Shown here piece after piece: positions 1 through 7,543 of a stretch of DNA of 7,543 bases. This DNA is from a virus. Lineage: Duplodnaviria > Heunggongvirae > Uroviricota > Caudoviricetes. The DNA is taken from the IMG/VR virus record IMGVR_UViG_2778261182_000005; one strand, written 5' to 3'. The notes under the pieces were generated by a model. That model ran no database searches. It worked only from the letters and a program-made list of their open reading frames with translations, and was not told where the DNA came from. The number at the start of each line of letters is the position of its first letter. Positions within the stretch are counted from its first letter, which is position 1. The position numbers and the translations under genes are program-made.

Positions 1-61
<61 letters not shown>

Positions 62-64
62 ATA

Positions 65-139
65 TGGTGCCGACTACCGGAATCGAACCTCGCACTCTCA
101 ACTTAAAGGGTTGACGCTCTTTCCTGATGAGCTAGTGGC
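65..139 (-). tRNA. tRNA-like element, probably a degenerate or pseudo-tRNA (tRNA-Thr-like 3' end, anticodon loop CCUUUAA)
   Basis: Reverse complement is GCCACTAGCTCATCAGGAAAGAGCGTCAACCCTTTAAGTTGAGAGTGCGAGGTTCGATTCCGGTAGTCGGCACCA, 75 nt, flanked by 3-nt spacers to its neighbours. It has a D-arm-like GCTC...GAGC and an anticodon stem TCAAC/GTTGA, but position 33 is C, the T-stem does not pair, and the acceptor stem has a mismatch or bulge. The 3' 24 nt match the 3' end of an E. coli thrW-type tRNA-Thr as I recall it. Confidence 0.45.
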
Positions 140-142
140 GGT

Positions 143-218
143 TGGTGGCCCTTGCTGGATTTGAACCAGCGACCTGGCGATTATGAGTCGCTCGCTCTCA
201 CCACTGAGCTAAAGGGCC
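143..218 (-). tRNA. tRNA with CAU anticodon, tRNA-Ile2 (lysidine type, ileX/ileZ-like) rather than elongator Met
   Basis: Reverse complement is GGCCCTTTAGCTCAGTGGTGAGAGCGAGCGACTCATAATCGCCAGGTCGCTGGTTCAAATCCAGCAAGGGCCACCA, 76 nt with a canonical cloverleaf and encoded CCA. Anticodon loop is ACTCATAAT. Near-identical in layout to E. coli ileX from memory. Confidence 0.85.
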
Positions 219-340
219 ATATGCGGAATAATACTTATGCCAGTTTAGCTCTGCAATACCCTACCCTGATTAAATCCTGCATATTGGCCTACACATGATA
301 AAAGAATCTGAGCGGTCAACAGAAAGTTACTCAGGCAATA

Positions 341-1060
341 TTAACGAACTCTGACTACATTAATTTCAAAGTCATCAATCTGCCCGCTATTAAGTATAAC
401 GAATGCAGAACTCCCATTACTGTACGATTTCGATAAAACCAGACGATCATCATAGCGTGCAAGAACGTAATACCAAGTATTCTCATAGTGGATCGTCTGA
501 TATTCCCTCTTAAACTGGGGTTTATACCAACCGGCAATAAGAGAGAATGTCCAGAAATAAATCATGAATCCAGCCATAATAAACTCAATTCGGTGATGGC
601 GAATAAAAGACACTTCCGAAAAACATTTGACTGAAATAAGTCTTCTTCCTGACCTGACAAAAAGCGTAATTGTAAAGGCAGCAATAACACAAAAAAACAG
701 CACATCTGGCTCAACGTGCTGATGAATTACCGAAAACTCCAGAACAGGCGGAATAAAAAGCAGCAATATTGCCAGAAAAAGTCTGATAAAACTCAAATTC
801 TGTATATTGTTTTTTTGTTTTATGCCTAAAAAGAAAACAATACCTACTCCCCATCCAGTAAGGAATATAACGATAACGCTCACAGCATAAAACAAACTTC
901 GGGCCACATCATCAACGCCAGCCCCGACGATCCACCATGGAAAGCCATAGTAAAAGGAAGTCCCCCATCCATAGAAATAAGCGCTTCCCCATCCAAGACA
1001 GCCCATATAAGCAATAAAAAGTGAAGAGTTCCTCAGCAGAGTGCTGTCATCCATACCCAT
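341..1060 (-). CDS. Multi-pass integral membrane protein of unknown function (about 5 predicted TM helices plus a roughly 60-aa C-terminal soluble tail); late-operon moron
   Basis: ORF of 239 aa with ATG at 1060 (alternative ATG at 1054 with GAGAG upstream) and TAA at 343-341. Hydrophobic stretches include LFIAYMGCLGWGSAYFYGWG, SLFYAVSVIVIFLTGWGVGIVFFLGI, LFLAILLLFIPPVLEF, VLFFCVIAAFTITLFV and IEFIMAGFMIYFWTFSLIAGW. A sampled stretch (601-660) is about 35 percent GC versus about 52 percent in the nin genes. No family recognised. Confidence 0.6.
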   Translation of the reverse strand: MGMDDSTLLRNSSLFIAYMGCLGWGSAYFYGWGTSFYYGFPWWIVGAGVDDVARSLFYAVSVIVIFLTGWGVGIVFFLGIKQKNNIQNLSFIRLFLAILLLFIPPVLEFSVIHQHVEPDVLFFCVIAAFTITLFVRSGRRLISVKCFSEVSFIRHHRIEFIMAGFMIYFWTFSLIAGWYKPQFKREYQTIHYENTWYYVLARYDDRLVLSKSYSNGSSAFVILNSGQIDDFEINVVRVR

Positions 1061-1190
1061 CTCTCTAACAATTTTAAAACATCAACTCACCTTACATAAC
1101 AAAGGAGATTCCATGCAGTCAAGAGACTTCAGAGCAGGAGAAACTCATTGCGCAATCGCCATCACGTTTAACGTTATGCACCGCTTTCCA

Positions 1191-1221
1191 GATATAAAAA
1201 ACCCGCTCGATGGCGGGCTGT
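1191..1221 (-). terminator. Rho-independent terminator, tR'-like (end of a short 6S-like late leader RNA)
   Basis: On the minus strand a GC hairpin (CCCGC...GCGGG, plus-strand 1202-1217) is followed by T6 then ATATC (plus-strand A-run 1196-1201). The GGGTTTTTTATATCTG motif resembles the lambda tR' 3' end recalled from memory. Confidence 0.6.
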
Positions 1222-1261
1222 AAAAATCCTTCTAACGTCAGGCATAAAACGCCCATCATTA

Positions 1262-1299
1262 GAGCAAATTTACCACAGATTCGGGAAAAATCAACAACA
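1262..1299 (-). promoter_or_regulatory. Late promoter pR'-like with qut-like initial transcribed region (Q loading site)
   Basis: Minus strand reads TTGATT - 16 nt - TGG TAAATT TGCTCTAATGATGGGCG. The -10 TAAATT (plus 1267-1272) is preceded by TG, and the -35-like TTGATT is at plus 1289-1294. The segment GGTAAATTTG...TAATGATGGG parallels lambda pR' GGTAAATTTGACTCAACGATGGG as recalled. It sits directly downstream of the Q stop codon. Confidence 0.55.
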
Positions 1300-2121
1300 C
1301 TATCGCGTTACCCTCTTTAACTGCCGCTCCGCCCATGCCTCTTCAATGTCAAACCGAACCACCAACGTATCGTAAAAGCGTTTCACTGATTTTTTCCACG
1401 TATCAAGCGTGATAGCACTCGTCACTTTGCGTATGGCATTAAATGCCTCCGTTGACGGTAATCTTTCATAGCCACGACCGCCACAACGCTGGCAGTCCCT
1501 GATAACAGGCGTCCCCCGTTTTTCTGACTCTTCACGATGAATGGCTACACCACGCCCACGGCAGTCTTTACAGGCAGTGGAAATCTCTCCCTTCCCTTTA
1601 CATTCAGGACAGGAAACTTTCACCACCTCCCTAACTTTTTTCCATTCTTCCCAGTAAGACGGATACACACCTTTTGTGCACTTTGCCCATACTGGCGGCT
1701 TGCCATCCGGATACTGAACCTTGTTTGTAAAAACTTCGCTTTCAATAAATTTTTCCCCATGGCAACAAGGGCACTGTTTTTTACTCGCTGCGCTGCGGGC
1801 ATAATCCTCAAAAGCGTACGAAGCCATAATGCGCATCACTGCCGGCTTTATTTCTGCCGGAAGCTTTCTTAACGCCGCCACGCGATCGCACTGACTTAAT
1901 GCATAATCTGCCAGTAATTCTGTTGCCCGCACCCTGTCATTCATACTAATGCCCATTTTCCCCAGGAACGCAGAAAACCCCATCTCAGCCCGGTTTTGTG
2001 TCATACCCTGCGCAGCCATCACATCAGTGATGCTCAGCGCATCTTTTGACGTCGAGGCGGATGCATCAGTCAGGCCTGGCGATTTTGGGGAATAGTATTT
2101 CGGTAAATCTTCCAGTTTCAT
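1300..2121 (-). CDS. Late-gene antitermination protein Q (long, phage 82/YdfT-like type with DnaJ-like CxxCxGxG zinc-finger repeats)
   Basis: ORF of 273 aa. Repeated CxxC motifs (CPCCHGEK, CPECKGKGE, CKDCRGRG, CQRCGGRGY). Position is immediately upstream of a lambda-like pR'/tR' and downstream of rusA. The ATG at 2121-2119 overlaps the rusA TGA (ATGA coupling). Confidence 0.75.
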   Translation of the reverse strand: MKLEDLPKYYSPKSPGLTDASASTSKDALSITDVMAAQGMTQNRAEMGFSAFLGKMGISMNDRVRATELLADYALSQCDRVAALRKLPAEIKPAVMRIMASYAFEDYARSAASKKQCPCCHGEKFIESEVFTNKVQYPDGKPPVWAKCTKGVYPSYWEEWKKVREVVKVSCPECKGKGEISTACKDCRGRGVAIHREESEKRGTPVIRDCQRCGGRGYERLPSTEAFNAIRKVTSAITLDTWKKSVKRFYDTLVVRFDIEEAWAERQLKRVTR

Positions 2122-2492
2122 TTTTGGACCTGCCCGTCATGCATTATTTCGTAAATTTTCACACCCAACCGCCCACCGGGAACGACCTGACCGCGCACAA
2201 TATTGATTTCATCAAACTGCTCGTCGTCGATAAGCAGTCCCGCATGCGTCAGCGCATCCAGCGGTGCTTTCAGGATATTGTCCAGGTCGCGGCGGCGCTT
2301 ATCCGGTGGCTCTGCAATAATCTTTATCGCCAGCCTTCCGGACAGGTTTAATTTCAGTCGCTGCTGGCGAACAATTAGCGCCACATCACGGCGATAACGC
2401 TCACCGACTTTTGATACAAAATATGTGCTGCCACGACGTCGCCAGTAAGTATTCACCGTCGGCGGATAAGGCAAAACAAACTCTATACGCAT
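2118..2492 (-). CDS. rusA: Holliday junction resolvase RusA (crossover junction endodeoxyribonuclease)
   Basis: ORF of 124 aa. The motif PDKRRRDLDNILKAPLDALTHAGLLIDDEQ matches the RusA catalytic core (E. coli RusA has [22 protein letters not shown]). SD AAGAGG lies 7 nt upstream of the ATG at 2492. Confidence 0.9.
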   Translation of the reverse strand: MRIEFVLPYPPTVNTYWRRRGSTYFVSKVGERYRRDVALIVRQQRLKLNLSGRLAIKIIAEPPDKRRRDLDNILKAPLDALTHAGLLIDDEQFDEINIVRGQVVPGGRLGVKIYEIMHDGQVQK

Positions 2493-2504
2493 CAGTAACC
2501 TCTT

Positions 2505-3554
2505 TTACCCGAGCACGCCGGTTGCAAAGGCGTGATCAAGAAAACGAAAAATTAAATCAATCTGGGAACCATGCTTTTCTTCGAACGCCAGCGGGTCCGC
2601 ATGAAGCTCGTTGTGATGCTCCCGACACAGCGGTAGCGTGAAAATATCGTGAGATTTTGTCCCCATCCCGCCCTGACCATGACCAATCAGGTGATGGGGC
2701 TCGTCTGCTGGCTTACCACAACACGCACACGGCTGTGTCTTTACCCAGCGCGTGTATTTCTCATTTATCCAACGGCGACGTTTAGGTCGCCTCATGAAAG
2801 ATTCCGGAGACTCCGGATCAACGGCAATGCTGACCACCGTCTTTTCCTGTGGTGTGTTCTGTTGCTGGTGGATGTGAGGCGGTAACGCAATATTTTTTGT
2901 GCGCTGCTTCAGTATGCTGGTGGCTGTCTGTTCTCCCGGTATGATGTCGCATTCGCGGTATACTGAGTGGATTTTTTCACCTGGAAGCTTCAGGATTCGA
3001 CGCGCCATATTTTCGGTCATGGCATCCACTACATCATTTACAGCAGCCCAGCAGTACAATTCAGCCAGCGATAATTCCCGCTCCTGTGTGCCATTCATTG
3101 CGTGACGGATGACGTCAATCATCCATGCTGACAGGTTTTGGTGAGCAAGTTGCTCAAGTGATTCGGATGTCTGGTCACGCATCTGGTTGTCGCAGTGCCA
3201 GCACAACACCATCGCGCCGGTACCGTAACGATGTATGACGGTTTCACTGTGATGGTAGTCGCCATGAGGCCACTGGCAGGATTTGACATGACGCAACAGC
3301 CAGTCAGACAGTGCACCAGCGCCGCCAGCAGCACGAATCACCCGTTCGTTGCTGAAAAATGGCAGTAATGATTTATCTTCCGCCAGCGGCTGGCGAACGG
3401 CAGGAACGACTCCGGATGGCAGACCGCGCATGCTTTTCGGTTCAGACTCTACCAGTACACGGGCATGACGTAATATCGGCATGGTTTCATGGTCCAGCTT
3501 AATAACAGCCAGCCCGAGTTCCGGCACCAGAACAGGTCGAAGTAATGCCCTCAC
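2505..3554 (-). CDS. DUF968-family phage protein (YdfU-like; C-terminal Cys/His-rich HNH-like putative nuclease domain)
   Basis: C-terminal region has PCACCGKPADEPHHLIGHGQGGMGTKSHDIFTLPLCREHHNELH. Preferred start is GTG at 3554-3552, 1 nt after the upstream gene's TAA and preceded by GGAGG, giving 349 aa. Alternatives are ATG at 3482 and the track's ATG at 3632, which would overlap the upstream gene by 77 nt. Confidence 0.7.
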   Translation of the reverse strand: MRALLRPVLVPELGLAVIKLDHETMPILRHARVLVESEPKSMRGLPSGVVPAVRQPLAEDKSLLPFFSNERVIRAAGGAGALSDWLLRHVKSCQWPHGDYHHSETVIHRYGTGAMVLCWHCDNQMRDQTSESLEQLAHQNLSAWMIDVIRHAMNGTQERELSLAELYCWAAVNDVVDAMTENMARRILKLPGEKIHSVYRECDIIPGEQTATSILKQRTKNIALPPHIHQQQNTPQEKTVVSIAVDPESPESFMRRPKRRRWINEKYTRWVKTQPCACCGKPADEPHHLIGHGQGGMGTKSHDIFTLPLCREHHNELHADPLAFEEKHGSQIDLIFRFLDHAFATGVLG

Positions 3555-3555
3555 G

Positions 3556-3828
3556 TTACCTCCAGATACGCTGGCGATAACAATAAGGTGTGCGCGGCTG
3601 ACGGTTTGATACTGGCAGTGCCACCGAAACAAACCACGTTTTGCCGTCGATATTGAGTTGCCTTGTCACCACGTAACCGCGACGAGCGTACAACAACTCA
3701 AGCTCCTCAAGCTCATGCGTCGTGCAGTTCGGATAGTAAAAGGGCTGTTTTTCAGATACGCAAAAACGCCGCCCACGCCTGCTGGCAAGGCCGGCATCAG
3801 AATTGTGAAATTTGGTATTGCGCGCCAT
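3556..3828 (-). CDS. Hypothetical small phage protein (90 aa), nin-region
   Basis: ATG at 3828 preceded by AGGAG at 6-nt spacing; TAA at 3558-3556. Translationally coupled to the downstream DUF968 gene. No family recognised. Confidence 0.6.
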   Translation of the reverse strand: MARNTKFHNSDAGLASRRGRRFCVSEKQPFYYPNCTTHELEELELLYARRGYVVTRQLNIDGKTWFVSVALPVSNRQPRTPYCYRQRIWR

Positions 3829-3906
3829 CTTGACTCCTGTGGCGCAGCAGGTGCCAGTTGTTCAGGCTGGCGTGCGGATTGTAAACCAGAACACAGGGAT
3901 AACACA

Positions 3907-3926
3907 AAGCCCGCATCGGCGGGCTT
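3907..3926. terminator. Stable hairpin (8-bp stem AAGCCCGC/GCGGGCTT, 4-nt loop), candidate weak bidirectional terminator between the TA cassette and the nin genes
   Basis: Perfect inverted repeat at 3907-3914 and 3919-3926. On the minus-strand RNA it is followed by UGUGUUAUCC and on the plus strand by GAUUAUUAAG; both are only moderately U-rich. Confidence 0.4.
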
Positions 3927-3931
3927 GATTA

Positions 3932-4351
3932 TTAAGCTGAGCCCGGCGAATACCAGGGGAAATAAATATCGCTTAACGACGTGTGTTTGAGAACAGAGTC
4001 CACCGCCAATTTTAACGTCAACGACATGAAATTCTCAAAATACCATGAATTTTTCACAAAGAATTTTTCATCGATCAACTCTCCATTCATGATATCAAAG
4101 TCCGTAATCAGCTCCATCTTTAGCTCAAAAGAGGGTTCTTCATCCTCGGCAAGCCCCCCATCTCTATCGGGATACCCTTTTATCGATGGCGAAAACCCAA
4201 TCCGGAACCAACAGGTACCATCATCATCACGCCCCGAAGAAAATTTAACTTCCTCGATCGAGACCTTAAAAAAACCTCCATCATCACTAGTGTTATCCTT
4301 GAAACTACTGGAAACAATATCGAAACCAGCATACTTAATATTTTGTAACAT
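3932..4351 (-). CDS. Acidic hypothetical protein (139 aa from the coupled ATG; 144 aa from ATG 4366), third gene of the hicAB cassette
   Basis: ATG at 4351-4349 overlaps the hicB TGA (4353-4351) as TGATG. Strongly acidic (many D/E, few K/R) with one Cys. A sampled stretch (4021-4080) is about 28 percent GC. No family recognised. Confidence 0.6.
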   Translation of the reverse strand: MLQNIKYAGFDIVSSSFKDNTSDDGGFFKVSIEEVKFSSGRDDDGTCWFRIGFSPSIKGYPDRDGGLAEDEEPSFELKMELITDFDIMNGELIDEKFFVKNSWYFENFMSLTLKLAVDSVLKHTSLSDIYFPWYSPGSA

Positions 4352-4827
4352 CAGTGACGCATCCATCGCTCACCAGCCTCTTTCTTTTTTGTTCTTGCTG
4401 AAGGGGAAATGACGTAACCAAAAGAGAATGCTTTTTCCCAAACGAGCGTATCTGCCGTTTCTTCGCTTTCCGAATGAGAATAAACTTCTTTTTTGTCTGC
4501 AATCTTTTCTTCGATAGCTTTACGCACATAATCATTAAGCGTCGTCTTATCCGCCATTGCAGCCAAAAACGCTTTCTTATGAAGATCGCGACCAATTCTG
4601 ATGTTAAAAGTACCACTCATTGGTTTATCAGGAGATTTCCCTAACTGTTTGCATGTGTCGAGATAATCTGTAACAGCTTCTTCAAAAGCCGCCCTTAACC
4701 CACCCAGTGTTTCCGCTTCGTAGGTTACGACATCGTTTACGCACTGAATTTTCCCATGAAGTATGTTATCTTCAAGTGAAACCTCAATGCTGCCAAAATA
4801 ACCTTTATAACTCAGCACATTACTCAT
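4351..4827 (-). CDS. hicB: HicB-family antitoxin (UPF0150/RNase H-like N-domain plus RHH DNA-binding domain) with a roughly 45-aa C-terminal extension
   Basis: The N-terminus MSNVLSYKGYFGSIEVSLEDNILHGKI...TYEAETLGGLRAAFEEAVTDYLDTCKQLGKSPDKPMSGTFNIRIGRDLHKKAFLAAMADKTTLNDYVRKAIEE matches the HicB-like antitoxin pattern. Start taken as ATG 4827 (MSNV..., 158 aa); the track's ATG at 4842 adds 5 residues. Overlaps the hicA stop. Confidence 0.8.
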   Translation of the reverse strand: MSNVLSYKGYFGSIEVSLEDNILHGKIQCVNDVVTYEAETLGGLRAAFEEAVTDYLDTCKQLGKSPDKPMSGTFNIRIGRDLHKKAFLAAMADKTTLNDYVRKAIEEKIADKKEVYSHSESEETADTLVWEKAFSFGYVISPSARTKKKEAGERWMRH

Positions 4828-5068
4828 AACTATCAATCTCATCCAAAAGATTTTTCACTTCTTTAAGCACATATCCTTTAACAATATTGCCAGGATGTGG
4901 GCAATGAAAAGCCACAAGCCTTCCATTAGCATTGGTAAATTTCCTTCTTGAGCCTGAACCGGTAAGCATTTCGAAACCATAATGCCCAAGCAACGTCACG
5001 AGTTCATCCCATGTAAAATCCTTTGGAAGCTGATTCAGACGCCACCTCAACTTCTCTTTTTTGCTCAT
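4820..5068 (-). CDS. hicA: HicA-family toxin (YcfA-like mRNA interferase), 82 aa
   Basis: FTWDELVTLLGHYGFEMLTGSGSRRKFTNANGRLVAFHCPHPGNIVKGYVLKEVKNLL fits the HicA pattern (ELxxLL...G...GS..F....R...H.PH.G). Located upstream of hicB in the toxin-first order typical of hicAB. ATG at 5068 with a G-rich SD (GGGGGAAGGG) upstream. Confidence 0.85.
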   Translation of the reverse strand: MSKKEKLRWRLNQLPKDFTWDELVTLLGHYGFEMLTGSGSRRKFTNANGRLVAFHCPHPGNIVKGYVLKEVKNLLDEIDSYE

Positions 5069-5096
5069 TTAAAGTATATCCCTTCCCCCACCAATG

Positions 5097-5115
5097 GCAA
5101 CTAATAATCAGTTGC
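5097..5115. promoter_or_regulatory. Palindromic candidate operator in the hicA promoter region (GCAACT-aataatc-AGTTGC)
   Basis: Perfect 6-bp inverted arms with a 7-bp spacer, 29 to 47 bp upstream of the hicA ATG. It overlaps a possible -10 (GATTAT on the minus strand, plus 5104-5109) with TTTATC 17 bp further upstream. Confidence 0.35.
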
Positions 5116-5296
5116 AAACTCAGCGCGATAAAGAAGCATAAGAATCCTGCACCTAATTCATAACTACAGAAAACGCGTGCGAGCATGAAAATGCTACAAT
5201 AATGTTAAAACCACTTGCCAGTAAGGTTAAGTGCGGGTGCGTTGAGGATGCCTGACACATCAGAGGTGGCGAGGGATTTCTCCCCCGCCGGGTCTC

Positions 5297-5452
5297 TTAC
5301 TCCTCAGGTTCGTAAGCTGTGAAGACAGCGACCTCCGTCTGGCCGGTTCGGATTCGTACCTCGCAGAGGTCTTTCCTCGTTACCAGTGCCGTCACTATGA
5401 CGGTTAAACAGATGACGATCAGGGCGATTAACATCGCCTTTTGCTGCTTCAT
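5297..5452 (-). CDS. hokD: Hok/Gef-family type I toxin (51 aa membrane peptide), HokD/RelF-like
   Basis: Hand translation gives MKQQKAMLIALIVICLTVIVTALVTRKDLCEVRIRTGQTEVAVFTAYEPEE, matching Hok family and HokD/RelF as recalled. SD AAGGAG lies 8 nt upstream of the ATG. Not in the ORF track because it is under 60 aa. Confidence 0.9.
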   Translation of the reverse strand: MKQQKAMLIALIVICLTVIVTALVTRKDLCEVRIRTGQTEVAVFTAYEPEE

Positions 5453-5508
5453 AGCCTGCTTCTCCTTGACCTTTCGGTCCGTAAGAGGCTAATCTCTATG
5501 TGTCGCAT
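5449..5508 (-). CDS. mok-like leader ORF (19 codons) whose stop overlaps the hok start (ATGA)
   Basis: ATG at 5508-5506 (MRHIEISLLRTERSRRSRL) ends in TGA at 5451-5449, overlapping the hok ATG at 5452-5450. A GAGG SD lies upstream. The leader sequence is homologous to the plasmid R1 hok/mok leader as recalled (ATAGCCTCTTAC, AAGGAGAAG). Confidence 0.5.
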   Translation of the reverse strand: MRHIEISLLRTERSRRSRL

Positions 5509-5570
5509 AGATATGGCCTCAGATTAATGTTAAGCGTCTTGCCGGACGCGTAATGTTAACTGGGGCTTTT
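5500..5570 (+). ncRNA. Predicted Sok-like antisense RNA (approximate limits) complementary to the mok translation initiation region
   Basis: Inferred from hok/sok architecture. A plus-strand TTGACC (5466-5471) with a weak -10 (5489-5495) would start transcription just before the mok start and SD complement. A small hairpin GCGTC-ttgccg-GACGC lies at 5534-5549. The ends are not determined. Confidence 0.3.
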
Positions 5571-5626
5571 CTCTATCTGCCGTTGGTGTTCATGCCCGAG
5601 GCAGATAGCCTCAAGCACCCGCAGCA

Positions 5627-5654
5627 ATTCTACTTAACTCTCCTTTTCCCGCAA
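5627..5654 (-). promoter_or_regulatory. Putative hok mRNA promoter
   Basis: Minus strand reads TTGCGG - 16 nt - TAGAAT (plus 5627-5632), placing +1 near 5617-5620. That makes the mRNA 5' end GCGGGTGCTTGAGGCT, resembling the R1 hok mRNA 5' end (GGCGCTTGAGGCT) as recalled, with a leader of about 168 nt before hok. Confidence 0.35.
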
Positions 5655-5741
5655 ACCGTTTTTATCCCCATCGGCAAATCGAATACACCACCAGCGCCAC
5701 CGCCATCGCAATTCCTACCGTTGTGAATGCTTCAGGCCAGG

Positions 5742-6650
5742 TCATCGTAAAATATCCTCCACGCTTGTCAGTCCGTTTCGCTCCAGGTAGTCCATCGCCT
5801 TATCAGGCAAGATACTTAATCTATTGGCGTACTTTAAGGAGTGGGCCAGTCGCTTGACCCACATTGTTAATTCGCTAACCTGGTTACCAGATACTGGTGA
5901 GTTGTCGGTTTTACCATGGCGGGCGGCGTAGTCGGCGCTCCATCCCTTCTCCTCCTGCGGCGGTTCAGGCAACGCTTCCAGTGAAGCTTTCACAAAACAC
6001 GCCGCCTGAACTATAACGCCATGAATCCAACGCAAATCAGCATCGCGATCTTTCTTTTTCATCTTCTCGCCACTTAAAGCCTGGCTTATGTGGCTGCGTA
6101 CCAGGTCTTCATGTAACTCCTTCGCATCCTCAATGGTGAAACCACCAGGCAGAAGAACCGAAGTTACCGGAGAGTTGGTTGACGTTTCCGCGATTCCCCG
6201 AAAATTGTTGGTTGACGAATTCTTGTTTTCCCGAAAATTTCCAGCCTGAAGCATGGCTTCGCGGCAATCGTTCCATCCTTCAGCATAATCACTATGCGCA
6301 AGAGGCCAACCTCTTATGTATTCACGCGGCAACTTATCAGGCACTACCATCGCTGGCGGCGCTGCGTAAAGCGGTGTTATTTCTGCCCGAAAGTCACCTA
6401 TTTCATGCAGTCGCACCCAGCGTTCGACTTCTGCTTTGTCAGAATACATAGTGGTGAACGTATTATATTTATTGTCAATTTGCGTGAAGGTTGCCTTCCA
6501 CGCCACTGGCTCTGCTTCCAGTGACGCCAGTGCGATACGAAACACATTGGCAAGCAGGCTGTCTGAAGATTGGTTATCGTGCGCCGGGTCGCTCAGGAAA
6601 CCAGTGATGAATGATTTAATCTCCGCGTTTTCTCTGGTAATAGTGGTCAT
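5742..6650 (-). CDS. Hypothetical phage protein (302 aa), two apparent domains joined by a low-complexity linker
   Basis: ATG at 6650 with SD AAGGA at 8-nt spacing (MTTITRENAEIK...). The track's longer version starts at TTG 6740 without a good SD. No family recognised. It occupies the position upstream of hok that relBE holds in E. coli K-12 Qin. Confidence 0.65.
   Translation of the reverse strand: MTTITRENAEIKSFITGFLSDPAHDNQSSDSLLANVFRIALASLEAEPVAWKATFTQIDNKYNTFTTMYSDKAEVERWVRLHEIGDFRAEITPLYAAPPAMVVPDKLPREYIRGWPLAHSDYAEGWNDCREAMLQAGNFRENKNSSTNNFRGIAETSTNSPVTSVLLPGGFTIEDAKELHEDLVRSHISQALSGEKMKKKDRDADLRWIHGVIVQAACFVKASLEALPEPPQEEKGWSADYAARHGKTDNSPVSGNQVSELTMWVKRLAHSLKYANRLSILPDKAMDYLERNGLTSVEDILR
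6174..6239. repeat. Tandem direct repeat, 2 x 33 bp, imperfect, inside the 302-aa CDS
   Basis: Unit 1 is gttggttgacgtttccgcgattccccgaaaatt and unit 2 is gttggttgacgaattcttgttttcccgaaaatt. The first 11 and last 9 nt are identical. It encodes the repeated NFR...STN linker motif. Confidence 0.6.
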
Positions 6651-6736
6651 ATCAGCTTTCCTTATATGGGTTGATTTTGTTGTGCAGTGTGTTGAACGAC
6701 GCCCATACCACGTCGTTATACAATTCAATAACTGGC

Positions 6737-6883
6737 TCAATTATTTTCCCGATTGCCCAGACAAAAATTAGCGGGGATATCGGCATCAGCAGCACTTCCA
6801 CCACGTAACTCTGCATAGTCCATTAACAGTTCATGCCATTCTTTAAAACTGACGTTGTATTTAGTTGAACCAAAATCAGCCAT
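6737..6883 (-). CDS. Small acidic hypothetical protein (48 aa)
   Basis: ATG at 6883 preceded by GAGGAGG at about 7-nt spacing. Hand translation gives MADFGSTKYNVSFKEWHELLMDYAELRGGSAADADIPANFCLGNRENN with TGA at 6739-6737. Below the ORF track's size cutoff. Confidence 0.5.
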   Translation of the reverse strand: MADFGSTKYNVSFKEWHELLMDYAELRGGSAADADIPANFCLGNRENN

Positions 6884-6887
6884 TTTG

Positions 6888-7058
6888 TTATTCCTCCTCG
6901 TCTTTTATTTCGTGATATGAGTAATTGCAGTAGTTAAAGAAAATTTCTTTTGCTTCGTCCTGTATTTCATCTGGTGTCGCATCATCATCCACTTCGAATA
7001 CATCTTCAAAATCTCCACCAGCAATTCCCGTTTCAATAATTATTTTGAACTTTCGCAT
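6888..7058 (-). CDS. Small highly acidic hypothetical protein (56 aa)
   Basis: ATG at 7058; hand translation gives MRKFKIIIETGIAGGDFEDVFEVDDDATPDEIQDEAKEIFFNYCNYSYHEIKDEEE. Its TAA (6890-6888) lies 4 nt before the next gene's ATG, and its 3' end carries that gene's SD. Its own SD is weak (AAAGGG). Confidence 0.5.
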   Translation of the reverse strand: MRKFKIIIETGIAGGDFEDVFEVDDDATPDEIQDEAKEIFFNYCNYSYHEIKDEEE

Positions 7059-7091
7059 TTCATTACCGCCCTTTCTGGCAGCCTCCTGACA

Positions 7092-7304
7092 TTAATCGTT
7101 GTGATAACTCATGGCTTCATTTGCAGCATCAACTGGATCAACCTCCCACCAGCAATAATTTTGGTCGGCTCCTTCAGGCGTCCACGGTTCTAATTCATTT
7201 TTTGCCGCATTCTCATCGCCAGTAATTTTAAAAATCTGCTCAGAGAATTTTCTCACCCACTCGTTATATTTTTCCGCGTTAATGGTTTTCTGTGTATTTA
7301 ACAT
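7092..7304 (-). CDS. Small acidic hypothetical protein (70 aa)
   Basis: ATG at 7304 preceded by a strong SD (GGAGGT at 7-nt spacing). An AT-rich intergenic region lies upstream. No family recognised. Confidence 0.6.
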   Translation of the reverse strand: MLNTQKTINAEKYNEWVRKFSEQIFKITGDENAAKNELEPWTPEGADQNYCWWEVDPVDAANEAMSYHND

Positions 7305-7354
7305 AGATATACCTCCAGTTAAGGATTAGATTTTATTTACAGCACTAAATTTAT

Positions 7355-7543
7355 TTATTCAGTTCTGGATTTTGTCGCCCTGCGTATCCGCGCTTTCGCG
7401 TTACGCTCAATCTGAATTAACTTTTCTATATTTTTCCGTCTTTCCTGTTCCTCCTGGCGCAATAGCCTTACATCATCTGCCAGTCTGGTTTCTCTTTTCG
7501 CCACAGAGAGCATCCAGTCAAACGGCTCCACAACTGCACCGCA
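7355..7543 (-). CDS. 3' end of a CDS entering from the right edge (C-terminal 62 aa, basic, coiled-coil-like); function unknown
   Basis: Open in frame from 7543 to TAA at 7357-7355, ending ...RLADDVRLLRQEEQERRKNIEKLIQIERNAKARIRRATKSRTE. The 5' part lies outside the window. Confidence 0.5.
   Translation of the reverse strand, partial: CGAVVEPFDWMLSVAKRETRLADDVRLLRQEEQERRKNIEKLIQIERNAKARIRRATKSRTE

What the first reader, a model, noticed from the sequence alone, without database searches (positions are those of the whole stretch)
341..1060. AT-rich multi-pass membrane protein as the first gene of the late operon
A 239-aa protein with about five TM helices and a small C-terminal soluble domain sits between tR' and the tRNA array, in the slot where lambdoid phages carry morons such as toxin or virulence cargo in Stx-type phages. 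Its composition differs from the flanking genes and no family was recognised. Candidate roles are superinfection exclusion, abortive infection or envelope modification.
Basis: partly seen in the sequence, partly recalled or inferred. Interest (0 to 1): 0.6.

Follow-up and report, generated by a model that had tools for sequence, protein, structure and literature searches.

The report
Conserved prophage membrane protein, function unknown
The gene is real and encodes an inner-membrane protein of an already catalogued but uncharacterised family (Pfam TfpB, NCBI "STM1630 family") that sits just after the late-gene switch of many gut-bacterial prophages, often beside toxin genes, and nobody yet knows what it does.

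Summary
Window 341-1060, on the minus strand, is an intact AT-rich ORF (39.5% GC against 51% for its neighbours). Its likely start is M3 at 1054, giving 237 aa. It lies 140 nt downstream of a tR'-like terminator that follows an antiterminator Q gene, and upstream of tRNA genes.

"No family recognised" is out of date. All close homologues carry the Pfam tag PF27470 (TfpB). PGAP calls a 90%-identical copy "STM1630 family protein", and PHROG 1521 matches at 1e-86.

The family has three branches:
- copies in lambdoid prophages and on virulence plasmids of Enterobacteriaceae, including phage 434, EDL933, Shigella pINV, ETEC Ent plasmids and Salmonella STM1630;
- a Klebsiella/Enterobacter branch;
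- a Moraxella/Pasteurellaceae/Neisseria branch that includes tfpB in the Moraxella pilin-inversion segment.

The gene is under purifying selection (dN/dS 0.05-0.2). It is intact in 79 of 80 prophage loci, follows four different Q families and carries a conserved promoter-like element. In several loci it lies beside Shiga, LT or pertussis-like toxin genes.

The model has five TM helices, N-terminus in, and a periplasmic SH3-like beta domain. No catalytic residues are conserved and no relative was found by sequence or by fold.

My best reading is a self-promoted "moron" that encodes a non-enzymatic envelope protein serving the bacterial host. The mechanism is inferred, not shown. This is a member of a known uncharacterised family and is of moderate interest.

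The parts
341..1054 (-). CDS of the TfpB/STM1630-family inner-membrane protein, 237 aa from M3. The ORF as listed runs to an upstream in-frame ATG at 1060, giving 239 aa.
   Evidence: The ORF is intact, homologues are 44-100% identical, dN/dS is 0.05-0.2, and the model shows 5 TM helices plus a C-terminal beta domain.
1061..1065 (-). Shine-Dalgarno-like GAGAG, 6 nt upstream of the M3 ATG and directly abutting the M1 ATG.
   Evidence: Read from the sequence. Homologue N-termini align to M3.
1093..1122 (-). Promoter-like element of the gene itself: TTGACT (1122-1117), an 18-nt spacer containing TG at 1101-1100, then TATGTA (1098-1093).
   Evidence: It is conserved in prophage copies that follow different Q genes. 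It is also conserved in the ETEC Ent plasmid copy, where homology to the window begins at the -35 hexamer. A loose form of the motif is present in 75 of 80 prophage loci. It falls below the threshold of the promoter scan, so function is inferred, not shown.
1190..1219 (-). tR'-like intrinsic terminator: hairpin AGCCCGCCATCGAGCGGGTT followed by a T-run.
   Evidence: The hairpin is conserved in L028, L029 and phage 434, where it is annotated as a terminator.
1267..1294 (-). Candidate late promoter PR': TTGATT, 16 nt (with TG), then TAAATT, just downstream of the Q stop codon.
   Evidence: Read. It was not called by the scan (8 of 12 matches), so this is inference only.
1300..2121 (-). Antiterminator Q gene (PF03589 with a DnaJ-type zinc-finger motif).
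   Evidence: 1.5e-49. Annotated 'antitermination protein' in strain O18.
143..218 (-). tRNA with CAT anticodon (annotated tRNA-Ile in RefSeq), the first tRNA downstream of the ORF.
66..141 (-). Chimeric tRNA-like element: the 5' part of tRNA-Lys(TTT) fused to the 3' part of tRNA-Thr by a 78-nt deletion.
   Evidence: Alignment to strain O18. Not called by ARAGORN or by Rfam at gathering score.
1..64 (-). 5' part of tRNA-Gly(TCC), cut off by the window end.

Best explanation
The ORF is an intact member of the TfpB / STM1630 family (Pfam PF27470). It is a moron lodged immediately downstream of Q, PR' and tR' in a lambdoid prophage of ExPEC-type E. coli.

It encodes a polytopic inner-membrane protein with the N-terminus in the cytoplasm and five TM helices. 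TM1 is a highly conserved aromatic helix with a glycine-zipper pattern (A-Y-x-Y-G-W-G ... Y-Y-G-F-P-W-W), followed by a conserved acidic periplasmic loop. The last ~55 residues form an SH3-like beta domain in the periplasm.

No charged or nucleophilic residue is conserved across the family. I therefore infer that it works by binding, meaning that it packs against or gates another envelope component, and not by catalysis.

I infer two routes of transcription. One is from its own extended-minus-10 sigma-70-like promoter at 1122-1093 in the lysogen, probably H-NS-silenced and conditionally induced as reported for STM1630. The other is Q-modified read-through from PR' after induction.

Its most likely role is a lysogenic-conversion or host-adaptation function at the cell envelope or surface, not a step of phage morphogenesis or lysis.

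Shown here: gene reality, family membership, selection, genomic contexts, and the predicted topology and architecture. Inferred: promoter activity, the non-enzymatic binding mode, and the host-benefit role. The molecular partner is unknown.
For: Family and reality:
- Homologues are 44-100% identical and all carry the PF27470 tag.
- A profile of the enterobacterial group reaches the Moraxella/Pasteurellaceae/Neisseria group at 1e-41 to 1e-17.
- Moraxella bovis and M. lacunata copies sit in the piv-pilin inversion segment.
- The STM1630 deletion-primer arms translate to NSSMLLAYLGGLGWG and KMLVGKSVNDGRT, matching both ends of the family.

Selection:
- dN/dS is 0.05-0.2 overall and about 0.07-0.10 in the N-terminal 85 residues. 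This includes the plasmid copies.
- 79 of 80 prophage loci have an intact ORF.

Moron behaviour:
- GC is 39.5% against 51% for the flank.
- The gene follows Q genes of PF03589, PF06323, PF06530 and DUF1133 types.
- Downstream neighbours vary.
- The promoter-like element is conserved, and homology to the Ent plasmid copy starts at its -35 hexamer.

Host-side function:
- Intact copies are kept without any phage late genes on Shigella/EIEC pINV (cluster of 999 member sequences), on the ETEC Ent plasmid beside eltAB and stb, next to lpxR in C. rodentium, in Klebsiella beside TPS, DsbA and STb genes, and among housekeeping genes in Pasteurellaceae.
- For STM1630 the literature reports its own promoter, H-NS binding, expression in SPI-2-inducing medium and in macrophages, attenuation of mutants in calves and chickens, and increased intramacrophage replication of the 4/74 deletion mutant (PMC6785131 S1 text). 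It is co-regulated with the SPI-2/PhoP virulence regulon (PMC2639726).

Architecture:
- AlphaFold2 model with pLDDT 78.8.
- The positive-inside pattern is the same in all three branches.
- A paired Cys occurs in the C-terminal domain of four sequences of the third branch, which fits a periplasmic location.
- The only residues conserved family-wide are A15, A25, Y26, Y28, G31, G37, P39, P102, F167, G175 and Y195.
Against: - No experiment on this protein or any prophage copy was found in the literature.
- STM1630 phenotypes are weak or inconsistent. Hypermotility seen in a screen (PMC4219756) is not among the phenotypes confirmed with clean deletions (PMC4534456). There is no growth defect in LB.
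- The promoter-like element has a poor -10 hexamer and failed the generic scan. In the Stx1e-type locus L103 it is absent and the gene directly follows stxB.
- Strict placement 211-283 nt after Q in 67 of 80 loci could equally mean that late, lytic-phase expression is what matters.
- The 80 loci are the best-scoring of 187, so the intactness figure is biased upward. Broken copies do exist: E. coli 536, an IS1 insertion in strain KE51, the PHROG half-gene families, and truncated Moraxella lacunata and M. equi copies.
- The structure model is of moderate confidence, and the topology is predicted, not measured.
Confidence: 0.5

Rival explanations
1. Superinfection exclusion or another envelope-level anti-phage function. 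The membrane protein would block DNA entry or receptor use by incoming phages, either in the lysogen or late in infection.
For: - It is an inner-membrane protein with a periplasmic domain, encoded as prophage cargo with foreign composition.
- Known exclusion proteins such as P22 SieA, T4 Imm and HK97 gp15 are small membrane proteins without enzymatic motifs (my own knowledge).
- The Klebsiella-branch copy lies in a cargo region that also holds umuDC and, in one strain, a reverse-transcriptase gene.
- There is a weak PADLOC AbiC hit.
Against: - The AbiC hit is 14.8 bits, covers TM helices only and appears in 3 of 55 members. No other defence model matches.
- Copies are retained under purifying selection beside virulence genes on plasmids and in chromosomes, and as single genes among housekeeping genes in Pasteurellaceae and Neisseria.
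- STM1630 is regulated with the intracellular virulence regulon. None of these contexts is typical of defence genes.
- No phage-resistance phenotype was found in the literature.
Confidence: 0.17
2. A late lytic-cycle function, such as modulating lysis timing, membrane integrity, or the release of periplasmic cargo such as AB5 toxins. It would be expressed as the first gene of the Q-dependent late transcript.
For: - It is invariably the first ORF after Q and tR' in prophage copies, 211-283 nt from Q irrespective of Q family.
- It is adjacent to Stx-like, LT-II-like, pertussis-like and LT-I toxin genes in several loci.
- In L103 it follows stxB without the promoter-like element.
Against: - It is absent from most lambdoid phages: only 3 of 50,697 phage records match by tblastn.
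- It is separated from the holin and endolysin genes by variable cargo.
- Most copies have no toxin neighbour; only 6 of 80 do.
- Intact copies persist where there are no lysis genes at all.
- At 237 aa with five TM helices it does not resemble holins, antiholins or spanins.
Confidence: 0.15
3. A surface-appendage accessory protein. It would act like the pilin accessory proteins TfpY/FimB, binding the TM segments of pilins or pseudopilins (or flagellar components) and tuning assembly.
For: - The family's name-giving member lies inside the Moraxella pilin-inversion segment. It is co-oriented with, and downstream of, one of the two pilin 3' cassettes, so it would be co-transcribed with only one pilin type.
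- The M. lacunata assembly holds both orientations (L014 and L015).
- TfpY-like proteins have N-terminal TM helices plus a periplasmic beta-rich domain, are non-enzymatic and bind pilins (PMC11841053). This is an analogous architecture.
- The STM1630 deletion was hypermotile in a screen.
Against: - TfpY-like proteins have three TM helices, not five, and no sequence link was seen. No Pfam family is shared by family members.
- tfpB is truncated in M. lacunata and M. equi and fragmentary in M. oblonga.
- Pasteurellaceae and Neisseria copies are not next to pilin genes.
- E. coli and Salmonella Typhimurium do not normally assemble type IVa pili (my own knowledge).
- The motility phenotype is not among those confirmed with clean deletions.
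Confidence: 0.1
4. A decaying passenger gene with no current function, carried along by recombination in the Q-S region.
For: Broken copies exist: the E. coli 536 pseudogene, an IS1 insertion, the PHROG half-gene families, many truncated Avibacterium and Moraxella copies, and a silenced STM1630 promoter in ST313.
Against: - dN/dS is 0.05-0.2 with saturated synonymous divergence.
- 79 of 80 prophage ORFs are intact.
- Motif conservation spans three bacterial orders.
Confidence: 0.05

Closest known systems
STM1630 of Salmonella Typhimurium (NCBI 'STM1630 family protein')
   Same: - The length is the same (238 aa).
- The N-terminal motif (NSSMLLAYLGGLGWG against NSSLFIAYMGCLGWG) and the C-terminal domain segment match, as read from the published deletion primers.
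- PGAP gives this name to a 90%-identical E. coli prophage copy.
- Both are AT-rich, horizontally acquired genes next to virulence cargo.
   Different: - STM1630 is a chromosomal gene between the effector genes steB and sseJ. It is not behind a Q gene.
- It has a mapped promoter and is expressed in SPI-2-inducing medium and in macrophages.
TfpB of Moraxella bovis / M. lacunata (name-giver of Pfam PF27470)
   Same: - The architecture and length are the same (261 aa in M. bovis).
- It shares the AY-YGWG ... YHGYPWW motif, the F/G pair in TM5 and the YY-IL core of the beta domain.
- The enterobacterial profile detects this branch at 1e-41 to 1e-17.
   Different: - Identity to the window protein is only about 20-29%.
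- It lies inside the Piv-inverted pilin segment, not in a prophage.
- It is truncated in M. lacunata and M. equi.
- Its function is also unknown. The original descriptions are recalled from memory and were not readable here.
Phage 434 CPT_434_68 'putative membrane protein' and the EDL933 prophage copy WP_001302581.1
   Same: - They are 57% identical.
- They hold the same slot directly after Q and its terminator.
- They share the promoter-like element.
   Different: - They follow a different Q family: PF06323 in phage 434.
- They are followed by DUF3927 and NanS-p-type esterase genes instead of tRNAs.
TfpY/TfpX/TfpZ (FimB-like) pilin accessory proteins
   Same: Both are inner-membrane proteins with N-terminal TM helices and a periplasmic beta-rich C-terminal domain. 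Both lack enzymatic motifs. TfpY-type genes are linked to pilin genes, as Moraxella tfpB is.
   Different: TfpY-type proteins have three TM helices against five here. No sequence relationship was detected, and homology was not tested by profile-profile comparison. The window gene has no pilin neighbour.
Classical lambdoid morons and conversion genes in the Q-S region (stx, LT-II, bor/lom type cargo)
   Same: It holds the same slot, has foreign base composition, is present in only some phages, and may be expressed both from its own promoter and by Q read-through. It is physically adjacent to Stx-like, LT and pertussis-like toxin genes in related loci.
   Different: It is not a toxin or an outer-membrane protein. 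Its own activity and phenotype are unknown.

Membership tests
Pfam PF27470 TfpB / NCBI STM1630 family / PHROG 1521 | Significant sequence similarity to the family profile | tested here: met
   - PHROG 1521 matches at 1.3e-86 over 221 of 222 profile positions.
- Every homologue, including 97%-identical proteins, carries the precomputed PF27470 tag, named TfpB.
- The PF27470 HMM itself is not in the local Pfam copy, so the window protein was not scored against it directly.
Pfam PF27470 TfpB / NCBI STM1630 family / PHROG 1521 | Homology to the name-giving proteins (Moraxella TfpB, Salmonella STM1630) | tested here: met
   - The enterobacterial profile hits the Moraxella/Neisseria/Pasteurellaceae branch at 1e-41 to 1e-17.
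- Moraxella pilin-inversion loci were recovered with that branch.
- STM1630 primer arms translate to family motifs at both ends.
Pfam PF27470 TfpB / NCBI STM1630 family / PHROG 1521 | Shared architecture: about 235-260 aa, five TM helices, conserved aromatic/Gly TM1 plus loop motif, small C-terminal beta domain | tested here: met
   Alignments A3 and A6, the AlphaFold2 model, and the same charge pattern in all three branches.
Lambdoid-phage moron | Inserted between conserved modules, dispensable, variably present, with base composition unlike its neighbours | tested here: met
   - GC is 39.5% against 51.2%.
- It is present in 1197 of 5426 E. coli genomes and in 3 of 50,697 phage records.
- It lies behind four Q families and has variable downstream genes.
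Lambdoid-phage moron | Own promoter (and terminator) allowing expression from the repressed prophage | tested here: inconclusive
   - A conserved TTGACT-N18-TATGTA element with TG is present, and the homology boundary of the Ent plasmid copy falls at its -35 hexamer.
- It falls below the generic scan threshold.
- No convincing terminator follows the ORF.
- Transcription was not measured. Only STM1630 has published promoter evidence.
Superinfection-exclusion / abortive-infection proteins (PADLOC families, AbiC) | Sequence membership in a known defence family | tested here: not met
   The only hit is AbiC at E 0.0037 and 14.8 bits, over TM helices, seen in 3 of 55 family members.
Superinfection-exclusion / abortive-infection proteins (PADLOC families, AbiC) | Confers resistance to incoming phage | not testable with these tools
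   This needs plating assays.
TfpY/FimB-like pilin accessory proteins | Three N-terminal TM helices plus a periplasmic C-terminal globular domain | tested here: not met
   The model and hydropathy give five TM helices. Only the general layout is similar.
TfpY/FimB-like pilin accessory proteins | Gene immediately downstream of the major pilin gene | tested here: not met
   The window gene follows Q and tR'. Only the Moraxella homologues are pilin-linked.
TfpY/FimB-like pilin accessory proteins | Sequence or profile homology to TfpY/FimB | not tested
   No TfpY sequence was at hand. Pfam scans of all 55 family members gave no shared family.
Holin / antiholin / spanin lysis proteins | Part of the lysis cassette, next to the endolysin; small, with 1-4 TM helices | tested here: not met
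   - It has 237 aa and five TM helices.
- It is separated from the holin by tRNAs, a methyltransferase, DUF3927, NanS-p or toxin genes.
- It also occurs without any lysis genes.

The most novel reading that the evidence does not exclude
The TfpB/STM1630 family could be a previously unrecognised class of mobile, non-enzymatic inner-membrane adaptors. Phages, virulence plasmids and pilin phase-variation cassettes would all use it to retune one conserved envelope machine of host-associated Gram-negative bacteria, for example a surface-appendage or secretion/release apparatus. In toxin-converting prophages it would then be a functional partner of the neighbouring AB5 toxin genes and not an accidental neighbour.
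Probability: 0.15. Interest if true: 0.7.

Novelty: new member of a known kind. Interest (0 to 1): 0.38.

Why it matters
The gene is common. About a fifth of complete E. coli genomes have a match, including O157:H7 prophages, phage 434, Shigella pINV, ETEC enterotoxin plasmids and Citrobacter rodentium.

It sits at the most strongly induced position of lambdoid late operons, directly beside Shiga, LT and pertussis-like toxin genes in some phages. It has a Salmonella homologue with reported in-vivo colonisation phenotypes. Despite this, it has no assigned function.

This analysis joins three separate observations in one family: Moraxella tfpB, Salmonella STM1630, and the first ORF after Q in lambdoid prophages. 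It also gives concrete, cheap experiments. If the protein proves to affect toxin release, surface appendages or phage exclusion, that would bear on the biology of toxin-converting phages. If not, it is one more conserved moron of unknown role.

Tried and rejected
- **Local family libraries.** Pfam-A gave no family for the window protein or for any of the 55 family members, and NCBIfam release 20 gave none. The family names came only from precomputed tags and RefSeq annotation.
- **PADLOC.** The AbiC hit was rejected as TM-helix noise.
- **First structure model.** The AlphaFold2 run on a shallow 26-sequence alignment was poor (pLDDT 59.8, N-terminus below 50) and was discarded in favour of the 55-sequence run.
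- **'TfpB' in the literature.** Most hits are chemistry or anaesthesia acronyms, type IVb pili, or the unrelated Acinetobacter PilB-like ATPase TfpB. The original Moraxella papers are not held.
- **Other literature searches.** No paper mentions PF27470, PHROG 1521 or the RefSeq accessions. The search for TciB and DUF3927 gave nothing useful.
- **Genome scan.** The scan with the 12-sequence alignment failed for lack of a conserved stretch. It worked with a 5-sequence subset.
- **Second word-indexed protein search.** It did not return the Moraxella/Pasteurellaceae branch even though those sequences were in the query. Their identities came from the cluster look-up.
- **STM1630 hypermotility.** I considered it as a functional clue and down-weighted it, because it is not among the phenotypes confirmed by the follow-up study.
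- **Lipid A association.** lpxR or a PAP2 gene lies near the family gene in three loci. I judged this too thin to build on.
Full report
**1. The observation**

The window is the reverse complement of part of a lambdoid prophage. On the minus strand the gene order is hok/sok, HicA, HicB, a 144-aa protein, DUF968, RusA, antiterminator Q (PF03589, 1300-2121), then the ORF in question (341-1060), then tRNA genes.

The same arrangement, at 99.7% identity, is present in ExPEC/ST95-type chromosomes such as strains O18 and IHE3034. There the ORF is annotated 'hypothetical protein' WP_000342820.1 (237 aa), and the tRNA array Ile-Lys-Thr-Gly is followed by holin, lysozyme and terminase genes.

The ORF is far longer than chance allows. 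None of 5000 shuffles of the region reaches 239 stop-free codons; the shuffle maximum is 194. It is AT-rich, at 39.5% GC against 51.2% for the Q-RusA-DUF968 block.

The likely start is the third codon. The ATG at 1054 has a GAGAG Shine-Dalgarno sequence 6 nt upstream, all homologues begin there, and RefSeq uses it.

A terminator-like hairpin with a T-run lies at 1219-1200, 80 nt after the Q stop codon. It is conserved in related loci and is annotated as a terminator in phage 434. 'First ORF after tR'' is therefore correct.

The 'tRNA array' needs a correction. In this window only the CAT-anticodon tRNA (143-218) is intact. A 78-nt deletion has fused tRNA-Lys to tRNA-Thr, and the tRNA-Gly runs off the window.

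**2. What the protein looks like**

Hydropathy gives four strongly hydrophobic segments plus an aromatic, glycine-rich N-terminal segment.

A first AlphaFold2 run on 26 close homologues was poor (pLDDT 59.8). With 55 sequences from all three family branches the model reached pLDDT 78.8 and pTM 0.72. It shows:
- long helices at 4-36, 47-78, 89-111 (kinked at a conserved Pro), 116-138 and 155-181;
- two short helices in the 139-154 loop;
- a five-stranded beta domain at 184-235.

The positive-inside pattern is the same in all three branches:
- the loop after TM1 is acidic (net -1 to -1.8);
- the TM2-TM3 and TM4-TM5 loops are basic in the enterobacterial and Moraxella-type branches (about +2 and +3), but in the Klebsiella branch the TM4-TM5 loop is near neutral (+0.1);
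- this places the N-terminus inside and the C-terminal domain in the periplasm.

Four sequences of the Pasteurellaceae/Neisseria branch carry a Cys pair in the C-terminal domain, which fits a periplasmic location.

The only residues conserved across the whole family are A15, A25, Y26, Y28, G31, G37 and P39 (TM1 and its periplasmic end), P102, F167, G175 and Y195. None is charged or nucleophilic, so an enzyme is unlikely. TM1 carries a small-xxx-small pattern (A25, G29, S33, G37) interleaved with aromatics. This is the kind of surface that packs tightly against another helix; that reading is inference.

No solved or predicted viral structure resembles the model. No PDB sequence or other Pfam family matches the family profile or its members.

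**3. Which family it belongs to**

The local Pfam and NCBIfam copies find nothing. However, every homologue in the large protein collection carries the precomputed tag PF27470, which the context tool names 'TfpB'. PHROG 1521 (unknown function) matches at 1.3e-86. PGAP labels a 90%-identical prophage copy 'STM1630 family protein'.

An exhaustive profile search finds only 69 cluster representatives in 1.84 billion proteins, so the family is small. It has three branches.

(a) An enterobacterial branch, 44-100% identical to the window protein. It occurs in E. coli, Shigella, E. albertii, Citrobacter, Enterobacter, Cronobacter, Klebsiella, Salmonella and Yersinia.

(b) A branch about 12-18% identical, in Klebsiella, Enterobacter, Raoultella and Mangrovibacter. 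In K. pneumoniae it lies in a cargo region with SRAP, umuDC, an invertase and, in one strain, a reverse transcriptase.

(c) A branch about 20-29% identical, in Moraxella, Neisseria, Conchiformibius, Mannheimia, Aggregatibacter, Pasteurella, Glaesserella, Gallibacterium, Avibacterium and Actinobacillus.
- In M. bovis the gene lies between two inverted pilin 3' cassettes on a 1.9-kb contig.
- In M. lacunata it lies between a Piv (IS110-type) recombinase gene, a partial pilin and a complete pilin. Both orientations are present in one assembly. This is the classical tfpQ/I inversion region, which explains the Pfam name.
- In Pasteurellaceae and Neisseria the gene stands alone among housekeeping genes.

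STM1630 of Salmonella Typhimurium is a genuine member. It is 717 bp long. The homology arms of the published deletion primers translate to NSSMLLAYLGGLGWG (window: NSSLFIAYMGCLGWG) and KMLVGKSVNDGRT (window: RLVLSKSYSNGSS).

**4. Is it a functional gene?**

Pairwise Nei-Gojobori dN/dS among seven copies is 0.05-0.2. The copies came from the window, two other E. coli prophages, phage 434, the Ent plasmid, pINV and Yersinia. Synonymous sites are saturated in the distant pairs. The N-terminal 85 residues are the most constrained (about 0.07-0.10) and the middle helices the least (about 0.27-0.37).

In a scan of IMG/VR, 187 stretches encode a relative. In the 80 best, the ORF is intact in 79. This sample is biased toward intact copies.

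Broken copies do exist:
- a pseudogene in E. coli 536;
- an IS1 insertion in strain KE51;
- half-gene PHROG families;
- truncated copies in M. lacunata, M. equi and Avibacterium.

**5. Genomic context**

In 67 of the 80 prophage loci a Q gene ends 211-283 nt upstream. It is PF06323 in 46 loci and PF03589 in 21. Other loci have PF06530 (Yersinia), DUF1133 or a Q remnant. The gene therefore keeps the slot irrespective of which antiterminator family is present.

What follows the gene varies. It can be tRNAs then holin, a DNA methyltransferase, DUF3927, or a NanS-p-type esterase.

Six of the 80 loci have AB5 toxin genes next to it:
- Stx-like A and B genes downstream in L043 and L076. In L043 the protein is 100% identical to the window's, and the toxin genes start 467 nt after its stop codon.
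- A Stx1-like pair upstream in L103.
- A pertussis-like pair in L060.
- LT-II-like genes in L100 and L101.

The family gene is also kept, intact, where there is no phage:
- beside eltAB and stb on the ETEC plasmid pUMNK88_Ent;
- near spa40 on EIEC/Shigella pINV, where the protein cluster holds 999 member sequences;
- next to lpxR in the C. rodentium chromosome;
- on a Salmonella IncFII plasmid;
- beside two-partner-secretion, DsbA and STb genes in Klebsiella;
- between steB and sseJ in Salmonella.

**6. Expression signals**

Between tR' and the start codon lies TTGACT (1122-1117), an 18-nt spacer with TG at 1101-1100, and TATGTA (1098-1093).

The block CTTGAC...TTTGTTATGTAA is conserved in prophage copies behind different Q genes. 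It is also conserved in the Ent plasmid copy, whose similarity to the window begins exactly at the -35 hexamer. More distant copies keep a TTGA.../TTATG(T/A)AA pair at the same distance.

The element is below the threshold of the generic promoter scan and is absent in the Stx1e-type locus L103. Its activity is inferred, not shown.

For STM1630 the literature reports:
- a mapped promoter whose -10 box is destroyed in ST313;
- H-NS binding;
- expression in SPI-2-inducing medium and in macrophages;
- attenuation of mutants in calves and chickens;
- no growth defect in LB;
- increased intramacrophage replication of the 4/74 deletion mutant (PMC6785131 S1 text).

STM1630 also clusters with the SPI-2/PhoP-type virulence regulon (PMC2639726). 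A hypermotile phenotype seen in a screen (PMC4219756) is not among those confirmed with clean deletions (PMC4534456).

**7. Most likely mechanism and its rivals**

The best-supported reading (confidence about 0.5) is a moron: a self-contained promoter-plus-gene unit lodged in the Q-S cargo region. It encodes a non-enzymatic inner-membrane protein whose conserved TM1 and periplasmic loop, together with an SH3-like periplasmic domain, bind another envelope component. It would benefit the bacterial host in animal-associated niches, and it would additionally be over-expressed by Q read-through after induction.

Arguments for this reading:
- the gene is retained under purifying selection outside phages;
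- it is recurrently linked with virulence cargo;
- STM1630 shows matching regulation and in-vivo phenotypes;
- no catalytic residues are conserved.

Arguments against:
- there is no experiment on any prophage copy;
- the gene is strictly placed after Q;
- the -10 hexamer is weak.

The rivals are:
- superinfection exclusion (0.17): no defence-family membership, and the contexts are atypical for defence genes;
- a late lytic or toxin-release role (0.15): the position and the toxin neighbours favour it, but its rarity among phages and its phage-free copies count against it;
- a TfpY-like appendage-accessory role (0.10): the Moraxella context and the analogous layout favour it, while five TM helices instead of three, no detected homology and decayed Moraxella copies count against it;
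- a functionless passenger (0.05): contradicted by the selection analysis.

**8. Comparison with what is known, and novelty**

The protein is a member of a family that databases already list (Pfam TfpB, NCBI STM1630 family, PHROG 1521). Its exact sequence is in RefSeq. It is not a new kind of element.

What is not in the literature I could search is the link between three things: the Moraxella pilin-inversion ORF, the Salmonella virulence-regulon gene, and the first ORF after Q in lambdoid prophages, including toxin-converting ones. There is also no function for any of them.

I rate it 'new member of a known kind', with moderate interest (0.38). The gene is common and sits at a prominent, highly expressed position beside toxin genes, which makes it a reasonable experimental target. 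Nothing found here is very surprising, and no mechanism is established.

Noticed in passing
window 66-141 (-), junction near 81-88: Relative to the Ile-Lys-Thr-Gly array of strain O18, a 78-nt deletion fuses the 5' part of tRNA-Lys(TTT) to the 3' part of tRNA-Thr at their shared GGTTCGA T-arm sequence. Neither ARAGORN nor Rfam calls the chimera, so it is probably non-functional.
   Followed up: yes
window 5297-5452 (-) and 5450-5620 (-): A hok-type toxin ORF (51 aa) with a full-length sok antisense RNA match (RF01794, 101 bits) lies upstream of the HicAB pair. The prophage early-right region therefore carries two toxin-antitoxin systems within 1.3 kb.
   Followed up: partly
window 3932-4366 (-): A 144-aa acidic protein with no Pfam, NCBIfam or PADLOC match (only PHROG 19522, unknown function). 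It is AT-rich like the HicAB genes, and its start overlaps the end of hicB by 16 nt. It may be a third component or cargo of the HicAB module.
   Followed up: no
window 698-721 (-): A terminator-like hairpin (9 bp stem, then TTTTTTT) lies inside the coding sequence, at the TM3-TM4 loop codons. It may be a chance match, since 1.7 such sites are expected per 1.5 kb. I did not check whether it is conserved in homologues.
   Followed up: no
L043 5184-6412; L076 6310-7538; L103 2540-3766; L060 4783-5926; L100 4829-5971; L030 1982-3129: AB5 toxin genes of four kinds flank homologues of the membrane protein: Stx-like, an Stx1-like pair upstream of the gene, a pertussis/ArtAB-like pair, and LT-II-like and LT-I. 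L043 carries a copy 100% identical to the window protein.
   Followed up: partly
L014 and L015 (Moraxella lacunata NCTC10359), 5300-8600: The same assembly contains both orientations of the Piv-inverted pilin segment on two contigs. tfpB is co-oriented with the complete pilin gene in one orientation and convergent with it in the other, so tfpB expression would be phase-variable. tfpB is truncated at 195-197 codons in M. lacunata and M. equi, but is full length (261 aa) in M. bovis.
   Followed up: partly
L025 9510-10997 against L026/L027: In one K. pneumoniae strain a 495-aa reverse-transcriptase gene (RVT_1) is inserted between umuD and the invertase gene, 1.8 kb from the Klebsiella-branch family member. 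It is absent from otherwise identical loci. It could be a retron or group II intron RT.
   Followed up: no
L002 666-1625 (phage 434) and L033 3863-4823 (C. rodentium): The lipid A deacylase gene lpxR lies near the family gene in phage 434 and directly next to it in the C. rodentium chromosome, where it is split. A PAP2 gene lies about 4 kb away on a Salmonella plasmid (L034). This may be a weak association with lipid A remodelling cargo, or shared prophage ancestry.
   Followed up: no
L008/L009/L013 6729-6973 and L011, L012, L018: In Mannheimia one family paralogue is followed by a conserved 76-aa zinc-ribbon protein, next to dnaK-dnaJ. A second paralogue, and the Pasteurella copy, lie next to an L-lactate-dehydrogenase-like gene. 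In Aggregatibacter the gene borders a polysaccharide gene cluster (rmlB-like and sugar-transferase-like ORFs).
   Followed up: no
L015 2794-4269 (-): A 491-aa membrane protein with a sulfatase-type domain lies between a second pilin gene and piv in Moraxella. It resembles pilin phospho-form transferases (from memory) and may be a pilin-modifying enzyme.
   Followed up: no

Follow-up and report, generated by a model that had tools for sequence, protein, structure and literature searches.

A probable lambda-type late regulatory cassette behind a long-armed Q antiterminator gene of a lambdoid prophage

Introduction

A late promoter that resembles PR' of phage lambda but follows the gene of an antiterminator apparently unlike lambda Q raises the question of how the two can belong together. 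Such a combination was proposed for positions 1191-1299 of the 7,543-nt stretch of DNA analyzed here (hereafter the window), where an initial annotation placed a PR'/qut/tR'-type unit directly downstream of the gene for a 273-aa Q protein. The unit was described as closely resembling lambda pR'/tR', whereas the protein was assigned to the phage 82 type rather than to lambda Q, and was additionally called YdfT-like. Three Pfam families of Q proteins are relevant to this question, with PF03589 representing the Q-lambda family, PF06323 the Q82 family and PF06530 the Q21 family (Yin et al., 2022; PMC9388147).

Results

Elements of the cassette

All genes of the window run on the minus strand, and by reading the sequence we found all elements of the cassette on the same strand:

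1300..2121, minus strand: Q antiterminator gene, 273 aa, matching Pfam PF03589 with E = 1.5e-49
1302-1300, minus strand: stop codon TAG of the Q gene
1289..1294, minus strand: PR'-type -35 hexamer TTGATT, invariant across 28 sequence variants of the subtype
1273..1288, minus strand: 16-nt spacer TTTCCCGAATCTGTGG, by its conservation a candidate Q-binding element (QBE) of the window subtype
1267..1275, minus strand: extended -10 element TGgTAAATT, the hexamer TAAATT being identical to the lambda PR' -10
1266-1261, minus strand: discriminator, 6 nt
1252..1260, minus strand: predicted transcription start A1260 and sigma-dependent pause element (SDPE) AATGATGGG, aligning with lambda AACGATGGG
1260-1255, minus strand: -10-like pause hexamer AATGAT, followed by GGG at 1254-1252
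1234..1260, minus strand: possible hairpin at the 5' end of the leader (+1 to +27), present in the minimum-energy fold
1196..1219, minus strand: tR'-type intrinsic terminator with stem 1219-1200, a 6-nt loop and a T-run at 1201-1196

The -35 hexamer starts 5 nt past the Q stop codon; in loci with Q proteins 51-60% identical, TTTACT takes its position. With a spacer of 16 nt and a -35 weaker than that of lambda, the predicted promoter relies on the TGn extension, and a sigma-70 scan with a simple consensus and a 9-of-12 threshold did not report it, as 8 of 12 positions match. Placement of the start at A1260 agrees with the P22 record, in which the annotated RNA 5' nucleotide lies 7 nt past the annotated promoter end and is the first A of AACGAT. 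The terminator hairpin has 7 pairs, 5 of them G-C, according to the terminator scan, and a folding energy of -10.3 kcal/mol. A second "terminator" returned by the scan at 1266-1250 overlaps the pause element and is regarded as spurious. When the whole window was compared with Rfam at E <= 1, no match was obtained at 1191-1299, and the only matches elsewhere were sok, tRNAs and chance matches.

The Q protein

Besides its match to PF03589, the 273-aa protein gave no match to PF06323 or PF06530 even at E <= 1, while QuuD matches PF06530 at 3.5e-53; the comparison with Q82 was by Pfam profile only. Lambda Q was the best sequence match in the PDB (7ubm, E = 9.9e-41, covering residues 1-113 and 183-273), and identities in BLASTP were 31% to lambda Q (E = 3e-39) and 40% to K-12 YdfT. 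Homology to Q antiterminators is thereby established and the YdfT-like label was well chosen, but the attribution to the phage 82 type has to be abandoned in favor of the Q-lambda family. Since YdfT itself is a PF03589 protein, the supposed mismatch of a lambda-like qut with a non-lambda Q vanishes, and a lambda-like pause element downstream is to be expected rather than paradoxical, because this Q is a relative of lambda Q.

Structural comparison gave the same assignment. An AF2 model of Q, built on 34 homologues, had a pLDDT of 74 overall and of 86-95 in the helical body, and shows this body with an HTH and a zinc-ribbon arm, the fold of 4MO1/7UBJ. The top 8 Foldseek matches of the model were all Q-lambda (best 7ubn, E = 5.6e-12; TM-score normalised to the target 0.61-0.75), and Q-lambda entries were the only significant ones. 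An insertion of about 66 aa lies at residues 114-182 of the protein of the window, exactly at the zinc-ribbon arm of lambda Q (residues 114-152 there; PMC9388147). Altogether it carries four CxxC motifs, the eight Cys of which are invariant in the 34 homologues: C184/C187 and C210/C213 match the CxxC pair that lambda Q also has, and the insertion adds a second pair, C117/C120 and C171/C174, as second Cys4 set of the enlarged arm, together with a long beta-hairpin predicted by the AF2 model (strands 125-136 and 159-170). The 273-aa protein is 92% identical to the representative of a 4648-sequence cluster annotated "antitermination protein", and long-arm Q proteins are present in the cultured phages Evi, mEp460, HK225, ES18 and SE1. 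We conclude that it is a long-armed, YdfT/QuuQ-like protein of the Q-lambda family, to which the YdfT/QuuQ group itself belongs. A literature search on QuuQ/YdfT returned nothing relevant.

Similarity to the lambda PR'-tR' region

The window and lambda (NC_001416, 43800-45300) have in common the stretch GGTAAATTTG....AA(C/T)GATGGG, which spans the -10 hexamer, the start site and the sigma-dependent pause element. The corresponding 23-nt pattern (GGTAAATTTGNNNNAAYGATGGG) has a single match in the window, and 200 shuffles gave no match, even when 2 mismatches were allowed. Local alignment of 1191-1299 with lambda PR'-tR' scored 29, compared with 15.9 +/- 2.2 for shuffled sequences and a maximum of 27 in 2000 of them, whereas alignment with the curated PR'-tR' region of phage 21 was at chance (P about 0.34). 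Similarity to known pR' regions, which the initial annotation had proposed to examine by alignment, is thus found for lambda but not for phage 21. The PR'/qut/tR'-type unit directly downstream of Q is borne out by these results, since its elements are present and the match to the lambda core exceeds that of the shuffles. A close resemblance to lambda, with similarity far above chance, holds for the core from -10 to +9, but is weaker at tR' than had been implied: CGGG, the T-run and 7 nt beyond it are common to both, with TTTTTTATATCTG identical over 13 nt, but the hairpins differ. When a phage collection was searched by blastn with a 261-bp query, lambda itself was missed because the shared core is too short.

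Conservation behind Q-lambda-family genes

For comparison, Q-lambda-family loci were gathered from genomes (63) and viral contigs (80), and those of named phages were added. The viral-contig relatives are close ones only (91-98% identity) and serve to describe variation within the subtype, not deep covariation. Exactly one copy of TAnnnT-N6-AAYGATGGG was found, on the Q strand, in 113 of the 151 collected loci, at Q identities from 28% to 98%; the motif is absent downstream of the Q21-type quuD (DLP12 locus). The same layout follows each Q-lambda-family gene examined, with a hairpin and T-run after the pause element in all 30 loci that were analyzed in detail (in 26 of them at +54 to +79), and a terminator is annotated in the records of HK225 and ES18.

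Within the 28 sequence variants of the window subtype, the block from -35 to -10 is essentially invariant, while the 6-nt discriminator is free to vary. The pause hexamer varies only at positions 3 and 4 (AACGAT, AATGAT, AAAGAT, AACAAT, AACTAT), leaving A2 and T6 fixed, as would be expected if sigma region 2 reads the hexamer as a -10-like element. Homology between subtypes ends just after the T-run, indicating that the Q gene is passed on together with its promoter, pause site and terminator as a single cassette, and that the cargo behind it can be exchanged. In Stx2_EH1910 the cassette is followed by a DNA methylase gene, tRNAs and stx2, and in mEp460 directly by tRNAs. The 116-bp unit was found at a coverage of at least 80% in 2495 of 5426 complete E. 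coli genomes (about 46%).

The DNA between -35 and -10 falls into three classes that co-segregate with the Q clades: TTTTCC[C/G]GAA[T/A]CTGTG in the window type, kept down to 51% Q identity, TTGCAnnnTTCAAAAA in the YdfT type and TTGAATAAnnTTGGG in the lambda type. In lambda, Q binds promoter DNA that lies upstream of the pause element (PMC9388147); the sequence of the lambda QBE itself is not printed in that publication. TTGAATAAnnTTGGG is absent from the spacer of the window, where a block conserved in the subtype stands at the same position, and this conservation makes the 16-nt spacer block a candidate QBE of the window subtype. A second difference concerns a -35-like TTGAC between the -10 and the pause hexamer, which is present in 7 of 7 loci with a short-arm (207-aa) Q but absent before the pause hexamer in the window and in all long-arm loci examined. 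In the loading complex of lambda, TTGAC is the place where sigma region 4 is repositioned beside the arm tip (PMC9388147); with TTGAC absent, loading of Q may therefore differ in detail from lambda.

The leader RNA

Counted from +1, the predicted leader comprises about 65-67 nt, which fits the 65-75 nt estimated earlier; from the first base of the -10 to the base after the T-run, 78 nt are counted. The emphasis that had been placed on this shortness was overstated. The leaders of P22, HK97 and phage 21 measure about 50-60 nt, so that short leaders are the norm and the 194-nt leader of lambda is the outlier. In P22, 59 nt separate the start from the end of the annotated terminator, and in HK97 the T-run begins about 54 nt from the start (after AACGAT).

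In the minimum-energy fold, the 5' end forms a hairpin in which AAUG pairs with CGUU around the inner stem GGGCGU/AUGCCU. Nucleotides 1-4 are paired with a conserved CGUU about 20 nt further on in the minimum-energy folds of 22 of 26 divergent leaders, lambda and HK97 included, and the dyad AAYGA...UCRUU is common even to lambda, P22 and HK97. Compensatory changes on both sides are seen in three lineages, L019 (AACAA/UUGUU), L051 (AAUGA/UCAUU) and ES18/SE1 (AACAG/UUGUU). Two retain the pairing via G-U wobble, whereas three singleton variants of the subtype are uncompensated. Pairing was scored by script, since MAFFT placed the right arm out of register because of varying loop lengths. A test with 5-nt arms gave scores above those of shuffles, but neighboring 5-mers scored about alike, so the test discriminates poorly. 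The fold of the whole window leader is modestly better than that of shuffled sequences (z = -1.74), and the z-scores of individual leaders are likewise modest (mean -1.19). Taken together, these observations are only suggestive of a 5'-terminal leader hairpin.

Genes downstream of the terminator

The following genes lie between tR' and the edge of the window:

341..1060, minus strand: first gene after tR', encoding a hydrophobic (membrane) protein of 239 aa, apparent cargo; phrog_1521, unknown function
143-218, minus strand: tRNA with anticodon CAU
about 62-141, minus strand: chimeric Lys/Thr tRNA resulting from a 78-nt deletion
1-61, minus strand: tRNA-Gly(UCC), cut by the window edge

The membrane protein has no Pfam, NCBIfam or PADLOC match, and the GC content of its gene is 0.35-0.40, compared with 0.48-0.56 in neighboring sequence. 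In UPEC 26-1, the closest E. coli prophage, the gene is located likewise: the unit, the membrane-protein gene, four tRNAs, holin, lysozyme, Rz, terminase, portal and capsid genes follow each other on one strand. The unit there sits between Q and the lysis and structural genes, which supports the proposal that it marks the start of the late operon.

Discussion

The elements at 1191-1299, their conservation, the family of the Q protein and the gene order were observed directly, and we consider it very probable that this region is the late regulatory cassette (PR'/SDPE/tR') of a lambdoid prophage with a Q-lambda-family Q, working as in lambda. By analogy with lambda, it would be expected to have promoter activity, to cause pausing, to be bound by Q and to allow readthrough. 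Transcription by sigma-70 RNA polymerase would start constitutively around A1260, directed by TTGATT, the 16-nt spacer and TGgTAAATT. Sigma region 2 would then re-bind AATGAT (+1 to +6) in the non-template strand and cause a promoter-proximal pause, presumably near +16/+17 like the +16/+17 pause of lambda; U17/G18 together with G8 fit the elemental pause consensus. Without Q, the polymerase would escape and terminate at the hairpin and T-run, yielding an RNA of about 66 nt. When present, Q would bind the subtype-specific DNA between -35 and -10, load onto the paused complex and convert it to a termination-resistant form, which would pass tR' and transcribe the membrane-protein gene and the tRNAs as well as, in intact relatives, the genes for lysis and morphogenesis. 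The action of Q would be expected to depend on A2 or T6 of AATGAT and on the TTTCCCGAATCTG block.

A simpler explanation would be that the hairpin and T-run merely end the early operon DUF968-RusA-Q and that the promoter- and pause-like sequences are non-functional. The position about 100 nt past the Q stop codon and the promoter fit of only 8 of 12 consensus positions would be compatible with this, and any intrinsic terminator at this place would stop unmodified early transcripts as well. However, a bare terminator needs none of the other elements, whereas the -10, its spacing and AAYGATGGG are kept down to 28% Q identity next to a freely varying discriminator, and the same elements were experimentally defined in lambda (PMC9388147) and are annotated in P22. 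We therefore regard this explanation as extremely unlikely. It is also improbable, if less so, that the prophage is defective and the cassette in it an inactive remnant, its elements present but unused. The window prophage may be partly decayed, as the 78-nt deletion produced a chimeric tRNA; lysis and structural genes are lacking within the window, and many E. coli copies of the cassette sit in cryptic prophages such as Qin. On the other hand, the Q ORF is intact and close to the representative of its large cluster, promoter, pause element and terminator are intact as well, AATGAT is nearer to the -10 consensus than AACGAT, and prophages whose late regions are complete, as well as the cultured phages Evi and mEp460, carry nearly identical cassettes.

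A function as late switch could be complemented by a second one, if the main product in lysogens were a stable, trans-acting sRNA of about 66 nt, similar to StxS, which derives from PR' of Stx phages. In lysogens, PR' of Stx phages is active constitutively, and the RNA that ends at tR' is an sRNA to which Hfq binds; such RNAs were proposed to be possibly common, considering that no function has been assigned to lambda 6S RNA or to the short RNAs of phages 21, phi80, 82 and P22 (PMC7547250). The window leader would combine a terminator hairpin and U-tail with an A/U-rich linker and possibly a protective 5' hairpin, it is conserved within the subtype beyond promoter and terminator, and it is present in nearly half of the complete E. 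coli genomes. Recent common ancestry may, however, account for the conserved linker, the stretch that separates the 5' hairpin from the terminator is wholly different between Q subtypes, and not even a marginal Rfam match was found at 1191-1299. On balance, an additional role as sRNA appears unlikely, though somewhat less so than decay of the cassette.

As a probable late switch of the lambda kind, the cassette can be compared with several known systems. It has in common with lambda the order of Q, promoter, sigma-dependent pause element, intrinsic terminator and late genes, and in detail the PF03589 protein, the TAAATT -10, the predicted start at the first A of AAYGATGGG and the terminator tail. 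Apart from the enlarged zinc arm of Q, in which the insertion brings a further CxxC pair, it differs from lambda in unrelated sequence between -35 and -10, the lack of TTGAC, another terminator hairpin, a leader of about 66 instead of 194 nt, and a -35 that follows the Q stop codon so closely. P22 (gene 23, P late, t late) and HK97 (gp69) have a Q of the Q-lambda family, a short leader and the same pause element, and the P22 record annotates P late/PR', a "lambda qut-like" site, the RNA 5' nucleotide and t late. In contrast to the window, they have a short Q of 207 aa, a lambda-type QBE with TTGAC, and neither a cargo gene nor tRNAs before the holin gene. YdfT (QuuQ) of the K-12 prophage Qin is likewise a long-arm protein of the Q-lambda family with four CxxC motifs, and the region downstream of its gene contains a -10, 6 nt, AACGATGGG and a terminator at about +66. 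However, YdfT has 250 instead of 273 aa with a shorter insertion, and the promoter and spacer are of the class TTGCAT...TTCAAAAAATATGGA-TAAAAT. Phage 21 resembles the window in logic and layout (PR', QBE, SDPE and terminator), in a leader of about 50 nt and in two tRNAs directly after the terminator, but has a Q of the unrelated family PF06530, an annotated QBE that is a direct repeat, and no significant DNA similarity. StxS originates from a PR' leader that is short, made constitutively, ended at tR' and similar in size (74 nt once processed; PMC7547250), but comes from different Stx phages, and the window region has no Rfam match. A comparative paper on Stx pR' covers the pR' region only coarsely.

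The cassette is an unannotated but ordinary and very common member of a well-understood kind, and its mechanism would be the textbook one, with nothing conceptually new required. Its recognition places the start of the late operon for a type of prophage that is this frequent in E. coli and is useful for annotation; the type includes some Stx2a phages in which the toxin genes lie downstream of this same Q and PR'. In addition, a family misassignment is corrected, as long "zinc-finger" Q proteins are relatives of Q-lambda and therefore a lambda-like pause element has been kept. Modest questions are raised by the enlarged two-zinc arm, which would have to engage sigma region 4 without TTGAC, and by a function of its own for the short leader. 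It is conceivable, but as one combined proposal rather doubtful, that long-arm Q loads with a geometry unlike that of lambda Q, using a subtype-specific element without TTGAC, and that the 5' dyad folds into an RNA hairpin with a role in stabilising the constitutively made leader (about 66 nt), an sRNA that nearly half of E. coli genomes would then encode.

The initial annotation further regarded the membrane-protein gene and the tRNAs as Q-dependent late transcripts. By position this is reasonable, but dependence on Q is probably not exclusive in view of a conserved promoter-like sequence near the tRNAs. TTGCAG-N17-TATTAT is located at 256-228, directly upstream of the first tRNA, and in the form TTGCNG-N17-TATTAT it is kept with the first tRNA in 15 of 19 loci, whatever lies further upstream. 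This pattern indicates that the sequence travels with the tRNA array and that it may drive the tRNAs independently.

Discussion

Late leaders of the Q-lambda family carry a conserved dyad, AAYGA ... UCRUU, at their 5' end, which usually encloses GGG...CCY and was located at the following positions:

Window, 1234-1260, minus strand: conserved 5' leader dyad
Lambda (L001), 788-810: conserved 5' leader dyad
HK97 (L151), about 1899-1921: conserved 5' leader dyad

Of 26 minimum-energy folds, 22 had the 5' end of the leader base-paired. Three variants of the dyad were compensated, and three others, all singletons, were uncompensated. The dyad may form a hairpin at the 5' end of the RNA. A second element in this region, a -35-like TTGAC between the -10 and the predicted pause hexamer, was confined to loci with a short Q of 207 aa, where it was present in all cases (7/7), and was absent from every locus examined that encodes a long-arm Q with enlarged zinc arm. 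For this comparison, window positions 1261-1266 were set against lambda (L001, 782-787), P22, HK97, epsilon34 and the loci L019 and L051. The restriction of TTGAC to short-Q loci suggests that the enlarged arm of Q engages sigma region 4 in a different way.

Between the Q stop codon and the -35, the loci L007-L013, whose Q proteins are 51-60% identical, contain a perfect inverted repeat of approximately 10 bp, for example AATAGCTCAC...GTGAGCTATT within the initial 60 nt of the sequence from L010, which adjoins or overlaps the -35 TTTACT. This repeat could represent a terminator of the Q transcript or an operator; it is missing from the window's subtype. At the other end of the cassette, an identity of 13 nt, TTTTTTATATCTG, connects window 1189-1201 with lambda (L001, 975-987), covering the T-run of the terminator and the next 7 nt. 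It is common to the window, lambda and the closest relatives of the window (L069 and L070) and is lacking in the other subtypes. Similarity stops immediately after TTTTTTATATCTG, which may be a recombination joint.

Downstream of tR', the window contains a gene for a hydrophobic protein:

341-1060, minus strand: hydrophobic protein of 239 aa, phrog_1521, function unknown

Searches of Pfam, NCBIfam and PADLOC returned no match for this protein. The GC content of its gene is 0.35-0.40, compared with about 0.50 for the adjoining sequence, and its position between tR' and the tRNAs is typical for acquired late-operon cargo. The tRNAs themselves had been regarded as Q-dependent late transcripts in the initial annotation. 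A candidate promoter, however, ends directly ahead of the array:

228-256, minus strand: candidate promoter TTGCAG-N17-TATTAT, ending approximately 9 nt ahead of the first tRNA (anticodon CAU)

The arrangement TTGCNG-N17-TATTAT-N9-tRNA is retained in 15 of the 19 fetched loci with a CAU tRNA, whatever the upstream neighbour, and because of this conservation the tRNAs may not be driven by Q alone. The tRNA array of the window is 78 nt shorter than that of its E. coli relatives (window 62-142, minus strand, versus L149 10160-10314). As a result of the deletion, the 5' portion of tRNA-Lys(UUU) runs directly into the 3' end of tRNA-Thr, with the junction at GGTTCGA, a T-loop sequence common to both tRNAs. 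The acceptor stem of the resulting chimera is mismatched, ARAGORN did not call it as a tRNA, and its Rfam score was only 23 bits.

The Stx2a-converting phage Stx2_EH1910 (L003) carries the window's Q subtype (92% identical) together with the PR'/tR' unit, followed downstream by a DNA methylase, three tRNAs and stx2A. The window-type Q-PR'/tR' cassette lies upstream of stx2A and would therefore control the expression of Shiga toxin 2a in some Stx phages. A 621-bp Q gene was additionally found in about 20 assemblies of unrelated organisms (L033-L050 and L063), labelled as Pseudomonas, Bacillota MAGs, Kitasatospora, Bradyrhizobium and others. The encoded proteins show about 31% identity to the query, the same figure as lambda Q, and in the one assembly checked (L035) the region downstream of Q is identical to lambda. 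Most likely, these genes are contamination of the assemblies with lambda control DNA.

Upstream of Q, a hok/sok type I toxin-antitoxin locus (5297-5620, minus strand) and an overlapping HicA-like/HicB-like pair (4351-5068, minus strand; PHROG families of the 'moron' category) were observed:

5450-5620, minus strand: sok RNA (Rfam RF01794, 101 bits)
5297-5452, minus strand: Hok-family ORF of 51 aa (phrog_251, MokW-like host killing)
4820-5068, minus strand: HicA-like toxin of 82 aa (PHROG)
4351-4842, minus strand: HicB-like antitoxin of 163 aa (PHROG)
3932-4366, minus strand: next ORF, overlapped by the HicB ORF (phrog_19522, function unknown)

In the K-12 prophage Qin and in UPEC 26-1, the closest E. 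coli prophage, hokD occupies the equivalent position upstream of DUF968-RusA-Q.

What the first reader, a model, noticed from the sequence alone, without database searches (positions are those of the whole stretch)
3556..3828. Unassigned 90-aa nin-region protein translationally coupled to the DUF968 gene
It has a good SD and its stop lies 1 nt before the DUF968 GTG. It occupies the position that the small gene rem holds next to ydfU in E. coli K-12 Qin, but I cannot confirm any sequence relationship from memory.
Basis: inference. Interest (0 to 1): 0.2.

Follow-up and report, generated by a model that had tools for sequence, protein, structure and literature searches.

The report
Small conserved lambdoid-phage nin-region protein
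This is a real but ordinary small phage gene of unknown function, catalogued as PHROG 1212, that sits directly in front of a nuclease gene; it is unrelated to Rem, and its true counterpart in E. coli K-12 is an unannotated gene between rem and ydfU.

Summary
A 90-codon ORF lies on the minus strand (3828->3556). It has an AGGAG Shine-Dalgarno 5 nt before its ATG. Its TAA stop is 1 nt before the GTG start of the DUF968 gene, and its last codons (TGG AGG) form that gene's GGAGG ribosome-binding site.

It is a genuine gene. dN/dS is 0.10-0.43, an identical protein is in RefSeq as a hypothetical protein, and it matches PHROG 1212 (unknown function, E=5e-22).

The Rem idea fails: there is no similarity to Rem, NinE or NinF. 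Rem and this gene co-occur in Qin-type prophages. K-12 Qin carries an unannotated 92-aa orthologue (42% identity) between rem and ydfU with the same junction.

The family is small (104 clusters among 1.84 billion proteins) and seen in enterobacterial lambdoid and N15-like phages. A 66-aa core form also exists.

The neighbouring genes vary (DUF968, YbcO, NinG, RusA, DnaQ-like exonucleases, unknowns), and most DUF968 genes lack it. It is therefore not an obligate nuclease partner.

The AF2 model shows a beta-alpha-beta-beta core with basic tails and only a weak R3H-like resemblance. My best guess is a small nucleic-acid-binding accessory protein of the phage recombination module. That function is unproven. 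Interest is low.

The parts
3556..3828 (-). Coding sequence of the 90-aa small basic protein (phrog_1212 family; identical to RefSeq WP_089553065.1)
   Evidence: ORF list. PGAP annotation of the identical protein in E. coli SC407. phrog_1212 E=5.2e-22. dN/dS 0.10-0.43. pI 10.1, net charge +8.7.
3742..3828 (-). N-terminal extension (residues 1-29). It is basic, predicted disordered, and found only in the 90-92-aa long form that precedes DUF968.
   Evidence: AF2 pLDDT is below 50 for residues 1-3 and 5-19. The extension is absent from the 66-68-aa forms. Its dN/dS is 0.35-0.43, against 0.07-0.19 for the core in the most informative pairs.
3619..3741 (-). Conserved core domain (residues 30-70) with beta-alpha-beta-beta topology
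   Evidence: AF2 pLDDT is about 90: E30-35, H37-50, E53-58, E65-70. The same topology appears in a 66-aa Salmonella member, pLDDT 80-87. Conserved residues: C35, T36, L43, Y47, R50, G51, L58, D61, W65.
3559..3618 (-). C-terminal tail (residues 71-90) that ends in the conserved motif Q-x-[RK]-h-W-[RG]. Its last two codons double as the SD of the downstream gene.
   Evidence: Alignment. Junction table of 16 loci. Model confidence in the tail is low to moderate.
3834..3838 (-). Shine-Dalgarno AGGAG of the small ORF, 5 nt before the ATG
   Evidence: Read from the sequence. Conserved as GGAG in four of the five aligned loci; Tritos has AGAG.
3559..3563 (-). Shine-Dalgarno GGAGG of the DUF968 gene, lying inside the last two codons (Trp-Arg) of the small ORF
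2505..3554 (-). DUF968 / YdfU-like His-Me-finger (HNH) protein, 349 aa with a GTG start. This is the downstream gene with the coupling-type junction.
   Evidence: Pfam DUF968 E=1.7e-74. phrog_96 'HNH endonuclease' E=8.6e-168. 79% identical to K-12 YdfU. PGAP start in SC407. DUF968 and DUF1364 form His-Me finger group 7 (PMC5714182).
3897..3926 (-). Intrinsic-terminator-like hairpin (AAGCCCGCCGATGCGGGCTT followed by TGTGTT). It separates the hok/hicAB/144-aa cargo genes from the small ORF.
3853..3883 (-). Conserved leader with a TACAAT hexamer (3883-3878) and a hairpin GCCAG-CCUGAACAA-CUGGC (3871-3853). Its role is unknown.
   Evidence: DNA alignment of 5 loci. K-12 has GCGGGG-CUGAAC-UCCCGC, a different stem with the same loop core. 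The folding z-scores are unremarkable (-0.5 to -2.0).
2118..2492 (-). Context: RusA Holliday-junction resolvase gene
   Evidence: Pfam RusA E=2.4e-15.
1300..2121 (-). Context: Q-type late antiterminator
   Evidence: Pfam Antiterm E=1.5e-49.

Best explanation
SHOWN:
- This is a genuine protein-coding gene of the delayed-early ('nin') operon of a lambdoid E. coli prophage.
- It belongs to a small, fast-evolving family seen in enterobacterial lambdoid and N15-like phages: PHROG 1212, which includes N15 'orf QD1', Gifsy-1/2 STM1021.1n and an unannotated ORF in K-12 Qin.
- The protein has a roughly 40-residue beta-alpha-beta-beta core. It is flanked by a disordered basic N-terminal extension, found only in the long form, and by a conserved basic C-terminal tail ending in Q-x-R/K-h-W-R/G.
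- The gene ends 1 nt before the GTG start of the DUF968 (YdfU-type HNH) gene and carries that gene's ribosome-binding site in its last two codons.

INFERRED:
- Ribosomes finishing the small ORF re-initiate on DUF968, so the two are made together.
- The protein itself is a free-standing, small, basic nucleic-acid-binding accessory factor. It probably binds single-stranded or branched DNA.
- It acts within the phage recombination and DNA-processing module (NinB/Orf, DUF1367 or RdgC upstream; NinG/Rap, YbcO, DUF968, RusA or DnaQ-like exonucleases downstream). It is not a dedicated subunit of one enzyme.
For: Gene reality:
- dN/dS is 0.10-0.43.
- Homologues share the reading frame.
- It matches phrog_1212 at E=5e-22.
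- PGAP annotates it.

Family size and range:
- An exhaustive profile search finds 104 clusters (50% identity) among 1.84 billion proteins.
- The named sources and phage hits are Enterobacterales: Escherichia, Salmonella, Klebsiella, Citrobacter, Cronobacter, Leclercia, Yersinia.

Coupling:
- The 1-nt junction with an internal GGAGG is identical in four loci read base by base.
- The coordinate spacing is the same in all 20 phage records that carry the long form.
- In 14 of 16 family loci the next gene starts within about 3 nt of the stop or overlaps it, and in 12 of them the terminal TGG-RGG codons lie a few bases before that start, whatever the next gene is.
- The N15 authors annotated the same arrangement for orf QD1 and dnq.

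Recombination-module context:
- Upstream genes: NinB, DUF1367 or RdgC.
- Downstream genes: DUF968, YbcO, NinG, RusA, RNase_T or Rv2179c-type exonucleases.

Nucleic-acid binding:
- pI is 10.1 and net charge about +9; other members range from pI 7.95 to 10.2.
- The beta-alpha-beta-beta core is predicted at pLDDT about 90 and is reproduced in a short-form member.
Against: - No experiment or characterised homologue supports any function.
- The R-x3-H motif is absent, and no Pfam family recurs among the 51 members scanned.
- The C-terminal helix that would complete an R3H-like fold is not robust.
- The basic charge may partly reflect the disordered tails.
- One member (mEp237) is nearly neutral, pI 7.95.
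- nin regions are tightly packed everywhere, so adjacency to recombination genes and short intergenic distances may be synteny without a functional link.
- Translational coupling is inferred from geometry only.
Confidence: 0.5

Rival explanations
1. It is a dedicated partner of the DUF968 HNH nuclease: an inhibitor/immunity protein, or a specificity or activating subunit, made stoichiometrically through translational coupling.
For: - The small ORF-DUF968 pair is invariant while the upstream cargo changes (rem, relBE, hicAB, ImmA-like, others).
- The 90-92-aa long form was found only in front of DUF968, always with the same 1-nt junction.
- Short forms often precede other His-Me or HNH-type nucleases (YbcO, NinG).
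Against: - 153 of 173 phage records with a DUF968 homologue have no family member. In the three contexts inspected (mEp460, and by annotation SfV and LLS) DUF968 follows KilA-N/Ant genes instead.
- Family members also precede RusA, DnaQ-like exonucleases, a dGTP-diphosphohydrolase-like fragment and unknown proteins. Two loci are not coupled at all.
- The small ORF is only 42% identical between window and K-12 while the adjacent DUF968 is 79% identical. This looks like mosaic exchange rather than co-evolution.
- A strongly basic protein is atypical for a nuclease inhibitor (established knowledge of acidic immunity proteins and DNA mimics).
Confidence: 0.15
2. It is a host-factor binder. The conserved extreme C-terminal motif Q-x-[RK]-[IVMA]-W-[RG] acts as a short linear motif, for example a sliding-clamp-binding-like peptide (compare QL[SD]LF), that docks the protein on host replication or repair machinery.
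For: - The tail motif and the penultimate Trp are conserved across the family, including two loci where no downstream gene is coupled. SD constraints alone therefore do not explain the Trp.
- The tail is predicted to be flexible.
- The resemblance to clamp-binding motifs is recalled from memory only.
Against:
- The motif departs from the clamp consensus at positions 2-3.
- The terminal TGG-RGG codons are also explained by their role as the downstream SD in 12 of 16 loci.
Confidence: 0.07
3. It is the Rem homologue or equivalent, or a NinE/NinF-type protein.
For: Only a rough positional analogy: it is a small gene in the nin region upstream of the nuclease slot.
Against: - BLASTP against Rem finds no alignment at E<=100.
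- hhalign of the family profile gives probability 0.13% for Rem, 0.07% for NinE and 0.12% for NinF.
- There are no Pfam NinE or NinF hits.
- rem and the orthologue co-occur in one prophage.
Confidence: 0.02
4. It is a toxin, as in the GenBank label 'toxin to Rem', or a component of some other toxin-antitoxin system.
For: Several phage records label the gene 'toxin to Rem'. It lies next to hok/sok and hicAB modules.
Against: - No paper in the library supports the label.
- rem is absent from this window.
- There is no PADLOC hit.
- The TA modules are variable cargo separated from it by a terminator.
Confidence: 0.03
5. It is a spurious ORF, that is, a non-coding leader of the DUF968 gene.
For: K-12 MG1655, N15 and phiKO2 reference records leave the homologous stretch unannotated. 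The stretch upstream of ydfU has been described as a strong Rho-dependent terminator (PMC9160355).
Against: - dN/dS is well below 1.
- Indels occur in whole codons.
- The frame is conserved at 31-47% identity across genera.
- The core fold is predicted with confidence.
Confidence: 0.01

Closest known systems
PHROG phrog_1212 (unknown function)
   Same: Significant profile match (E=5.2e-22) covering residues 27-90 against 64 of the 66 profile positions. It has the same core and C-terminal tail as the 66-aa members such as Gifsy-2 STM1021.1n, mEp237_051 and phiES15_017.
   Different: The window protein has a 25-29-residue disordered basic N-terminal extension that the 66-position profile lacks. 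It belongs to a rare sub-branch: 12 clusters and 2 of 5426 complete E. coli genomes by DNA.
Unannotated 92-aa ORF between rem and ydfU in E. coli K-12 Qin (annotated 'hypothetical protein' by PGAP in other genomes)
   Same: 42% identity over the full length (E=5e-23). Same N-terminus (MARN.K..NSD), same C-terminus (QRIWR), and the same atcTGGAGGTAAcGTG junction to a DUF968 gene that is 79% identical. The Qin type is present in 2391 of 5426 E. coli genomes.
   Different: The core sequences differ strongly (FYYPNCTTHELEELELLYARRGY versus WFQHPPCTAEQAEWLIHSYRRRGF), and there is a two-codon length difference. The upstream cargo is rem/hokD/relBE instead of hicAB plus a 144-aa gene.
Phage N15 'orf QD1' (Lobocka et al. 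immB region record U45242; function unknown)
   Same: A family member (P0276) found by the family profile at E=1e-6 is 88-91% identical to N15 DNA at 35954-36154, inside orf QD1. BFVD's best structural hit is O21966, Orf QD1. There too the next gene's RBS lies in the last codons.
   Different: It lies just downstream of Q in a linear plasmid-prophage and precedes a DnaQ-like exonuclease (dnq), not DUF968. It is annotated as 142 aa from an upstream start, and it is only distantly similar to the window protein.
R3H / Jag(KhpB) / YlmH-N small single-stranded-nucleic-acid-binding domains
   Different: All scores are below significance. There is no R-x3-H motif and no Pfam R3H hit even at E<=10 in 51 members. 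The final helix is not robustly predicted. This is a functional analogy at most, not membership.
Lambda NinE/NinF and K-12 Rem (small nin-region proteins)
   Same: Small genes in the same general part of the delayed-early operon, upstream of the NinG/YbcO/DUF968 slot.
   Different: No detectable sequence relationship.

Membership tests
PHROG phrog_1212 | Significant match to the family profile HMM over most of its length | tested here: met
   E=5.2e-22, 78.7 bits; protein residues 27-90 match profile positions 3-66 of 66.
PHROG phrog_1212 / orf QD1 family | Conserved core residues (C/x-T-x-x-E-A-x-x-L...Y-R-x-x-G...L-x-x-D...W...L-P...Q-x-R/K-h-W) | tested here: met
   C35, T36, L43, Y47, R50, G51, L58, D61, W65, L71, P72 and W89 are invariant or at least 90% conserved in 51 sequences. 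The pattern is kept in divergent members.
Rem (E. coli K-12 Qin) | Sequence similarity to Rem | tested here: not met
   BLASTP finds no alignment at E<=100. hhalign probability is 0.13%.
Rem (E. coli K-12 Qin) | Mutually exclusive occupancy of the slot next to ydfU | tested here: not met
   rem and the orthologous ORF are both present in K-12 Qin and in strain JNE21-009.
NinE (PF05322) / NinF (PF05810) | Match to the Pfam model or profile similarity to the lambda proteins | tested here: not met
   No Pfam hit. hhalign probability is 0.07% for NinE and 0.12% for NinF.
R3H domain (PF01424) | beta-alpha-beta-beta-alpha fold superposable on solved R3H domains | tested here: inconclusive
   [not shown]
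R3H domain (PF01424) | Conserved Arg-x-x-x-His motif and a Pfam model match | tested here: not met
   The alignment shows no R-x3-H in helix 1. R3H is absent from the Pfam hits of 51 members at E<=10.
Obligate partner (immunity protein or subunit) of DUF968/YdfU nucleases | Co-occurrence with the nuclease across its phylogenetic range | tested here: not met
   Only the 20 phage records whose DUF968 is at least 74.7% identical to the window's carry it, out of 173 records with DUF968. mEp460 and LLS have KilA-N/Ant genes upstream instead.
Obligate partner (immunity protein or subunit) of DUF968/YdfU nucleases | Physical interaction with the nuclease | not testable with these tools
   No complex prediction or experiment was available. 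Only single-chain predictions were allowed.
Translationally coupled gene pair | Stop and start within a few nt, with the downstream SD inside the upstream ORF | tested here: met
   TGG AGG TAA c GTG at 3564-3552. The arrangement is conserved in 4 loci read base by base and by coordinate spacing in 20 phage records.
Translationally coupled gene pair | Dependence of downstream translation on upstream translation | not testable with these tools
   This needs reporter fusions with a premature stop codon in the small ORF.
Anti-phage defence or toxin-antitoxin component | Match to a PADLOC or TA family model | tested here: not met
   No PADLOC hit, no Pfam or NCBIfam hit. The label 'toxin to Rem' has no literature support.

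The most novel reading that the evidence does not exclude
The family could be an unrecognised class of small phage regulators. Its R3H-like core would bind single-stranded or branched DNA, and its conserved C-terminal Q-x-R/K-h-W tail would dock onto a host or phage DNA-processing protein (the sliding clamp, SSB, or the adjacent nuclease or exonuclease). It would then act as a portable adaptor that targets whichever nuclease gene is placed behind it.
Probability: 0.1. Interest if true: 0.45.

Novelty: already known. Interest (0 to 1): 0.15.

Why it matters
The finding matters little in itself. It is one more conserved hypothetical gene of the lambdoid nin region, already catalogued in RefSeq as a 'hypothetical protein' and in PHROGs as family 1212.

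Three modest points have practical value:
1. The reference annotations of E. coli K-12 MG1655 (Qin), N15 and phiKO2 omit a conserved, purifying-selected gene of this family. In K-12 the omitted stretch is treated as an untranslated region 'upstream of ydfU' with a strong Rho-dependent terminator.
2. The family is a compact, confidently predicted beta-alpha-beta-beta domain. It consistently sits among recombination and nuclease genes, which makes it a cheap candidate for biochemical testing.
3. The data show that it is not an obligate partner of DUF968. This prevents an over-interpretation of the tight junction.

Tried and rejected
- **Protein-family libraries.** Pfam, NCBIfam and PADLOC scans of the protein gave no hits. 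A permissive Pfam scan (E<=10) of all 51 aligned members found no recurrent family; the best was Glyoxalase, in 2 members.
- **Solved structures by sequence.** A profile search of PDB sequences found nothing at E<=10.
- **Related loci.** The search for related loci with the family alignment failed because no stretch was conserved enough. I used the look-up of encoding contigs and phage tblastn instead.
- **Gene-order permutation idea.** I tested whether the DUF968 N-terminal half is a fused DUF1367 or NinG relative, which would make 'DUF1367-small-YbcO' and 'small-DUF968' permutations of each other. BLASTP found nothing against DUF1367 or NinG and only a weak HNH-motif match to YbcO, E=0.015. 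I did not pursue this further.
- **Rfam.** The scan of the window found no known RNA family near the ORF, only sok and tRNAs elsewhere.
- **Leader hairpin as a nut/boxB-like site.** I considered this and dropped it. There is no boxA, the folding z-scores are unremarkable, and only two stem variants are available.
- **'Toxin to Rem' label.** No supporting literature was found.
- **Natural fusions.** Longer proteins containing the domain (P0212, P0227, P0239, P0242) look like deletion chimeras with unrelated neighbours, not fusions to nucleases.

Full report
**1. The observation**

The ORF at 3556-3828 is real, but it lies on the minus strand. Read 5'->3' on that strand:
- AGGAG (3838-3834) is followed by a 5-nt spacer and then ATG (3828-3826).
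- After 90 sense codons come TAA (3558-3556), a single C (3555) and GTG (3554-3552).
- The GTG opens the frame MRALLRPVLV..., which is the DUF968 protein (Pfam DUF968 E=1.7e-74; phrog_96 'HNH endonuclease' E=8.6e-168).
- The last two sense codons of the small ORF, TGG AGG, form a GGAGG 4 nt before that GTG.

PGAP annotates exactly these two CDSs with the same 1-nt gap in a near-identical prophage of E. coli SC407: WP_089553065.1, 90 aa, identical protein, followed by a 1050-nt DUF968 CDS.

A 90-codon ORF is not in itself beyond chance, because the window holds 63 ORFs of at least 40 aa. The case rests on conservation.

**2. It is a gene**

- Homologues with the same frame are abundant. There are 12 clusters close to the window protein (67-99% identity), 129 clusters of a Qin-type branch and 67 clusters of a 66-68-aa branch from Salmonella, Citrobacter, Klebsiella, Leclercia and others.
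- Length differences are whole codons.
- Nei-Gojobori estimates on five long-form genes give dN/dS of 0.10-0.43. In three of the four pairs examined the core (0.07-0.19) is more constrained than the N-terminal extension (0.35-0.43). In the fourth pair the core had too few changes to judge.
- The protein matches PHROG phrog_1212, category 'unknown function', at E=5.2e-22. It matches nothing in Pfam, NCBIfam or PADLOC.

**3. It is not Rem, NinE or NinF**

- BLASTP against K-12 Rem gives no alignment even at E<=100.
- Profile comparison of a 51-sequence family alignment gives probabilities of 0.13% for Rem, 0.07% for lambda NinE and 0.12% for lambda NinF.

The positional argument also fails. In K-12 Qin, rem ends 346 nt upstream of ydfU. 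That apparently empty stretch contains a 92-codon ORF (L002 6307-6585, minus strand, = NC_000913.3 1644306-1644584). This ORF is 42% identical to the window protein over its full length (E=5e-23). It ends in the identical sequence atcTGGAGGTAAcGTG, running into the ydfU start.

So the true K-12 counterpart is an unannotated gene between rem and ydfU. PGAP annotates that gene as 'hypothetical protein' in other genomes, including other K-12 strains. Its DNA is present in 2391 of 5426 complete E. coli genomes. Strain JNE21-009 shows hokD, rem, the hypothetical gene and ydfU in a row.

By contrast, the window's own variant is rare: 2 of 5426 genomes at the DNA level.

**4. The family**

An exhaustive HMMER profile search of 1.84 billion representative proteins finds only 104 clusters at E<=0.001, most of them about 66 aa long.

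Phage records with a member include Gifsy-1, Gifsy-2, SEN34, SPN3UB, mEp237, phiES15, Klebsiella prophages and 20 E. coli phages with the long form. They also include N15, phiKO2 and relatives. In N15 the domain is the C-terminal part of 'orf QD1'; the complete N15 and phiKO2 records leave that stretch unannotated.

There are two forms:
- A 66-68-aa core form.
- A 90-92-aa form with an added N-terminal stretch (MARN.K..NSD...RRGRR).

Conserved positions are C35, T36, L43, Y47, R50, G51, L58, D61, W65, L71-P72 and W89. The C-terminus reads Q-x-[RK]-[IVMA]-W-[RG] across the family.

The window protein is strongly basic, with pI 10.1 and charge +8.7. Other members range from pI 7.95 to 10.2.

**5. 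Structure**

- AlphaFold2 with the family alignment gives pLDDT of about 90 for residues 30-70: strand 30-35, helix 37-50, strand 53-58, strand 65-70.
- The N-terminal 29 residues are disordered or low-confidence (pLDDT below 50 for residues 1-3 and 5-19), and a short helix at 82-88 has moderate confidence.
- A second prediction, for a 66-aa Salmonella member, reproduces the beta-alpha-beta-beta core (pLDDT 80-87). Its tail has low confidence.

Fold searches give nothing significant:
- Foldseek against the PDB has no E<0.5.
- Foldseek against BFVD has N15 Orf QD1 as its best hit (E=0.013), which is a family member rather than an informative neighbour.

**6. Genomic context**

In all E. coli long-form loci the order is hokD, then variable cargo, then the small ORF, DUF968, RusA (sometimes) and Q. 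The variable cargo is rem, relBE, hicAB plus a 144-aa gene, an ImmA-like gene, or others. In the window the cargo block ends in a terminator-like hairpin at 3926-3897.

Short-form members sit in these contexts:

| Upstream | Downstream | Source |
|---|---|---|
| DUF1367 | NinG | Gifsy-2 |
| DUF1367 or NinB-like | YbcO, then RusA | mEp237, phiES15 |
| DUF1367 | YbcO, then Q | Klebsiella phage |
| NinB | RusA | |
| NinB | a 136-aa unknown protein, with NinG further on | |
| NinB two genes upstream | a 122-aa unknown protein, then NinG | |
| MT-A70 methylase gene, with a NinB fragment before it | a dGTP-diphosphohydrolase-like fragment, then NinG | |
| RdgC | a 175-aa unknown protein | |
| Q | DnaQ/RNase_T-type exonucleases in N15-like elements | |

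The constant theme is the recombination and DNA-processing part of the early operon, not one particular neighbour.

**7. Is it a dedicated DUF968 partner?**

No. tblastn finds DUF968 homologues in 173 phage records. The small ORF occurs in only 35 records, and the long form in 20. Those 20 are exactly the 20 records whose DUF968 is at least 74.7% identical to the window's. In each, the coordinates place the small ORF's last sense codon 5 nt before the DUF968 start, which is the same 1-nt junction.

The other 153 DUF968 records lack it (SfV, SfII, SfIV, mEp460, the Stx2c phages, LLS and others). In mEp460 and LLS, DUF968 follows KilA-N/Ant-type genes.

The small ORF is 42% identical between window and K-12, whereas the abutting DUF968 proteins are 79% identical. 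This pattern points to mosaic exchange at a conserved junction rather than co-evolution.

**8. The junction is a family habit**

- In 14 of 16 loci the next gene starts within about 3 nt of the stop or overlaps it.
- In 12 of these, the terminal TGG-(A/G)GG codons plus the stop place a GGAGG, GGGGG or weaker purine-rich SD-like stretch a few bases before the next start. This holds whatever that next gene is.
- In two more loci, start and stop overlap as ATGA.
- Two loci are uncoupled but still keep the Trp.

The conserved terminal Trp-Arg/Gly is therefore probably under dual constraint, from the protein and from the downstream SD. Coupling itself is inferred from geometry and was not tested.

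**9. Best explanation and rivals**

*Shown:* this is a real, catalogued, uncharacterised small phage gene. It is the first gene of the nin-type block that continues with DUF968, RusA and Q, and its junction is built for coupled translation.

*Inferred (confidence about 0.5):* it is a free-standing, basic, nucleic-acid-binding accessory protein of the phage recombination module.

Rivals:
- A dedicated nuclease partner or inhibitor (0.15). The co-occurrence data and the basic charge argue against it.
- A host-factor adaptor acting through the C-terminal motif (0.07). This is untested and the motif resemblance is from memory.
- A toxin, as in the label 'toxin to Rem' (0.03). There is no literature support.
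- Rem, NinE or NinF (0.02).
- A spurious ORF (0.01).

**10. Comparison with the literature**

- DUF968 and DUF1364 (YbcO) form group 7 of the His-Me finger superfamily, with RusA and Q as typical neighbours (PMC5714182).
- DUF968 proteins of Gram-positive phages have been described as Orf-like DNA-binding domains fused to an HNH motif (PMC4118853).
- Neither paper, in the passages retrieved, mentions the small upstream gene.
- A study of Rho-dependent terminators lists the terminator 'upstream of ydfU' among the strongest in E. coli (PMC9160355). Only one passage was read. That region is likely to include the unannotated ORF, which would be untranslated and hence Rho-sensitive in the silent prophage.

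**11. Verdict**

The gene is ordinary and already catalogued, so interest is low (0.15). The useful by-products are the correction of the Rem analogy and the annotation gap in K-12, N15 and phiKO2. The work also shows that the tight junction does not imply an obligate nuclease partnership.

Noticed in passing
L002 6307-6585 (-) = NC_000913.3 1644306-1644584 (minus strand), between rem and ydfU: The K-12 MG1655 reference annotation has no feature for a conserved 92-aa ORF. PGAP calls this ORF 'hypothetical protein' in other genomes, and its DNA is present in 2391 of 5426 complete E. coli genomes. A paper lists the terminator 'upstream of ydfU' among the strongest Rho-dependent terminators (PMC9160355), a region that probably overlaps this ORF.
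   Followed up: partly
N15 NC_001901.1 35954-36154; phiKO2 NC_005857.1 40369-40569: Family members are present but unannotated in the complete N15 and phiKO2 records. The older N15 immB record (U45242) calls the region 'orf QD1'. It is followed by a DnaQ-like 'dnq' gene whose annotated RBS lies in the last codons of orf QD1.
   Followed up: partly
window 3853-3883 (-): The leader upstream of the small ORF is conserved. It has a TACAAT hexamer and a hairpin GCCAG-CCUGAACAA-CUGGC. K-12 Qin has a hairpin with a different stem (GCGGGG/UCCCGC) but the same CUGAAC loop core. The role is unknown, no Rfam family matches, and the folding z-scores are unremarkable.
   Followed up: partly
[not shown]
   Followed up: partly
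window 5297-5452 (-) and 5450-5620 (-): A hok-type toxin ORF (51 aa) with a full-length sok antisense RNA match (Rfam RF01794, 101 bits against a gathering score of 59).
   Followed up: no
window 4820-5068 (-), 4351-4842 (-), 3932-4366 (-): A HicA toxin and HicB antitoxin pair is followed by an overlapping 144-aa ORF of unknown function (phrog_19522, E=5.5e-21). Together they form the variable cargo that occupies the place taken by rem/relBE in K-12 Qin.
   Followed up: no
window 143-218 (-), 1-61 (-), 76-134 (-): tRNA-Met (CAU anticodon), a truncated second tRNA at the window edge and a weak third tRNA-like match lie downstream of the Q gene, as in Stx-type lambdoid phages. The + strand ORF at 152-298 is the usual spurious ORF across a tRNA gene.
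   Followed up: no
window 1300-2121 (-): The Q-type antiterminator (273 aa) carries two matches to the Antiterm model and a DnaJ-type CxxCxGxG zinc-finger segment, like the 271-aa protein labelled 'molecular chaperone' in a Klebsiella phage.
   Followed up: no
GenBank ON470619, ON470612, ON470583 (locus L030 1501-1779): Some phage records label the orthologous gene 'toxin to Rem'. No paper in the searchable library uses or supports that name.
   Followed up: yes
window 3556-3564 and 15 related loci: Across the family, the last two codons (Trp plus Arg/Gly, TGG-RGG) together with the stop codon double as the Shine-Dalgarno of whichever gene follows. This is a dual coding and regulatory constraint on the C-terminus.
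   Followed up: yes
window 341-1060 (-): A 239-aa predicted membrane protein downstream of Q (phrog_1521, E=1.3e-86). It has only a marginal PADLOC AbiC hit (E=0.0037), which is not considered meaningful.
   Followed up: no

Follow-up and report, generated by a model that had tools for sequence, protein, structure and literature searches.

Toxin–antitoxin–chaperone (TAC) modules of the HicAB type, in which HicB ends in a chaperone-addiction (ChAD) tail of about 40 aa, were described by Sala et al. in 2013 and by Bordes et al. in 2016 (PMC3581621; PMC5105189). One of them, the Mmet-TAC of Methylomonas methanica MC09, consists of hicA (Metme_2813), hicB (Metme_2812) and Mmet-SecB^TA (PMC5105189). 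In M. tuberculosis, the TAC HigBA1-SecB^TA is encoded by Rv1955-Rv1957, and the structure 5mtw contains Rv1957 with the ChAD peptide (PMC6377645). Anti-phage TACs of E. coli include CmdTAC (PMC11618068) and HigBAC of strain NT1F31 (bioRxiv 10.1101/2024.02.24.581848), and the latter report cites MqsRAC as a further example. It is through capsid or tail proteins that the chaperones of such modules sense a phage (PMC11618068; bioRxiv 10.1101/2024.02.24.581848), and TACs have become a recent model for the detection of phage structural proteins, in which the chaperone is titrated off the antitoxin tail.

Here we describe a three-gene cassette in a stretch of 7,543 nucleotides from a virus of the Caudoviricetes (IMG/VR record IMGVR_UViG_2778261182_000005; the whole stretch is called the window below). 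The cassette encodes HicA, an extended HicB and an acidic third protein, and is very probably a HicAB-type TAC module that a lambdoid prophage carries as mobile accessory cargo. It shows features of TACs, namely a tricistronic, overlapping gene order, a third product with a predicted SecB fold, and an antitoxin extension that is absent from chaperone-less relatives. The original prediction, made from the letters of the window, had treated a three-gene hicAB arrangement as unprecedented, a view that the published HicAB-type TACs cited above contradict.

The cassette and its insertion site

The three genes form one tightly overlapping operon on the minus strand (Table 1). The hicB start overlaps the hicA stop (ATGAGTAA) by 8 nt, and the same start is used by PGAP and in relatives; the first in-frame ATG of hicB, at 4842, lies upstream of the adopted start at 4827. 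The ATG of the third gene overlaps the hicB stop by 1 nt (TGATG), as originally described, and gives a strongly acidic product with a net charge of -12. The PGAP version of this protein begins at ATG 4366 and has 144 aa; distant homologues start at the 'ML' of the 139-aa version. Because dN/dS against close relatives is 0.07-0.30, a sign of purifying selection, we regard the third ORF as a real gene. Two ORFs that overlap the operon in other frames, 3981-4412 (+) and 4335-4616 (-), were set aside as mere shadows of it. The frame of the second is also the one into which a frameshifted hicB of an E. coli relative (L043) reads.

Table 1. Features of the cassette, in window coordinates
Feature	Position	Strand	Basis or remark
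Inserted cassette (moron) with the whole operon	~3915-5224 (1.31 kb)	-	Empty-site comparison, GC
Terminator-like hairpin AAGCCCGC-CGAT-GCGGGCTT	3907-3926	-	Right after the chaperone stop codon
SecB-like chaperone gene, 139 aa, pI 4.33	3932-4351	-	Predicted SecB fold; ATG overlaps hicB TGA
hicB, antitoxin, 158 aa	4351-4827	-	PF05534, phrog_9151
HicB C-terminal extension, residues 119-158, candidate ChAD SESEETADTLVWEKAFSFGYVISPSARTKKKEAGERWMRH	4354-4473	-	Outside HicB profiles
hicA, toxin, 82 aa	4820-5068	-	PF07927, phrog_8887
Predicted sigma-70-like promoter	5073-5100	-	-35 TTGCCA (5100-5095), 16-nt spacer, -10 TATACT (5078-5073)
Candidate operator palindrome GCAACT-N7-AGTTGC	5097-5115	.	Presumed HicB ribbon-helix-helix site; overlaps the -35 hexamer

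The cassette lies in a lambdoid E. coli prophage, with hokD on one side and the DUF968, RusA and Q genes on the other. An empty site is present in E. coli strain 3090 (L042), where matches to window positions 3763-3914 and 5225-5495 are only 7 nt apart; it is from this spacing that the limits of the insert were derived, and the empty site proves the insertion between hok and the nin genes proposed earlier. The cassette is indeed richer in AT than its surroundings (41.0% GC, against 50-53% in the flanks), but the 28 percent GC originally quoted applies to short local windows only (the minima are 24% over 50 nt and 30% over 100 nt) and overstates the contrast. Of 5426 complete E. coli genomes, 13 carry the entire cassette. 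It was not found whole in the GenBank phage collection, where the hok end was the sole match.

In 15 loci, and also in E. coli (L044) and Pragia (L046), the cassette is situated directly after a CI/LexA-type repressor, the slot that rexAB occupies in phage lambda. In the window it occupies the delayed-early region, away from the repressor, and expression in a lysogen would therefore hinge on the predicted internal promoter. This promoter matches 10 of the 12 consensus positions, and its -10 hexamer stops 4 nt short of the hicA ATG. The TATACT hexamer and its spacing to the ATG are kept in most related loci, with TATATT, TATCTC and TATATC in more distant ones.

Both a palindromic operator upstream of the cassette and a hairpin downstream had been predicted, and both were recovered. 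The palindrome would be expected by chance 0.02 times per window, and of 40 loci compared, 28 have exactly one copy, placed some 45 nt ahead of hicA. These 28 loci include Vibrio and two-gene relatives (L032, L033 and L037), and the sequence around the palindrome is unrelated among them. The ribbon-helix-helix domain of HicB presumably binds this site. As for the hairpin, the empty site has a similar one at the same position, and part of it must therefore be older than the insertion.

The three proteins and their relatives

The product of hicA scores above the cut-off against PF07927 (E 5.4e-10; 39.7 bits, cut-off 27) and matches phrog_8887, 'toxin', with an E of 4.6e-26, in agreement with the original identification. 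Characterised relatives of HicA are ribosome-independent mRNA interferases; HicA of the window would be toxic as well, with a corresponding target. The catalytic His of the G-x-H motif, His28 in YpHicA3 and His24 in BpsHicA, is essential in both proteins (PMC11594946). This motif was not found in HicA of the window, which has G39-S40-R41 instead, and in an alignment to the HicA-like protein 1whz it is Arg41 that faces the His. An alignment of the clade has Arg or Lys at the catalytic-His position in all of the three-gene loci, and the change from His is, on these comparisons, clade-wide and ancient. The clade also has a second conserved motif, H-x-P-H-P.

The naming of hicB was likewise upheld, with residues 55-105, the ribbon-helix-helix part, matching PF05534 (E 1.3e-17; 63.8 bits, cut-off 21) and residues 1-118 matching the HicB-like antitoxin family phrog_9151 (E 2e-47). 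Weak Arc-like and RelB-like matches fall on the ribbon-helix-helix region. The C-terminal extension had been put at roughly 45 aa, a fair estimate, given that it measures 40 aa past the 119-position PHROG profile or 53 aa past the Pfam match. There are five aromatic residues in positions 119-158, namely W130, F134, F136, Y138 and W155, and the tail is a candidate ChAD element.

The third protein is labelled 'hypothetical protein' in every source checked. It had no match in Pfam (E up to 10), NCBIfam, PADLOC or, by phmmer, the PDB, and its single profile match is to phrog_19522, 'unknown function'. In PADLOC-DB v2, HicA and the third protein had no match and HicB had only a weak AbiEii match (E 0.002). 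The SecB profile PF02556 matched neither the window protein (E up to 10) nor any of 50 family members (E up to 1), whose Pfam scans returned scattered chance matches only, and a profile of the 50 members found nothing in the PDB. Alignment of the family with SecB by hhalign was co-linear but not significant, at a probability of 0.6%, the SecB side consisting of just two sequences (E. coli and H. influenzae).

The structure search that had been proposed for the acidic protein pointed to a SecB fold. An AF2 model built from a deep alignment (pLDDT 91, pTM 0.82) has the topology of SecB, in which a long helix comes after four antiparallel strands; helix alpha2, at the C-terminus of SecB, is absent from the model. 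For an independent model from a shallow alignment, SecB accounted for all 18 top Foldseek hits, and the top match to the third-protein model in a viral fold library was a phage 'SecB'. From the predicted structure together with the genomic context, we assign the third protein a SecB chaperone fold. Its acidity is also like that of SecB, the E. coli protein having a pI of 4.26. The roles first suggested for it, as an accessory regulator, a DNA-mimic or anti-defence protein, or a new effector partner, are not supported, and both the SecB-type beta-sheet and helix and the strict linkage to a long hicB speak against an acidic mimic of the Ocr/ArdA type.

That linkage was examined in other genomes, as had been recommended, and it is conserved in every related locus. 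In 33 of 33 loci, hicA and a long hicB stand immediately before the third gene, and the stop of hicB overlaps its start; the loci range from Escherichia to Pseudoalteromonas (20-97% identity). These comprise 29 found via the third protein, a Vibrio locus (L038) and three distant members (20-24% identity, from Pseudoalteromonas, Pragia and a metagenome). The order hicA-hicB-third gene holds in all 29, in the Vibrio locus and in the distant members, and the hicB/third-gene junction is an overlap of 1-8 nt in every intact locus, where hicA and hicB overlap as well. No member of the third-protein family was found outside the context of a long HicB in the searches run.

The third gene also follows the length of HicB. 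It is present with HicB relatives of 146-175 aa and missing with those of 113, 120, 125 and 137 aa, a small sample of short relatives in which the contig of the 120-aa member extends only ~100 nt past hicB, with no ORF starting at the junction. The HicB tail is missing from the short two-gene relatives. Two apparent exceptions were resolved: a 119-aa HicB (P0065) is a long HicB with a frameshift, and the chaperone gene comes after it, while the 163-aa E. coli HicB of L043 owes its different tail to a frameshift into the +1 frame. A Microbulbifer locus (L039) belongs to the same HicAB clade, shares the operator and encodes a long HicB; its third gene, however, is a different one, with no match to SecB, the PDB or the third-protein family of the window. 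The two possibilities raised at the outset, that hicAB homologues lack the acidic ORF or that HicB is normally this long, are thus not borne out, and the outcome favours a genuine three-gene unit; the extension tracks the third gene.

The HicB tail and the third protein evolve much faster than the toxin–antitoxin core. Identity to the window is 48-83% for HicA, 51-75% for the HicB core, 27-42% for the chaperone and 12-32% for the tail; in enterobacterial loci, no other protein of the operon is as well conserved as HicA. Within E. coli (L044 compared with the window), the values are 100% for HicA, 97% for the core, 62% for the tail and 78% for the chaperone. The dN/dS ratio is 0.65 for the tail, 0.09 for the HicB core and 0.07-0.30 for the chaperone, the tail being the fastest-evolving part of the module.

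Proposed mechanism and alternatives

In the mechanism that we propose, one autoregulated promoter, with its operator bound by the ribbon-helix-helix domain of HicB, would drive three translationally coupled genes. HicA would be a growth-arresting toxin that is neutralised by HicB, and the aromatic-rich, fast-evolving ChAD tail of about 40 residues would make HicB prone to aggregation or proteolysis. A dedicated SecB-fold chaperone would bind this tail and keep HicB functional, so that titration of the chaperone would destabilise HicB and free HicA. By analogy with the characterised E. coli TACs, the titrant might be a capsid or tail protein that the infecting phage has just made, and the outcome would be an aborted infection or the exclusion of a superinfecting phage. 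We infer, then, a physical interaction between tail and chaperone, a dependence on the chaperone and an anti-phage role for the cassette.

An alternative is that the TAC architecture is as described, but that it stabilises the prophage (through addiction or post-segregational killing) or responds to stress, with the chaperone only tuning the half-life of the antitoxin. The cassette adjoins the classical addiction module hok/sok, a response to stress was reported for the first TAC, that of M. tuberculosis (PMC3581621), and PADLOC has no model for the cassette. Nevertheless, a chaperone and a tail that outpace the toxin–antitoxin core are better suited to an arms race, the cassette recurs in the repressor-adjacent, rexAB-like slot of many prophages, and those E. 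coli TACs that have been characterised act against phages (PMC11618068; bioRxiv 10.1101/2024.02.24.581848); we consider a stabilisation or stress role rather unlikely, if a serious contender. It is also conceivable that the module is decaying or inactive, HicA having lost its catalytic His to become a non-toxic remnant or a repurposed transcription regulator, as the clade-wide Arg/Lys and the frameshifted HicB tails of two relatives might suggest. Against decay, the three ORFs are intact and the overlaps and operator are kept from Escherichia to Vibrio and Pseudoalteromonas, HicA is the best conserved protein in enterobacterial loci, dN/dS is below 0.4, and the ancient loss of the His is accompanied by a second conserved motif, all of which makes an inactive module improbable.

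Two further alternatives would separate the third protein from HicB in function. One is that it is a phage-encoded, general SecB-type chaperone for the export or holding of phage or host proteins, and that the HicB extension has an unrelated role, for example in degradation (a degron) or in an additional contact with DNA. Such a role would accord with the predicted fold and with the resemblance of the model to phage proteins annotated 'preprotein translocase subunit SecB'; it is made very unlikely by the gene's being strictly linked and translationally coupled to a long hicB in 33/33 loci, by the failure to find family members elsewhere, by a model that lacks the SecB C-terminal helix, and by the joint divergence of tail and chaperone within E. 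coli. The other is that the third protein, be it an acidic DNA mimic, an anti-defence protein or an effector or regulator in its own right, shares no more than a transcript with hicAB. The strong acidity and the want of a family annotation would fit this possibility, yet SecB is equally acidic, the predicted fold is that of SecB and not of the Ocr/ArdA type, and in the searches run the gene occurs only directly after, and overlapping, that of a long HicB, whose tail its presence tracks; we regard it as extremely unlikely.

Returning to a TAC with an anti-phage role, we put forward a more specific proposal, tentatively and with less than even confidence. The sequence-orphan SecB-fold lineage may be the phage-sensing arm of an unrecognised prophage superinfection immunity, 'HicABC', in which the specificity for the trigger would lie in the fast-evolving tail–chaperone pair and HicA would have a variant or different chemistry. 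In the searches run, the lineage occurred only in HicAB operons of Gammaproteobacteria, on temperate phages or other integrated elements. If the proposal is correct, this immunity would often be placed right after the CI repressor, in the rexAB slot of lambda.

There are several implications. Some TACs escape sequence-based annotation, as this cassette demonstrates, its chaperone having no model in Pfam, NCBIfam or PADLOC; a survey of the gene contexts of HicA and a review of HicAB, both from 2024, make no mention of a chaperone. Recognition of the chaperone family would add a HicA-armed TAC to the repertoire of E. coli prophages, and a simple search rule follows, namely a long HicB and then an overlapping acidic ORF of ~140 aa. 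Loci with a near-identical core and a diverged tail and chaperone, together with the frameshifted-tail variants, offer natural material for the study of specificity. The analysis also brings to notice a clade of HicA proteins without the canonical catalytic His.

Comparison with known systems

Two-gene HicAB modules, such as those of E. coli K-12, Y. pestis (HicA3B3) and B. pseudomallei (PMC11594946), share with the window their domains, the toxin-first order and autoregulation through a palindromic operator. Unlike these canonical modules, that of the window includes a third gene and a tail on HicB, and Arg takes the place of the catalytic His in its HicA. The export chaperone SecB (PF02556; structures 1qyn, 1fx3 and 5jtl) differs from the window protein, which has no profile similarity to it and no predicted C-terminal helix or tail, and whose genomic context is a toxin–antitoxin operon.

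Among TACs, that of M. tuberculosis consists of HigB and HigA, with an HTH domain, whereas the window encodes HicA and HicB, with a ribbon-helix-helix domain. Its chaperone Rv1957 is 7% identical to the window protein over aligned residues; the window protein is shorter, and its model is without the C-terminal helix. The anti-phage TACs of E. coli are similar in being tricistronic and located on prophages or mobile elements, and in combining a chaperone like SecB with a ChAD tail that is disordered and aromatic. Their toxins are different, with an ADP-ribosyltransferase in CmdTAC, HigB in HigBAC and MqsR in MqsRAC, while that of the window is HicA.

The Mmet-TAC, as published, resembles the window in its order of toxin, antitoxin and chaperone, in overlaps of a few nucleotides and in the SecB fold of the third product. 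The antitoxins also correspond, Mmet-HicB having ~159 aa, a ribbon-helix-helix domain and a ChAD at 119-159 (PMC5105189), and HicB of the window having 158 aa and a candidate tail at 119-158. The host and the vehicle are different, in that the module of the window is found in enterobacterial temperate phages, and the published TAC chaperones were found by sequence similarity to SecB, which is undetectable in the family described here. The cassette adds a sequence-orphan TAC to those already described, and extends the TAC paradigm without changing it.

Genomic setting and insertion of the cassette

The window (7.5 kb) corresponds to the late-regulatory region of a lambdoid E. coli prophage; all its genes are on the minus strand. 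Upstream of the cassette lie several small ORFs, a 332-aa ORF, and sok RNA with hok. Downstream of it, in transcriptional order, come a 90-aa ORF, genes for a DUF968 protein, RusA and a Q-type antiterminator, a hydrophobic ORF of 239 aa, and tRNA genes. Because hok/sok lies immediately upstream, two toxin-antitoxin systems are adjacent. E. coli SC407 has a stretch 99.7% identical to the window, in which PGAP labels the three cassette genes HicA-family toxin, HicB-family antitoxin and "hypothetical protein".

Coordinates of features in the window
Feature	Position	Strand	Remarks
tRNA-Met (anticodon CAT) and another tRNA, truncated by the window edge	1-61 and 143-218	minus	downstream of the Q antiterminator
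239-aa ORF	341-1060	minus	hydrophobic and aromatic residues abundant
GC-rich hairpin	3926-3907	minus	after the last stop codon
third ORF	4351-3932	minus	139 aa; ATG inside TGATG at the hicB stop; pI 4.33, net charge -12
hicB	4827-4351	minus	158 aa; ATG (most plausible start) overlaps the hicA stop (ATGAGTAA)
hicA	5068-4820	minus	82 aa; PF07927 above gathering score
-10-like hexamer TATACT	5073-5078	minus	4 nt before the hicA ATG
palindrome GCAACTGATTATTAGTTGC	5115-5097		shares bases with the -35 hexamer of a putative promoter
hok	5452-5297	minus	PF01848
sok RNA	5620-5450	minus	RF01794, 101 bits
sok RNA and hok	5620-5297	minus	complete hok/sok type I toxin-antitoxin locus
332-aa ORF	5742-6740	minus	upstream of sok/hok

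Pfam searches with the 332-aa and 239-aa ORFs gave no match. The near-identical SC407 prophage has different genes at the position of the former; the latter lies between Q and the tRNA genes, where GC is 36-40%, and is possibly an accessory gene as well. The tRNA genes that SC407 carries in the region matching that of the window's tRNA genes are tRNA-Gly and tRNA-Thr.

The original prediction placed the cassette as an AT-rich insertion between hok and the nin genes, and the insertion is proven by an empty site in E. coli strain 3090, where the small ORF, DUF968, RusA and Q come straight after hokD. Matches to window 3763-3914 and 5225-5495 are separated there by only 7 nt, and the insert is therefore approximately 3915-5224, or 1.31 kb. 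The site immediately downstream of hokD is a cargo hotspot: unoccupied in strain 3090 (L042, 3035-3203), it carries a Doc-family toxin gene and a 59-aa ORF in E. coli O121 RM8352 (L041, 2182-2865) and the HicAB-chaperone cassette in the window. This cassette is more AT-rich than its flanks (41.0% GC vs 50-53%), although the 28% first quoted is true only of short local windows.

The three genes are one unit. Searching with the third protein retrieved 29 loci, of which 27 are on IMG/VR viral contigs and two in genomes (Yersinia, Erwinia). All 29 show the order hicA, hicB, third gene, and the hicA/hicB and hicB/third-gene overlaps (the latter T[GA]ATG or ATGATG) are retained in every intact locus. 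Order and overlaps are likewise kept in a Vibrio locus and in the most distant family members (20-24% identity; Pseudoalteromonas, Pragia and a metagenome). Gene matches, overlaps and synteny thus bear out the predicted cassette of hicA, extended hicB and acidic ORF. Sampled HicB relatives of 113, 120, 125 and 137 aa have no such third gene after them, and those of 146-175 aa do. One 119-aa HicB was rejected as an exception, being a frameshifted long HicB that the chaperone gene then follows.

Two further loci, L039 (Microbulbifer; 2501-2935) and L040 (2503-3081), share the HicAB clade and the operator, and have long HicBs (163 and 175 aa) and third genes encoding 144 and 192 aa. These third proteins are not convincingly related in sequence to the window's family (the profile match of L040, at 10.7 bits, is marginal) and have no Pfam match, and that of L039 has no SecB or PDB match either. 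They may be further divergent chaperone lineages.

A predicted SecB fold for the third protein

Sequence searches with the acidic protein gave little. It has no match in Pfam (E up to 10), NCBIfam, PADLOC or PDB sequences, its only family match is phrog_19522 ("unknown function"), and every source naming a family member labels it "hypothetical protein". Among 1.84 billion cluster representatives, searched exhaustively with HMMER, no more than 55 clusters proved to be related; almost all of these are 130-150 aa long and start at the "ML" of the 139-aa reading.

Structure prediction was decisive. An AF2 model from five sequences was already usable (pLDDT 78), and each of its 18 best Foldseek matches in the PDB was either SecB or Rv1957, the SecB-like chaperone of M. 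tuberculosis. An alignment of 50 sequences raised pLDDT to 91.1, with pTM 0.82, and in this model four long strands, antiparallel to one another, lead into a long helix; in a viral structure library, matches 1 and 4 were phage "preprotein translocase subunit SecB", and matches 2 and 3 were uncharacterised. A SecB-fold chaperone is thus well supported, the assignment resting on predicted fold and context, with none of 50 family members matching Pfam SecB. Its acidity is a SecB trait, E. coli SecB being equally acidic (pI 4.26, net charge -14). This reading supersedes the roles first proposed, namely an accessory regulator, a DNA-mimic or anti-defence protein, or a new effector partner.

Toxin, antitoxin and expression signals

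In characterised HicA toxins, the catalytic His lies within a G-x-H motif (PMC11594946). The window HicA, a predicted toxin, reads G39-S40-R41 (codon 41 at 4946-4948), and its clade (L002-L040) has Arg or Lys (G-S-R/K) at this position. The same change occurs in some two-gene relatives (L032, L036); the His is retained in L034. A separate H-x-P-H-P motif is conserved in the clade and might substitute for the catalytic His.

The HicB match, PF05534, spans residues 55-105, where the sequence is clearly of ribbon-helix-helix type (a FNIRIG strand and two helices) and where weak Arc-like and RelB-like matches also fall. The PHROG HicB profile (119 positions) stops at residue 118, and so a 40-residue tail remains, in agreement with the extension originally described. 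In the window, the tail's aromatics are Y, W, F, F, Y and W. Relatives keep a loose aromatic and histidine pattern, in most cases K-E-[FY]-H-F-H, a cluster of aromatics and a W late in the tail.

Identity to the window across related loci is 48-83% for HicA, 51-75% for the HicB core, 27-42% for the third protein and 12-32% for the tail. One E. coli variant has an identical HicA, with 97% identity in the HicB core, 62% in the tail and 78% in the third protein. From small substitution counts, dN/dS is 0.09 for the HicB core, 0.65 for the tail and 0.07-0.30 for the third gene, which is therefore a real gene under purifying selection.

The upstream palindrome and downstream hairpin were both correctly noted at the outset. 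GCAACT-N7-AGTTGC is present as a single copy, some 45 nt upstream of hicA, in 28 of 40 loci compared, including two-gene relatives and Vibrio, the surrounding DNA being unrelated; it is likely the HicB operator. Most loci have TATACT as the -10-like hexamer, and distant ones have variants of it. Should this hexamer be the -10 element, the hicA mRNA would, we conjecture, be leaderless or nearly so; on the other reading, AAGGGA, 12 nt upstream, would be a Shine-Dalgarno sequence at an unusually large distance. The window cassette is located in the delayed-early region and not next to the repressor, and its expression in a lysogen would depend on its own predicted promoter.

Relation to known toxin-antitoxin-chaperone systems

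A toxin-antitoxin-chaperone (TAC) system is a type II pair followed by an overlapping SecB-like chaperone gene; the antitoxin carries a variable, disordered, aromatic-containing C-terminal tail, the chaperone addiction (ChAD) region, which destabilises it unless chaperone is bound (PMC3581621, PMC5105189, PMC6377645). The features of the cassette match this definition, with the HicB tail as a candidate ChAD. A HicAB-type TAC, with a SecB-fold chaperone from an unannotated, sequence-orphan family, is well supported by the predicted structure and the gene context.

Recent studies show E. coli TACs to be anti-phage systems: a newly synthesised phage protein, the capsid protein for CmdTAC (PMC11618068) and the tail-tube protein for HigBAC (bioRxiv 10.1101/2024.02.24.581848), competes with the ChAD for chaperone binding, so that the antitoxin is lost and the toxin freed. 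In 15 of the first-recovered loci, and also in an E. coli variant (L044) and a Pragia locus (L046), a CI/LexA-type repressor immediately precedes the cassette. In phage lambda this position is occupied by rexAB. We infer an anti-phage role, which would fit the fast evolution of tail and chaperone, the mobility of the cassette and its repressor-adjacent location; alternatively, the cassette may act in addiction or stress response.

Finally, HicAB is one of three antitoxin families already known in TACs, and the known TAC HicBs are all of the ribbon-helix-helix type (PMC3581621). In the tested Methylomonas methanica HicB the ChAD lies at residues 119-159 (PMC5105189), almost equal to the window tail at 119-158. 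The cassette would add a new member to a known kind of TAC rather than a new mechanism, and should serve both annotation work and experiments.

What the first reader, a model, noticed from the sequence alone, without database searches (positions are those of the whole stretch)
5221..5660. Complete hok/sok-type type I toxin locus with a truncated mok, missed by the ORF track
A 51-aa Hok toxin is preceded by a leader of about 168 nt homologous to the plasmid R1 hok leader as recalled. The mok-like frame is only 19 codons and ends in a TGA overlapping the hok ATG, suggesting termination-reinitiation coupling rather than the long overlapping mok of R1. The 5' end (plus 5609-5622) and 3' end (plus 5233-5247) of the predicted mRNA are complementary (GCGGGTGCTTGAGG against CCTCAACGCACCCGC), like the fold-back inhibition element. 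There is also a 9-bp perfect inverted repeat in the leader (5573-5581 and 5600-5608) and a GC hairpin 7 nt after the hok stop (5268-5289). Together these imply a functional, regulated toxin sitting back-to-back with the hicAB module.
Basis: partly seen in the sequence, partly recalled or inferred. Interest (0 to 1): 0.5.

Follow-up and report, generated by a model that had tools for sequence, protein, structure and literature searches.

The report
Prophage hok/sok toxin locus, short mok
This is an ordinary, complete hok/sok toxin-antitoxin module in a lambda-like prophage; its short 19-codon "mok" leader reading frame is a common natural allele (about one in seven complete E. coli genomes) that should still switch the toxin on.

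Summary
[quoted passage not shown] Its Hok is 51 aa, matches Pfam HOK_GEF and is identical to E. coli K-12 HokD. The 168-nt leader scores 101 bits on Rfam RF01794. The 5' tac box pairs with the 3' fbi box, the mok and hok Shine-Dalgarno sites are sequestered, and a plus-strand Sok-like hairpin with a U-tail lies at about 5502-5575. The locus is 93% identical to the annotated, experimentally validated mokW/hokW/sokW of phage 933W/Sp5.

The "truncated mok" is real. Its ATG (5508) is homologous to the mokW ATG, but indels put it 56 nt upstream of hok instead of 57, so it stops at the UGA in AUGA. This is not a private lesion. The identical 86-nt segment occurs in about 777 complete E. coli records and in 17 of 117 phage contigs. 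The -56 register also arose separately in hokC loci of E. ruysiae and E. whittamii. Across the family, mok starts at -56, -57 or -58, so all three registers occur. R1 mutagenesis shows that only the first 19 mok codons need translating, so coupling is expected to work, although this is untested. hicAB lies downstream in tandem, not back-to-back. The locus is a known system of low novelty.

The parts
5650..5655 (-). hok promoter, putative -35 (TTTGCG)
   Evidence: Read from the sequence. It lies 17 nt upstream of the -10. It matches only 3 of 6 consensus positions, so the strict consensus scan did not report it. Its position relative to +1 is as in the 933W alignment. Inferred.
5627..5632 (-). 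hok promoter, putative -10 (TAGAAT, 5 of 6)
   Evidence: It lies 6-7 nt upstream of the first base of the Rfam match at 5620. Inferred.
5225..5620 (-). Predicted full-length hok mRNA (about 396 nt). The 5' end is set by the start of the Rfam model. The 3' end is approximate, placed where conservation with relatives ends.
   Evidence: Rfam model position 1 aligns to 5620. Homology with E. coli and phage relatives ends at about 5225. MFE -161.7 kcal/mol, z = -6.9, with the 5' and 3' ends paired. No canonical terminator was found.
5609..5622 (-). tac (translational activator) box at the mRNA 5' end, GCGGGTGCTTGAGG
   Evidence: It pairs with fbi in the full-length fold and with ucb in the 3'-trimmed fold. 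It is conserved in the alignment with the R1-type, hokC and Photorhabdus loci.
5573..5608 (-). tac stem-loop formed by the perfect 9-bp inverted repeat (5608..5600 / 5581..5573)
   Evidence: It is paired in both folds and corresponds to the long helix of the Rfam model.
5562..5566 (-). ucb (upstream complementary box), GCCCC, the anti-SD for mok
   Evidence: In the full-length MFE structure it pairs with the mok SD region. In the trimmed RNA it pairs with tac. AGCCCC is conserved in five of the six loci of alignment A2; the exception is the leaderless K-12 hokD.
5517..5520 (-). mok Shine-Dalgarno (GAGG), 8 nt upstream of the mok ATG
   Evidence: GAGGC is conserved across the family. In R1 the homologous GAGG is the mok SD (PMC9841398).
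5449..5508 (-). Short mok leader ORF: ATG 5508, 19 sense codons, UGA 5451..5449 overlapping the hok AUG
   Evidence: The ATG is homologous to the annotated mokW ATG of 933W. A 2-nt deletion plus a 1-nt insertion shift the frame.
5481..5490 (-). AGCCTCTTAC box inside mok, which pairs with and sequesters the hok SD
   Evidence: Local fold, -15.6 kcal/mol, and the full-length fold. The box is nearly invariant across genera.
5462..5467 (-). hok Shine-Dalgarno (AAGGAG)
   Evidence: Conserved in all loci.
5297..5452 (-). hok toxin gene (51 aa plus stop)
   Evidence: ORF list. Pfam PF01848 HOK_GEF, 82.9 bits. Identical to K-12 HokD. PGAP names the gene hokD in hundreds of genomes.
5268..5289 (-). GC-rich stem-loop after the hok stop. 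By homology with R1 it is the protective 3' hairpin of the processed, active mRNA.
   Evidence: It is present in both folds. 933W keeps the stem with changed bases. Its role in R1 is described in PMC9841398. The role here is inferred.
5233..5247 (-). fbi (fold-back inhibition) box, CCTCAACGCACCCGC
   Evidence: Duplex with tac -21.5 kcal/mol, 49 nt after the hok stop. The same position and compensatory changes are seen in other genera.
5466..5495 (+). Putative Sok promoter: -35 TTGACC (5466-5471), 18-nt spacer, -10 TAATCT (5490-5495)
   Evidence: Read from the sequence. It occupies the positions homologous to the hexamers in the R1-type and 933W loci. The -10 matches only 3 of 6, so the strict scan did not report it. 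Inferred.
5502..5575 (+). Predicted Sok antisense RNA: 5' tail over the mok ATG, hairpin 5515-5567, U-tract 5568-5575. It is complementary to the mok SD and start codon.
   Evidence: Projection of the annotated sokW. Fold -34.3 kcal/mol, z = -5.5. sokW RNA (71 nt) was detected on northern blots in the 93%-identical Sp5 locus (PMC8621323).

Best explanation
The minus strand of about 5225-5660 is an intact hok/sok-family type I toxin-antitoxin module of the prophage hokD/hokW subgroup. It sits in the nin-like region of a lambdoid prophage, upstream of hicAB, DUF968, RusA, Q and a tRNA cluster.

Proposed mechanism, by homology with R1 hok/sok and Sp5 hokW/sokW:
1. A weak constitutive promoter makes a stable mRNA of about 396 nt.
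2. In this full-length RNA the 5' tac box pairs with the 3' fbi box, and the GCCCC ucb box covers the mok Shine-Dalgarno. Neither ribosomes nor Sok can bind.
3. Slow 3' trimming back to the GC hairpin at 5289-5268 removes fbi. tac then re-pairs with ucb and the mok SD is exposed.
4. While the prophage is present, the unstable plus-strand Sok RNA (about 5502-5575) pairs across the mok SD and AUG, blocks mok translation and triggers RNase III decay.
5. When Sok disappears, ribosomes translate the 19-codon mok. This melts the AGCCUCUUAC/AAGGAG hairpin that hides the hok SD. The ribosomes terminate at the UGA of AUGA, and Hok is translated either by reinitiation or by fresh initiation on the now-open site.
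6. Hok inserts into the inner membrane and kills or lyses the cell.

The short mok is a functional natural allele. Only delivery of ribosomes across the 19 codons upstream of hok matters; the Mok peptide and its register do not.

Shown here: all sequence elements, their homology, the predicted folds and the population data. Inferred: transcription, 3' processing, coupling and toxicity.
For: Family membership:
- Rfam RF01794, 101.3 bits.
- Pfam HOK_GEF, E = 1.2e-23.
- 93% identity to 933W, with annotated mokW/hokW/sokW.
- Hok identical to K-12 HokD.

Structure switch:
- The full-length fold pairs tac with fbi and ucb with the mok SD, z = -6.9.
- The trimmed fold pairs tac with ucb, and the mok SD is unpaired in the centroid.
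- tac/fbi show compensatory changes across genera: U-A to C-G in Photorhabdus and Pantoea; GAGG/CCUC to GAGA/UCUC and to GAAG/CUUC. The fbi box always lies 45-56 nt after the stop.

Sok:
- Hairpin plus U-tract, z = -5.5.
- Promoter-like hexamers at R1-homologous positions.
- sokW RNA and hokW mRNA were detected, and the toxin/antitoxin activity was demonstrated, for the Sp5 homologue (PMC8621323).

Short mok is tolerated:
- R1 stop codons after the hok start have no effect, and only the first 19 mok codons are needed (PMC9841398).
- The mok ATG sits at -56, -57 or -58 in every intact locus surveyed, giving three registers.
- The -56 register recurs in hokC-type loci of E. ruysiae and E. whittamii.
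- The identical allele is in about 777 E. coli records and 17 of 117 IMG/VR contigs. In 16 of those 17, hok is full length, with four Hok variants.
Against: - There is no expression or toxicity data for this allele.
- The strict sigma-70 and terminator scans found nothing in 5100-5760. The hok -35 and the Sok -10 each match only 3 of 6 positions, and no rho-independent terminator follows fbi.
- Several chromosomal hok loci (hokA, hokB, hokC) were reported unable to mediate post-segregational killing (summarised in bioRxiv 10.1101/2025.08.07.668861).
- All hokD-type -56 copies share one 84-nt haplotype, so their abundance could reflect phage spread rather than selection on mok.
- R1 mutagenesis did not test a stop placed exactly on the hok start codon.
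Confidence: 0.8

Rival explanations
1. The locus belongs to the hok/sok family but is functionally crippled. The frameshift that shortens mok reduces or abolishes hok translation. The allele would then be a tolerated, attenuated relic that hitch-hikes on successful prophages.
For: - All hokD-type -56 copies in the IMG/VR sample share a single identical 84-nt haplotype, consistent with one mutational event spread by phage.
- Most relatives have a long mok: 97 of 117 at -57.
- Chromosomal hokA, hokB and hokC were reported inactive for post-segregational killing (bioRxiv 10.1101/2025.08.07.668861).
- The promoter hexamers are weak and there is no canonical terminator.
Against: [quoted passage not shown]
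- The short mok still crosses the whole hok SD and start region.
- The -56 register arose separately in hokC loci of two other Escherichia species that have intact hok and tac/fbi.
- hok is full length in 16 of the 17 -56 phage contigs, against 5 truncated among 97 at -57.
- All other regulatory elements are intact.
Confidence: 0.15
2. The short mok changes regulation rather than merely being tolerated. Obligatory termination at AUGA makes hok translation depend on reinitiation, which sets a different (probably lower, tighter) Hok output. It also abolishes the 70-aa Mok-Hok fusion protein that -57 alleles must produce. The allele would then be selected for a different toxin dose or timing during prophage induction.
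For: - The -57 alleles encode an in-frame Mok-Hok fusion; the window allele cannot.
- The allele is frequent, in about 14% of complete E. coli genomes.
- The same indel event gives Sok a better -35 (TTGACC, against TTGCCT in 933W).
Against: - There are no quantitative data.
- The three registers are scattered across the family with no obvious link to context, which is the pattern expected if the register is neutral.
- R1 data suggest the Mok product is irrelevant (PMC9841398).
Confidence: 0.05

Closest known systems
mokW/hokW/sokW of Stx2 phage 933W / Sakai prophage Sp5 (AF125520; PMC8621323)
   Same: - 93% nucleotide identity over the whole module, including promoter region, tac, ucb, mok SD and ATG, hok SD, hok, 3' hairpin and fbi.
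- Lambdoid prophage setting.
- Sok position.
- The Sp5 locus is experimentally a type I TA system: sokW is 71 nt, and both RNAs were seen on northern blots.
   Different: - mokW starts 57 nt upstream of hokW and is a 70-codon in-frame fusion. Here the start is at -56, giving 19 codons and a stop at AUGA.
- The Hok C-terminus differs (TAYEPEE here, VDYESEK in 933W).
- The Sok -35 is TTGACC with an 18-nt spacer here, against TTGCCT with 17 nt in 933W.
hok/sok (parB) of plasmid R1, the paradigm
   Same: The architecture is the same, element for element: tac, tac stem, ucb, mok SD, a mok ATG about 57 nt before hok, the AGCCUCUUAC/AAGGAG hok-SD hairpin, hok, a 3' hairpin and fbi, plus a cis-antisense Sok over the mok start region. 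The 168-nt leader has the same length.
   Different: - Hok is a distant homologue. PMC8621323 gives 44% identity between HokW and R1 Hok.
- R1 mok is 70 codons, starts at -58 in the overlapping out-of-frame register and ends near the hok stop (PMC9841398 numbering).
- R1 is on a plasmid, this locus is in a prophage.
- An IncFII plasmid whose Hok is identical to R1 Hok has mok at -57.
hokD (relF) of the E. coli K-12 Qin prophage
   Same: The Hok protein is 100% identical. DNA identity is 99.6% from just upstream of the hok SD through fbi.
   Different: K-12 hokD has lost everything upstream of the hok SD (promoter, tac, ucb, mok, Sok), replaced by relBE. It keeps only an orphan fbi box. The window carries the complete version.
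hokC/mokC/sokC (gef) of Escherichia chromosomes
   Same: Same leader architecture and mok start position. E. ruysiae and E. whittamii hokC loci also have the -56, 19-codon, AUGA-terminated mok.
   Different: - The leader is about 20 nt shorter (tac at -150).
- Hok identity is about 80%.
- It sits at a fixed chromosomal site rather than in a prophage.
- E. coli mokC is an in-frame 69-codon fusion.

Membership tests
[quoted passage not shown] | Small hydrophobic Hok/Gef-family toxin ORF (about 50 aa) | tested here: met
   Pfam PF01848, 82.9 bits against a cutoff of 22, E = 1.2e-23. 51 aa, identical to K-12 HokD.
[quoted passage not shown] | Long structured 5' leader matching the family covariance model | tested here: met
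   Rfam RF01794, 101.3 bits against a gathering score of 59. Model positions 1-157 are all matched, on the hok-sense strand at 5620..5450.
[quoted passage not shown] | 5'-3' end pairing (tac/fbi) that locks the full-length mRNA | tested here: met
   12-bp duplex with one bulge, -21.5 kcal/mol. It is present in the MFE of the 396-nt RNA. Compensatory changes occur in Photorhabdus, Pantoea, Kluyvera-type and Citrobacter loci.
[quoted passage not shown] | mok SD sequestered by ucb in the full-length RNA and freed by tac/ucb pairing after 3' trimming | tested here: met
   In silico only. The full-length fold pairs GCCCC with the GAGG region. The fold of 5620..5262 forms the tac/ucb stem (nt 1-59), with the mok SD unpaired in the centroid.
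[quoted passage not shown] | Leader ORF (mok) with its own SD, starting about 57 nt before hok and translated across the hok SD | tested here: met
   GAGG, 8 nt, then ATG 5508. 19 codons cover the hok SD and end on the hok AUG. The ATG is homologous to the annotated mokW start.
[quoted passage not shown] | mok extends far into hok (about 70 codons), as in R1, 933W and mokC | tested here: not met
   It stops at 5451..5449. This is not a requirement for function in R1, where stops after the hok start have no effect (PMC9841398). The register also varies within the family, so I do not treat this feature as defining.
[quoted passage not shown] | cis-encoded antisense Sok RNA, with promoter and terminator hairpin, overlapping the mok translation start | tested here: inconclusive
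   A hairpin plus U-tract is at 5515-5575, z = -5.5. This coincides with the projected sokW annotation. The TTGACC-18-TAATCT hexamers lie at R1-homologous positions. However, the strict promoter and terminator scan reported nothing, and no transcript data are available.
[quoted passage not shown] | Hok toxicity, Sok-dependent repression, and 3' processing of the mRNA | not testable with these tools
   Shown for the 93%-identical hokW/sokW (PMC8621323) and for R1 (PMC9841398), but not for this allele.
hokD/hokW prophage subgroup | High nucleotide identity over the entire module, and a lambdoid prophage context | tested here: met
   93-98% identity to E. coli prophage, phage and plasmid loci that PGAP annotates as hokD. 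The neighbours are DUF968, RusA, antiterminator Q and tRNAs.

The most novel reading that the evidence does not exclude
mok may be a pure 'ribosome-delivery' upstream ORF. Its start position (56-58 nt before hok, always 19 codons upstream) would be under selection, while its reading register is free. Under this reading the family exists as three interchangeable natural forms: an in-frame Mok-Hok fusion, an R1-like overlapping frame, and a 19-codon ORF ending in AUGA. The window carries the third form, which is present in about 14% of complete E. coli genomes. It would act by termination-reinitiation and, unlike the common -57 form, would make no Mok-Hok fusion protein, possibly giving a different toxin dose. 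I found no accessible paper that tabulates this. The 2025 Hok survey explicitly skipped mok. I could not read Pedersen & Gerdes 1999 or Steif & Meyer 2012.
Probability: 0.45. Interest if true: 0.3.

Novelty: already known. Interest (0 to 1): 0.2.

Why it matters
For annotation, a complete, probably active type I toxin module lies here, and pipelines label only the hok CDS. The mok ORF, the Sok RNA and the mRNA boundaries can be added at the coordinates given. The locus is also the intact counterpart of the leaderless K-12 hokD.

For biology, the value is modest. The short-mok allele is a ready-made natural replicate of the R1 stop-codon experiments, and it occurs in well-known strains (ATCC 25922, an O104:H4 strain, O145:H28 RM12761). 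It could be used to ask whether termination-reinitiation at AUGA gives the same Hok output as read-through coupling. It could also show whether the Mok-Hok fusion made by -57 alleles has any role. Nothing here overturns the established model.

Tried and rejected
- **Strict promoter and terminator scan of 5100-5760:** no hits. The signals I report are weaker hexamers placed by homology.
- **Canonical in-frame mok:** The 933W alignment shows the ATG is the homologous mok start, shifted in register by indels, so I dropped that idea.
- **One-off frameshift or sequencing error:** rejected, because the identical 86-nt segment is in hundreds of complete genomes.
- **Terminator after fbi:** only a weak -5.8 kcal/mol hairpin followed by UUUU was found, so the 3' end of the primary transcript is not defined.
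- **Prior descriptions of short mok or of mok registers:** four full-text searches and six papers were read and none describes them. 'The hok mRNA family' (PMID 23324554) is not held, and Pedersen & Gerdes 1999 did not turn up in any of the full-text searches, so prior description cannot be excluded.
Full report
**1. Observation**

- A 51-aa ORF runs from 5452 to 5297 (MKQQKAMLIALIVICLTVIVTALVTRKDLCEVRIRTGQTEVAVFTAYEPEE).
- A second frame starts at ATG 5508, runs for 19 codons (MRHIEISLLRTERSRRSRL) and ends at TGA 5451..5449. This TGA shares two bases with the hok ATG (AUGA).
- GCGGGTGCTTGAGG (5622..5609) is complementary to CCTCAACGCACCCGC (5247..5233) apart from one bulged base.
- A perfect 9-bp inverted repeat lies at 5608..5600 and 5581..5573.
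- A GC-rich hairpin (5289..5268, one G.U pair, about -20 kcal/mol) begins 7 nt after the hok stop.

None of this is chance.
- The Rfam model RF01794 matches 5620..5450 end to end at 101.3 bits (gathering score 59, E = 9.7e-23).
- The ORF matches Pfam HOK_GEF at E = 1.2e-23.
- The 396-nt RNA folds 6.9 standard deviations better than shuffled versions.

**2. What it is**

The 481-nt region matches thousands of E. coli chromosomes, where NCBI's pipeline names the CDS hokD. It also matches 110 phage records and about 600 plasmids. Phage 933W carries the best-annotated relative, at 93% identity, with mokW, hokW and an antisense sokW RNA all annotated. The same locus in Sakai prophage Sp5 has been shown experimentally to be a type I toxin-antitoxin system. 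HokW is toxic, a 71-nt sokW RNA neutralises it, both RNAs are visible on northern blots, and the locus aids lysis and phage release after mitomycin C (PMC8621323).

The window's Hok is identical to K-12 HokD/RelF. K-12 hokD matches only from just upstream of the hok Shine-Dalgarno onward. Its leader is replaced by relBE, although it keeps an orphan fbi box. The window therefore holds the complete form of the locus that survives as a stump in K-12.

The surroundings are those of a lambdoid prophage. DUF968, RusA, antiterminator Q and tRNA genes lie downstream on the same strand. The same gene order is found in E. coli SK1144. hicA (5068..4820) and hicB (4842..4351) are real. They lie downstream of hok on the same strand, so they are in tandem rather than back-to-back. 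They belong to a block of about 40% GC set within flanks of about 52% GC.

**3. The mok frame**

In 933W, mokW begins 57 nt before hokW and is in frame with it, giving a 70-codon Mok-Hok fusion. The pairwise alignment shows that the window's ATG 5508 is the homologous start codon. A 2-nt deletion right after it and a 1-nt insertion (the T in AAAGGTCAAGG) place it 56 nt before hok.

I then asked whether this is a private lesion. It is not, for three reasons.

(a) In 46 loci from different species (analysed), every locus with an intact leader and a mok start codon has that ATG at -56, -57 or -58.
- At -57 the result is an in-frame fusion. This is the commonest form (hokC, hokW, Photorhabdus, Pantoea, Citrobacter).
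- At -58 the result is the R1-like overlapping frame (Kluyvera-type loci and several E. coli loci).
- At -56 the result is the 19-codon AUGA form. It occurs in the window and, separately, in hokC-type loci of E. ruysiae and E. whittamii.

(b) Of 117 usable IMG/VR phage contigs that share the hok start region, 17 carry exactly the window's haplotype, 97 are at -57 and 3 are at -58. hok is full length in 16 of the 17, with four different Hok variants; the exception is L079, for which only 212 nt of the module are held.

(c) The window's 86-nt mok segment occurs at 100% identity and full length in about 777 records from complete E. coli genomes. Carriers include ATCC 25922, an O104:H4 strain and O145:H28 RM12761.

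Even a plasmid whose Hok is identical to R1 Hok has mok at -57. R1 itself is at -58 by the numbering in PMC9841398. The mok register is therefore labile, while the start position (always 19 codons upstream of hok) is conserved.

**4. Mechanism**

R1 genetics explains why the register is free. Mutating the mok start codon, or introducing stops within the first 19 codons, abolishes Hok. Stops after the hok start have no effect, and the Mok peptide itself is irrelevant (PMC9841398, citing Thisted & Gerdes 1992). The window's mok is exactly those 19 codons.

The folds reproduce the R1 switch.
- In the full-length RNA (5620..5225), tac pairs with fbi, the GCCCC ucb box pairs with the mok SD region, and AGCCUCUUAC pairs with the hok SD.
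- With the 3' end trimmed to the GC hairpin (5620..5262), tac pairs with ucb instead, and the mok SD is unpaired in the centroid structure.
- tac/fbi pairing is supported by compensatory changes across genera, and fbi always lies 45-56 nt after the stop.

On the plus strand, the annotated sokW projects to about 5502-5570. That interval folds into a 53-nt hairpin (5515-5567) followed by UUUUCUCU (z = -5.5). It is complementary to the mok SD and AUG but not to the hok SD. Promoter-like hexamers sit at the positions homologous to the R1-type and 933W loci: TTGACC-18-TAATCT for Sok and TTTGCG-17-TAGAAT for hok. Both are too weak for the strict scan, which returned nothing. No canonical terminator follows fbi.

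The most likely working model is the standard hok/sok cycle. The one difference is that ribosomes translating mok terminate on the hok start codon, so Hok synthesis follows by reinitiation or by fresh initiation on the opened site. Transcription, processing, coupling and toxicity are inferred by homology and were not shown here.

**5. Rivals**

The main alternative is that the frameshift attenuates or silences hok and the allele is a hitch-hiking relic.
- In favour: all hokD-type -56 copies share a single haplotype, and some chromosomal hok loci are reported inactive (bioRxiv 10.1101/2025.08.07.668861).
- Against: the R1 data, the independent recurrence in hokC loci, and the intact hok and regulatory elements.

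I give this about 0.15. A second, more interesting alternative is that the AUGA form alters toxin dose or removes a Mok-Hok fusion that has its own role. There is no evidence for this beyond plausibility, and I give it about 0.05.

**6. Comparison, novelty and verdict**

The locus passes every testable membership criterion for the hok/sok family except "long overlapping mok". That feature is not functionally required in R1 and is not constant within the family. The Sok promoter is inconclusive on sequence alone.

The locus type is well known. It was annotated in 933W (GenBank AF125520), PGAP labels it hokD, and it has been characterised in Sp5. The identical allele sits in hundreds of public genomes. 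What I could not find in accessible literature is an explicit description of the three mok registers or of the 19-codon AUGA form. The 2025 Hok diversity survey states that it did not analyse mok. Two key older papers were not available.

The finding is a correct annotation of a known system rather than a discovery. Interest 0.2.

Noticed in passing
window 5662-5745 (-): A 27-codon hydrophobic small ORF (MTWPEAFTTVGIAMAVALVVYSICRWG). Its ATG overlaps the stop of the 332-aa ORF 5742..6740 (ATGA), and it ends 7 nt before the hok -35. The DNA is conserved upstream of hokW in 933W, where nothing is annotated. It could be a small membrane protein.
   Followed up: no
window 3932-5068 (-): hicA (82 aa), hicB (163 aa, overlapping hicA by 23 nt) and a 144-aa ORF with no Pfam match form a block of about 40% GC between flanks of about 52% GC. 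This looks like a moron-type insert between hok/sok and DUF968. The E. coli SK1144 prophage has the identical mok allele but no hicAB.
   Followed up: partly
window 1-61 and 143-218 (-): A tRNA with anticodon CAT lies at 143-218. ARAGORN calls it tRNA-Met; in the similarly organised E. coli SK1144 prophage, PGAP calls the first tRNA after Q tRNA-Ile, so it may be an ileZ-like lysidine tRNA (not checked by alignment). The 5' part of a second tRNA is cut off by the window edge. This is the usual lambdoid tRNA cluster downstream of Q.
   Followed up: no
window 5450-5620 (-): The Rfam family named 'sok antitoxin' (RF01794) matches the hok-mRNA sense strand from +1 to the hok AUG. The model therefore describes the hok leader, not the antisense RNA. 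A hit does not by itself give the strand or the ends of Sok.
   Followed up: partly
L176 (IncFII plasmid NZ_CP128973.1) 344-559: A plasmid locus whose Hok is 100% identical to R1 Hok has mok at -57, an in-frame fusion of 71 codons. R1 itself is at -58 by the numbering of PMC9841398. So the mok register differs even between near-identical plasmid loci.
   Followed up: partly
L002 (E. coli K-12-type hokD) and L027 (Kluyvera sp.): The leaderless K-12 hokD keeps an orphan fbi box with no tac partner. A Kluyvera hok locus has nearly the same upstream junction sequence as the one that follows relE in K-12, which suggests the truncated relBE-hokD arrangement has moved between genera.
   Followed up: no
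L030 (Kluyvera ascorbata) about 1440-1500: This hok locus has an intact leader, hok SD and hok, but no mok start codon at the conserved position (AAATACC instead of ATG). It is a candidate for a naturally mok-less, possibly silent locus.
   Followed up: no

What the first reader, a model, noticed from the sequence alone, without database searches (positions are those of the whole stretch)
6737..7304. Run of three small acidic ORFs with strong ribosome-binding sites, two of them absent from the ORF track
ORFs of 70, 56 and 48 aa are tightly packed (4-nt and 33-nt gaps), and each has a Shine-Dalgarno sequence. All are acidic, and the 56-aa product ends in DEEE. The region is AT-rich (about 32 percent GC in a sampled stretch). 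Small acidic early phage proteins are often host-takeover or anti-defence factors such as DNA mimics or inhibitors of host enzymes.
Basis: seen in the sequence. Interest (0 to 1): 0.45.

Follow-up and report, generated by a model that had tools for sequence, protein, structure and literature searches.

The report
Small acidic prophage accessory genes, one broken
The three small acidic reading frames sit in the early accessory region of an E. coli lambda-like prophage: two are real, conserved phage genes of unknown function, and the third is the stump of a conserved gene cut by a deletion, so the finding is real but largely ordinary.

Summary
All three ORFs exist on the minus strand at the stated coordinates, with 33-nt and 4-nt gaps and pI 4.0-4.5. 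The window is the replication-to-Q accessory region of a lambdoid E. coli prophage.

- **orf70 (7092-7304):** an intact member of a narrow Escherichia/Shigella family (phrog_4659), pN/pS 0.22. It behaves as a one-gene cassette that is usually not next to the other two.
- **orf56 (6888-7058):** Pfam DUF7167, pN/pS 0.07. This 56-60-aa hyper-acidic family also occurs in Klebsiella, Enterococcus and Pseudomonas phages. A GAA->TAA change removes 4 residues here.
- **orf48 (6737-6883):** not a gene in its own right. Residues 1-35 are the N-terminus of a conserved 58-aa gene that normally overlaps DUF7167 by 8 nt. A roughly 0.9-kb deletion fused it out of frame to the 3' part of a DUF4014 gene. None of 5426 complete E. 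coli genomes has this junction.

Side observation: orf56's strong GGAGG lies 23 nt from the AUG across a conserved GC hairpin, which resembles the split ribosome-binding sites of T4 genes 38 and 25.

The parts
7355..7543 (-). 3' part of the upstream gene (118 aa in relatives; zinc-ribbon plus basic coiled-coil, phrog_1621). It runs off the window end.
   Evidence: phrog_1621 E=6e-25 over positions 64-121. The full-length ArgO145 gp17 matches phrog_1621 at E=1.5e-56 and gives a weak Zn_Ribbon_TF hit.
7312..7316 (-). Shine-Dalgarno GGAGG of orf70, 7 nt (TATATCT) upstream of the ATG.
   Evidence: Duplex with the 16S 3' end is -10.6 kcal/mol. It is conserved as GGAGG in nearly all of 85 relatives.
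7092..7304 (-). orf70: an intact 70-aa acidic protein (pI 4.38) of a narrow Escherichia/Shigella prophage family. Predicted to be three helices.
   Evidence: phrog_4659 E=2e-50, full length. 120 clusters are nearly all 70 aa at 86-94% identity. An exhaustive search of 1.84e9 representatives found only two distant relatives. The frame is intact in 82/82 loci, pN/pS 0.22. AF2 pLDDT 80. Present in 581/5426 complete E. coli genomes.
7059..7091 (-). Conserved intercistronic linker: strong GGAGG (7082-7086), a GC hairpin (7065-7082; here GCUGCC/AGAAAG/GGCGGU, canonically GCCGCCC-GAAA-GGGCGGU), then AAUGAA and the AUG.
   Evidence: Sequence. Fold energy is -10.7 kcal/mol for the window variant and -16.9 (z=-3.5) for the canonical form. 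The same linker precedes DUF7167, DUF4014 and other unrelated genes. Covariation is not demonstrated.
6888..7058 (-). orf56: a DUF7167 family protein, 56 aa, pI 4.05, predicted beta-beta-alpha-beta fold. A GAA->TAA change makes it 4 residues shorter than the canonical 60 aa.
   Evidence: PF23768 scores 53.2 bits against a cut-off of 24.4. phrog_1997 E=6e-30. 79/85 relatives are 60 aa and end in DEEEEQNG, pN/pS 0.07. AF2 pLDDT 77. Homologues occur in Klebsiella, Enterococcus, Pseudomonas and Phapecoctavirus phages. Present in 1688/5426 E. coli genomes.
6892..6899 (-). Shine-Dalgarno GAGGAGGA of orf48, embedded in the D-E-E-E codons of orf56.
   Evidence: Duplex energy -11.8 kcal/mol, 8-nt spacer. 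The purine-rich GA(A/G)GAGGAAGA motif is conserved upstream of the 58-aa gene in relatives.
6780..6883 (-). N-terminal 35 codons of the conserved 58-aa gene (p58; ArgO145 gp14). This is the homologous part of orf48.
   Evidence: blastn homology block reg 455-764, which corresponds to window 6780-7089. Protein alignment: identity ends after residue 35. phrog_519 matches residues 1-36 only.
6737..6883 (-). orf48 as read by the first stage: a chimera of p58 residues 1-35 plus 12-13 residues read out of frame from a DUF4014 gene.
   Evidence: The exact protein is known from only 3 member sequences, and its longest contig is this 7543-nt window. The junction is absent from all 5426 complete E. coli genomes.
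6652..6795 (-). 3' remnant of a DUF4014 gene (C-terminal ~45 codons, in the frame of the 54-aa ORF 6652-6816). Its N-terminal ~27 codons are deleted.
   Evidence: Translation matches DUF4014 residues 26-72 at 83% identity. PF13198 was confirmed on the intact ArgO145 gp12. Megablast of window 6735-6795 hits annotated DUF4014 genes.
5742..6650 (-). Downstream ead/Ea22-like mosaic gene (302 aa from the ATG at 6650, with an AAGGAA SD). The mechanical ORF call starts 30 codons too early, at a TTG at 6740.
   Evidence: PHROG matches begin at residue 31 of the long ORF. SD and ATG positions. The homologous region is annotated 'ead/Ea22-like family protein' in relatives.

Best explanation
The finding covers part of the accessory section of the delayed-early operon of a lambdoid (Rac/Stx-like) E. 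coli prophage. It lies between the replication genes and the antiterminator Q.

**Anatomy (shown).** The region is built from small gene cassettes that shuffle independently.
- orf70 is a one-gene cassette from a narrow Escherichia family.
- orf56 (DUF7167) normally heads a translationally coupled chain: DUF7167, then an 8-nt overlap to a 58-aa protein (p58), then a 4-nt overlap to an Ea22-type protein whose N-terminus reads MSEI(N/D)YQ.
- In this window a deletion of roughly 0.9 kb cut that chain. It occurred at a short TGATG microhomology, removed the end of p58, the Ea22-type gene and the start of a DUF4014 gene, and left the out-of-frame fusion read as 'orf48'.
- orf70 and orf56 are intact, selected protein-coding genes. 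No promoter or terminator motif was found among the three ORFs, so they are probably co-transcribed, and each has its own ribosome-binding site.

**Translation of orf56 (inferred).** Its strong GGAGG lies 23 nt from the AUG. It is probably brought to a working distance of about 6 nt by the intervening GC hairpin.

**Mechanism (inferred, not shown).** Both intact products are small (56-70 aa), compactly folded, strongly acidic and lack catalytic or metal-binding motifs. They most likely act by stoichiometric binding to another protein early in lytic development. That would modulate host or phage machinery, as the characterised small proteins of the lambda exo-xis region do. DUF7167 keeps its size and charge in phages of both Gram-negative and Gram-positive hosts, so its partner is probably a broadly conserved component.
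For: **Context**
- The window's gene order is: phrog_1621 gene, orf70, DUF7167, orf48, ead-like gene, hok/sok, HicAB, DUF968, RusA, Q, tRNAs.
- Relatives show replication genes directly upstream.
- The same block sits between exo/RecT and int in Stx phage ArgO145.

**Coding status**
- Frames are intact in 82/82 loci (orf70), 85/85 (DUF7167) and 80/85 (p58), with pN/pS of 0.22, 0.07 and 0.10 against 0.6-5 in off-frames.

**Cassette behaviour**
- orf70 is missing from nearly all 80 loci that carry DUF7167. Its flanks there lie 14 nt apart.
- orf70 is usually followed by DUF4014 and only 3 times in 80 by DUF7167.

**Coupled chain**
- The DUF7167/p58 overlap is 8 nt in about 70 of 80 loci.
- The p58/MSEI(N/D)YQ overlap is 4 nt in about 72 of 80 loci.

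**Deletion chimera:**

**Operon:** no promoter-like or terminator-like sites in 6500-7543.

**Protein properties**
- Folded models: pLDDT 77 (beta-beta-alpha-beta) and 80 (three helices).
- Size and charge of DUF7167 are conserved across distant phages: 56-57 aa, pI 4.05-4.11.

**Hairpin**
- Fold energies and recurrence upstream of unrelated genes.
- T4 genes 38 and 25 are the precedent for a split ribosome-binding site (PMC3014915).

**Exo-xis precedent**
- Small exo-xis proteins affect the lysis-lysogeny decision (PMC3824215, PMC7093339 and PMC8614690).
Against: - No experiment or annotation ties any of the three families to a function.
- They share no detectable sequence similarity with lambda orf60a, orf61, orf63, Ea8.5 or orf55.
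- In this window the block sits on the pR/nin side, not in an exo-xis position.
- The hairpin shows no significant covariation: 93.8% of cells are paired, which equals the shuffles, and only one change is double-sided. It could equally hide the weak proximal GGGCGG and reduce translation.
- Expression has not been observed.
- The nonsense trim of orf56 and the deletion suggest that this copy of the module may be decaying.
Confidence: 0.55

Rival explanations
1. One reading: the products are host-takeover or anti-defence factors. For example, they could be DNA mimics or stoichiometric inhibitors of restriction or other defence enzymes, made early to protect the incoming or induced phage.
For: - DUF7167 is 32% Asp+Glu with net charge -13 over 56 aa, and this is conserved in phages of unrelated hosts.
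- The genes are small and early, and sit in a mosaic accessory region rich in toxin-antitoxin and other conflict genes: hok/sok and HicAB here, ParDE and HigB in relatives.
Against: - No sequence homology to any characterised inhibitor.
- The fold matches are no better than those to dozens of generic ferredoxin-like or ACT/RAM domains.
- Nothing in the literature.
- A dedicated anti-defence library was not available.
- The tight translational coupling to Ea22-type genes points at least as much to developmental regulation.
Confidence: 0.2
2. DUF7167 is a remote relative or functional analogue of T7 Gp2. It would be a small acidic beta-beta-alpha-beta protein that binds the RNA polymerase beta' jaw and blocks host transcription.
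For: - The size class (56-60 aa against 64 aa), charge and strand-strand-helix-strand order are the same.
- hhalign places the shared K/R-K-F...ET/ES...FEV and ...A..E..A motifs in register over 38 columns.
Against: - hhalign probability is 0.2% (E=0.28) with both the shallow and the diverse profile.
- There is no PF16857 hit at E up to 1.
- In that weak hhalign register, the positions opposite Gp2 Arg56 and Arg58 are K/T/F/E/G and not conserved. The role of those two arginines in jaw binding is from my own knowledge.
- Lambdoid and Herelleviridae phages depend on host RNA polymerase, so a full inhibitor would harm them.
Confidence: 0.08
3. The ORFs are chance open frames in AT-rich spacer DNA, or dead remnants of a decaying cryptic prophage with no present function.
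For: - orf48 really is a broken remnant, and the neighbouring DUF4014 gene is truncated.
- orf56 carries a premature stop relative to the canonical form.
- The region is AT-rich, which favours long open frames.
Against: - orf70 and orf56 are full-length relative to their families, apart from a 4-residue tail trim.
- Their families show strong frame-specific purifying selection, with no frameshifts in 82 and 85 loci.
- DUF7167 is conserved across phages of different phyla.
- Strong, conserved ribosome-binding sites are present.
Confidence: 0.1

Closest known systems
Small ORFs of the lambda / Stx-phage exo-xis region (orf60a, orf63, orf61, orf73, Ea22, Ea8.5)
   Same: - Both are runs of tightly packed early genes for 55-75-aa proteins lying next to Ea22-type genes in lambdoid phages.
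- In Stx phage ArgO145 the identical block (gp16, gp15, gp14) lies between exo/RecT and int.
- DUF7167-p58 is translationally coupled to an Ea22-type N-terminus.
- The characterised exo-xis genes modulate the lysis-lysogeny decision and prophage induction (PMC3824215, PMC7093339, PMC8614690).
   Different: - No sequence similarity to any lambda exo-xis protein.
- The Pfam/PHROG families differ: DUF7167, phrog_4659 and phrog_519 here, against DUF1317 and DUF1382 for lambda orf60a and orf63.
- In this window and in O26-type prophages the block lies after the replication genes, on the pR side.
- No functional data exist.
Pfam DUF7167 (PF23768) / phrog_1997
   Same: orf56 is a clear member: 53.2 bits against a cut-off of 24.4, matched over its full length. 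It shares the invariant IET...E...I...A...F...C pattern.
   Different: It is 4 residues shorter than the usual E. coli form because of a GAA->TAA change. The family itself has no known function.
T7 Gp2 (RNA polymerase inhibitor, PF16857) and T4 Dmd (antitoxin against RnlA/LsoA)
   Different: - No sequence-level support for a link to Gp2; Dmd was not compared by sequence.
- Gp2's key arginines are not conserved.
Split ribosome-binding sites of T4 genes 38 and 25
   Same: The SD and AUG are too far apart (23 nt here; 22 and 27 nt in T4). A stable hairpin fills the gap and leaves about 6 nt of effective spacing (PMC3014915).
   Different: - The context is a lambdoid prophage.
- The hairpin has a GAAA tetraloop and recurs as a portable linker in front of several unrelated genes.
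- No mutational or probing data exist, and covariation is not shown.
Gene-boundary 'linker' sequences of mosaic lambdoid phages
   Same: A short conserved intergenic sequence is shared at the junctions of otherwise unrelated cassettes: DUF7167, two DUF4014 subtypes and others. This is what one would expect of a homology patch for module exchange. That such boundary sequences are described for lambdoid phages is from my own knowledge.
   Different: Here the patch coincides with a translation-initiation region and a structured RNA element. A role in recombination is inferred only from its distribution.

Membership tests
Pfam DUF7167 (PF23768) | HMM score above the gathering threshold over the whole domain | tested here: met
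   53.2 bits against 24.4; residues 2-53 match profile positions 1-60 of 60. All 12 diverse homologues also match.
Pfam DUF7167 (PF23768) | Stand-alone protein of about 56-60 aa with conserved IET / E / C positions and an acidic C-terminal tail | tested here: met
   Alignment A7 has invariant I8, E9, T10, E22, I32, A36, F40 and C44. All members have pI 4.05-4.11.
phrog_4659 (orf70 family) | Full-length HMM match and a conserved 70-aa frame | tested here: met
   E=2.3e-50, residues 1-70 of 70. 82/82 related loci have an intact 70-aa frame.
58-aa family (p58; C-terminal module of phrog_519; ArgO145 gp14) | Full-length match including the invariant C-terminal half (W37, D40, Y41, E42, A43, G44) | tested here: not met
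   orf48 matches over residues 1-35/36 only. Residues 36-48 come from an out-of-frame DUF4014 segment. The invariant columns are listed.
Lambda exo-xis small proteins (orf60a/DUF1317, orf63/DUF1382, orf61, Ea8.5, orf55) | Sequence homology to one of the characterised proteins | tested here: not met
   blastp with relaxed settings gave no meaningful hits: the best matches to lambda proteins have E>0.3 over 21 aa or fewer. No DUF1317 or DUF1382 hits appeared.
Lambda exo-xis small proteins | Position between exo and xis/int in the pL operon | tested here: inconclusive
   This is true for the orthologous block in Stx phage ArgO145. In the window and in O26-type and 08-00022 prophages the block lies between the replication genes and Q.
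T7 Gp2 RNA polymerase inhibitor (PF16857) | Sequence or profile match to the family | tested here: not met
   No PF16857 hit at E up to 1. T7 Gp2 itself scores E=4e-28 against that model. hhalign probability is 0.2%.
T7 Gp2 RNA polymerase inhibitor (PF16857) | beta-beta-alpha-beta fold | tested here: inconclusive
T7 Gp2 RNA polymerase inhibitor (PF16857) | Conserved arginines of strand 3 (Arg56/Arg58 in T7) that contact the beta' jaw (own knowledge) | tested here: not met
   In the register the equivalent positions are K52 and E54 in the window. Position 52 varies (K/T/F/E/G) among homologues. That register comes from an alignment with only 0.2% probability.
DNA-mimic proteins (Ocr, ArdA, Arn and similar) | Very high density of surface Asp/Glu and low pI | tested here: met
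   orf56 has 18 D+E in 56 aa and pI 4.05, and this is conserved in homologues. orf70 and orf48 are only moderately acidic.
DNA-mimic proteins (Ocr, ArdA, Arn and similar) | Carboxylate array matching the spacing of B-DNA phosphates; binding to a DNA-binding enzyme | not testable with these tools
   This needs model coordinates or electrostatics and binding assays. No sequence relative among solved structures.
Split ribosome-binding site (T4 gene 38/25 type) | An SD too far from the start codon, with a stable intervening hairpin that restores a working spacing | tested here: met
   There are 23 nt between GGAGG and the AUG. The hairpin spans 7065-7082 and leaves AAUGAA (6 nt). Energy is -10.7 kcal/mol here and -16.9 (z=-3.5) in the canonical form.
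Split ribosome-binding site (T4 gene 38/25 type) | Evidence that the structure is selected or functional (covariation, mutagenesis) | tested here: inconclusive
   93.8% of cells are paired. Many changes are C->U and keep G-U pairs. Only one change is double-sided, and the scores equal those of shuffles.

The most novel reading that the evidence does not exclude
DUF7167 is a previously unrecognised pan-phage inhibitor. It would be a 56-aa hyper-acidic beta-beta-alpha-beta protein, kept at the same size and charge in temperate and virulent phages of Escherichia, Klebsiella, Pseudomonas and Enterococcus. It would bind a universally conserved bacterial machine, for example the RNA polymerase DNA channel as T7 Gp2 does, or a nucleic-acid-binding or defence enzyme through DNA mimicry. 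A second, independent part of this reading is that the GGAGG-hairpin-AUG linker in front of it is a portable element that both drives translation and serves as the homology patch for cassette exchange in lambdoid accessory regions.
Probability: 0.12. Interest if true: 0.7.

Novelty: new member of a known kind. Interest (0 to 1): 0.3.

Why it matters
Small early accessory genes of lambdoid and Shiga-toxin phages are a recognised pool of unknown function. The few that have been studied influence the lysis-lysogeny decision, and therefore toxin release. Other phage proteins of this size and charge have turned out to be potent inhibitors of host enzymes.

This analysis shows that two of the three ORFs are real and selected. 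DUF7167 is in 31% of complete E. coli genomes and orf70 in 11%. DUF7167 also reaches far beyond enterobacterial prophages, which makes it the sensible candidate for a binding-partner screen.

The analysis also prevents a false lead. The third ORF is a deletion artefact specific to this contig. The 'DEEE' tail and the 4-nt gap are partly by-products of an overlapping ribosome-binding site and a nonsense change.

The conserved SD-hairpin-AUG linker is a testable case of a split ribosome-binding site outside T4.

Tried and rejected
1. **Homology to lambda exo-xis proteins.** blastp of all window ORFs against lambda orf60a, orf63, orf61, Ea8.5, Ea22 and p35 found nothing.
2. **Known defence proteins.** PADLOC gave no hits and NCBIfam gave no hits.
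3. **Remote homologues of orf70.** Exhaustive phmmer found three giant proteins at E of 1e-6 to 3e-8. Inspection showed sums of 6-14 very weak matches to T/S/A/D-rich repeats, so these are artefacts.
5. **DUF7167 and T7 Gp2.** hhalign probability was 0.2% with both profiles.
6. **Guilt by association with 'exonuclease' neighbours in distant phages.** The Enterococcus neighbour is a DUF3850/ASCH protein and the Klebsiella one is a DUF2800 PD-(D/E)XK nuclease. They are unrelated, so there is no consistent partner.
7. **Homology between orf70 and p58.** Both have a (D/T)PV(D/E)A motif, but hhalign probability is 0.1%.
8. **K-12 Rac prophage as an annotated reference.** It lacks these genes.
9. 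**Covariation support for the hairpin.** Not significant.
10. **Literature searches.** Searches for DUF7167, DUF4014, the PHROG numbers and the protein accessions found nothing relevant.
11. **Rfam.** No known RNA family lies inside 6737-7304.
12. **Promoter and terminator scan of 6500-7543.** Nothing found.
Full report
**1. What is in the sequence**

The mechanical ORF list shows three ATG-started ORFs on the minus strand:
- 7092-7304 (70 aa)
- 6888-7058 (56 aa)
- 6737-6883 (48 aa)

They are separated by 33 nt and 4 nt. The predicted products have pI 4.38, 4.05 and 4.50, and the 56-aa product has 18 Asp+Glu against 5 Lys+Arg. GC is 39.4% over the finding, with a 30-32% minimum around 6806-6955, against 46.6% for the window. 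Six ATG-ORFs of at least 48 aa lie in 6600-7543, against 1.2 +/- 1.0 in shuffles. The description is therefore accurate as far as it goes.

**2. Where the window comes from**

All genes run on the minus strand, in this order:
- the tail of a phrog_1621 gene
- the three ORFs
- an ead/Ea22-like mosaic gene
- hok with its Sok RNA (Rfam RF01794, 101 bits)
- a HicA/HicB pair
- DUF968, RusA and antiterminator Q
- a 239-aa membrane-like ORF
- three tRNA genes

The exact 48-aa protein is on record from E. coli on a contig of 7543 nt, which is this window. In related complete genomes the replication genes (YdaT, DUF1376, P, DUF1627, DUF977) lie directly upstream. The ORFs therefore belong to the delayed-early rightward operon, in the position of the lambda nin region.

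The same block, at 91-95% protein identity, lies in Stx phage ArgO145 between exo/RecT and int. That is the exo-xis position of the leftward operon. No promoter-like or terminator-like site lies in 6500-7543.

**3. orf70**

- It matches phrog_4659 over its full length (E=2e-50) and has no Pfam or NCBIfam family.
- Relatives are almost all 70 aa at 86-94% identity, from Escherichia and Shigella.
- An exhaustive HMMER search of 1.84 billion cluster representatives added only two distant relatives of 75 and 93 aa. The giant-protein hits in that search are repeat artefacts.
- In 82 of 82 related loci the 70-codon frame and its ATG are intact. pN/pS is 0.22 in frame, against 1.03 and 0.82 out of frame.
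- It is present in 581 of 5426 complete E. coli genomes.
- It behaves as a cassette. In nearly all of 80 IMG/VR loci selected for DUF7167, the sequences flanking orf70 are only 14 nt apart and orf70 is absent. In 80 loci selected for orf70, the next gene is usually DUF4014 and only 3 times DUF7167.

**4. orf56**

- It is a member of Pfam DUF7167 (53.2 bits against a 24.4 cut-off) and of phrog_1997.
- The usual E. coli form is 60 aa and ends in DEEEEQNG (79 of 85 loci). In the window a GAA->TAA change stops it after DEEE.
- pN/pS is 0.07 in frame, against 5.0 and 2.0 out of frame.
- It is in 1688 of 5426 complete E. coli genomes.
- tblastn finds full-length homologues at 39-68% identity in:
  - temperate and Guernseyvirinae Klebsiella phages
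  - Enterococcus Herelleviridae
  - Phapecoctavirus
  - a 151-kb Pseudomonas phage
- All of these homologues are 56-57 aa with pI 4.05-4.11 and an acidic tail, and all match the Pfam model.
- The AlphaFold model (pLDDT 77) is strand-strand-helix-strand.
- BFVD returns only uncharacterised small phage proteins.
- Profile comparison with T7 Gp2 gives 0.2% probability, and there is no PF16857 hit.
- A uL23 hit from the shallow profile did not survive a more diverse profile.

**5. orf48**

Only residues 1-35 are conserved. The parent is a 58-aa gene with the sequence MADFGSTKYNVSFEEWHELLMDYAELRGGSAADAEAWRDDYEAGKTPVEAYCDEWGDE, which is ArgO145 gp14.
- It is intact at 58 aa in 80 of 85 loci, with pN/pS 0.10.
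- It overlaps DUF7167 by 8 nt (ATGGCTGA) in about 70 of 80 loci.
- It overlaps, by 4 nt (ATGA), a downstream gene that starts MSEI(N/D)YQ in about 72 of 80 loci. That is the N-terminus typical of Ea22-type proteins.

In the window, nucleotide homology to this gene ends near 6780. Homology to the 3' two-thirds of a DUF4014 gene then begins in another frame. The true DUF4014 frame survives as the overlapping 54-aa ORF 6652-6816.

Relative to ArgO145 and the O26 prophage, about 0.9 kb is missing: the end of p58, an Ea22-type gene and the start of DUF4014. The joint lies at a TGATG microhomology. No complete E. coli genome among 5426 has this junction. orf48 is therefore a recent, lineage-specific deletion product. 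It lacks the invariant W37 and D40-G44 of its family.

**6. Ribosome-binding sites**

orf70 has GGAGG seven nt upstream of its start. orf48 has GAGGAGGA eight nt upstream, formed by the D-E-E-E codons of orf56.

orf56 is different. Its only strong GGAGG (7082-7086) is 23 nt from the AUG, and a hairpin (7065-7082) fills the gap. In relatives the element reads CAGGAGG-CCGCCC-GAAA-GGGCGG-UAGUGAA-AUG.
- Fold energy is -16.9 kcal/mol (z=-3.5) for the canonical form and -10.7 (z=-1.5) for the window variant.
- The same linker precedes DUF4014 genes and at least two further unrelated genes in IMG/VR prophage contigs.
- The geometry matches the split ribosome-binding sites of T4 genes 38 and 25, where a hairpin shortens 22 or 27 nt to 5 or 11 nt (PMC3014915).
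- Pairing is kept in 93.8% of cells, often through C->U changes. Only one double-sided change exists, and the counts do not exceed shuffles. The structure is therefore plausible but unproven.

**7. Function**

Nothing functional is attached to any of the three families in Pfam, PHROGs, NCBIfam, PADLOC, the PDB or the searchable literature. They are not homologous to the studied lambda exo-xis proteins. An apparent link between DUF7167 and 'exonuclease' neighbours dissolved on inspection.

Four observations carry the inference:
- Both intact proteins are small, folded and acidic, without catalytic or metal-binding motifs.
- They are made from an early operon.
- In temperate phages DUF7167 is coupled to Ea22-type genes. 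In the Klebsiella phage it directly follows one.
- It keeps its size and charge in phages of very different hosts.

My best inference is stoichiometric binding to a conserved host or phage protein during early development. This is the kind of role shown for exo-xis proteins, which shift the lysis-lysogeny decision and prophage induction (PMC3824215, PMC7093339, PMC8614690).

Rough subjective weights for each reading, for DUF7167 and its parent module; these overlap and are not meant to sum to 1:

| Reading | Estimate |
|---|---|
| Developmental or host-physiology modulator of the exo-xis kind | about 0.35 |
| Anti-defence or DNA mimic | about 0.2 |
| Gp2-like RNA polymerase binder specifically | below 0.1 |
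| This copy is functionally decaying | about 0.1 for the two intact genes, above 0.8 for orf48 |

**8. Verdict**

The genes were already catalogued as hypothetical or DUF proteins in thousands of genomes. One of the three is an artefact of a deletion.

The functional interpretation is an untested guess that the data neither support nor exclude. Novelty is low: these are new members of the known class of small early accessory genes of lambdoid phages. DUF7167 is a reasonable target for a partner screen, and the SD-hairpin-AUG linker is a small testable side observation.

Noticed in passing
window 7059-7091 (-); also L001 about 6224-6260 (-) and more than 120 IMG/VR loci (L172-L291): A conserved linker of about 30 nt: GGAGG, a 6-7-bp GC hairpin with a GAAA tetraloop, 6-7 nt, then the AUG. 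It recurs in front of unrelated small genes (DUF7167, two DUF4014 subtypes and at least two other families). It may be a split ribosome-binding site, a cassette-exchange patch, or both.
   Followed up: partly
window 6652-6816 (-): A 54-aa ORF overlaps orf48 in another frame and carries the C-terminal ~45 residues of a DUF4014 membrane protein (PHROG label 'released from the phage upon host infection'). Its start is an internal ATG without an SD, so it is probably a dead remnant.
   Followed up: yes
window 6888-6890 (-), the stop codon of orf56: A GAA->TAA change, relative to 79 of 85 relatives, removes the last four residues (EQNG). It turns the usual 8-nt overlap with the next gene into a 4-nt gap.
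   Followed up: yes
window 5297-5452 (-) and 5450-5620 (-): A hok-type toxin ORF (51 aa, annotated hokD in relatives) with a full-length Rfam Sok antitoxin match (RF01794, 101 bits, E=1e-22).
   Followed up: no
window 4820-5068 (-) and 4351-4842 (-): An adjacent 82-aa and 163-aa ORF pair. Relatives annotate a HicB family antitoxin here, so this is probably a HicA/HicB toxin-antitoxin module. A 144-aa acidic ORF (3932-4366, phrog_19522, function unknown) lies downstream.
   Followed up: no
window 1-61, 76-134 and 146-218 (-): Three tRNA-like matches downstream of the Q antiterminator region (72.5 bits; 42.4 bits, cut by the window end; 23.2 bits, below threshold). This resembles the tRNA clusters annotated downstream of Q in the related prophages.
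   Followed up: no
window 7355-7543 (-); full length in L082 7392-7748: The upstream gene encodes a 118-aa protein with a CxxC...CxxC zinc-ribbon (weak TFIIB Zn_Ribbon hit, below the Pfam cut-off) and a very basic coiled-coil tail (phrog_1621). It is a frequent left neighbour of both orf70 and DUF7167.
   Followed up: partly
L008 and similar loci, about 2440-2500 (loci lacking orf70): Where orf70 is absent, its own SD and spacer (GGAGGTATTTCT) are still present. They are followed by 14 nt and then the hairpin linker. Gene callers then produce N-terminally extended 84-93-aa 'DUF7167' proteins (P0123, P0125, P0127) that are probably mis-called starts.
   Followed up: partly
window 5742-6740 (-): The mechanical ORF call for the ead/Ea22-like gene starts at a TTG at 6740, directly abutting orf48. 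The PHROG matches and a good SD indicate that the real start is the ATG at 6650, which leaves 86 nt occupied by the DUF4014 remnant.
   Followed up: yes
one locus among L172-L291 (IMG/VR hits): One contig carries a different in-frame deletion that fuses the first four codons of DUF7167 to the 58-aa gene (MRKFRKNKMADFGSTKY...). Deletions inside this module therefore recur.
   Followed up: no
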